From positions 68,820,001-68,884,000 of the forward strand of contig OX597826.1 of NCBI GenBank assembly GCA_951406725.2: DNA of 64,000 nt, read 5' to 3'. The notes beneath the pieces were generated by a model. The model was not told where the DNA came from, ran no database searches, and saw only the letters and a list, made by a program, of their open reading frames with translations. Positions 1 to 64,000 of the stretch are shown here, piece after piece. Made by a program: the position numbers and the translations under genes. How positions within the stretch are numbered: position 1 is the stretch's first letter; every line of letters begins with the position of its first letter. Source of the DNA: Octopus vulgaris (taxonomy: Eukaryota).

Positions 1-60
1 CATACACACACACACACAAACACACAGACACACACATACACACACACACAAATACACACA
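1..60. repeat. (CA)n microsatellite
   Basis: Imperfect CA dinucleotide run. Confidence 0.95.
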
Positions 61-677
61 TATTATATTACACACCACTGAGACCCCAGCTCTTCTTGAT
101 CCTCATGTCCCGATTTCCCCCATAGAATCGGGATAATGACCCCGCGTGAGGCAGTCCTCACTGCAGCCATTCTCCACGGCGACGCCATCGTGGTCATCAC
201 GGGCGGTGCTGAACACACCAGGCGTCCTGTGTAGTGTGACACATTGCTCCCTTCACGTTCTCCTGCTTCAACCTCACCTTTTTCTTCTTTTCTTGTTTAT
301 TTCTTTGTTGTTGTTTTTTTGTTTCCTAGTAAGTAAATTGTGATTCAGTAAAGTTTATTTAGCAATTGAAATGTCTTTTAAAGTTAAATCTCACTATCAA
401 TGGTAACCAGCGGGCGACGTTACAAGCAAAGGGATTTTATGCGCTGAATAATAAATAAAGGAAGATTGTTTGGCTCGCTAGAAACAAGTACCAGATTTAT
501 CAAATCTAATTGTTATCACAAACTAGAAAAATTCTGTCAAAATAAAATCAAACCTAAAAAAAAATACTGGATGTTCAAAGTTGTCACCTATTTAGTTTGT
601 GCAATCAGGATTGTACGATTGTCATGAAGATAAAGAATTACAAAAATGAATAAAAACACATATAAATAAATATATCC

Positions 678-1366
<689 letters not shown>

Positions 1367-1535
1367 TAATAATAATAATTATTATTATTATTATCATTAT
1401 TATTATGCTCTTTAGAACTAACCGACAAACAATAATGGTGCACTAAAATTTCAACTTCAGCTTAATAGTTTTCTACCAAATATTGATATTTTTCCATTGT
1501 ACGTATTCTGTTTGAGGCGATCTAGCAAAAATGTT

Positions 1536-1768
1536 AAGGCGGCGAGCTTGCAGAAACGTTAGCACTCCGGGCTAAATGCTTAGCGATATTTCGTCTGTCT
1601 TTACGTTCTGAGTTCAACTTCCGCCGAGGTCGACGTTGTCTTTCATCCTTTCAGAGTCGTAAATTAAGTACCAGTTACGCACTGGATTCGATGTAATCGA
1701 CTTAATCCCCTTGTCTGTCTTTGTTTGTCCCCTCTATGTGTAGCCACTTAATGGGCAATAAAGAAATA
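1536..1768 (+). mobile_element. SINE family B
   Basis: AAGGCGGCGAGCT head, B-box-like GAGTTCAACTTCC, core TTTCATCCTTTC...AAATTAAGTACCAG; many homologous copies in the window. Confidence 0.9.
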
Positions 1769-2549
1769 ATAAATGTAATGTAAATGGATAGGTACTTGAA
1801 TTTCGGGCAGGTGATTTATTTGCACCCTGATAAAATCCAGATCTGGCTAACCATATTTAATGATAGAGAACAATTAGAACCGGTTAATTCATGTTACTGC
1901 GAAACAAAATTCTTACCCCACAGCCACAGGCAAGTGGTCAAATTTGCATAAATGAAAATTTACCTCTCTTCTACGGTATTTCTATTCGAGAAAATATCGG
2001 AAACGTCTCCTATGAATTTTGGTTGTAAAACTGTGAAGCGGTCCTTAAGTTTCTCCCCCTTTCTATTTACTGCACATTGCAAGCATTAAAATTGTTGCTT
2101 ACATTCATAGAATTTTCTCCCATCTGTTGTGTTGGATTCGTTGTTGCGTGCAACGCATGCATATTGGTGAATGTTATAAATGTGATTAGTAAAATTTAGT
2201 TTATTCTCATCGTAATTGTCGTTTTTCATTGATTAAAAGTTTAATTAACATTAATGTAATATCTGTTATTTTCGTTTTTGTTTAATTTAATTCCATTTAA
2301 TAGTCATTAATAGATTGGTTTAATAATCAAAAACTTAATGTCAATTTATTCTTTTTTAATGTAAATTTAAATTCGTTTAGCATTGTGAATTTTAGGCTGC
2401 AGTCTTTTTTTTATTTTTTGGTTTTATACTCATCGTTATTTAGTAACTATTTTTTATGTAATTCTTGGTTTACTATGGTACTCATTGTACTCCGTGTTTT
2501 AGTGATTCTATTTAATCTCAACTACATATTTGTGTTGTTGTTGTTGTTA

Positions 2550-2957
2550 TCTATACATACAAAGCTGAAGTTGTCTCTGTGTGTGTGAGTGTGTATGGCA
2601 GGTTTGGTAGCCTTCAACTAACACTATCTCCTCCGAGACCCTGCGGCGCAAAATGACCAAAATTGAGAGTATGATAGAAGAAGGCTTGCTCTTCCTTCCG
2701 TAGAAGAGAAAATTCATATCGGACCATGTTAAGACAAAAAATTATTTACATTAAAGAGGTGCTTTTTTTTTCTATGAAAATCCTTATATTTTTTACGATT
2801 TTTTGACTGCCGCGTCGCCATTTTTCGGTGTATTTCAACCAGAAAAATATTCACTTAAAGAGAATAACAAGCTAAATAATGCAGAAGTTTTACTTTTCAA
2901 AATCTGCAATTGTAAAGGGTCGAAACAAACCCGAGCAACGCCGGGCTATACTGCTAG
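2550..2957 (+). mobile_element. Non-autonomous Helitron
   Basis: A|TC 5' end, subterminal hairpin CCCGAGCAACGCCGGG, CTAG|T 3' end, no TSD; homologous to 10993-11391. Confidence 0.85.
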
Positions 2958-3448
2958 TGTGTAATAATTCTTAAACAGCGTTATACAATATTTTTGACGC
3001 TGTCGACAGCATTGGATTGAATATCGTAGGTTAGACGTTATCAGATATTTTCAACAGAATAGCTGATGATGTGATGTCTATGTTTATTTAAGTAATATTT
3101 ACTCTTACTGCGGTGATTACTCAACCGACCATACGCCTTCTTTTGTAGGTCCCCTTGTTTTGCTCGTTCCTTTGAGTAACGGTAAGATCTTCGGTATAAT
3201 ACACTCCGGTTATAGCTTTACTTTCGAGCAGGAATCATCCAAAGTTTGATATAAGTCCATATCTAGTTTTAATTGTCTCGCTTTTATTTGAATTAAGTTT
3301 GTGGTTAAGGGAATATCAGAGTCATATATCAAGCTGAATCTTCATAAAAGCTTTAATCCATTATCTGTGTCAGATCGTTAGAATATCAATGATTACAAGT
3401 TTCGCTAGAAAAGGATTAATTAGCAAGGTTTGTCACAGAATATATATA

Positions 3449-4326
3449 CAGGGTCTTAGAAAAAATTTGATATCATTTCGCAATCTAATAACTTAGCGAG
3501 TTCTTATTGAAATGACTTCAAATTTTAACAGCGTGTGTAGAAACAGGTCAAAACGTTATATGTATTGTTTGTTATGTTTATCTTATCAGGTATAGAAATT
3601 GCATTCACAGGAAGAGGAAAAGGCGTTTTGTGTGTTGGTGTATGCTCGAACACAGTTGAACAAGACTGTGTTGTGTGCATGATATAGTTCTCTAAAAAGT
3701 CACCAATAGCAATTCAGATTTGGACATGGCACAAAAAATTCAAAGAGGAAGGCTGTCTGTGGAAGGCAAAAAAATCTGGACGACCACTAACATTGGAAGA
3801 GACAGTTGAGCGGGTTCCTAAAAAACTCATGCGATGCTCCAAGAAGTCCATAAGAAGAACAAGTCTGGAACACCTGATTCCTCCAGCGACAGTTTGGCGC
3901 ATCCTGAGGAAACGCTTGCTAATGAAACCCTACAAACTGCAGCTCGGTCAGGCCATAGCGGCAGATGCCAAGCGAAAGCGCAAAAATGGGGGAATTTGAA
4001 GGGCTTGGTCTATGTCCCCAATCTTCCTGCAAACCTACAGGAACTCGAGCATAACCTCACTACCACACTGGAGAATATTATCCAAGACATGCTGCAACGG
4101 GTTTGGGAGGAGCTGGACTAAAGACTTGACGTATGCCGTGTCTCGGGTGGTGCGTATATTGAACATTGCGAAATCATTCAGGGAATCCACATACCTTTGA
4201 ATTTCTCATTGGAGGAATAAATCTTATGTTGCTCAACATTAAATCTTTTTAGTTTCATTTGCTTTCACAATTTAGTTTCTGTGATATTTACATCTCAAAT
4301 ACTATCAAAATTTTTGAAACTCCCTG
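3449..4326 (+). mobile_element. Internally deleted Tc1/mariner-superfamily transposon (DUF4817-like HTH transposase remnant)
   Basis: TA|CAGGG...CCCTG|TA with ~30 bp imperfect TIRs. N-terminal remnant (WHKKFKEEG...SGRP...KKSIRRTS...TVWRILRKRLLMKPYKLQL) is fused to the C-terminal WG..KGLVYVP.LPANLQELE...QRVWEELD. Confidence 0.85.
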
Positions 4327-4462
4327 TATATATATTACATTATGTGCTTACTGTCTTACAGTAAAGCCACACGCTGGAAAAGGAATGGCGACTTGATAAA
4401 ATCTTATATTTATTTGATATATATATATATATATGTGTGTGTATCAATATATATATATATGT

Positions 4463-4504
<42 letters not shown>

Positions 4505-4522
4505 TATTAGAGACAAAACCAC

Positions 4523-4633
4523 TATTTTGCAAAACAAACAAGGAAAGACTTAATCAATACATAAAATTTTAATAAATGACTATTTATTAAAATTTTATGT
4601 ATTGTAGTCTTTCCTTGTTTGTTTTGCAAAATA
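4523..4633. repeat. Near-perfect palindrome (~52 bp arms, 4-nt loop)
   Basis: TATTTTGCAAAACAAACAAGGAAAGACT...AATAAAT gact ATTTATT...AGTCTTTCCTTGTTTGTTTTGCAAAATA. Confidence 0.9.
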
Positions 4634-4719
4634 TAATATTTTATAATATTTTACTATAAAATTGGATTTAATCCTAAATCTGATTTTTTTCCTGTAAATT
4701 TGGATTTATTCCTAATATT

Positions 4720-4765
<46 letters not shown>

Positions 4766-4796
4766 ATATCTGTATGTATATATATATATATTTATG

Positions 4797-4833
<37 letters not shown>

Positions 4834-4834
4834 A

Positions 4835-4986
4835 TGTTTGTGTGTCTGTTTTTGTCCCCCAACTTTGCTTGACAAGTGATGCAGGTGTGTTTACATCCCT
4901 GTAACTTAGCGGTTCGGTAAAAAAGACCGATAGAATAATTACTAGGCTTACAAAGAATAAGTCCTGGGGTCGATTTGCTCGACTAA
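4835..4986 (+). mobile_element. SINE family A, 3' half
   Basis: Matches the body of the full copies at 22941 and 46833. Confidence 0.88.
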
Positions 4987-5447
4987 CTGTAAATTTGATG
5001 TATATATCTATGTGAGTGTGTGTGTGTGTGTGTATATACTCAACAGAGTACATTTCCACTCGTGTGAGCGACAATTATGACTTCGAAAGAGCTCAGCTAC
5101 AAAGTATAATTTACTCAGAGCAACAAAATTAGCCTCAAACCAAGAAATGAGCCGGAAAGAATCTCTGCCATACACACATTAAATAGTACTTTTGTGCATC
5201 ACTGTCTCACAATTTCATCTTCGACAAGTAATTGTGACTGTGTCCATTCACGTCAAGCGATGGTGAAAATTCATTATTAGCTGTAACTAGTGACCAAATG
5301 GAAATCCATCAAATTAATAAGTTCTACAACTTTGAATCCAAACTCGTTAATCTGATAATGAAGCTACGATGAAGCGATTACGCCAACGCTTTCCAAAATA
5401 TATCGAACACCGCATGAAATATTTCAGTAATATGGATGAAATAAATA

Positions 5448-5948
5448 CCATACGTCCTTGAGTATATTCCGCCCTTGACTATAATACGCAGGGGATTTTT
5501 AGGGGGCTGTAACTCTGAAAAACCCAAACCTTGTGTATAATACGTACTCCTTCTCTAACTTGAGTCAAGGAGGTCTACATAACGTCCTTGGTGTGTAAAA
5601 ATGTATACGGTAACGTCCTTTATTATTATTGTATATATAACATAATGCAAACGTGTAGCTTTTTTGTGCATTTTGTTTGCAGAAAACAAAGAAATAACAG
5701 TAATAACGTTTAATAAATGTTGCTTACTGCAAGTTATGGATGATTCTTTTATGACTTCATTGCTTTCAGGCTTAGCTTAAGATATTTTTGCGCCCGACAT
5801 CAAAGAATGCGCCTGAAAAAACATAGCCAGACAGCAAATAGAGACTCGGTCATTGCTTAGAAAATATCATTCAATTTTAACCTCGTATATAGAATGCGCT
5901 AGGGATTTTGGCCTTTAAATTTTTGGAATTATACTCGAGGATTTACGG
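5448..5948. mobile_element. MITE of Tc1/mariner superfamily (pogo/Tc2-like CCGTA ends)
   Basis: TA|CCATACGTCCTTGAGTATA ... TATACTCGAGGATTTACGG|TA imperfect TIRs with TA TSD. Confidence 0.7.
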
Positions 5949-6269
5949 TACCACAAACATGCTATGATCTTGCCAAAAGCATGACCAGAACTATTTAGAA
6001 ACATAACCCCACTGTAAAAAAATATATACGGAGGCGAAGGAGTTAATTTCACAACTGAGAAGAGAAAACCGTACAGAATATCCCCATCATTCACATATAG
6101 TCCATTACTGTTAAAAATCCCACGGCCAGCTTTATCTTTATGATGTTAAGTACATTCAAAAGGTAATGGAAATAAGACAGGAAGCGCATTTCAATGCTAA
6201 GAGCCTCAGGGTTAGAAGCTTAAGGAATCGTGATCAATGCAACTGTATTGTCATCGTTATCCTGTAGTT

Positions 6270-6790
6270 TGATTTGAAGCATTCAAAGCAAGGTACAATG
6301 CAGATCCATCTAATTCACTTTTATGAATTTTAATCCTTCCGTATCTGATCTATGCTCTTTAAATGATAGATTTCAGCGAAAATCATCGGAGTTGCCGCTC
6401 AAGATACCAGGATTATAATGAATGCTACGATGGTTCTGATAACTCCCTTTGACTCATTTTGAGTAAAAATGCGGGAAACCAGATATTCACCGGGGAAAGA
6501 TCTGAGATTATTTTCCCTGTATAATCTCCGATTACACACTATCTATCCTCATAACTCCGGATTTTGGAGGCATGATGGATTAACAATCGAAACAACATTG
6601 AACAACCACAAAGAAAATCGACTTAGAAAGGATTTATTTAATACAATAGAAATGTTTAAAGATTTTGGATGAAAAACAAACACTAATTCTGCCGGCAACT
6701 GAACGAGAACTTAGTTACATCTATAAACTCCCCACCCACCTACTAGGTTTCATTAGGAGACGTGAGACCGGTATATGTAATTTTTTTTAT
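6270..6790 (+). pseudogene. Highly decayed Penelope-like reverse transcriptase fragment
   Basis: GFWRHDGL...RLRKDL..IEMFKDFG resembles the PLE GLYRDDGL...RK.I.KIFK..G catalytic block; multiple frameshifts. Confidence 0.5.
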
Positions 6791-6944
6791 CGTTCCTTGT
6801 TCAGTGAAAGCTTCAGTATGGATGCTTTGTATCAAAAGTATTGCTAGCTACGAGCAGTTCCAATGGGAAACAAATTCTTATGGATAACTTCAATGGATCA
6901 TACAAAAGAATACAACAAAGAGAAAAGTATTCTATTTCATCCAC

Positions 6945-7240
6945 TGTACATATCACTCCAGTTCTTGTATTGATGATGGTGGAGGGTATCGATTCCTTAC
7001 TTGCTTTTCTAAAATGTACCATGAATGTTCAATAGCATTGAGATCTGGGGACTGTGGTGGCCAGATAAGATGTTCACCTTCACTAGAATTTTTCTCGTGC
7101 CATTCAGTAAATTTAGCTGTGTAAATTGGTGCATTATCATCCTGAACAATTGCATTTCCCTCCAGAAACAGTTCCACAACCATAGGATGAATGTCATCAG
7201 ATAAAATGCTTAAATAGTCTTGACTATTAATTCTGTACAT
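6945..7240 (-). pseudogene. Tc1-type DDE transposase fragment
   Basis: QDDNAPIYTAK...WPPQSPDLNAIEHSW motifs (second D and E of DD34E). Confidence 0.9.
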
Positions 7241-8143
7241 ACCATAAGACTATTAATTTTTAAGAGCTACGACAAGCTCTTAAAATCACATAATATGAAG
7301 GTCAGTTATATCTGTGTAAACATCACTTACAGATAATTAAAAAAAAAATCTACAGCCCGATATAACTCCGCATAAAACCACTCCGTCACCCAATTTGAAT
7401 CAAAATCAATCTACATGTCCTATCAAAGAGCAGTATCTCTCTAACGACTTCGTAGATCCAGCACACAGAAGAACCCCCAAGGCATTGAAAGGTGTAATCC
7501 AGGTCTTCCTGAAAACAGGCTCCTGAGTAGTATCCTACAACTCATTTCCAGATCAAAGAGAACCTTGCTAATCTCATTGCTGTCACATTTTGTTTGTAAA
7601 ACACAGAAACTAGCCACTGGCACTGCTCCAAAGAATACGGTATGCTGTTCACATGGCCAAACTATACTTTAAACATTCTCAGAAAAGCAGGCTTTGCCTA
7701 ACTGAAAGATTTCAACCATGAGGAATCTACAAGAACACATAACTGGGTATTAGAATGAATTTATATTATCTGTCAGCAGATATTTCTCCAGGAAACTTCC
7801 CAGCCGCTTGAAGGCCACACTAAATACAAAATGGATTATATTAAATTCAGGAGAATAATTGCTTACCACGACCGTAGAGTTGGGTTAGCGTTCCCACATT
7901 TACACGACGAATGCTAACACAAGCTATGTAGATCTGCTAAAGTCTCGATAATGCAGCCAGTTTTTATCTAATGAAGATCGACCATATATACCTATTATTA
8001 TTTTCTATCTTGTCTAAAAAAACAAAAAAACAAGCAAAAAAATACATCACAAGCTTTAAATTCGTTTGCGTGGGTGAAACATGGTGTAGTGGAGATGGAT
8101 TGAAATCATTAATGCTTTTCAACATTATTCATACAGACAAGCA

Positions 8144-8186
<43 letters not shown>

Positions 8187-8271
8187 CCACGTACACACAT
8201 ACATACACATAGACACACACATAGACACATACACACACAAACACACAAACAGAAACGCACACATATATGTT

Positions 8272-9040
8272 CATATGTATGAATGTACGTATGTATGTAT
8301 GTATGTATGTATGTATGTATGTATGTATGTATGTATGTATGTGTGTATGTGTGTATGTATATATGAATGTACGTATGTATGTATCTATGAATGTACGTGT
8401 GTAGGCATATATGTATGTATGTATGTAAGTATATATGTATGTAGGTAGGTATGTATGTAGGTATGAATGCATGTATGTATGTATGAATGTATATATGAAT
8501 GTACGTATGTATGTATCTATGAATGTACGTATCTGGGTATATATGTATGAATGTATATATGAATGTACGTATGTATGTATCTATGAATTTACGTATGTAG
8601 GTATATATGTATGTATGTATGCATGTATGTAGGTAGGTATGTATGTATATATGAATGTACGTATGTATGTATCTATGTATGTATGTACGTGTGTTGGCAT
8701 ATATGTATGTATGTATGTAAGTATATATGTATGTAGGTAGGTATGTATGTAGGTATGAATGCATGTATGTATGTATGTATGTATGAATGTATATATGAAT
8801 GTACGTATGTAAGTATCTATGAATGTACGTATGTGGGTATATATGTATGAATGTATATATGAATGTACGTATGTATGTATCTATGAATGTACGTATGTAG
8901 GTATATATGTATGTATGTATGTATGTAGGTAGGTATGTATGTATATATGAATGTACGTATGTATGTATGTATGTATGTATGTATGTATGTGTGTATGTAT
9001 GTATGTATTATGTATGTATGTAGGTAGGTATGTAGGTATG
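8272..9040. repeat. (TATG)n-derived satellite with higher-order structure
   Basis: TATG units with recurring GAATGTACG variants; an ~290-bp block is duplicated. Confidence 0.9.
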
Positions 9041-10214
9041 CTGGAAATTCATAAACAGCGACTATTAGTGTCACGTTTTCCGATTTCTGAACAATCAATG
9101 CAATAAAAGAAACAATTTGATGTTTATATTCAAGATAAGTAATAAAAACCGTTACATAAGCAGGTTACAATATTTTACCTTTTTATGGCCATGGAACGTC
9201 ATTCTATAAGAACGTCAGTCGTTGGCACGCTACAAAAAATATTTTGGTGATATATTACGACAAAAATATTTACTTCTCTATGTGAATATATATACATGTG
9301 GATGTGTGTATGTGTGTGTTTGTGTGTGTGTGTGTATGTGTGTGTGTGTGTGTGTGAGTGTGTGTCTAGAAGTGGATACTTTGATTTCAGGCATATACAT
9401 ATATGCACACATGAATACATATTTTCATATAATAGTCAAAGTAAACAGCGTATGTGCAATCTACAGTAGGTGTGTATCATCAATAGCAATATGAACAACA
9501 CGAACAGTTACAATACACTCACTAAGCGGAAAAAGCGAATTGCGGAGCTGTCATTGCTTATAAAGGATGAAACGGCAAAAATGTTGCTCATGAATGGATG
9601 AGAGATAAAACTTTGCTTGGATAAAACGCTATGCTCTAGTCTCTCATTTTCCTAGGTTTTCCCTCGTCTGTTTTCTATGAATTTGTTTTTCAAGATAGCT
9701 GTACTAAAGTGGGTTAGGGTTCCTTTCTAATATTGAGGTTCTCAACTATTTTTTCTATCCATGGGTGCCTTTATTATTTTATTTTGGTGTCTTCAGCCCT
9801 AGCCATTCGATGTTTAAAAACTAGTTTTGTAGAAGCTTCTTCCAAAATTTCTTCTTTGTTGCCACACATTAAATTGGGTAGGTTGAACTAAGTAAAGTGT
9901 TAAAGACAGAAACCTAGCCGATTCTTGCAATATATTCTCTTACTCATTTACTTCTTGCAGTCATTTGACTGTGGCGATTCGACAAACGATACAGGTCGAG
10001 GAGGTAACAGACTTTAAAGCAATAAATACCGGGATCGGTCAGGTGGTGTCCCAGGATAGCCGCAGCCTAATGAATGAAACAAGTCAACGACAGAACATTA
10101 AACTCAATAAAAGAAAGAATTAGACCCTGCAAATCTGGAGTAATTCCACCTAGTACCACACCCGATGGTCCAATTCATTTCTTGATATTCTGCCACATTC
10201 CTGGCTGGATATGA

Positions 10215-10375
10215 GACGGCAGAAGGTGCAGATGATGGCAGCTGCTTCAAACTCTCTCCTGCACCAAATGTCAATTGCTAAAAAGCATTCGTGAAGTAAA
10301 ATTATGTAGCAACACCAAATGGCGGTGCCCCAGCATGGCCACAGCTCGTGAGCTGAAACTAGATGAAATAAAAAA
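10215..10375 (+). mobile_element. 3' end of a CR1/L2-like LINE
   Basis: Short coding end RQKVQMMAAASNSLLHQM...* (stop 10292-10294), then GGCGGTGCCCCAGCATGGCCACAG...CTGAAAC and an A-rich tail shared with SINE-A. Confidence 0.55.
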
Positions 10376-10992
10376 TTTATCTCTCACTCTTTGTATTCGA
10401 ATTTACACATTTCTGCGCGCGTGCGTGTGCGTTCCCGTGCGCGTCTGTGTGTGTTTGCTTCTAGTACCAAAAAGTACTATCGCCAAAATAGGCTAAGCGA
10501 CCAGTCTACCGCACCACATTGTCGGCGCCCAAACAGCTACGCCCGAAAGGATCATTCTCTTCCTTTAATTCTTCTGTAAAGTGCATACACGGCTCGAAGG
10601 AAAAAACAAAAAACACGAAGACGTTGCCAGTAATTTCAGAGCTAAGAAAATAACTGTAGTGAGAAAGCGTCAATTGTTTCCACTAACCACTACTGTCGCC
10701 AGTGTGTTTATCAAAACACGCATTTCGTTAATAGATGACAGTGCTTTTTCACTAATGCCTTCAACGAAACAGCAAGTTTATGTGTTAAAAATAACATTAA
10801 CAAGTAATCTCTAAATGACTGCATCAAGACTTTGTTGTCAAATAAGACGACAGCGTTGATGACGAAAATTAATTTAGAAGAGAGAAAGCTGTATCACCAG
10901 AATACACGTGTGGTGGGCGAGTGGAAGTGTTATGACGCCGTTTACTTACAGAGTAGAGCGCTACATGTCTCATGATCTAGTTATATATTGTA

Positions 10993-11391
10993 CTAGCAGT
11001 ATAGCCCGGCGTTGCTCGGGTTTGTTTCGATCCTTTAGAATTGGAGTTTTTGAAAAGTAAAAATTTTGCATTATGTAGCTTGTTATTCTCTTTAAGTGAA
11101 CATTTTTTATTTTTGAAATACACCGAAAAAATGGCGACATAGCAGTAAAAAAATCGCAAAAAATAGGGATTTTCATAGAAAAATAGCACCTTTTTGATGT
11201 AAATAGTTTTTGGTGTTAACATGGTCCGATTTGAATTTTTTTTCTTCTACGGAATGAAGAGCAAGCCTTCTTCTATCATACACTCAATTTTGGTCAACTT
11301 GCGCCGCAGGGTCTCGGAGGAGATAGTGTTAGTTGAAGGCTACCAAACCTGCCACACAAACACAGACAACTTCAGCTTTATATATAAAGGA
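10993..11391 (-). mobile_element. Non-autonomous Helitron (same subfamily as 2550-2957)
   Basis: Reverse-complement copy with TC start, CCCGAGCAACGCCGGG hairpin and CTAG end. Confidence 0.85.
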
Positions 11392-11727
11392 TTAGGCTGT
11401 TTGTAAGTTTAGTAGTGGAGCGCATTTCAGATGGTGTAAGCAAGAGTTTCTTTCTCTTCTCTTCTTGTTGTTTAGCATATGACCACCATGATCTTGTAGA
11501 CACAAAAGCTGTTCCATTTATACTCAACCCGCCAAGTCTGCAGATTCAGTTCTTCTTAATAGGTTTCTTATTGACGAACAACTAAGTTGCGGGAACAGAT
11601 ACACATCAGTATCCGCCCCCATATCCAATGTGTTTTTCTATTCTACGACTGTCGAAGTTGCTGTTTAGTCCCCTGAGCTAACCACATCTGTCATCAAAGA
11701 TGCTTCAGATAATGTCATCAGATTCTT

Positions 11728-11871
11728 GCTTGCTTACGATCCACATGGTTCCGGGTTCAGTCCCACTGGGTTGCACCTTGAGCAAGTGTCTTATACTATA
11801 GCCTTGGGCCGACCAAAGCCTTGTGAATAGATTTGGCAAACGGAAACTGAAAGAAGCCCGTCGTATATATG

Positions 11872-11913
<42 letters not shown>

Positions 11914-12123
11914 TGTGCCTGTGTTTGCCCCCCCCCCTAACATCGCTTGACAACCAATGCTGGTGTGTTTGCGTCCCCGAAACTTAGCGGTTCGGCAAGA
12001 GAGACCGATAGAATATATACTAGGCTTACAAAAAATAAGTCCTGGGGTCGATTTGCTCGACTAAAGGCGGCGCTCCAGCATGGCCGCAGTCAAATGACTG
12101 AAACAAATACAAGAATAAAAGAA
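11728..12123 (+). mobile_element. SINE family A (tRNA-derived, CORE-like CCTTGGGCAAGT region)
   Basis: GGTTCCGGGTTCAGTCCCACTG B-box region, internal (TA)(TG) microsatellite, LINE-like tail. Confidence 0.92.
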
Positions 12124-13091
12124 CGAAATTGTACCATCCATATAGAAAATATCTAAGAAATTGTACATCCATACAGTCTAGCAAATACAACAGAAAGCTA
12201 TACTTCGTCGAGGTCATCGAACACAACCGAATAACGATCGGAGATATACGTCGCAGCGCTTGCTGAAAATCATATTAAGTTAAAGCTAATCCTTGATTAG
12301 GCATCTTATAGTTTTTATTAGAAGCTTAATTCTAATTTTCAGTAAGTCTTTATATGTTGTCGTCTCAGTCTTTCTTGAACGAATTTAAACATTGAGCTAA
12401 CGCTCCCTACTGAAGTCGAAGCGAAATATGTTGATTTAGCTCGCTACATTAATTATATTAGGAATGATTTAACTATACATATACAAAATCTCACCCATAT
12501 ATATATATATATATAGTTAAGTTAATTTAGTGATAACATATTTAATGCTGTGAGTCTTATATTCATAACTAGAAATAGTTGTATGGTGAGGGAGAGAATA
12601 TGAGAAGATTAGTGGATGAATAATATTGTTTTAATTATTTAAATAATTAAATCTGCTGAACGAAGCACAGATTTCATCATACCAGACGAAGAAGTGATGA
12701 GGGAATCATTAATTAGATGCAAAATATTTTACACATGTAGACATAGAAAATTGAAATTATTATTTACAGAATAAATTAGCCATTAGGAATTACATCCATA
12801 TAAAACACATATACTCAAACATACTCGCACTCACGCACACACACATACACACATACATACATACACACACATACACACACATGCTTATTTAAATATTTAT
12901 AAGGAGCAACGTTTCTTTCAGCCATGTATTCGATATAGCTGTGCGATTTAGTTTTATTTTCTTTGTCATGGTGTGTTTTTTGTTGTTTTGTTTGTTTTTG
13001 TTTACCATATTTTCATACGAGTTCCTTTTTGTTTGTTTGGAAAAGGGAAGTTTCTAAATCCATCATGAAACTTTCTAAACCTCTTAATTTC

Positions 13092-13128
13092 ATACACACA
13101 CACACACACACACTTACAAACACACACG

Positions 13129-13163
<35 letters not shown>

Positions 13164-13397
13164 ACCCACTTACAAACACACGTACACACACACACTTAAA
13201 AACACACACAGACACACACACACACACTTACAAACACACACGTACACACACAGACACACACACACACACACACTTAAAAACACACACGCGCGCACACACA
13301 CTTACAAACACACACTTACAAACATACACACAGACACACACGCACCCACTTACAAACACACACGCATACACACACACGCACACACACACACATACAC
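13092..13397. repeat. Compound (CA)n minisatellite
   Basis: CA runs punctuated by recurring CTTACAAA. Confidence 0.9.
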
Positions 13398-13489
13398 AAA
13401 CTTATAGATTTATGTGCATACTTAAATATACACAGTGCGTGTAAATATATGCAAATATGAGTTCCTACATACATAAGTATATGTGCGTG

Positions 13490-13716
13490 TGTGTGTGGTT
13501 TCGTGGTTAGGACTTTCGGTTCACGACTGAATGGTTGTAAATGGTTACGAGATCGACTCATGGGTGATGCGTTCTGTCCTTGAGACACTTTATTTCATGC
13601 TCTTCTAACCCATTCAGCTGGCAATAAGGAGCAGTACCTGTAATTCAAAACGGCCTGCCTTATCTCATTATGATCGGGTCAACTGGAACACACGTCGTCG
13701 TAACCGACGAATTGTC
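13490..13716 (+). mobile_element. Degenerate SINE family C
   Basis: GTGGTTAGG head; tail GATCGGGTCAACTGGAAC..CGTCGTCGTAACCGACG matches 21917-21955. Confidence 0.7.
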
Positions 13717-13883
13717 CGTTGTATATATATATGTTTATATATATATATATATCGTTGTATATATATATGTATATATATATATATATATCGAGAGTGAAAA
13801 TCAAAAACATTTACCGATAACACTCTCGATAAATTTATCCCCTTTTTGTGTTCCCAGCACTTGGCATCCTTATTTAGGAGCCC

Positions 13884-14213
<330 letters not shown>

Positions 14214-14248
14214 ATCCAACCACGTGCTTTCACACGCCAACTTTCTCA

Positions 14249-14283
<35 letters not shown>

Positions 14284-14288
<5 letters not shown>

Positions 14289-14875
14289 GTTTGATGATTT
14301 CATCTTCCTTGGCTCCAAATAAATCGAGATGGTGAATGCACTCCAGAAATAAAACGGCGGATACTACTAGGCAGAGATGAAATGGTCAGCATGAGCAGGG
14401 TCTGGAAGAGTAGAGACATCAGACTCGCTACCAAATGCAGATTGGTGAATGCAATTGTCTTCCCAATAGCAACATATGGATGCGAGACCTGGACACTAAA
14501 GAAAGCTGACCAGAAGAGAATTAATGCATTCGAGCTTTGGTGTTGGAGAAGACTTTTGCCGATTCCATGGACAGCGAGGCTCACCAATGGAAAAGTTCTT
14601 AAGCAGATAAGGCCGAAACTGTCGCTAGAAGCTAGGATCACCAAGCATAGATTGACATATTTCGGTCATATTATGCGGAGAAAATCCCTGGAGAAGGACA
14701 TCATGCTCGGAATGGTCAGTGGCAAGAGAGGAAGAGGCCGACCAAGAACCCGCTGGCTTGACACCATCAAGACTGATACCGGAATGGAAATAGCCAATCT
14801 GAAAGAAGCGGCGCAGGATGGAACTGACTGGAGGACACTGATCCAACAAGTGACCGAGAGTCGACTTCGACTGAG

Positions 14876-14879
<4 letters not shown>
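14284..14879 (+). mobile_element. 5'-truncated RTE (BovB-like) LINE, ORF C-terminus
   Basis: IKRRI.LG...LATKCRLVNAIVFPIATYGCETWTLKKAD..RINAFELWCWRRLL.IPWT...YFGHIMRR...GKRGRGRPRTRWLD; sits inside (TA)n. Confidence 0.93.
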
Positions 14880-14929
<50 letters not shown>

Positions 14930-14954
14930 CATACATACACATATATATATATGC

Positions 14955-14989
<35 letters not shown>

Positions 14990-15357
14990 TTTAATCAGTC
15001 GTATGTCCAAATTTGGTCAAATGAGTTGTTATTTTTTAATTTTGTTTGCAAAAAGCCGGTTCTTTCGGTCAAACTATCATATCTACAGCTGCTTCAGAAG
15101 CCAAGATGCGAAAATTGATTGAGTACAACGGTTTAGCATTATTCAAAAGTGTAGTAAGTCTCCCACACGTCAGTTTCTCATAAATATTTCTGACTGAAAA
15201 TATCATACATGCATGAAGTTTCGATTTTATGCAGCGAACAAATTGTTATTGTTAAGCTGAAACTGTTCCGAATGTAATAAAAATTGGAATGTTGAAACTA
15301 CAAAAGCAACATTTTGAACTTAAGACACTTTTGCATAACAGTAACGATATATTTACA

Positions 15358-15580
15358 CAGTGTTGGCCAAAAGTCATCTGATAGTAAATCAAAACCATTT
15401 AATTCCAAGATGTCTTTATGTTTAGCAACTGAATGAATTTAATAAACGCATCTAAATATGAATGCATCATGAACATTGTGCAAACAGAAGTTCTTCTTGA
15501 GCGACTGATTTTTTCCATTCGTGTCAATACAGAATGAAACATAGTATTTATGGAGTTTTGATTTACTGTCAAGTGACTTT
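15358..15580. mobile_element. Tc1-like MITE remnant
   Basis: CAGTGTTGGCCAAAAGTCA.CTGATAGTAAATCAAAAC / GTTTTGATTTACTGTCAAGTGACTTT inverted arms; right end truncated at (TA)n. Confidence 0.65.
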
Positions 15581-15698
15581 ATATATATATATATATATAT
15601 AAATATATATGTCAGCCGAAATTGCGAGGATGATCCGGTTCTTGACTGAAGATTAGAGGCTTCGAATGACCCGTCCGTTTTTTGTATCGTCTATTTGA

Positions 15699-15736
<38 letters not shown>

Positions 15737-15774
15737 ACTGTATATATGTGTGTGTCTGTCTGTATTCTTTTCTT

Positions 15775-16084
15775 TCTTCTTTTTTCTTTTACTTGTTTCA
15801 GTCATTTGACTGCGGCCATGCTGGAGCACCGCCTTTAGTCCGACTAATCGACCCCAGGACTTATTCTTTGTAAGCCTAGTACTTGATTCACTGGTCGCTT
15901 TAGCCGAACCCTTAAGTGACAGGGACGTAAACACACCTGCATCGGTTGTCAAGCGATGCTGGGTGGGGGGACAAACACAGACACACAAATACACACACAC
16001 ACATACACATATATAACGCACAGGCATATTTCAGTTTTGGTCTACCATATCTTATCACAAGGTTTTGGTCGGCAAGAGGCCATA
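15775..16084 (-). mobile_element. SINE family A (5'-truncated)
   Basis: Reverse complement of SINE-A body and tail. Confidence 0.9.
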
Positions 16085-16172
16085 TTTGGAATAAAACCAA
16101 TGTTGTCTTCGAAACATATGTCGAAAGTAAAAGTATTTGAATAGCATCTGCGTTCAACTCTATTAATTTACT

Positions 16173-16264
<92 letters not shown>

Positions 16265-16279
16265 CACATATATATATAT

Positions 16280-16661
16280 ATATATATATAAACGGCAGTT
16301 TGTCTGTGTGTGTTTCTGTGTGTCTGTTTGGTTGTACCCTCACTCTGACCACGGCTTTCAACCGATTCTGATGAAACTTGACACACACATAGCCCAATGT
16401 CATAATTCAAAACTAACGCAGCGAAAATTTTGAAAAGTTCCCCCAGTTCTGAAAAACATCGATAAATTCGACATGGGGTCGACAATCAGAAACACAAACC
16501 ACAGATGGTCTAGGGGACGCAACTCGACCTTTTTAACTATCAAAAAAAATTTACCATAATTTTTTTTCCCATTTTTTTGCTATTTTTTGGCTATAACTCT
16601 CTAACAATGCTTTATAGTTATTTCCCTTACAAACCCGAGCAACGCCGGGCGATACTGCTAG
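16280..16661 (+). mobile_element. Non-autonomous Helitron, second subfamily
   Basis: Same 3' hairpin CCCGAGCAACGCCGGG and CTAG|T end; 5' end lost in (TA)n; different interior. Confidence 0.8.
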
Positions 16662-16675
16662 TATATATATATAAA

Positions 16676-16706
<31 letters not shown>

Positions 16707-16734
16707 ACACACACAAACATACAAACATGTGTAA

Positions 16735-17134
16735 GTTTCCGACTGACCCCATCTCAAAGTTTTGGTTTTCTTCCGGAGTTTTGTTTCGACGAGGAGCTTT
16801 TTCCTCCTTTCTCAAAGGCTGTCATTACTTTCGAAACAGTACACCTTGATACACCAAACATTTCGTCTGTTTTCGTTACGCTAGCACCTGCCATATGAGC
16901 ACCAACAATTTGACCTCGTTGAAGGTCCAATAGGTCTGTCATTTTAATGATTTCTAATTACCTTTTTCTGGTGATAACTGAAAAGAAACAACAATTTTAG
17001 AAAAACATATTAAGCAATACTAATAATAAATTAAAAAAAAAACAGGAAAATAATCAAGATTTGACGGTTTTATTGATTTTTCACAATTATGATGCTATGA
17101 CGTTAGGTGTTTCCATTATTTTGTCCAACACCCG
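16735..17134 (-). mobile_element. Tc1-like transposon left end with transposase N-terminus
   Basis: TIR TA|CGGGTGTTGGACAAAATAATGGAAACACC; MTDL.D.QRGQIVGA.MAGASVTK...GVSR.TVSKV...NSGRKPKL (paired-like HTH + GRPR-like motif). Confidence 0.88.
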
Positions 17135-17284
17135 TACATAAACGTACACATATATTTGTGTCTATGTATGTTCGTATACACACTCACACACACATATATA
17201 TACACATACACATTCACATATATATACATATAAATATACGTGCACATATATTCATGTCTATATATTTGTGTATATATATATATA

Positions 17285-17640
17285 CAGGAGTGGCTGTGTG
17301 GTAAGTAGCTTGCTAATCAACCACATGGTTCCGGGTTCAGTCCCACTGCGTGGCAACTTGGGCAAGTATCTTCTGCTATAGCCCCGGGCCGACCAATGCC
17401 TTGTGAGTGAATTTGGTAGACGGAAACTGAAAGAAGCCTGTCGCATATATGTATATATATATGTATGTGTGTGTGTTTGTGTGTCTGTGGTTACGTCCCT
17501 TAGCGGTTCGGCAAAAAAGAGACCGATAGAATAAGTACTGGGCTTACAAAAAGAATAAGTCCCGGGGTCGAATTGCTCGACTAAAGGCGGTGCTCCAGCA
17601 TGGCCGCAGTCAAATGACTGAAACAAGTAAAAGAGTAAAA
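17285..17640 (+). mobile_element. SINE family A (near full length)
   Basis: GGAGTGGCTGTGTGGTAAG A-box, GGTTCAGTCCC B-box, conserved tail. Confidence 0.93.
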
Positions 17641-17646
17641 AAAAAA

Positions 17647-17680
<34 letters not shown>

Positions 17681-18200
17681 CAATAGTGTACATTTAAACG
17701 CAAAAGAAAAATTACCCTTTGACAGGTAATTTTTACATGCTACAAACTACAAATAGCAACCAACACGGCTAAAACTACAATTTAACAGCAATTTTCGAAG
17801 TAATTGAAAAATAAAAACTTTTACCTTGTTATTTATTATCGGTTTTACCATGGTTTCGAAATTTCTTTAGCAAACAATATTATTTGCCTTCCTTTAATAG
17901 ATAATTTAGCAAAACAATATCATTGCAAGGCGAATTCTCATCAGTAACCGCCCTCTATAACCAACTTATAATTCCGAGACAAGAACACGTTCCCTCTCAT
18001 TATATGTTATAACTTTTCAAAAGTCTGCGCGGAGGCGCATTTGCAGTCAGCAATAAGAACAAAACCGAGCTGAATCTTCGAGAATGCTAAGAATATATTC
18101 ATGTTAAATTGTAGTTTTCGTCGTGTTGGCTGCTATTTCTTGCATGTAAAAATTACCTGCCAAAGGGTAATTTTTCTTTCGTGTTTAAATGTACACTATT
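17681..18200. repeat. Foldback element with ~100-bp inverted arms
   Basis: AATAGTGTACATTTAAAC...AACTACAATTTAAC (17682-17785) is inverted at 18102-18199. Confidence 0.8.
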
Positions 18201-18292
18201 TAAAAATATGAATATATTGTCTATTGACTATTTATACATGGTAGACCATTGGTAGTGATATTTATAACGAATATTCGCTACCCTATATAATG

Positions 18293-18325
<33 letters not shown>

Positions 18326-18329
18326 CTGT

Positions 18330-18372
<43 letters not shown>

Positions 18373-18669
18373 TGCGTGCAGGCGCATTTACAGTCAGCAA
18401 TAAGTACAAAACCGAGCTGAATCTTCGAGAATGCTAAGAATATATTCATGTTAAATTGTGGTTTTCGTCGTGTTGGCTGCTATTTCTAGCATGTAAAAAT
18501 TACCTGCCAAAGGGTAATTTTTCTTTCGTGTTTTAATGTACACTATTTAAAAATATGAATATATTGTCTATTGACTATATTGAATATATTGTCTATTGAA
18601 TATATTGTCTATACATGGTAGACTACTGGTAGTGATATTTATAACGAATATTCGCTACCCTATATAATG

Positions 18670-18690
<21 letters not shown>
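18023..18690. repeat. Tandem duplication of ~290-bp unit
   Basis: 18023-18310 repeated at 18370-18690 at high identity, separated by (TG)n. Confidence 0.92.
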
Positions 18691-18721
<31 letters not shown>

Positions 18722-19256
18722 ATTATGATGGTATATTTATAACTGATATGATATTCTTTGAATTTACTTTGCGAACAAAGTAAAACGAAACCAATACCTT
18801 CGGTCGATTAATAATTTATTGTATACTAAATCTCCAGCTGCCGTATATTCCGTTAAAGTTTCGTGTCCAAAGGCAATGCTCACACGTAACTCACTACTGG
18901 AAATGTTACTATAAACGAAATCAACTAATTAAAACCTTGCAGAATATATACATACACACAATGCTGCATGTGTGTTGTTAAGGTTTTCAAGTCGGCTGGG
19001 GGAAAATATTGAACAATTTCTAGACATATTAAACACCTCCGTAAAATATTTTCCTCACCGTGGCCAAGAGAACGTGTATCAGAAATATGTAGAAAGACAG
19101 TAAGTACATTGCCGCCTAATTTTATGATTATAATCAGTCTTACTCAACGTAACTGCTCAACGTAACTTGCTAAATGCTCTCCGCTTATAAGGTGCAATAA
19201 TAAATGTTTCTTTCTTCAGTTAAGCTGAGCAATGATCATAATACATATTATATATT

Positions 19257-19469
19257 ATTTTCTACTCTAGGTACAAGGCCCGAAATTTTGTGAGAGGTGG
19301 CCAGTCGATTAGATCGACCCCAGTACGCAAATGGTACTTGATTTATCGACTATGAGACGACGAAAGCAAATTCGACTTCGGTGAGATTTGAACCCAGAAC
19401 GTAAAGACAGACGAAATATCTGCAAGCATTTCGCCCGGCGTCCTAATTTGTCTACCAACTCGCCGCCTT
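19257..19469 (-). mobile_element. SINE family B (tail variant 2)
   Basis: Reverse complement of SINE-B head/core with ...GGGCCTTGTACCTAGAGTAGAAAA tail. Confidence 0.88.
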
Positions 19470-20017
19470 AATATATATATTATATACTATCTAATGAAGG
19501 TGCCGAACCTAATTTTTACAGTTGCTATTCCTGTATAGATTAGCGCATTGTTTCCTTGAGCGAGGCACATTACCTCACGTTATTTAGTCTACTCCACTGA
19601 GAATGCGCACCAACCGAGCGCTGGTGTGTCTCTCTGTCTCCATGTCACACCTTAAATCCGTCGCTTTGTCACAGGATGGGAGAGATGAGTGATCAATAAC
19701 TCTTCGCGACAACATATTTAACGGCAAATGCATTACTAAATATATTTATTCTCAGGCGACGACTGGCTCTTTTTATTATCCAGAAGACAACTAATTGATG
19801 GAATTAGATTTTAAAACACTAAAAGCGCATGCAAGTTCTATGGTTAATCTCAGTTAACGGAGTAGTTTGAAGTCACTATAGCAGACATGTAAACCAGTCT
19901 TACCCAATTTGTATTTAGTATGGAGAATGGTTCATGAGGTATTTCGAACAGATCTGAAAGCCAAACACTGATTAAAAATCAATCAGAAATAAAAGGAAGC
20001 GCCACAATTATGTTTAA

Positions 20018-20296
20018 CCCTTAAACGGCAGACATCATCAATTGATGTTTCACTTGAGTACAGCGGCCATCATCGGTTTCTCTTTCAAAGATTTTTCATG
20101 AATACAGCGATGATCAAAAGAAAAGTGATTATTTTATGGTAATTTCCGATAAAGCGAATATAAATTTTATTGTGCGCAAGACGAACAATAATTATAGGGT
20201 TTGTCCTTATTTAAAGTGAAAATAAGTATAACAATTAACTTTAAGAAAACCAGTTTGGCAGATATATTTATGCAACCTTTTCTCACTGTGTAAGGG
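20018..20296. mobile_element. Possible piggyBac-like MITE
   Basis: TTAA|CCCTTA...TAAGGG|TTAA ends; TIR identity falls off after 6 bp. Confidence 0.45.
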
Positions 20297-20341
20297 TTAA
20301 TTGAATCGTTTTTGTTTCTCTTTCTTTAAATACAGACACAC

Positions 20342-20738
20342 TAGCATGCTTACTAACAACATGGTTCCGGGTTCAGTCCCACTCCGTTGCACTTTGGCCA
20401 AGTGTCTTCTTCTATAACCTCGAGCCTACCAAAGCCTTGTGAATTGATTTGGTAGACGGAAAAATGAAAGAAGCCGGTCGTATATATATATATATATGTA
20501 TATGTATATGCATCTGTGTGTATATGTTTGTGTGTTTGTCCCCTCCCCCACAAATATCACTTGACAACCGATGCTGGTGTGTTTATGCCCCCGTAACTCA
20601 GTGGTTCGGGAAAAGAGACCGATAGAATAAGTGCTAGGATTGTAACGAATAAGTGCTGGTGTCGATTTGCTCGACTAAAGACAACGTTCAAGCATGGCCG
20701 CAGTCAAATGACTGAAACAATTAAAAGAGTAAAAGAAT
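20342..20738 (+). mobile_element. SINE family A
   Basis: Homologous to the other SINE-A copies; more diverged. Confidence 0.9.
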
Positions 20739-20906
20739 GCATACATACATACAAATTTATATATAATTTTATGTCCAGGTATACACCTTGTAGTATGCTG
20801 TTTATATATATTAGTTGTTTATGGGGACAGATACTGCGCCACACCTACAAAAATATATCGTTATAGAAATAAGCAAAACCGCAAGTAAAACACGAGGTTC
20901 GTTTTG

Positions 20907-21018
20907 AAAAGTCACCTGAGGAGATGTATTGGCACCTAAGAAGCATCAGAATTATTTGTACAGTATCCCATCTGTAAGGTACCTGTGCATGATGTGTTGA
21001 AACGATTGTAGTGATTTT
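20907..21018 (+). ncRNA. Type I hammerhead ribozyme motif (Penelope-like)
   Basis: Stem I AAAGTCAC/GTGATTTT, CTGAGGA 20916-20922, GAAAC 20999-21003, short stem III, GTA triplet 21008-21010. Confidence 0.65.
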
Positions 21019-21092
21019 GAATAAAGAGTCTCTTTAATGCCGTTTTCTATCTCACATATTTTATAGAAATTTACATACACTTACATATATCC

Positions 21093-21283
21093 CACTTGTT
21101 AAGGGGTATCTCTAAAGATATTCTTTAGAAATTGTACCCAGCACGGATTTTTGCTACGACGTTCCGTATCCACGGTGTCAGATTTTAACAAACTATCTGA
21201 CATTCCTGACACGAAACGTCGTAACAAAAATCATGCTGGCTATATTTCCTACAGAATATTTATAGAGATAACCCTACGAAGTG
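21093..21283. repeat. Long imperfect hairpin (~90-bp arms)
   Basis: GGGTATCTCTA..GATATTCT...CCAGCA.GATTTTTG.TACGACGTT.CGT...TGTCAGAT pairs with its reverse complement at 21194-21283. Confidence 0.8.
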
Positions 21284-21583
21284 ATGTAAAACGCACTGCT
21301 AACACAGCAGGACACGGTATTGACTTATATAAACGTTCAATATACTATATAGTACATTAGTGTTGCATAACATAGTGCCGCCTCCCTACAAGTCATTAAT
21401 ATTTCCATAGATGTATGAGTGCGTGTGTATGCTTCTGTGTGTCTGTAGATGTCCTCTGTAGCGTTGAATTTGTTTGGTGTAAGTGTTATTAATATCAATA
21501 AAAAACCGGCAAATTTTCCAACGTAGGACTTATTTCATTTTCATCTACCCAAGTGATGGTATAATGCTTTGCTTTATACCCTG

Positions 21584-21965
21584 TGGAGTCGCAATGGCCC
21601 AGTGGTTAGGGCAGTGGGCTCGCGGTTGTAGGATCGCGGTTTCGATCCCCAGACTGGGCGTTGTGAGTGTTTATTGAGCGAAAACACCTAAAGCACCACA
21701 AGGCTCCGGCAGGGGTTGCCGAGGAACCCTGCTGTACTCTTTCACCACAACTTTTACTCTTTTTCCTGTTTCTCTTGTACCTGTATTTCAAAGTAGCCAG
21801 CATAAACATTCCGTGCCACGCTGAATCCCACCCCTACCAGAACTACGTCGACGGTGAACGTGCCTGTGGAGTGCTCAGCCACTTGTACGTTAATTTCACG
21901 AGCAGGCTGTTCCATTGATCGAGTCAACTGGAACCCTTGTCGTCGTAACCGACGGGATGCCACGA
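21584..21965 (+). mobile_element. SINE family C (tRNA-like head)
   Basis: TGGCCCAGTGG A-box, GGTTTCGATCCC B-box, non-tRNA body. Confidence 0.9.
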
Positions 21966-22329
21966 CTTTATACTCTATGTATAACTCCTGACCTCGGTGC
22001 TATTTGACGTCCGACCTTAAATGCCAGAACCAATTCCACAAGATATCATTTTTATCACTCAAAACGATATTCACCAATCCAATTAATATATAGTATTTTA
22101 TACTATATATTGATGTAACCTACTGTCCTAAACGTGATTAACATATACCTAAAACTCTGTGTGTTTGTCTCTGTACCTCTGTGCGCATGTGTGTAAGGAC
22201 AACTATGTACACACATATATACATACATACATACATACGTACGTAATATGTAAATACATAAATACAAATATACATACAAACACTCATACGTACATACATA
22301 CATACATACATACATACATACATACATTC

Positions 22330-22940
22330 CTCACACTTACAAATGAAACTGGAATGATTGTCACCGTTGTTATAAATATTTCAAAGGGAATATTCCAGGG
22401 CGACAGACAGTCTGCGCTTCTGTTTATTTTGAATGTAAACTATACAAGACCGAGAGATATTAATGTTACCATTAACTTCTTTGTTGACTATCTAAAGATC
22501 TATGCTTGAAATATTTAAACTGCTAAGAAACAGCTGGATTTAGTCAAAATAATTTCTACTGATATAGGAATGGAATTCAGCCAAAAGACGTGTTCATATT
22601 TAACAATTGAACGTAATAAAAATGTTCCCTTAACCGAAAACCTTTACATCAATGGTTTCGCTATCTCCTGAGTTCCATACATTAGCTGCTACAAATCCCT
22701 AGGTATTGATGAGGAAATATCAAACAAATGTGCTTTGAATAAAGATGGAGTAAGCAAAATATATTATACTAAACTAAAAAAGAAAAAAGAAGGATATGGC
22801 AGTCAGAACTTTCCTCCAGCAGTGCATTTAAAATACCTATACTAATACCGGTTTTTCTGATACTTGAATGGTAAGTAGAAGAAATATGCTCTGTAGACAT
22901 TGAAAAGAGTGTGAACCTGGTTTCAACTGCAAAATTCCAT
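22330..22940 (+). pseudogene. Decayed RLE-type (R4/Dong-like) LINE reverse transcriptase fragment
   Basis: KGIFQGD.QSALLFIL, FFVDYLKIYA (F.DD motif), TDIGMEF; stops and deletions. Confidence 0.8.
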
Positions 22941-23348
22941 AGGAATGGCTGTGTGGTAAGTAGCTTGCTTACAAACCACATGGTTCCGGGTTCAGTCCCA
23001 CTGCGTGGCATCTTGGGCAAGTGTTTTCTACTATAGCTTCGGGCTGACCAAAGCCTTGTGAGTGGATTTGGTAGACGGAAACTGAAAGAATCCTGTCGTA
23101 TATATGTATATATATATATACGTGTGCTTGTGTGTCTGTGTTTGTCCCCCTAGCATTGCTTGACAACCGATGCTGGTGTGTTTACGTCGACGTCACTTAG
23201 CGGTTCGGCAAAAGAGCGATAGAATAAGTACTGGACTTACAAAGAATAACTCCCGGGGTCGATTTGCTCGACTAAAGGCGGTGCTCCAGCATGGCCGCAG
23301 TCAAATGACTGAAACAAGTAAAAGAGTAAATGAGTAAGAGTAAAGAGT
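22941..23348 (+). mobile_element. SINE family A
   Basis: Near-complete copy with GTAAAAGA-type repeat tail. Confidence 0.93.
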
Positions 23349-24026
23349 TATAAAGACAGTGGCTGTTCTCAAAATAAAGAGCGATGAAACAAATACGGAT
23401 GAGTAGAGTGTTTGAATGTCGGATGGTAACACGCGATACAACGAGAATAACATACACACACGAAGAAATAACGCTCATATACACCCACCGAAGAAAAAGC
23501 GCATAGCAAAGATAGGATAAACAGCTTACCCAAACTAAAGACGCTGTACATAACAATCGTGCGTAGACAAAATAGTGAATTAAAACAAGCTTTTACCAAA
23601 ACTTATAATCGTAGGGACATTATCAAACATAGAGGACCACACAGAAGAAAACTATTATAAAACAAACTTGATGGAACAAACTTGATGGAACAAACTTGGT
23701 TATATTAACAGGTACATCTTGTAGGAAAGCGTGAGTTATACACAAAATGTTTTGTTATCACGATATGAAAAATCAGCGATGAATAAGGAAATTTAAACGA
23801 TCCAATCGCCAAATGGAAAACACCAACCAATGAACAAAACACAATCAGTAAACCACACACACAGATACATACATACACAGATACATACATACACAGATAC
23901 ATACATACACACACATTCTTACACACACTAACGAGTATAAATACACCACCCAAAGCGAGTATATATATATATGTGTATGTGTGTGTGTGTGTATATATAT
24001 AAACATATGTATGTATGTATCTCTGA

Positions 24027-24076
<50 letters not shown>

Positions 24077-24121
24077 GTATACATACAAACACACACACAC
24101 ACACATATATATATATATTTA

Positions 24122-25090
24122 TATGGGAGGACAATTCACAAAGGACGAAGACCGGTGGTGTAGACAACAAACAAATGTATTAGCTTAATGCTCGGGAAGT
24201 GAAAAACTCTTTCGAGCCTACGCACTTCGACAGAAAGGAACACAGAAAGAAACAAGGAGAGAAAATAAAGAATGTCATGAGGCTAGCGATCTATCATGGC
24301 TAATGCCGGACAGAAGGTGCACACAGGAGAGCTAGCGAGAAGGGGAAGATAATAAAGTAGTGGTGACTCCAAAACGAAGGTGCGCGTGCGTAGTATAAGA
24401 GAGTATGTATGTGCGTGTCGAAGAGGGCTGGTGAACTCGACGTGTGCGTATGTGTAGGTGTAGGTGGGAAGATGTGGCGCTGGGAAGTGGTTAGTGCTAT
24501 TGTGTGCGTGGTAGTGTGATGTGATGAGATGTGTTGTGGTATGGTGGTGTATGGTGTAGTGGTGTGTAGTGTGGTGGTGTTGGGAGATAGGGAGGTGAGA
24601 GTGGGGAAAGCAAGGGTGAGGTGGGGCTTAGGATGAGGATGGGATTAGAGGTGTGGTATGTGGGAGTGGGTGTAAGGGATGCGATAGATGGGACGGGAAG
24701 GACAGGGAAGGTGGGGTAGGAATGTGTAGGAGTGGGTCGGTTCACGAGGGAGGAGTGACGATGAAGTGGGGAAGGAGAAGGTGGGTAGGAGTGAAGAGAT
24801 GAGAGAGGGAGTGTAGGAATGAAGAGAAGTAGGAGTCGGAGCAAGAGAGGAGAAGTGGGTGGGAGGGAGGAAGTGGGTGTGAAGGTGAGAGAGTCGAAGG
24901 AAGAAGTTAGATGAAGAGAGGAGGAGAGTTGAGCCCATGTGGCGCAAAGGAGCGAAGAGAGAAGCTTAATCCCTGTTCACGGCGCAAACGAGAGTCCGGA
25001 TAGCCCCTGTTTAAGGACAATCTGAACACGGATAGAGCGGAAATGGCGCGAGACCGGGATGTCATTGCCGAGTTGGATGTCTCGCAGGTG
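24122..25090 (-). mobile_element. 5'-truncated Penelope-like element (GIY-YIG C-terminus, pyrimidine-rich 3' region, pseudo-LTR)
   Basis: RLRREQ.L.FSLRSFAPHGLN* matches the PLE endonuclease end (RE...I..L.T..P.GLN). Segment 24124-24300 is homologous to 26570-26757 and carries a hammerhead-like motif. Confidence 0.75.
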
Positions 25091-25451
25091 TGAATAAAGA
25101 TCATTATGAGTTGATACTTCAAAACAAATATTACTATATGTCTCCCCTATTCCTTAATTCGAGCTGTGCGAATAATACCGGACTGACTTGGTGCCTCAAC
25201 GACTGAATCTTAATTACTTTATATATATATATATCAATTCACACATTCCACTTTGTCTAGTTTTTGTGATGAATACTAAATACTGAATATACATGACAAC
25301 TACCAGACGGCAGTGAACGTGAAACTCTGAGTAACAGATCTGTGTGATATTTTTGCAGCTTCATTAAAAGCTATATTACACTACATTTGGTATGTGAGGA
25401 CTATTTTATCCACCGTGTGTTGAAATTACGTTCTCACGTGTGTATAAATTT

Positions 25452-25484
25452 ATACGTATATACATACATGCATCTATCTATCTG

Positions 25485-25583
<99 letters not shown>

Positions 25584-25625
25584 GTCTGATCTGACTGTCT
25601 ATCTGTCTGTCTGTCTGTCTGTATG
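25452..25625. repeat. (TATC)n microsatellite
   Basis: About 30 TATC units grading into TGTC. Confidence 0.95.
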
Positions 25626-25649
25626 TATGTATGTAAGTAGGTATGTATA

Positions 25650-26538
25650 AATTTAAAATAATAAGGGTTAAATTTGAATATTAATTTGATTAATATCAAT
25701 TTTAAATCAGTTGTCTAGCATATACGAAAATCAGAAGATGCAGAAAAATTATACTACATACATATAAGGTGGATGACCACTAAGTGGACATCCGTTATGC
25801 TGCAAGTCGAACACCTATGGTCTATAACTAAGAAAGGAATGTTCTCAAGACAATTTAGCAAACGCCAGAACGTAAGCGAGCAAGACAAATGAAAAGATAC
25901 AAAATATACAGTTTCAATACAAACCCGCTTGGGTTGTTACCACTTACGTAATACTTACGTAAATGTCCGCAACTCATTAGCGTGAACGTCATAGCAAAAT
26001 ATAATTTGCAGAACTATTCACAGGTCGTCCGCTTGAGATTGAATATGTATACAGTTCTACCAATTAAATTGTTATTAATTAAATCAATATTCAATTTTTC
26101 ACCCTTCTTAATTTAAATTTTAATTTAAATAACTATATTCTCTAACCGGCAAAATTCACTGCAGAGAATTATTTTCTGTAGAATTATTTCCGTTATTATG
26201 GCGCACCAAAACGAAAACTTTTGAAATATAAGTCTAAATGTAATTGGTAGAACTATATATATTTTCAATCTCATGAGAACGTCTCGTGTATGGTGCTGCA
26301 ATTTATATTTTGTTATGAAGATCACACTGACGAGTTGCGGACCTCTACGTAAGTGATTACGTAAGTTGTAACAACGAAATTGGTTTGTAATTAATCTGTA
26401 TATTTTGTATCTTTTCTTTTGTTTAGCTCATTTCCGAACTGGCGTTTGCTAAATTTTCTTCAGAACATTCCTTTCTTAGTGGTAAGAGAGTAGGGGGTCG
26501 ACATCTAGCATAATGGATGTCCACTTAGTGGTCATTCC

Positions 26539-26545
<7 letters not shown>
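25650..26545. mobile_element. Inverted pair of Penelope-like repeat fragments
   Basis: 25763-26010 is the reverse complement of 26297-26545; 25650-25710 is the reverse complement of 26060-26120; contains CTGACGAG...CAACGAAA. Confidence 0.65.
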
Positions 26546-26569
<24 letters not shown>

Positions 26570-26574
<5 letters not shown>

Positions 26575-26757
26575 GCAAAGTTTACGAAAATAAACAAAAG
26601 ACGAAGGCAGGTGATGTACAAACAAATGTATTAGTATAGCGCTCAGGAATAGAAAAAGTCTCTTACGTTTCGAGCCTAAGCTCTTCCGCAGAAAGATACA
26701 CAGAAAAAAGGAAGGAGAGAAAAATGCGTGTAGTAGCTAACGATCTATTATGGCGTC
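26570..26757 (-). mobile_element. Penelope-like pseudo-LTR fragment
   Basis: Homologous to 24124-24300; minus strand CTTT CTGCGGAA GAGC ttag GCTC GAAAC GTA AGAG. Confidence 0.7.
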
Positions 26758-27179
26758 TGTATATATATATATTTATATATACATTCAGCAGTGGTGATCT
26801 GTGATGATCTGTGATCTTAGGAGTACTCGAGGACTATCTTAGCAATCTCTGTCAGGACGGAAAGCATAGGAGAATTGCGTGCAGTTGAACATACAACTGA
26901 AAGGGATGATCTAATATTGCAAGTTATACAAAAATAACCATCGTCTTGCAAAAACTTGTAAAAATTTACGATCGGTCCTCGAAAACAGCTTTGATAAACA
27001 TTCAGATTCATTTTAGGAATAATGGAGTGTGGTTGTGATATATGACTCCCATTAGAGCAGCTAGCCGCCCCCCACACACACATGTGTCAACACATACAAA
27101 CATACACACTCATATATATAGACACAAATACATACATATATATAGGTACATAAGTGCATAAATATATAAATGTATATAC

Positions 27180-30262
<3,083 letters not shown>

Positions 30263-30618
30263 AATGTCTGTTAGTATGTACGCATGTGCTCATGTACATC
30301 CGTATTGACGTGATCATACAATTTTTATATATTCCAGATACATGCATAGGAATGAACAGATGCGGTTAAGGTTCCTACTAGTTTAACATTAAATGTATTC
30401 TAGCCTCTTTTTCTTCTCTCGCTGTTAGTCAATGAATCATGTCTCTTATACACACACACACATACACACAGAAGCACACACACAGACATATGCATGTGTA
30501 CGTGTGTGTCTGCATGTATGCTCCAGTGTAATTACATATATGCATATCTGTAGTAGAACAAACGTCACACACAAGCAGTATTTATATAGCATAACGACAC
30601 AGACGTATAGCCATAATG

Positions 30619-30670
<52 letters not shown>

Positions 30671-31760
30671 TCACAGAGAAATGCATATATACATATACAC
30701 GCAGAAAGATTATAGACTGTAATGATAGTAATATATCTAAATTAAGACAGAGTTAGAAAGAGAGACAGGTATAAACTCCGACACAGGTATAAAAACACAG
30801 ACACGCAATTACACATATACTTATAGATAAATACACAGATATACTTATACATATATACAGACAGACATATATAGTTTGAGAGGGACACAGTTACAGTGAG
30901 ATTAACGGTGTGTGGAGCAGGCAAGATAGGGGAAGAGGTATAACCTCCGTTTCTTAAAACGCCATGTTGAGCCGTAAATCAACAAAGGAAAACCGCCCTC
31001 ACTACGCACAGACGCAGGCATACACTCACACACATGTATTGCTGTAAGCGCATATAGTCATTATCATATAGGCAAACAGTGGTCTGTGATCATTTATATT
31101 CATGGTAAGGAGCTAATCGATAAACACCATAACATCAATCAATAACCTTAGCAAGCATGAATCATTAATGTTGAGTTATACCTGGGTATTTTCAAATTCG
31201 TGTTCTCGTGCAGTCACGGATGCTGTCTGTTATTGATTTGTGCTTGCCATCCCCTGGAACTGTCCGTAAGGCGTCCAGTCTCGACTGAAAAGAAAAAGAA
31301 AAACATCTTTTCTTTTATAATTTCATTCACATCTTAATTGAAATATGTATTGTCTTTAAAATGTGGTGAGCAAGCAACAATAGTTAGCAGGCCTGGCAAA
31401 ATACGTTCTGAGTTTAAATTCCGCCGAGGTGGCTAAATTGAGTACCAGCTTAGCACTGGTGACAGCTATTTCGAGATGGATAAAATAACTACCAGTTGAG
31501 CCCTGGAGTTAATGTAATTAATCAACTTACTCCTTCCACTTGAAATTCATAGTCTTCTACCAAAGTTTTGAAACTAACATGAAATACCATTATAAACCTT
31601 CATGGATTGGTTATAGATATATTTTATCAGCCCCAGTACTAACTGGTACTTATTTTATCGAGACCAGTAAGATGGACCAGGGCGGAATTTGAACTTATAA
31701 TACAAGTGACCGTAACTAAATACCTCAAACTGTTTGTCAGGCATGTAAGTATAAGTATAT

Positions 31761-31992
31761 ATTTCTTTACTAACCACAAGGGGCTAAACACAGAGTGGAC
31801 AAACAAGGACAGACAAAGGGATTAAGTGGATTACATTGACCCCAGTGCGTAAGTGGTACTTAATTTATCGATCCCGAAAGGATGAAAGGCAAAGTCGCCC
31901 TCGGCGGAATTTGAACTCGAAATGTAACGACAGACGAAATACGGCTACGCATTTCGCCCGGCGTGCTAACGTTTCTGCCAGCTCGCCGCCTT
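31761..31992 (-). mobile_element. SINE family B with 27-bp TSD
   Basis: Full copy; TTGTCAGGCATGTA(A/T)GTATAAGTATAT duplicated at 31734-31760 and 31991-32017. Confidence 0.93.
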
Positions 31993-32107
31993 GTCAGGCA
32001 TGTATGTATAAGTATATGTGTGTATGTATCTATAAGCGTTTCTTTTAAAATGCGTTCAAAATCCGCCCTTTGTTTCTGAACATTCTAACACGAAATTCTT
32101 TCTAAGT

Positions 32108-32335
32108 GGAGGCGCAATGGCCTAGTGGTTAGGGCAGCGGACTTGCGGTCGGAGGATCGCGGTTTCGATTCCCAGACCGGGCGTTGTGTGTGTTTATTGA
32201 GCGAAAATACCTAAAAGCTCCACGAGGCTCCGGCAGGAGGTGGTGATCCCTGCTGTACTCTTTCACCACTCTAAAAGGCGGTGCTCCAGCATGGCCGCAG
32301 TCAAAATGACTGAAACAAGTACAAAAAAAAAAAAA
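32108..32335 (+). mobile_element. Chimeric SINE: family C head + family A tail
   Basis: GGAGGCGCAATGGCCTAGTGG head joined at ~32272 to AAAGGCGGTGCTCCAGCATGGCCGCAGTC...poly(A). Confidence 0.85.
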
Positions 32336-32965
32336 GTTCGGCATAGCACCAGAAATTATCAGGTGAAGCACAAAGTTGATTTACAGCGAGCCAAGCACTT
32401 AACTGATACTTATCTTATCGACCTCGAAACAATTAAATGCAAAAACCGACCACAATGCAATCGAACGTAGAAAGTCGGAAGAAATACCACAAAGTATTTT
32501 CTCTGATACTCTTAGAGTTCTGCCAGCAAACAGTCTTAGAGTCCGCAACAATAAATAATCTGATAAAAAGAAATTTTGCTCCTTCCACCACGTTGTATTA
32601 GTTTCAAAGTAAATTATTCCGTAGTTGCATTCCGTTCATATAATTAAGACTATATATCATGGGGTTAGAGTATCGCAGCTTTCGTCAGAGCAATACTTTA
32701 AATACATGCTACTGAAAATATCTATTATTCAGCTTTGGAACCATGTTTTATTTATGTAACCATTCAACGTAAATATATTCACAGGTACGTTTGAGAGGTA
32801 CAGTCCACTGTTGTAATTAATTCACATACACACATATACGCAGATATACAAACGCAAAGAGACTCACAGGCACAGACACACAGGCACAGACACACACACA
32901 GATGTACAGGTATAAATACACACATATATTCACACATATATATATATATATATATTTATATATAC

Positions 32966-33027
<62 letters not shown>

Positions 33028-33140
33028 GTGCACACATATATGCGTATGTAGGTATATATATATATGTATGTTTTCGTTCTATTCCTTGGTTCTGCAGTTG
33101 TTGTTGTTGCGGTTGTTGTTGTTGTTGTTGTTGTGTCCAG

Positions 33141-33169
33141 CCATATTGTTTGTAATAACTCTTTGCATG
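33141..33169 (+). CDS. Speculative micro-exon ([10 protein letters not shown])
   Basis: ...GTGTCCAG| acceptor (alternative TCTGCAG at 33097) and a perfect ATG|GTAAGT donor. Confidence 0.2.
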
Positions 33170-33466
33170 GTAAGTTAAAGTTTCAATCGGAATTCATTGC
33201 GATCATGAATAAAAGGCTCCCACAGTTAATTCATCTGAAGATTAACCAGCTATTTAACAGAGCTGATAGTTGTGCCTTCAAATTTGGTGATAGTAGTCAT
33301 TGTATTTTCGATAAATAATCTCCCAGACCAAATAAGAGACAAGACGACCTATGTGTCTATATCCTAGTTATGACATTAAACTGCATCCGGTAAGGAGGCT
33401 CCCGTTCGGGCGATCTGGAGTTGTGGGGAGCGTGGCTTCACCTTCTGGCTGCTATTATTCGCATAT

Positions 33467-33882
33467 AAGGCGGCGAGCTGGCAGAACCGTTAGCACGCCG
33501 GGCGCAATTCTTAGCGATATTTCGTCTGTCGCAACGTCGTGAGTTCAAATTCCGCCGAGGTCCACTTTGCCTTTCATCCTTTCGGGGTCGATAAATTAAG
33601 TACCAGTTACGCACTGGAGTCGATATAATCGACTTATTCCGTTTCTCTGTCCTTGTTTGTCCTCTCTGTGTTTAGCCCCTTGTGGGTAGTAAAGAAATAG
33701 GTATTTCGTCTGCCGCTACGTTCTGAGTTCAAATTCCGCCGAGGTCCACTTTGCCTTTCATCCTTTCGGGGTCGATAAATTAAGTACCAGTTACGCACTG
33801 GGGTCGATATAATCGACTTAATCCGTTTGTCTGTCCTTGTTTGTCCTCTCTGTGTTTAGCTCCTTGTGGGTAGTAAAGAAAT
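33467..33882 (+). mobile_element. SINE family B dimer
   Basis: Head plus two ~183-bp units; TATTATTCGCA TSD at 33453-33463 and 33884-33894. Confidence 0.93.
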
Positions 33883-34535
33883 ATATTATTCGCAGGTCTC
33901 TGCTGACTCGGAACGGTAGAAACTGTTAGGTTCTCATCTATGTGCTAAATAGATTTGCTAAATGAGGCTTCCGTTATTCCTGACAAAGCATTGGAGATGA
34001 CAGCTCTTCTGAGAGATGGATGCTCTGGAAATAATCTTACTGCTAAAATAGTGGCAGTCATCTTGCAACGCTTCGATCTAAAATGGCGACCAAAAGAATA
34101 GCAAAAGTATTTTACTAGCGTTTGTTACTTAAATCATGTGACGTACAGATGTCTCTCTATAATTTCAATTCTTAATTCGTTTTCTAATTTATAAAATCCT
34201 ACGGCAATGGAGGCGTGGTGCGAAAAGTCATATCCGTGCATGTACAAGGATGGAAATAAAATCACAACAGTCAGGCTGATTGTGAGAATGCTTTCAGCAT
34301 TTGAAATGAGGCTCTCATCAAGTATGTATGTATGTATGTATGTATGTATGTATGTATGTATGTATGTATGTGTGTAAGTATGTATTGACAACTAAGACTT
34401 TGGTAAAACAGTGGCAAAAATTGACAGTTACGCTAACTCTGCATTCTATTCGGTGTTTTATGCTGAATACATGTTACCATTGCTAACATTGTAAACCAGT
34501 TCCACTGCTAAACGTCGTTATAAGAGGTTCTTGTT

Positions 34536-34790
34536 AAGGCGGCGAGCTGGCAGATAAGGAGGTGAGCTGGCAGAAATGTTAGCACGCCGGGCGAAATGCT
34601 TTGCAGTATTTCGTCTGCCGTTACGTTCTGAGTTCAAATTCCGCCGAGGTCGACTTTGCCTTCCATCCTTTCGGGGTCGATAAATTAAGTACCAGTTACG
34701 CACTGGGGTCGATATAATCGACTTAATCCATTTGTCTGTCCTTGTTTGTCCCCTCTGTGTTTAGCCCCTTATGGGTAGTAAAGAAAAATA
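34536..34790 (+). mobile_element. SINE family B with duplicated head
   Basis: AAGG(C/A)GG(C/T)GAGCTGGCAGA twice; imperfect ~17-bp TSD TATA.G.GGTTCTTGTT. Confidence 0.92.
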
Positions 34791-35714
34791 TAGGTGGTTC
34801 TTGTTGACAGTTTTGTGGTCTAAATGCATTGCAAAATCATCGATAAAAGTGGTTCACTCTCACAGCGAATTATATCCACCGTATCCTATTTTAATTCGGG
34901 TAACAATATTCCATATGAGCGTAAGCAGGTATTGCTTTATATATATAGGGCGATTATATCCCAGTATAATCATTGACAAACATGTACATTAAACACAGAG
35001 GGGAATTGAACCTCCTCATTGTTCCTATTGACAATCGAGCATTTTACGGTCCAGTGAAAGGGGCCTTTTAGCATTGGTTTCCAACAAGGGATGAACCACC
35101 TCAAATTTGAAGAAAGGAACTGTTGGTTATATATGAACGTGATTACATGACAGATAAAATAATTCCCCGACGGCGAAAGGATGAAATGTGAAGTTGAGCA
35201 GAGAACGATTTGAACACAAAATGCAAAGAGCCGTTCGAAAGTTTAATAATTCTGCCAACCCACTGCTGTGAAATGGAGCGCGTAATTTTAAACATTCATT
35301 TGCACAACATCAGAGATAGGCTTCGAAACGAAATTTATTACATCCATTAGTCTCCTAACACACCCTATAAACTCCGTTACACGACCAAACTGACAATCCT
35401 CGAGAGATATTCTAAAAGATATTAAATGCTATCGTGAATACCATTGTCATCAGGTGTGTTATCAGCGTAAAACCGTTAGTGTTTTCTTTTGCTTTTTTTT
35501 TCTTTGGCTTTTTCTTTCATTTCTTTTTTTCTTTTTTTTTTTGTTTATTTATTTTCTTCTGAAATATATCAAATGTATGATATTTTCAATATTTCACTCG
35601 TTAGATAGTAAATTGAGTTAATTTCACCGTCGTGTACAATTCTTACGATATCTGAAGCTGATAAATTGACTAAAACATGAAAGCAATTTGTAAATTACCA
35701 GAACGTCGATATTA

Positions 35715-35975
35715 ACACACGCACACACACACAAACACACAGACACACACACAGACATAGACACACACACACACACACACAAACACACACAAACACACAC
35801 ACATACACACACTCACACACATACACACACATATGTATATAATCGTACCTGCTCTCACACATGCACACATACACACACTCACACACATACACACACTCAC
35901 ACACATACACACACTCACACACATACACACACATATGTATATAGTCGTACCTGCTCTCACACATGCACACATACA
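35715..35975. repeat. (CA)n minisatellite with ~108-bp duplication
   Basis: TCGTACCTGCTCTCACACATGCAC occurs twice. Confidence 0.88.
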
Positions 35976-37067
35976 ACCAGAACAGAAGCACAAACGTACT
36001 CTCACCAACATAGATATATGTTCATGTGCATACATATGTTGATGTATGTATGTGGTACACACACACATACACACGTACGCACATACGCACACACGAACAC
36101 ACGCGCACACATATACTCATATATACATGTATGTATATATTCATATTTATTTGTATGTAATAGGTATGTTCGTATGTATGTATCCATACAAAATATGGGT
36201 GGTATCTACATACACAGGAGCACAGCATAACACATTTTAGTTCGTTGAATGGAGGCATTTGTTCGCAGATAGTGTTCAATAACATTTATAAATTACTTGG
36301 GGCTATGATCAGTGTCTTTGTGAATTAAATGAACGGAGAGAATGATGCTCGAATATACGTATATAATGGATATATGTGTTTATGTATATTTGCCTTTCGG
36401 AAACCTTATAATCACATGTCTACTCAGAAAGTAAATCGGTATAATTTAATAACACACGTTTCTTTTTTGTCTGCAACACTGCGGATTATTTTCCTTTTCA
36501 TTTCACTCCTCTTGATATACCTCGTACCCCGAAGAAAACAGAAAAAAATTCAAAAGAAAACAAAATAGGTAAACGCTCAAGATCTCGAAAGTTTATCTCA
36601 CTATGTTACTGTAAAAGATAATAACAAAGCGGAAACTTTGTACACTCATACACGCATGCGTATGTATGTACACATATATGTATATCTGTATATAAGTATA
36701 TATAGAAATGTGTGTTTATAATTCAATACACAATTACGAAAGAAGTAGATTTATCATCATGTTTTTTTACGATGTTTTAAATTGGTAGATTTATAAAATA
36801 TGCCATTTACCCCCAAGTAATCTTTGAGGACCTGTTCATGCGTTCAATTACTTTAACAACCAGGACAGTGGATCATGAGAAAATAACAGATAAAATGAAG
36901 AGAAATTTGATGTAAAATGTGAAACGAGAAGAAAGAAAAATAGTAGTAAGAAACAAAGATCTTCATCTCTGATTATAGAAATCATAATTCATGTAGCTGA
37001 AGCAAAATAATATAACAGGAAGAATGCTAAAATTTGCGAGACAGCTACTCAATCCGGAGCGAGTAGT

Positions 37068-37620
37068 GTGCTCCAGTTCGACAAAAGAAACTTGTCTATG
37101 TGTTTGCACCTGCTAAAAGTTTCAGATATGGAATTAAGTAGTGCGCTAGCGTTCTTGGATCTAAAAGCAATATGTGATCTTTCTACTATTCATAAATTGC
37201 ATTTCTTAGATCCATCAACGTATGACTTGGACTTGTCTACGATCCTCCACTTGATTGTATATAGTGTAGACTTGGTCTTCAAACCTCATACGTGGTCAGC
37301 CAAATTAGGGGCATTATTTTGTTGACGCGCCAGAAAGATGATCTGTAGTTTGCATAACGTTTTTGAAATCCTCTCCGCATAATTCTATGTAATTCTTTTC
37401 AGTATTGTGAAGCATTGCTGTTATTTCTGCTTCATATACGACGTAGTTGATCATACAAGCCTGATCATGGGAGTAAGCTTCGGAATCTCATCAGTTACAA
37501 CTGGGATTGGACTCTTTGGGATGCTTACGAGCTATAATATCCATAGTCGTGCAGCAACTTTATGACATGTTAATGGAGAGTCTGTTAAAAATATTCCTGT
37601 ATTTCTGATTTATTAGGAAA
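37068..37620 (-). pseudogene. Decayed Penelope-like RT C-terminus/GIY-YIG endonuclease
   Basis: Minus-strand pieces KYRNIFNR..INMS.SC, CMINYVVYEAEIT...KNYIELC, SYVDGSKKCNL...LLNS.SE.FSRCKH.DKFLLSNW. Confidence 0.7.
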
Positions 37621-37740
37621 TGCGTATCTTAAAGAAACAGGATGAGAAAGCGGAGCGAACTAAATTATTTTTCCAAGTCTATTTTTAGGTCATATTTTTA
37701 CTTGAAGTGTTCTTAATTTTCAAGCCGCTGTTAGCGGGAG

Positions 37741-37804
<64 letters not shown>

Positions 37805-37939
37805 GTAGTCGTCGTAGTCGTCGTCATCATCGTCGTCGTCGTCATCATCATCATCATCATCATCATTATCATCATCATCATCATCATCAACATCATCATC
37901 ATCATCATCATCATTGTTATTATTATTATTATTATTATT
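37741..37939. repeat. (CAT/CGT/TAT)n trinucleotide repeat
   Basis: Direct reading. Confidence 0.95.
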
Positions 37940-39120
37940 GTCATTTTTACTTTTAATCTGCATGTTTGTTTCATTCACTTGCCGAGACACACCCAGCGTC
38001 TTGGGGCGAGTGAAATATAAGTGTTGTTGCAATATGACTGCTAGCTTGGGGAGGGGAGGTAGTGAAATATCTTAATGTAATACAACACAGACATTCAAAT
38101 GGATAGAGTTTTTCTAAGGATGTGGGCAGTACTTGTCAGCAAAATGTTTTGGATTTCTCTGAGATATGGTTCTCCTGGGATCTTATATAGATATTTCTGA
38201 TATCCCTTTTTTTTAATCATACCTAGGGTACCTACAATAACGGTAGCAGTTCTAGTTTTTTAGATGCCACATCTTTTGTACTTTAATTTCCAGGTCCTTA
38301 TATTTACTTAGTTTGTCAAATACATTGACAGATATATTTTTATCAGTGGGAACACTTACATCTATTAGTGTACAAGTATGTTCTTCCGTGTCTTCAATAA
38401 TTAAGCCTGGTCGATTATGCTGGATCGTTCTGTCAGTGTTGACTAGAAAATCCCACAGGATAGCGAAATTTTTACCTTCAACGACTCGCGCAAGATAATG
38501 TTCATAGCAGTAACCAAGAATGCTGATTTTGTTGTGTTTACGTATTTTCCAATGTAAATAATGTCTCGCCCTATCGTGACGTTTCTTGTGGTCGTTTGGT
38601 GTCAGCACAGGACATCTCGTGATGAGATGGTCTATTGTTTCATCAAGTGTGTCACAGAATCTACATTTAGAGTCAGAACCGTTTTGAAGAACGTTAGTCT
38701 GGTAGTTTTTGTGAGCAAGCCTTGATCTTGGGTAGCCAATATGAAACCTTCAGTCTCTGCTTTCAGTCAGGAACTTCTCAGCCAATGATGGGTTGTCGAT
38801 TAATCTGCATCAGCATTTCGACTTCGAAGTATATACTGTCCATGCAGAGCCTTCAGGCTCAATCGCTCCTCAATTTGTTTCTGCCCATTCTGTTTTTTGC
38901 ACTCTATTTGATCCATTTCACTTGTTTTGTGGCAGCGGTTTCGGGTTTTTCAACTATTTCAAGATTAATGTCAATTTCGCTTGCGAATTTGCAAGCTTCC
39001 TTGACATTCGAATGTGACTTTTCACTGCTTTCGTATTTGCACACAAGTGGCAGCGTCCAGTCCTCTATACTAGATAAGTACCTGTTCATTGCTATTGTAG
39101 AGGACTTATAAGAGAGTTTT
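37940..39120 (-). mobile_element. 5'-truncated R4/Dong-type LINE (zinc knuckle + RLE + 3'UTR)
   Basis: KCRFCD..DETIDHLITRCPVL...RHD..YLHW...ILWDF.V.TDRTIQHNRP...LIDVSVP.D.N....DKLSKYKDL; the 3' end runs into (TAA)n on the sense strand. Confidence 0.9.
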
Positions 39121-39126
39121 AACGGC

Positions 39127-39127
<1 letters not shown>

Positions 39128-39190
<63 letters not shown>

Positions 39191-39251
39191 GATAATAATA
39201 ATAATTTTTCGTCTTCTTCTTCTTAATCTTCTTCTTCTTCTTCTTCTTCTT

Positions 39252-39333
<82 letters not shown>
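39128..39333. repeat. (TAA)n-(CTT)n-(TTA)n compound microsatellite
   Basis: Direct reading. Confidence 0.95.
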
Positions 39334-39337
<4 letters not shown>

Positions 39338-39373
39338 CATATATATTTATACACACACACACATATATACATG

Positions 39374-39405
<32 letters not shown>

Positions 39406-39565
39406 TATTTATATATATATACATATATATATATGTAATAACAATAATAAAAATAATGCCCTAGCTATACATATATATATATATTATATCATATGTATTT
39501 AGTTCTTATATCATGTGTGTGTGTGTGTAGTGTGTGTTGTGTATTGAAAGAAATATTGTGTGTCT

Positions 39566-39658
39566 AGGCGCAATGGCCTAGCGGTTATATCAGGGCTACG
39601 GATCGCGGTCGGATGTATCGCGATTCCGATTCCCAGACCGGGCGATTCCGATTCCCAG

Positions 39659-39660
<2 letters not shown>
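39566..39660 (+). mobile_element. SINE family C head fragment
   Basis: AGGCGCAATGGCCTAGCGGTTA...CGATTCCCAGACCGGGCG with an internal duplication. Confidence 0.75.
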
Positions 39661-39700
<40 letters not shown>

Positions 39701-39900
39701 ATAATGGCCCACCTTGCGCACAACAAGATTTGTTCCAACACACGAATTCCCATCAAGAATAAGGCAAACCACTAATAGAAAAAAAGAAGCTCTAGCCAAG
39801 CTAGCAAGTTGCTTAAAAACACCCTGTTGTTCTGTCGTATTCGACATCTGCGTATGTTTATCTTAATTTTTATTGCCATAACGCAAGTCTCAAGACATAG

Positions 39901-39955
<55 letters not shown>

Positions 39956-40395
39956 CATGTATGTGCGTGAGAGAGAGAGAGAGAGAGTGTTTGTGTGTGT
40001 GTGTATGTGCGATTGGGTGTCTCTTGGTGCGTATTCATCTTACATATAATTGGATACCAATCACATTATCAAGGTTTGCTAAGTTTCAAGACACCCATAA
40101 AAGACTAAAAGAAACATACTCTAATATTTTTAGGAATTGGCAGCGTTCACTTTGGGAATGAATTCTGTCTGGTCTGTTTAATATAAAACAATTTTAAAGA
40201 CATTTTAATATTTATGTCAGTTAACTTCGAGCTTGTTTTATCTTCAAAGAAAATGCATTATTGCTATCGGTATTTTTATCTAATAGATATTCAAAATATT
40301 CTTTAAGATAGCATTGTATTCACACATTATGAGCTACTAGTTACTACCAAATCGGATCTCTACTAACACACACACACACACACACACATGCATAT

Positions 40396-40549
<154 letters not shown>

Positions 40550-40573
40550 GTGTATGTGTGTGTATGTGTGTAA

Positions 40574-41103
40574 GTTCATGTGTTGGACAAAATTCTTAGT
40601 GTTAGTCCTCCGGGTCTTTACGTTCCCAGGTCATATTTCCGAGGTATGTATATATATATATGAAGATGGAAATTGAACTACTTAAACTGCGAGCTAAGAT
40701 GAATGAAGAAAAAGTAAAAACCATAGATGAAGAAATCAACGAAGCAGTCAACAAAGTAACAGACGGCATCAATACTGAAACATTACTTAAACTATGGAAA
40801 GAAGAATGTGAAAAATAGGAACTAAAGTCCCTCAAACGATGGGAAAAGTGCGCCAACTGGTTCTTGGATTATGAAACCAGCTTCAAAACTGAACACATGT
40901 CCAACAACCCCTTCATAAAATTAAGAAAAACAAAACCAAATGCCAACAGAACGGAATAAACACCAAGAAATCTAAATATACTCCATACCAGAAAAAAAAC
41001 ATTTTGAACGCACCCCACACTATCTAAACCAACCCCAAAACATCTACAGGGACCCACTACACCATTTCAGGAACCATAGGGATGCAACACACAATTCTAT
41101 GAA
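40574..41103 (+). repeat. Left arm of inverted duplication (decayed coiled-coil ORF, LINE ORF1-like)
   Basis: MEIELLKLRAKMNEEKVKTIDEEINE...LWKEECEK*; reverse complement at 42553-43353. Confidence 0.85.
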
Positions 41104-41524
41104 TATATAATTCACACGTGTATTTATCGTTATGGTAAAATCTGGCGTGTGATTGAGTGGATTTCATCCAGATAGTTTTGGCTGAGGAGCTACAAGTGGA
41201 TTTTTTTGTAAGTAAAATTACATTTAATTCATTAATAGCGAAACAATTGTCCCAAAATAATCTGTATTTTTGTTATTTTTTACTTGCCCTGTTCGTGTGA
41301 GCTAACAATCGTACTGACTTTCATGGGAAACATGTATTTTTGTGGTTGAAACCTTTTGGATTAACTGGTGCTAGAGTGAGCCATATAGTGACCACTCTCT
41401 TATATTTATTTTATATACATATATATATATATATTCACACCTATGTGTATAATATATATGTGTGTGTATGTGTGTATGTGTGTATGTATGTATGTATGTA
41501 TGTATGTATATATGTGTAGTATCT

Positions 41525-41609
<85 letters not shown>

Positions 41610-42239
41610 TGAGCGGGGTGCATTCCTCCTTCTATTACTTCAAAATGAGTATGACATTTTTCTTTTAAATGCAGATACTGCAATTAAATTCTACATGTGC
41701 TACAACGAAGTGCAGTTCATTCACAGCAGCATATAACAGGAAAAACGCATCTCACCTTAAACACATAAAACTACAACAAATATATTGTTCCAAGCTTTCC
41801 GTAGGCTTTCGCTTTTGCTCTCCGCGAACATGATCTGAATAACCTCTAATGACACTTATGATGTCTGCCGCAAGTCAACATGTTCCACTTGATCTTATGC
41901 CACTAATCAATACCTGGTCGCCTCTCTGGTGATAAACCTTTCATCGTTTTTGCATGAAAGCTTATCTTAAGACGATCTACTCAACTAGATATTTTTACCA
42001 TTTTTAGTGTGTGTGGAATTCAAATTCCGCTGATGTCGACTTTAACCTTCATCGATTCAAGGATCTATAGAATTGAACCCATTTGAGCACTGGGGACGAT
42101 GTAATCGATTTTCCCACTCCCCCAAATATCAACCATTGTGCATATGGTGTAATGATTTATTAGTGTATGTATATATATAAATATATATATATATAGATAT
42201 ATATATACATATAGATACATACATACATACATACATACA

Positions 42240-42285
<46 letters not shown>

Positions 42286-42552
42286 CATATATATTTATAA
42301 TAGGTGTAGGTGGCATACGAGTGGGTATATATTTATAAAAAAAGAAATTTGAAAACGCCACTATATAAGATGAATTTTAATTTTCTGATATATTTTACAT
42401 GCTTTGATTCTTCTTGAAAAAAACGAACCTTATCAAAAATATTTTTAAGCGTTATGCGTAATAAAAAAAGTTCATAATTGTTTCTTACTTGACTGAACAG
42501 AATCCAGTAGAGGTTCGGTAGTTGAGTCTTAGTTGGGTTATGTAGATTGTAG

Positions 42553-43353
42553 TTCATAGAATTGTGTGTTGCATCCCTGTTTCCTGAAATGTTGTAGTGG
42601 GTCCCTGTAGATGTTTTGGGGTTGGTTTAGGTGGTGTGGGGTACGTTTAAAATGTCTTTTTCTGGGATGGAGTGTATTTAGATTTCTTGGTGTTTATTCC
42701 GTTCTGTTGGCATTTGGTTTCGTTTTTCTTAATTTTATGAAGGGGTTGTTGGACATGTGTTCAGTTTTGAAGTTGGTTTCATAATCCAAGAACCCCATCG
42801 TTGGAGGGACTTTACTTCCTCTTTTTCACATTCTTCTTTCCAAGTAATGTTTCAGTATTGATGCCCTCTCTTAGTTTGTTGACTGCTTCGTTGATTTCCT
42901 CATCTATGGTTTTTACTTTTTCTTCATTCGTCTTAGCTCTCAGTTTAAGTAGTTCAATTTCCATCTTCATATCTTTATATATAAAAGTGAAGTTGTGTGT
43001 CTGTCTCTTACGATTTAGATTCCTAACTACTCCCACATTTTGCGGTGCAGTTTAACCAAAAGCGGGTATCTTATAGTCGTGATTCATAATCGAGCCCTTC
43101 TGGGTATTAGCGCGCGTCTACGATGAGTCTACGATTTTAAAAAAATTTACCATCATTTTTTCCCATTTTTAATGCATTTTTTTGCTATTATATAAGGGAA
43201 TTAACTGTCTAAAAATGCTTATATAGTTATTTCCCTTACAAACCCGAGTAACGCCGGGCGATACTGCTACTATATATATATACGTCGGTAATATGAACTT
43301 GGAACGTAAAAAGCCGGAGGACTATCACTAAGAATTTTATCCGACGCATGAAC
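42553..43353 (-). repeat. Right arm of inverted duplication, interrupted by a Helitron
   Basis: Homology to 40574-41103 on both sides of 42972-43270. Confidence 0.85.
42972..43270 (+). mobile_element. Non-autonomous Helitron, third interior variant
   Basis: A|TC start, CCCGAGTAACGCCGGG hairpin, CTAC|T end; 3' ~130 bp shared with 16530-16661. Confidence 0.85.
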
Positions 43354-43688
43354 AATTATGCCTGCCTGCTGTTATACATACACTTACACACACACACACG
43401 CACACACACACACACACACACACGCACACACACACACACACGCACACAGACACACGTTGTAATTATGTTAAACTATTGTATGTCCAAATTTAGCCAAATG
43501 CAGTTTTTTTCAATATTCATTATCGCGTGCAATAGCCGGTTCTTTTGGTTTAACTATCGTATTTCCAGCAGCTTCAAATGCCAAGATGTCAAAAATTGTC
43601 AAAGTATATATATGGCTATGGAATGGTGCAACTATTTTTTCGTTTCCTCAAAAAGCAACGATTTGGGTTTCATTTTGCGTAATAGCAA

Positions 43689-43740
<52 letters not shown>

Positions 43741-44087
43741 GTATGCATACAGGCATATATATAAATACAGTCATGCACATATATACAAATATATATATAC
43801 ATATATCCATATGTATATGCGCATATATACATAATTTTTTTCCTAATGAGATAAAAACCAATGGTGTGTAGATTTTAGAACATTACACAGTCTTGGTTTT
43901 CTTTATCGCATTACGAAAAAAATTTATATACACATGCTTACATATGACCAACGTTGATTATTCGCATAAACTTAACTGCGGTCCATCTATAGCACTTATT
44001 CAGCATTACCTGACACCTTTGTGTCTCAATGACACCATTACCTTTCATCACCTCTCTCTCTCTCCCTCTTTGTCTCTCTCTCTTTAC

Positions 44088-44133
<46 letters not shown>

Positions 44134-44139
44134 TTATAT

Positions 44140-44493
<354 letters not shown>

Positions 44494-45092
44494 TAGGTGA
44501 ATGAATTATCCTATGTTTATCGTCAGCATGGAAAATTCGTTTAACCGAAACCTGGGTAGCAAATTCACGTCAGAATATATACATATATATATATACATAA
44601 ATACACATATGCATACAGACATGCACTTATATGTAAGATATGAGAATTAAATTGCTTTTCTTTCCCAAAGTTTCCTAACTTTAAGTGACCTTCATTTTTG
44701 TGGTTTTATTAATATTGTCAATAATTTCGTAATGGAAATTAAAGATTTCGTGTTGAGACTTACAAGATGTACAAAAGTAAATGAATCGCAGCTGATTAAA
44801 TAAAAGGAAACAACATTTAATTATCAAGTACATTTTACTTTACCAACAATAACGCCACGTTGCACACTTACACATGTATGTTAACACACACATACGTACG
44901 CACGCCACGCAGGCACATATAGACACAGGTATATACGTATATAGGTATGTATAGCTGAGACTATGAATATCTGTCGATATAAATATTCACTGAGCGTCTG
45001 TGTCTGACAGAATTTTCTGGTTATTACCCTCAATTAATAAGACAATAAACGCACTATCTCAGAACGATGCCACTATCTAACATGTTCGTTGA

Positions 45093-45675
45093 TATTGGTT
45101 TCGAATTTTGGCACAGAGAGAATTAAATCGATTCCACCGATTCCAGTGTTCTCGAAAGGACGAAAGGCAAAGTCGGAAGAAATGCTGCTGAGCAATTTGC
45201 CGCCCGAAATGCTTGTCAAAACTTGGTTTCAAATTTTTGCACAAGGCCAGCAATTTCGGTGGAAGATTTTAAGCTGATTGCATCGACCCCATTGCTGAAC
45301 TGGTATTTATTTTACTGACCCCGAAAGGATGAATAACAAAGTCGACGTCGACAGGATTCGAACTCAGGAAGTACAGTCGGTCGAAATGCCAATGGGCATT
45401 TTGTCCGGCATGCTAACGATTCTGCGAGCTCGCCACCTTAACATGCTCATTCCTATTGTTTTCAAATTTTGTTACATGGCCAGCAAGTTTTTTGGATGGG
45501 TTAAGTTAATTTCATCGAGCCATGTATGTATTCAATTGATATTTTTTTTTATCTACTCCGAAAGGATGAAAAGCAAAGTTGACCTCGGCAGAATTTGAAT
45601 TCAGAATATAAAATGGTCGAAATGCTGCTAAGCATATTGTACGGCGTGCTAACGTGTCTGCCAGCTCATCGCCTT
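45093..45675 (-). mobile_element. Three tandem diverged SINE-B copies
   Basis: Repeated tails (~45095, ~45223, ~45457) and heads (~45439, ~45675). Confidence 0.75.
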
Positions 45676-45848
45676 GACATGCTAATTAATATCGCATCCA
45701 TTTTCGAGGGGAATTTCATTGTTTGAATGTTACATTTTTATTTTTTGTGAATCAACAAACTTAGACAAAATAACTTGGCTTGCCACACTTATAATACATT
45801 CCGCTTCGTACAGAAAAAATCTGATCACTAAATTTGGGTTCACAACAA

Positions 45849-46414
45849 TTGGGTTGTCCGGAAAGTTCGTGCCGATTTTTAAAGGAAAGAAAAAAATCAA
45901 TAAATACATGCCATTACATTTTTAATCAACCAAATATGAACCATTTTGTTGCACAATGCGTCTCCAACTTTCCTTTAACTTGAAAATACCCTCTTCCCAG
46001 AATTGAGGTGGTTTCATGGCAAAGAATTCATCAAGGTGTCTTTTTACGTCATCCAAGGAATTGAAATTTTTACCATTAAGACTATTCTGCAGAGACCTGA
46101 ATAAGTAGAAATCCGAAGGAGCAATATCTGGTGAATATGGAGGGTGGGGCAACACATTCTAGCCGAGCTGCAGCAATTTTTGTCTGGTTCCCAAAGCATC
46201 AAGTGCCGAAAATGAACTTTCTTATTTCCCATTTTAAAGGGTTACAGAATTAACATAGGTTATAGGAACATAAACCTTCTTCCACGAAAAGATAACTTAA
46301 ACTGTGCTCTAAATGCAGGTGTAGTCAAATCCTATTTTATGAACTCAACCATGTTCTAAAATAAGTCGAAAGGCAAGCTACTATAAATCGGCATGAACTT
46401 TCCGGACAACCCAA
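45849..46414 (-). mobile_element. Internally deleted mariner (DD34D) element
   Basis: ~30-bp TIRs TTGGGTTGTCCGGAAAGTTC(G/A)TGCCGATTT; MGNKKVHFRHLMLW fused to LPHPPYSPDIAPSDFYLFRSLQN...W..IV..NG.Y. Confidence 0.93.
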
Positions 46415-46832
46415 TATTTTTATCAGTTCTGTTGTTCTCCGCCAGTTTCACAGCATGAGTAGCGTTGCCACTGTCCGGGTCTCCTTGTTAGCGTTCTCAT
46501 TTCTTTTTATACAACGCCTGTAAACTTAACGGGTCAATATGATCAATTTCCTTGAGTTTTCATATTTAACACATCATCTAGACCAGGGACGGATGTATTC
46601 AAACCCTGAATGCCAATCAAAGTTTGAAAATCACATGAACTGCCTGTCTTCACAGCTCTGTTAAATATTCATCAATATTTCTACAGTTTTCCTTGTTTCT
46701 CACATCAGAGAGACATCAGCTCTCCATATCAATTGTGAAAATTTGTCGTGACATCTGAATGTATATTGTTGTTTTTTTTTTTTTCGTTAATATAACCTTC
46801 TTCAGTACGAAAATTGGCAAAAATATATTCAT

Positions 46833-47227
46833 AGGCGCAGAAGTGGCTGTGTGGTAAGTAGCTTGTTTACCAACCACATGGTTCCGGGTTCGGTCCCACT
46901 GCGTGGCACCTTGGGAAAGTGTCTTCTACTATAGCCTCGGGCCGACCAAAGCCTTGTGAGTAGATTTGGTAGGCGGAAACTGAAAGAAGCCCGTCGTATA
47001 TATGTATATATGTGTGCGTGTATGTTTGTGCTTGTCCCCCTAGCATTGCTTGACAACCTTTGCTAGGTGTGTTTATGTCCCCGTCACTTAGTGGTTCGGC
47101 AAAAGAGACCGATAGAATAAGTACTGGGCTTACAAAGAATAAGTCCTGGGATCGAGTTGCTCGATTAAAGGCGGTGCTCCAGCATGGCTGCAGTCAAATG
47201 ACTGAAACAAGTAAAAGAGTAAAGAGT
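46833..47227 (+). mobile_element. SINE family A (full length)
   Basis: GGCGCAG head through GTAAAAGAGTAAAGAGT tail. Confidence 0.94.
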
Positions 47228-47307
47228 ATACCGTTCAACAGTCGTGTTGTGTTAGCAACTGTGAAAATTTCCCATTATCTGTTGATTCATTTTTTTTTTC
47301 TTTTCAG

Positions 47308-47363
47308 TTATCTACCGGAAACTATACGGAATCCTCTCTGAACAAAAGCCTCAGGTCAAGTAG
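47308..47363 (+). CDS. Speculative exon (LSTGNYTESSLNKSL...)
   Basis: Strong T-rich acceptor TTTTTTTTTTCTTTTCAG; donor ambiguous (after 47354, 47359 or 47363). Confidence 0.15.
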
Positions 47364-48361
47364 GTGAACAACAATTGTACGATTAAATTTTAAGACCTAA
47401 CTTTCAGATATTTCATTACATTCGGTAGACAGCATAGTCACTCTTTTCAATTACTTCAATTAAATTCCGTGAGTGACTTATCTATCGACCAATTTACCAG
47501 CAAACAAAATATGCGTAACAAAGCACCGTTAGTAGATATAATGTACATTAATAAGCTCAATAATCCGATTCAGTCGAATTTTCTGACGCCATTTTATAAC
47601 TGTTCACAAACACAGTCTGGCAGCCAAGTAATATGTTATTCTCAAGGTGGCAAAGTCAGGCACATTTATTTGACACTCATTGCTTATTGCGAAAGCATAT
47701 ATTTTAAACAATATTTTTTTCTCTTTCATGAAAGAAGTTCTATTAAACTCTGGACAGATTTCTTTGTGCCACAAATAACTTTGAACTACTGTCTTTCACC
47801 ATGTGATTTTTTCTCTCTTTAGTATTTCGATACTGTTGTTCTGTCCAACAAACATTGTCAGAATGAGTTATGCTGTTGGTGTAAGCGATTTTTGAATGTC
47901 ATTTATGTTAAGCCAATTGCGTAGAACGGGATGTTGTTGGGGGTTAAATCAGTTTAACATAGCACGTCGTTACTTCCTGAGTCGGCTGCTATGCTGCATA
48001 AAGTTTGCTCACATTCTTGGCATTTACTGACTTGGCCTTGTTATGTGGCTCTTAATGACATTGAATAAGCTCTCCTCTCATTTTTATGTTATCATCGTGG
48101 CACAAGTGGGATTCGAAGCAATTGTATTCTATTGTTTTGGCTCCTGCTGACGCGCACAGTTTGACCAGAAAACTAGTCGAACGAAACCGCTGTTGGGTAT
48201 TGTTACCTCTCTTTATCTCACCTAAATTCATACAAATTAACTTATATAAATATAATTCTGTACATTCGCAGCATGAAATTATATCGACCATTTTATGGTT
48301 TTATAACACAAGTTAAAGAAAAATTACACCCACACACACCCACACACAAATATATATATAT

Positions 48362-48450
<89 letters not shown>

Positions 48451-48560
48451 CATATATATATTTACATATATATATATACATATATATATATGTGTGTATG
48501 TATGTATATATATATGTATATATATCATAAGTAGATAATTATATAGGAGAAAGAATTATT

Positions 48561-48591
<31 letters not shown>

Positions 48592-48944
48592 GGAGAGAGA
48601 GAGAAAGACAGACAGTTAGTGATCATAGACATAGATATGCACACCGTCCGACCAACAGAACAACCAATATAAACATTTTGTTGAAATTGCATCCATCATT
48701 CAATTATAGTCGGACATTATTTCCCCCTCAGTGACCATAACTAATCTACACCAGAACTAAATACCAATATTTAAGGCCACTATCATCACAATGCTACTAA
48801 AATTACCATTACAATCAGCATCTTTACTATCGCCGACATAATCTGTTTGTCTCAGACGTTAGCGATATGCAAAATGGGTAATACCGTGAGGGAAAGTTTC
48901 GGGTGAAACGATAGCCTCCTGGAGATGACATCTCTGGTGTCTAA

Positions 48945-48994
48945 AATGATGAAGACGATGATGAAGACGACGACGACGACGACGACGATGATCC

Positions 48995-49030
<36 letters not shown>

Positions 49031-49349
49031 CGATGTTGATGGCACTGGTGGGGAGAATGAGGAAAACGATCACAATGAGGAAAAGGGTTATAATGACAAC
49101 GATGACCACGACGATGATGATGATGATGATGATGATGATATGATCATCATAATCATCATGACAGTGTTGATGATGATGAAGATGATGATTGTACTTGTGG
49201 TGAGAATGATGACGATAATGATGATGATGATGATGATGATGACGATGATGATATTGGTTGTATTGAACGATGACAGTGATGATGATGATGATGATGATGA
49301 TGACGACGATGATGATATTGGTTGTATTGAACGATGACAGTGATGATGG

Positions 49350-49431
<82 letters not shown>

Positions 49432-49715
49432 AATGATGATGATGGTGGTGGTGGTGGTGGTGAGGATGATGATGACGATGACGACGACGACAACGAGGTG
49501 ATGATGCTGATGATGATTACGATAATGACGCCGGGCTGGCGGTGGTGGTAGTTGTGGTGGTGGTGCTGGCCGTTGTTGTGATAGTGGTGATAGAGAACTT
49601 GACGATGGATGATGACGATGGTTAAGATGAAGAGGAGGAGGAGGAGGAGAAGGAAGTGGAACATAAGGAGGAGGAAGAGGAAAAAGAAGAAGAGGGGAAG
49701 GAGGAACATGATGAT
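48945..49715. repeat. (GAT/GAC/GGT/GAG)n low-complexity tract with ~63-bp internal duplication
   Basis: ATATTGGTTGTATTGAACGATGACAGTGATGAT occurs twice. Confidence 0.93.
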
Positions 49716-51184
49716 GCCCTGCTTGTGAGTTCTATAAAAAGAACCATAAACAGTTCAAATTATCTTTGTGAAGATATCAAAACATTTTTTCTTTTTTTTT
49801 TTAATCTTTTGGAGAGATTTGGAACGGAATAATTACATCATATTGTAACAGATCTCTTATTATATTCTGATACTTTCATACATGTACGTACATATACATA
49901 TGTGTGTATACACACACAAACACTTACACACACATACACACAGGCACACACATATATACATATATATTCATATATGTTGTTTAATTGTCATACAACTTAA
50001 CATTAATGTGTTTCTATGTGTGTGTGTGTGTGTATATATGTGCCAGAAAGCGTTCGCATATTTTTTAGCATGCTGTGTATATATATGTATGTGTTTGTGA
50101 TTGTGTGTGCTGGTCTCTTGTGTATAAATGATACTGTAGTGTTAAGTTTGTTTATTGTATTTGGAATTTAATTACAGTGGAACCAAAATATATTTCGTTT
50201 ACTGTCAAACTTTGACCTCTGTAGAAACTGACCTTTCCACCCATTGAATTAACGGAATAAAAACAAAAAGCCGGAACGAAACATTTTCATAAAAAAATTG
50301 AAAACAAAAAAAATAAACACACGCACACACACACACACACACATACGCATATATACATACATACATGTTATATATATATACATATGTATGTATCAATAGA
50401 AATTAAATTTAGAAATTTTATACACATCAAACTCATGCACATTCACACAGAAAACCTATTGTCACAGATAAACACTTACAAATAGACACACACAAACTCA
50501 CGCGTTCACTCTCATACACACACGTTTACACATACAAGCAAACATAAAAATGCTACAGGAATTCACAATTAGCGTCAAGAAAAATAACGTTTTCGCTGAA
50601 ATATCGTTTTCCGTCGTTTATTTCTTCCATTAAAAAATATATATATATATAACATTCCCCATTTTCATTAAAGCAAGGTTTCATTTTTTCTTTTTTTTCC
50701 TGTTGCACTTAATTACATTTCTTCCCTTTCTCCCTTGAACTCGTGACATGTAAAGCATTGCACTAATACATTGTAGCTAGCTAGTATAATTCCTATGTAC
50801 GTAACCTAGTGTATCTCATCATTATCTAAGATGTTATCATTTTTCAAACCTCTGTGGAGTATTTATCTTTTTAAAACATTTGCATGCTCGTAATCGTTTA
50901 GAAGTGGAAGAAAAGAAATTTAATGTTGGTGCAACAGCTTCCCGTACCTGGACAGAGACTGCTTTTCCATTTGGATGTGTGCGAACATGTTCTTTTGTTT
51001 GTGCAAATTATTATGCATGGAAATGTTAAGTGAACTTTTTTTATTCTGTCGTCATTTCACTATTTTCCTTACGCACTCTTTCTATCTGGCTTTCGTTTTC
51101 ATCACATTCTCTTCTATTTCTCCCACTTGGTCTCCCTTATATTTCCGACCCGACCTGACCCAACACTCTCTCGTATGTATCGAT

Positions 51185-51410
51185 ATGCAACATACGCGCA
51201 ACCGACAACAATAAATATACAAGCATAAATTTCCCCTTCGAAACTTCATGCGCTTCAATATATCCATAATTCACACACACAAATTCAAGAGGAAACGCAG
51301 CACATTTAAAACAATATTTGTTAGCCTAAACATTATTAGGTTCCCTCTAATATATTTTCTCCATGTAAAAGACAATTCAAAGTAAGAGGCAACCTGTATC
51401 TTATATTTGT
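51185..51410 (+). repeat. Unclassified ~230-bp repeat, copy 1
   Basis: ACATACGCGCAACCGACAACA...GTAAAAGACAATTCAAAG..AGAGG is directly repeated at 52700-52925. Confidence 0.85.
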
Positions 51411-51473
51411 TCATTTGTTGTTCTCTCTGCCTAACCTCACTTTGTGTTTATCTGTCACTGACACCGTTTAATA

Positions 51474-51850
51474 ATCATCATCATTGTTCGACCGTGGTCG
51501 AGACAATGGAATTTACCTTGCTACGCCAGACTTCACGGTCCGTAATGGCATTACCGAGGTCCTGCTGCTGGATGCCTGTATCTCTGGAGATTACATCAGG
51601 GTAGGAGAGTGTGCGCCCTCTGATATTGCGAGTAGATGGCTTCCAGAGGAGAAGAGTAGAAATTACCTCTTTTTCAGCTCTACAACAATGTCCAGCAAAC
51701 TGGACTCTCCCACCCCCCACAAGAAACGACACAGGTGGTAGTTTTCCACATATTTGCACCCCGGTTGGATGGCGCCTCCACGAGAGACCCCGAGCTCCCA
51801 CAAGGAGGCGGGTGCAGGCTCCATCCAACCGCCCCCAAGCCTCTTTGGCA
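51474..51850 (-). mobile_element. 5'-truncated RTE-clade-like LINE 3' end
   Basis: RVQFAGHCCRAEKEVISTLLLWKP...GRTLSYPDVISRDTG...DREVWRS...* followed by a (TGA)n tail. Confidence 0.88.
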
Positions 51851-52057
51851 CCGTTTAAAGCCGGCTGATAAACTTTGTCAATCGTGTCTTGGTTTCTCCA
51901 TTATCACAGCTGTGTATCTTTCTTTATATATTACTCAATTCATTTCTGTGTGAGAAATTGGCAACGCGTCGGTGAGACTCCAAAGTATCAAGTTACTGAA
52001 CCAACCTAACTAAACTACAGTCTGTCTCTCTTTCTTTCTCATATCTAGGTTTATGTA

Positions 52058-52120
<63 letters not shown>

Positions 52121-52699
52121 ACATACACTCACATACACGTACGGCTTCCTCTGATGAACGCAGGGTTACATAACCGAACTGTTACCTAACACTCCGTTGA
52201 ACCTCTAGTGCGAAACCGACTGCTAAAATCAGCCTTAATGGATATATGACACTATACACTTCGATTAATGTGTGTGCGTGTATGTATTTCACATTTGTGC
52301 ACACATACACGCACTTATATTAATTAGTCCACATTTGCTTCAGCAAGTTTGAGAATTCTACTACACTGGTATCCAGCTGCTCACAACAAAAATAGTTGTA
52401 AAATAGAGTGGATCGGACTAAATGCTTAAAAGTGTTAATGATATATCTACAAAGCGTAAGGTTAATTCCAACTGAGCTTAAATTTGCTGTGGTCGGTGCA
52501 ATAAACACCAATCATTTAAAGTATTATAACAGTGACTGCACTTGTCTTTTATAAATATGTGTTTACGTGACTAATCTTCCGCTTTTACACCATACTACCT
52601 TTCTTCCTCTACTAACATGCGTCCTTATTCATATTCTCTGGTGCAAATAATCATCATCCGCTCAACACAAGCCCTGCACACACAAACTCGTTTATATGG

Positions 52700-52925
52700 G
52701 ACATACGCGCAACCGACAACAGTAAATGTACAAACATAAATTCCACCTTGGAAACTTCATGCGCTCCAACATATCCATAATTCAGACACACAAATCCAAG
52801 GGGAAACGCAGCACGTTTAAAACAATCTTTGTTAGCCCACATCTCATTACGATTCCTTCTAATAACTTATCTCCTTGTAAAAGACAATTCAAAGCAAGAG
52901 GTAAACTCCGTCTTATATTTCTGGT
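52700..52925 (+). repeat. Unclassified ~230-bp repeat, copy 2
   Basis: Diverged direct copy of 51185-51410. Confidence 0.85.
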
Positions 52926-53164
52926 TCTTCTGCTTCATAGAAAACACAGAGGAATAGTCATGAGCGGAAATTTTGTAATCATATGTGAGCCCGATTTTAG
53001 ATGAACTGGATCTAAAATCCAGTGCGTACTCTTGCGTACCATTTATCTATTCAGCTTCCAAAATCTATTCTTTCTTAATACCTTTGAGAAGGATAACTCT
53101 CCGAAACGTTGGACACCAACTTGATATTTCTTAAAGTAAGGATTTAAAACTATAATAAAAAATA

Positions 53165-53376
53165 ATCCTTTCTACTTTAGGCACAAGGGCTGAAACTTTG
53201 GAGGAGAGGGGTAGTCGATAACATTGACTCCAGCGTGTAACAGTTACATATTTTATCGACCCCGAATTGATGAAAGGCAAAGTCGACCTCGGCGGAATTT
53301 AAACTCAGAAGGACGGACAAAATGCCGCTAAGCTTTTTTCCCCGATATGCTAGCGATTCTGCAAACTCGCTGCTTT
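53165..53376 (-). mobile_element. SINE family B (tail variant 2)
   Basis: Reverse complement of the SINE-B core. Confidence 0.88.
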
Positions 53377-53378
53377 AT

Positions 53379-54037
<659 letters not shown>

Positions 54038-54607
54038 AATAATAATAATAATAATTCTTTCCACTATAGGCACAGGGCTTTAACCTTTGGGTGGCGGGGA
54101 ATAGTCAATTGCATTGAGACCAGTATTTGACTTGTACTTGAGAATAGACCATGAGGCCTAGCTCATTGACTTTTCGTTTATTTTATGTTTCGTTTGAGAC
54201 CAGTACTTTTCCATTACAGCATAAGGCGGCCTGTTTATAAAGTCCTTGGTGTTACGTATTTACAATTTCAGTCTTGCGATGAATTTTTGCTGTTGTTGGT
54301 TCGCCTTAAGCTGACCTACAATCAAAAGCTTTGCACATTTGGTCATCCCATTTGCCTTTATCAAACATAATACGTTCAGAAGTATAAGACATAGAAAAAT
54401 CTATCTCTTTTTTTAAGACGGTAAGATGTGATTGAGGAAAATTTGGAGGTGACATCTTGCAAGTTGAGTCACCATATATTGGTTCCCACGTTGTGTTAAC
54501 ATATTCATGATTAGAATTGTTTGCTGTCGTTGACATATATATTTTGTGGTGTTGTTGTTATTGGTGGTGGTGATAGTGATGGTAGTAGTGGTGGTGGTCA
54601 TCGTCTT

Positions 54608-54647
54608 TCTTCTTCTTCTTCTTCTTCTTCTACTTCTTCATCTTCTA

Positions 54648-54690
<43 letters not shown>

Positions 54691-55172
54691 TTCCAATCAG
54701 GACTCACGCCATTAGCCACAAAGAATAATCTCTAATAATCTCTAATTCGAGCCTACTCTAAGCTACTAAGAATGCGTGTGGCAACTTTAAGATCCACCCA
54801 CCACACGCGATAGACTGGCGCTTGCACGGGCGCGAAAGCTACGTTGTTATCCTCCTTCCGTAAACGGTGGCTTTTAACGGGTGGAGAGCTGAACCATCCT
54901 GGGGTACAGAGGATTCGCAATCTAGACTAGGGTCTGAAAGTTTGCCACACCATAGTGGGTTACACCATGGTTCCTCTGCTTTGAGGAAGAAGTAGGAGGT
55001 AAGAGTGAGAGAAATTTATGGTGAAAGAATACAGCGCCCCACATCCCGCCGGAGCCTCGGGGAGCTTATGTGTTTTTGCTCAATAAACACTCACACTTCC
55101 CGGTCTGGGACTGAAACCACGTTCTTACGACCGCGAGTCGGCTGCCCTAACCACTGTGCCATTGCGCCTGCA
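54608..55172 (-). mobile_element. SINE family C head + long structured body + (GAA)n tail
   Basis: Minus-strand GGCGCAATGGCACAGTGGTTAGGGCAG head (55172-55060), body to ~54693, then a GAA run. Confidence 0.6.
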
Positions 55173-55699
55173 CCGTACTGCTGCTGCTCCTGCCCCTGCT
55201 ACTAATACTGCTGCTAGCACCGCTGGTGGAGCTGGAGGCGGCGGTGTTTTTGTTGTTGTCGGTGGTGGTGGTTGTAGAGATAATAGTGGTGCTTAGTTCC
55301 AGTAAGTCAGTGCTGAATCAAGCAGACATATGATCAAATGCTTTCCGACCGCGACCATTTCATTTCTTCTATGCTTTTTTTCTTCAGGAATAATGCGTGA
55401 TTCATGGCATTAAGCAATTTGTCCTTCCGCATATCGAACAATAGGTGATTTCAATGTGGCCTGGCCGCTGTTTTAGATAGACCTGTTATCTGGCATATGA
55501 TTCGCCGCTAGCTTCTACGAATAATATACTCTGGAATGGTAGAAACGATATTGAGATTTCATAATTAATGGCCAAAGAATCATAGCTTTTTCTTATCTTT
55601 CACTGGTTAGTTCCAGATTATAAATTCCTTATCGTTCCACTCAGATTTTTACCAATAATGCGATATTTCTTTCGATTATTACTAGTACTATTCTTATTC

Positions 55700-55713
55700 T
55701 TATTATCATTAAT

Positions 55714-55781
<68 letters not shown>

Positions 55782-55810
55782 TGTCATCATCTTCATCGTC
55801 GTCTTCGTCC
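55700..55810. repeat. (CAT)n repeat
   Basis: Direct reading. Confidence 0.93.
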
Positions 55811-55861
55811 TCAACTATAAATACGTATACAAATAGCATAAATTCCGTGTATATACATATA

Positions 55862-55933
<72 letters not shown>

Positions 55934-55946
55934 CATATATATATAT

Positions 55947-55995
<49 letters not shown>

Positions 55996-56466
55996 GTGTG
56001 TGTGTGTGTGTGTGTGTGTGATATTATATGCATTTATTTAGAAAGTTGTATAACTGCAATTTTATACATATGCATACAAACATATATACATACATATATG
56101 CGTACATACAAATATACACACTTATGCATATTCATACGCACATAAAAATATACATATTCAATAACATGTTAAACGAGTTGGCTTATATTTAGAAATTACT
56201 TTACCACCAATGCCCGTCCGTATACACAGACACGCATGCATTATACATAACTGCATCCATAGATATATCCATATATATATACACGCATGCATACACCCAC
56301 GCACAGACAAACACACACGCGCGTACGCACACACACACACACATACATATCCAATAACATGGCTTATATTTAGATATTGCATTAGGTTTTTCTCGAATAT
56401 TTCATGCGGCGGATCGATAAAAGACAGGAAGCAGCCGTTAGTCAATAACAGATATCCTGACAAAGT

Positions 56467-56590
56467 TATTATTATTATTATTGTCATTATTATTATTATT
56501 ATTATTATTGTTATTATTACTATTTGTTATTATTATTATTGTTATTATTGTTATTGTTGTTATTGTTATTATTATTATTGTTATTATTAC

Positions 56591-56641
<51 letters not shown>

Positions 56642-56664
56642 TATTATTATTATTATTATCATCA

Positions 56665-56704
<40 letters not shown>

Positions 56705-56775
56705 CATCATCATCATCATTATTATTATTATTATTATTATCATTATTGTTATTATTATCATCATCATCATCATCA

Positions 56776-56839
<64 letters not shown>

Positions 56840-56853
56840 CATCATCATCATCA

Positions 56854-56884
<31 letters not shown>

Positions 56885-56889
56885 CATTA

Positions 56890-56923
<34 letters not shown>

Positions 56924-56973
56924 CATTATTATTATTATTATTATCATTATTATCATTATTATTATTATTATTA

Positions 56974-57010
<37 letters not shown>

Positions 57011-57011
57011 T

Positions 57012-57049
<38 letters not shown>

Positions 57050-57069
57050 CATCATCATCATCATCATCA

Positions 57070-57124
<55 letters not shown>

Positions 57125-57144
57125 CATTATTGTTATTATCATCA

Positions 57145-57199
<55 letters not shown>

Positions 57200-57233
57200 C
57201 ATTATCATTTTGGTGTTGTTGTTGTTGTTGTTG
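56467..57233. repeat. ~760-bp (TAT/CAT/TGT)n trinucleotide array
   Basis: Source of the poly-Y/I/L ORFs. Confidence 0.97.
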
Positions 57234-58048
57234 TCGTTTTTGTTGTTACTGTCCTCTCCTCGTTCTTCACCTCCTCATTTTCGCATTTGTCTTTATTTGG
57301 TATTATTGATTGGAAATGATTAACCGTAATTCGACTCGCTTTTTTCAGTACTCTTGGATTTTTAAGAAGAGATGTTACGTGGAAAATGGCGCTTAATGTT
57401 GTATTTCCAAATAAACAAACAAACAAACAAAAAATGTTATGAATTTTCTTCTCTATTTTACTTTATTTAATTGTATTTTTCCTCTGTTGACGGAAAACAA
57501 AAACCGTCAATTTACGCTGCAAAACATTTCTCGCACTCGGCAAATACAAAAATAACTAAATTCGGGAGAAATACCCAGTCTTACAAAAAAAAAAATTAAA
57601 ATATTAGCTGAAGATGGGCATGTTTTTTTGGACAGAAAGTAGGGGAACATACAAGAAATTTCTCATCAGAATTAACCCACTTAACAAAAATAAAACGAAT
57701 TTATAACAAAACACGATTACTTTCAGCCATATAATCGAACCTAATTCGGTCGTTAATTGAGATAACGACAAACATAGACAAAGAGAATAAAAGGGACGCT
57801 AGGATATTCCACTTCCTCTCAAAATATGTAATGCCTGAGATGTATGAACCGTTAAGGGTGTCATAGCGAAAGAAAGGAGGCAGGGAATGGTGATAGTAAT
57901 TCTATGAACCACGGCTCGCAGATATGACACTGCTAGGTGTAATGACGAAAAATTGGTAGTGATGCCACTTTCCATAGAACCACGTGTTGCAAATTGACTG
58001 TGTTTACGCCACAGAAAATGGCCACAGTATATATATATAGAAACTATG

Positions 58049-58200
58049 TGAAGGCGCGTGGCTTAGTGGTTTGAGTGTCAAAATCATGATAGTAAGAGTG
58101 TGGTTTCCATTCCTGGACCGGGAACACATACGCCAAGAAAACTGGGAAACCGGGCCCATGAGCATGGCTAGGCTTTCAAAAGAGCACATTTATTTATATT
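58049..58200 (+). mobile_element. SINE family C-related short copy
   Basis: AGGCGCGTGGCTTAGTGGTT head; GGAAACCGGGCCCATGAG tail. Confidence 0.8.
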
Positions 58201-58770
58201 TTTATATATATAGAAACTACCTATTAACGAAAGAGGATGGGAACATAAACGGAGTTTTCCTCGCATCTAAAGATGTAATCCTGATACCAGATTGTTATGT
58301 TTCGAGGAATGTGAGAACATGCGGACGGTGGTCGAAAGCAAGTGGCACAAATGCTGCAACTACGGTAGAACAGACCACTTGCAAGTTTCTGCTCCACGAG
58401 GATGACGAAAAAAGGAATTTGAGCTACACTTTCCAAGCTCACAGTAGCAATAGGTAGGATGACTGCAAGACCAATCGGACAAAAAAGCAGAAGCAATACA
58501 CGATGGAGTACATAATGGAGTGTTCACCGCAAGAAATAAATAAAAGTCTTTACCACAAACCCAGACACGCAATAACTTGCGCAGTCGTACACGAGGATAC
58601 GTTCGACGCTTTTCACGTTCGCATTTTTAACTCCGAAGAACCGCAGAAATACAGAGATCGTCTAAGTTGAAGACGGTGGTACTAAAGCAACTTAATCGTG
58701 TCTTCAAGACGAGAACGTTCGGAAGCCAGAGGTCTAACTCACACCCTCTTTCTCTCTTTCCTTCTTTCTT

Positions 58771-58810
<40 letters not shown>

Positions 58811-59056
58811 CACATATGCAATTAAAGATGAATTAGGTGGCAACTAACGAATCAGGTAACAATCGAAAAGCAAGCTAGATCATATTTGGATTGTGGCTTT
58901 CTGTTGCATTTCACCATTGTACTGGCCACAAAATTTTCAATCCTTGCTCTCATTAAAACAAATGTTTATTATTTTCATTTTTATTAATGTTATTATTATT
59001 ACTATTATCATTGTTTTCGTCTTCATTGTCGTCGTCGTCGTCGTCAGTCGTCGCCA

Positions 59057-59800
59057 GGGGGTCGTGATAGCTGAATTTTGTACGCCGGGCGAATTACTTG
59101 GCAGTATTTCGTCTGCCGCTACGTTCAAAGTTCAAATTTCGCCGAGGTCGACTTTGCCTTTCATCCTTTCAGGGTCGATAAATTAAGTAGCAGTTACGCA
59201 CTGGGGTCGATATAATCGACTTAATCCGTTTGTCTGTCATTGGTTGTCCTCTCTGTGTTTAGCCCCTTGTAGCTAGTAAAGAAATAGGTATTTCTTCTGC
59301 CGTTACGTTGTGAGTTCCAATTCCGCTGAGGTCGTCTTTGTCTTTCATCCTTTCAGGGTCGATAAATTAAGTACCAGTTACGCACTGGGGTCGATATAAT
59401 CGACTTAGTCCATTTGTATGTCATTGTTTGTCGTCTTTGTGTTTAGCCCCTTGTAGGTAGTAAAGAAATAGGTATTTCGTCTGTCTTTACACTCTGAGTT
59501 CAAATTGTACCGAGGTCGACTATGCCTTTCATCCTTTCGGGGACGATAAATTAAGTACCAGTTATATACTGGAGTCGATCTAATCGTCTGGCCCCTTCCC
59601 CAAAATTTCGGGCCTTGTGCCTAGAGTAGAAAAGATACGTTAGCATGCCGGAGAAAATGCTTTGTGGCATTTCGTCCGTCTTTATATTCTGAGGTAAAAT
59701 TCCGCAGACGTATACTTGGTTTTTGATCCCTTTTAAAGTCGATAAAATCGACTCACCCCATGAATGAAATCGCTGGCCTTGTGTCGAAATTTGAAATCAT
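59057..59800 (+). mobile_element. SINE family B multimer
   Basis: Head plus three ~183-bp units (starting ~59104, ~59287, ~59471), tail variant 2, then a further diverged copy. Confidence 0.9.
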
Positions 59801-60068
59801 TATTACTGTTTTTCTTTATTATTTTTGCTTGTCATTGAGCTGGCAGAATCGGTAGGAGCGTCGAAAAAACCCCCAAAAGACACTTAGTTGCATTTCGCCC
59901 CTCTTTGCGTTCGGAGTTGAAATTCTGCCGATGGCAACATTGACGTTCATTGTCGGTAAAATGAGAACTGACTGAAATCTGAGATCGATATAATCGATTG
60001 CTTCCTCCACTCAAAATTCTAGGATTCCTGAAAAATATTCTTTTGAAGCGAGAGTTTTCTATTTGTGA

Positions 60069-60159
<91 letters not shown>

Positions 60160-60258
60160 TGTATATATATATATATATATGACAGACGAGAGGTGCAAGT
60201 CATCTCAGTATTTAGATAGAGATATATAGTAAGAGCAACGAAAACAGCAAGAGACATC

Positions 60259-60316
<58 letters not shown>

Positions 60317-60781
60317 TATATAGATATATAGATAGATATATACACACATACATATACATATATATATATGTATATATATCTTTATCTATTTATATATACA
60401 TATAAATGTATGTATGTATTATATATATATGCATGTATATATTTATGTATATGTATGCATGTATATACATATATATATGTGTGTTTGCATGTATAAATGT
60501 ATATATATTTATATACAGTCACGTATAGAACTATACATATAAGTACATGGATGTATGTGTGTGTGTGTGTGCGTGTGTGCGTGTTTTCTCCACACCACTT
60601 GACATACAGTGTTAGTTTGTTTACGCCCACGTACACTGCGCACTTTGGCAAAATTGGCGTTAGAATAAATACCGAAGTGAAAGAGACGCTCCATCAAGTC
60701 TGCCGTCCAATTACTGAAGCATGTTAATGAGTCAAGGTTATATGTTACCTAGCAACAGTCATATCATGCGGCATCTCTCAC

Positions 60782-60827
<46 letters not shown>

Positions 60828-61439
60828 GCACACACACACACACAAACACAGACACATACGCACATTGCACATGCCATTTAATATCAGACAACTCAGGTAA
60901 CAACAGACAGAAACAATCTTAAGCGCTGTCAAGTGATATCTCACGTAGGAAGAGACAGTTCACGAGACACGACTTGCATCAAGCAGAAAAGATATATTTA
61001 CAGATATATCGCACAGCAGAAGAAATATCATCTAGCAATGTGCGTATATCACATAATCGCAAATAGATATCACACTGATGAAGATATAGCACCTGAAAAT
61101 AAAAAGAAAAGAAAAGAAATTCGACACATCACCAAGCAAGAGATTATCTCCCTTTTGCATCGGATATATAACGTTATGACATATCACCGAATAACAGATA
61201 TGATACATAGAAATATCAAGCAGCTACAGTTATATGGCGTAGAGATATGGAAAGCACTTAGGTACAGATATATATCACCTGCAAATGACTGATAACAAAG
61301 GATCTCTTCAACCTATATCTTTTTGTTTTTATCTTTTTTTTTTCCTGTTTTTCCTTTTCGTTCCGTTTATCATTAACTTATCTCAGACGTCGAACCGTGG
61401 CCATACTGGAATACACATGCACGTGTACGAATGTGTGTG

Positions 61440-61482
<43 letters not shown>

Positions 61483-61489
61483 ACAAAAC

Positions 61490-61760
61490 AGGCTTCCATG
61501 CACTTTCCGTCTACCATATTCCGTCTAACAAATTTACTCACAAGCTACGGGTCGATCTTGTGTTATATACATATATATATATATATATATATGTGTGTGT
61601 ATGTGCGTGTGTGTGTGTATGTGTGTGTGTGTGTGCATATACATAGGCACAGGAGTGGTTTCGCGTTAAGTAGCTTCCTGACCAGCCACGTGGCTCTGGG
61701 TTCAGTCCCACTGAGTGGTACCATGTGAATGGATTTGTAGACGGAAACTGAAAGCAGACT
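61490..61760. mobile_element. Two divergent SINE-A fragments (- then +)
   Basis: TTTCCGTCTACC on the minus fragment; GGCACAGGAGTGG...GGTTCAGTCCCACTG...GACGGAAACTGAAAG on the plus fragment. Confidence 0.75.
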
Positions 61761-61766
61761 GTTGTT

Positions 61767-61811
<45 letters not shown>

Positions 61812-61821
61812 CAAAATGTGA

Positions 61822-62015
61822 CAGCATGTGTACCGTTGCCGATTTTTTTTCTCTGTCTTCTCTTCTCTGGATCTTTCCTTCTATGTTTCCGACGAAGAGC
61901 TCCGCTCGAAACGTTAAATCCTCCTTCTTTCCTTCTTTCCTGAGCGTCCAATAATACTATATTTGTTCCACGTCGTCGCGTTGTTGTGTTTTTTTGTGTT
62001 TTCTTGTTTGGATTA

Positions 62016-62020
<5 letters not shown>
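61822..62020 (+). mobile_element. Penelope-like pseudo-LTR fragment
   Basis: TTTC CGACGAA GAGC tcc GCTC GAAAC GTT AAA and CCTGAGCG...TAATAC blocks shared with 24124-24300 and 26570-26757. Confidence 0.65.
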
Positions 62021-62090
<70 letters not shown>

Positions 62091-62113
62091 TACGGCTTAT
62101 TCTCATAATATTC

Positions 62114-62297
62114 AAGGCGGTGAGCTACCAGAATCTTTAGCACGCCGGGCGAAATGCTTAGCGGTATTTCGTCTGCCTTTACGTCCTGAGTTCAAATTTC
62201 GCCGATGTCTACTTTTCCTTTCATCCTTTCGGGGTCGATAATCTAAATACCAGTGAAACCCACTAAATTTCAGGCCTTGTGCCCTTAGTAGAAAGGA
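62114..62297 (+). mobile_element. SINE family B
   Basis: Head/core/tail 2; TTATTCTCAT direct repeats flank it. Confidence 0.9.
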
Positions 62298-62387
62298 TTA
62301 TTCTCATTAAATTTCAATCCGATACGTGTTTCTACATGATAAGTGTCCAGTGATGTAACATTTATGCGCATTTAGTTGCTTCAGTTG

Positions 62388-62650
62388 TGGAGGCGCATGG
62401 GTTAGTGGTTAGGTTGTCAACATCATGATTGTAAAATTGTGATTTCGATTCCTGAAGCGGCAGACGCGTTGTGTTCTTGAGCAAAACACTTCACTTCACG
62501 TTGCTCCAGTCCACTCAGCAGGCAAAACTAAGTAACGCTGCGATGGACTGGTGCCCCGTCCAGCTGGGGAACACATACCCCATAGAAACCGGGAAACCGG
62601 ATCCATGAGCCTGGCTAGGCTTTAAAAAAGGGCACATTTATTATTTATTT
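62388..62650 (+). mobile_element. SINE family C-related full copy
   Basis: tRNA-like head, TTGAGCAAAACACTT core, ACTGGTGCCCCGTCCAG body, (TTTA)n tail. Confidence 0.85.
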
Positions 62651-62865
62651 AGTTGATTCAGTTGCAGAACATGTTCATATCCAAGGTATGCAGCTTTGGC
62701 TTAAAATGGCCGAAGCGTCGAAGTCACTGTCAGCATCAATCTTGTTGGAGAATAATAAATATTTGCTCTGCACAGGTATAGATTAACCCATTATATTATT
62801 GTAAAATTGCTTTTATTATAACTGAACATAAAAACAAACGTCTGTGTGTTTGTGTGCGTATATAT

Positions 62866-62956
<91 letters not shown>

Positions 62957-62977
62957 CATGTGTGTGTGTATGTATGT

Positions 62978-63017
<40 letters not shown>

Positions 63018-63867
63018 TTGTGTATTTATATTCCATTTATAGATTATTGCCTTCATAATACAACTGCAATAAATGTGGATTATTTTATATCTAGAATCCC
63101 TTAAGAATATGTTGTCGGACGAGTTAGCCATTTTGATGAATTGTCATGATTTCTCATATGATTCAGGTTTTTTTTTTTACTGGATTTCTATTCAATGCAT
63201 TGTGTTCTCGCTTAGCCATAGTTCATCTAACTGTCGAGAGGAGGAACTAGAGCGAGTCTGACTTAAAACAGATCAATAGCGCTGATCATCGATTAACAGT
63301 TACCTCCGATCATTGAGCGTGAAATAATTGGATCTATCTATCGCAAGAATGCGTGAGCTAAATAAATAAATAAATGACTGGTTATGCGCAGTTCATTTGG
63401 AGAGAGAGGGAGGGGGGAGAGAGAGAGAGAGCGAGAGACAGAGAGAAGGAGGGGGGTAGAGAATGAGTGACAGACAGAAAGATAGACAGAAAGAGAGGAA
63501 TAGTGAGAAAAAGAGGGACAGAGAGACCGATAGATGAACGAGAGAGAAAGAGAGTGCTAGAAGGAGTAACGTAAACGATCATGCATTCACATGTTAATAA
63601 CGGATCCTCTGGCACAATAACAGCATAAAATCTAAAATTAGATACGGGAACAAATCAATGCAAATGAACAGAACAATCGGACATATCATGGCGAGAGCAT
63701 CTACACTCGAAATATACAGGAGAAATCAAATGCATCCTGTTTGTATAATAGAAGAATTTGTGCTCGGCGGAAAAAACATACAAATGAAATTATAGTTATA
63801 CATTAATCATAACAGATATTAAAATAGCATTAATCAAATAATTGCGATATAATAATTATAGCAATAA

Positions 63868-63884
63868 AGACGATGATGATGATG

Positions 63885-63951
<67 letters not shown>

Positions 63952-64000
63952 TGATAATGATAATAATACTAATGATGATAATGATAATAATAATAATGAT
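63868..64000. repeat. (GAT)/(TAA)n microsatellite
   Basis: Direct reading. Confidence 0.95.

Follow-up and report, generated by a model that had tools for sequence, protein, structure and literature searches.

A-to-G hyper-editing has been described in the avian retroviruses Rous-associated virus as well as avian leukosis virus (Felder 1994; Hajjar and Linial 1995), where, according to a review, it was attributed to ADAR, and the same review puts the share of adenosines changed in ADAR-edited retroviral RNA at 'nearly 50%' (PMC12925331). Footprints of APOBEC 'DNA editing', rare strand-specific hypermutated copies fixed in genomes, are a second related phenomenon (PMC4866542, PMC3880073); among lizard L1 elements, 85 of 32,872 copies were reported as edited (PMC3880073). 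Genome screens for edited retroelements have been aimed at this APOBEC type of G-to-A change (PMC4866542, PMC3880073, PMC2873906) and were not built for an A-to-G signal. In the available text of one of them only alignments dominated by G-to-A (not A-to-G) were kept, and invertebrates were called devoid of such editing (PMC4866542), while another sought G-to-A and used C-to-T as control (PMC3880073).

At the level of RNA, ADAR hyper-edited clusters are known in repeats from RNA-seq data (PMC5625713), including squid repeats (PMC9068888), as dense A-to-G differences in which, among invertebrates, an upstream G is depleted and a downstream G weakly preferred (PMC5625713, PMC8586724). These are RNA-only differences from the genome, whereas the changes described below are in the DNA. 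Editing of repeats in cephalopod RNA has been reported by authors who call a role against transposons unexplored (PMC9068888), and a 2016 review, writing on Alu, considered it 'not yet determined' whether ADAR mutates moving retrotransposons (PMC4982230). Human L1 RNA in cell culture, as far as the accessible text of these reports goes, showed no A-to-I editing with ADAR1 or ADAR2, and the two proteins restricted L1 without catalysis (PMC5224506, PMC8677026). A full-text literature search, with subscription journals mostly outside its reach, as were supplements (in the case of PMC4866542 these may list further types of mismatch), turned up no paper that describes ADAR-type patches in LINE copies of the germline, the available text of PMC5974252 and PMC3409221 included. 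The words 'editing' and 'ADAR' are absent from the main text of an octopus repeat annotation (PMC13282606).

The window that we have analysed is a stretch of 64,000 nucleotides of octopus DNA. On its minus strand it contains a 5'-truncated copy of a non-LTR retrotransposon (377 nt, 51848-51472) situated between the two copies of a 10-bp target-site duplication, the 5' one at 51849..51858 (reading TTAAACGGTG on the minus strand) and the 3' one at 51462..51471 (also minus strand). The whole inserted copy (51472..51848) corresponds to the last about 380 nt of a 3.26-kb LINE with a single APE-plus-RT ORF and ends in a short (TGA)n tail. It thus has the hallmarks of LINE insertion, namely 5' truncation, a short tandem 3' tail and a target-site duplication. 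A Pfam search of the window fragment itself matched no domain. The insertion region has on each side one unit of a 164-nt direct repeat, the two units being 86% alike (window 51183-51346 and 52694-52857).

The conspicuous feature of this copy is a patch of A-to-G changes on the sense strand of the element (51711..51841, minus strand), which falls beyond the RT domain, in the C-terminal end of the ORF. In a comparison with 29 family copies, 22 positions at which the majority has A were G in the window copy: one at 51849, which belongs to the target-site duplication, 20 between 51841 and 51711, and one at 51565. With a larger set of 106 family copies, from which 42 polymorphic columns were left out, 20 of the 37 family As of the patch were G. 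The other differences there were one T-to-C, one G-to-A and one C-to-T substitution, and the loss of one base in a G run. In the unedited sequence 3' of the patch, as far as the stop codon of the ORF (51481..51710, minus strand), a single A of 60 was G, so that the patch has a sharp 3' edge and the changes are clustered inside the copy (p 6e-9), and the background in unedited copies is 152 of 22,363 As (0.7%), against which the patch has a binomial p of 6e-34. The remaining divergence of the window copy, 9 changes in 368 nt, is ordinary for the LINE family.

A preliminary description of this DNA had noted, from the letters alone, G-rich motifs on the minus strand (starting at 51839, 51795, 51765 and 51720) and a 5' stretch of about 155 nt poor in A next to a 3' part of normal composition, and had quoted a translation of the minus strand. 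The motifs are where it had placed them, the translation matches the sequence, and the A count is 25 in the 156 nt of 51695-51850 versus 47 in the family majority, with 59 in the 215 nt of the 3' part. The five codon changes that it had explained by A-to-G alone (Y to C twice, N to G, K to G and R to G) are all real. It had also predicted that the family would have As where the window copy has Gs and that the substitutions would be biased to A-to-G on the sense strand; both expectations held, with 20 such changes against three others in the patch.

The family behind the copy was sought in the genome of the same animal (2.8 Gb, 227 contigs), where the window copy had 892 candidate matches. The 39 other scored ones were 90-91% identical to the window copy, compared with 97-98% identity of scored family copies to one another. 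The source is a young repeat family. By exact motif counts, 2,679 of its copies could be recognised at one place, and 5,438 by a motif nearer the 3' end (one mismatch allowed). A full-length member, L093 (L093:2186-5445, on G000:C2 at about 61.73 Mb), is 3.26 kb long and has an uninterrupted ORF of 1,049 aa with Pfam matches to AP endonuclease (PF03372/PF14529) and RT (PF00078) only, and none to domains of LTR elements. A single ORF with these two domains and no other Pfam match identifies the family as a non-LTR retrotransposon, which we provisionally take to be RTE-like from the single-ORF anatomy; its Atlas protein matches were generic RT proteins. The octopus RTE-clade LINE RTE-2_OV is likewise a young family with a single ORF containing AP endonuclease and RT, although it is described as having 1,109 aa, a zinc finger and UTRs of about 600 nt (PMC9115989), whereas the 1,049-aa ORF found here runs up to the (TGA)n tail and leaves hardly any 3' UTR, a contrast by description and not by sequence.

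Some other traits of the family were evident in the retrieved copies. L097 is also full length with a broken ORF, and lies between the arms of a 378-nt inverted repeat (92%) that belongs to another element (L097:119-488 and 4243-4618). Internal tandem duplications of 3' segments were seen in several copies (L142:412-1746, L148:1488-2260, L155, L156, L160, L127 and L128), L142 being made of five pieces, four of them of about 232 nt, and L148 having five extra units of 45-49 nt; perhaps they derive from template jumps of the RT or from later slippage.

One way to account for the patch would be that the 5' part of the copy comes from a G-rich sister subfamily, by chimera formation or gene conversion, or that the Gs are an artefact of assembly or polishing. 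That many G positions are common to different edited copies (13 of the window copy's 20 are shared with the copy L035, see below) is what a sister subfamily would produce. Nevertheless, a genome search with just the patch gave no other match above 85% (40 scored of 579 candidates) and a diagnostic GG motif, made of two of the patch Gs, was present in only two of 2,679 copies, indicating that the patch is not a subfamily trait. Moreover, the sets of Gs differ among the edited copies and the changes strike residues kept by the family majority. As to an artefact, which the preliminary description had itself named as a danger, DNA contigs of two runs from different studies, X1 and X2, span 51685-52050, that is, the whole patch plus unique flank, and match the patch letter for letter, with one differing letter each, in the flank. 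X1 is possibly the assembly's own sample, while X2 belongs to a different study, of another year. That contigs of two studies have these Gs next to unique flank shows that they are no product of polishing, in a check that covered the window copy only and used assembled contigs, which drop rare variants, instead of raw reads. We consider both versions of this explanation largely refuted, with hardly any probability left to them.

The history of the insertion could be followed in other runs. No joint of an empty site was found in X1 and X2. In X4 and X7, compared over 51300-52050, the empty site is present, with a joint (51461>51849) that skips 387 nt and at which 10 letters fit both sides. X4 is from organism B; X7 bears the label of organism A, as X1 and X2 do, yet its flanks are 5-9% different and most of the differences are common with X4. 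The empty site in the lineages of X4 and X7 makes the insertion a germline one, younger than that split. At 51872-52018, X4 had two haplotypes, with 1 and 8 differences. Among the 18 flank differences relative to other runs only three were in the direction of the patch, from which it follows that the patch stops at the edge of the element. In RNA runs the share of words matched was 0.00-0.10 only.

The window copy is not the only one of its kind. The preliminary description had suggested a scan for similar copies in the genome, and five more copies with sense-strand A-to-G patches were found: L035 (39 of 66 As), L064 (55 of 129), L071 (14 of 36), L136 (26 of 50) and L137 (33 of 59). Over the six patches, 39-59% of the As are changed along 124-436 nt. 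L035, L064 and L071 were found with edited queries, while L136 and L137 came from a motif built on an unedited copy, at a place without any known edited copy. In all, 136 copies were examined, of which six have 10 or more A-to-G changes in 150 nt and two more have seven. Querying with the edited L064 and L137 gave no new strong copy among 29 and 28 new loci, and two weak ones only. The weak candidates, L140:1493-1903 (9 A-to-G and no other transitions) and L141:1265-1743 (7 A-to-G in 150 nt), may be lightly edited or may represent a tail for which the search selects. With six strong copies in a family of at least 5,438, the frequency is about 0.1%, as a lower bound. In the four copies that were compared the Gs form different sets, the backgrounds are those of at least two subfamilies and any pair has 0-2 other variants in common, so these copies represent separate events.

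Patches of other types were sought in the same 136 copies. None was found for T-to-C, G-to-A or C-to-T, with maxima per 150 nt of 5, 6 and 6, respectively, so that the sense G-to-A cluster that marks an APOBEC footprint was absent from all of them. This sample leans to A-to-G over T-to-C, being mostly fetched by A-to-G-edited queries. Paired motifs searched through the whole genome at three places, as an unbiased test of the strand, gave 1, 2 and 0 matches for A-to-G and 0, 0 and 0 for T-to-C; this is the expected direction, but the numbers are small and the three A-to-G matches include one already known copy. The pair without a match for either change was one placed upstream. All six patches are A-to-G on the sense strand of the element, and the copies sit on both genomic strands.

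Evidence for the signal in other repeat families was sought in an all-against-all comparison of 477 kb of locus flanks together with the window, a small sample (75,408 usable positions after polarising), and none was found. Nine clusters were left after polarising: the four that were inspected are misalignments of (TA)n/(TG)n/(CA)n microsatellites, and the five others are clusters of 8-10 changes of other types. The many pairwise runs of a single mismatch type in other repeats (in locus flanks and in the window at 16105-16281 and 32824-33062) were also, where inspected, microsatellite misalignments. Such misalignment is a trap for genome-wide A-to-G screens in this genome.

The uniform strand bears on the idea that the changes arose in DNA after insertion, for example through a deaminase, ADAR or a different one, that attacks the DNA strand in an R-loop, or through repeat-targeted hypermutation. 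ADARs do deaminate DNA in DNA:RNA hybrids in vitro, according to the review cited above (PMC12925331). Mutation of this kind should nevertheless strike either strand of the element as well as its flanks, whereas the six patches are all sense A-to-G, the T-to-C controls gave zero, and the flanks and both copies of the target site are unaffected. If instead the first-strand cDNA were edited within its hybrid, the result would read as T-to-C, which is not seen. We regard an origin after insertion as very improbable.

The letters next to the changed As bear on the underlying activity. Pooling the six copies, the edited share depended strongly on the 5' neighbour: 51/71 after U (0.72), 87/124 after A (0.70), 24/90 after C (0.27) and 25/92 after G (0.27), with p 7e-7 for the depletion of G and p 9e-18 for U/A versus C/G. 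At the 3' side no preference for G was seen in the pool (41/85, p 0.8). The preliminary description had predicted a depletion of 5'-G neighbours, which appears only in this pool; taken singly, the window copy offers too few sites, and its counts (U 4/6, A 10/15, C 3/8, G 3/8) are not significant. The substitutions inside the six patches were 187 A-to-G versus 34 others. The patches therefore present a single type of change, on the sense strand, in a dense and bounded cluster of about half the As, with U or A preferred and G disfavoured at the 5' side, which is how ADAR clusters look in sequence. The pooled 5' context fits the invertebrate hyper-editing motif (PMC5625713), and the density of 39-59% matches that of ADAR-edited retroviral RNA (PMC12925331). 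Exons for the adenosine-deaminase domain (PF02137) are present at four loci of the animal's own genome, as identified at the level of the domain and not of the gene (ADAR1, ADAR2 or ADAT1).

Two details of the context count against ADAR: a 5' C is disfavoured as much as a 5' G, and 27% of the sites with a 5' G are still edited. Polymerase eta has WA as its motif, and the pooled preference for W over S, with C equal to G, resembles it. This equal disfavour keeps alive an explanation without RNA editing, in which DNA synthesis at the insertion was error-prone, either as a polymerase-eta-like synthesis of the second (sense) strand or as LINE reverse transcription under dNTP imbalance. The same strand and the confinement to the element are also what such synthesis predicts. 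The conversion of 39-59% of As at a purity of 187/221 is, in contrast, far above polymerase error rates, and the sharp-edged interior patches of L035 and L071, clean on both sides, look like the footprint of a duplex. Error-prone synthesis is thus improbable in our judgement, if somewhat less so than mutation after insertion.

Taken together, these observations make it very probable that the sense A-to-G patch goes back to ADAR hyper-editing of double-stranded template RNA, after which the LINE RT copied inosine as G into a germline insertion. The core of the preliminary description, a hyper-edited LINE RNA reverse-transcribed into the germline, comes through the three refutations that it had named (the family has As, the change is A-to-G on the sense strand, and the Gs are in the DNA of two studies); the enzyme and the double-stranded partner are what we infer. 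The exceptional ADAR activity of coleoids that it had named is not needed for this reading. A duplex of roughly 120-440 nt would have formed between the donor LINE transcript and either antisense RNA of one of the other near-identical copies, which number more than 5,000, or an inverted copy present at the donor locus, and ADAR would have deaminated about half of the As of this duplex. The edited RNA would have kept a usable 3' end, from which target-primed reverse transcription could insert it in a cell of the germline or early embryo. The 5' truncation of the window copy would be of the ordinary kind. The copy is dead and without evident host function, a fossil of one edited RNA molecule.

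With regard to the duplex, a hairpin of the element itself was considered as a sufficient ADAR substrate. The 3' 546 nt of the element fold well in prediction (z -3.6), with a stem-loop that overlaps the patch. Edited As are, however, less paired in the prediction than unedited ones (0.23 versus 0.47 in the window copy; p 0.002 when four copies are pooled), and inverted repeats inside the element reach no more than 38 nt at 71%; on these grounds the intrinsic hairpin was rejected. An inverted partner at the insertion site was rejected as well, since neither the 64-kb window nor the surroundings of the other five edited copies, out to about 5 kb, yielded a second member of the family. Edited As that are less paired, no long internal inverted repeat and no nearby copy point to a partner that was likely external, at the donor stage. 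Candidates for it are the antisense RNA of a different copy and a copy in inverted orientation next to the donor.

The ends of the edited copies deserve a separate comment. Four of the six end within 3-13 nt of the first edit, and the preliminary description had taken truncation at the edited segment as a hint of restriction linked to ADAR. We found no support for this. L035 and L071 extend past the patch for another 654 and 175 nt, respectively, showing that the RT reads through the edited stretch, and unedited copies are truncated in this region at about 0.3 per 100 nt (20/67 and 15/47), a rate at which ending inside a 200-nt patch would be, by estimate, roughly an even chance.

The patches appear to work like the retroviral cases and to mirror the APOBEC footprints. 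As in the avian retroviruses, about half the As of a limited stretch became G in an element that is reverse-transcribed, and ADAR is the attributed enzyme (PMC12925331); the LINE case differs in being non-LTR and germline-fixed, in comprising at least six independent insertions and in having no inverted repeat in cis that we could find. With the APOBEC footprints (PMC4866542, PMC3880073) it shares rare, strand-specific, hypermutated fixed copies at a similar order of frequency (0.1-0.3%), but the change is A-to-G instead of G-to-A and the substrate was, we infer, RNA and not cDNA.

A wider proposal is that germline ADAR edits retrotransposition-competent LINE RNA and restricts the element by catalysis, inosine recoding the ORF and raising RT drop-off, with the rare survivors as a datable genome-wide fossil record, the RNA counterpart of the APOBEC footprints. 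We put this forward tentatively and think it rather unlikely in this full form. The fixed edited copies are the most direct sign that hyper-editing of LINE template RNA can leave it able to insert and to hand the edits on to offspring. As a read-out of ADAR activity in the germline, and of its motif, they are inexpensive and need no more than a genome, and any assembly can be scanned for them. Since the edited copies are rare, dead and without known effect on the host, they are to be seen as a fossil record of editing in the germline and not as a route to the adaptive inheritance of edits.
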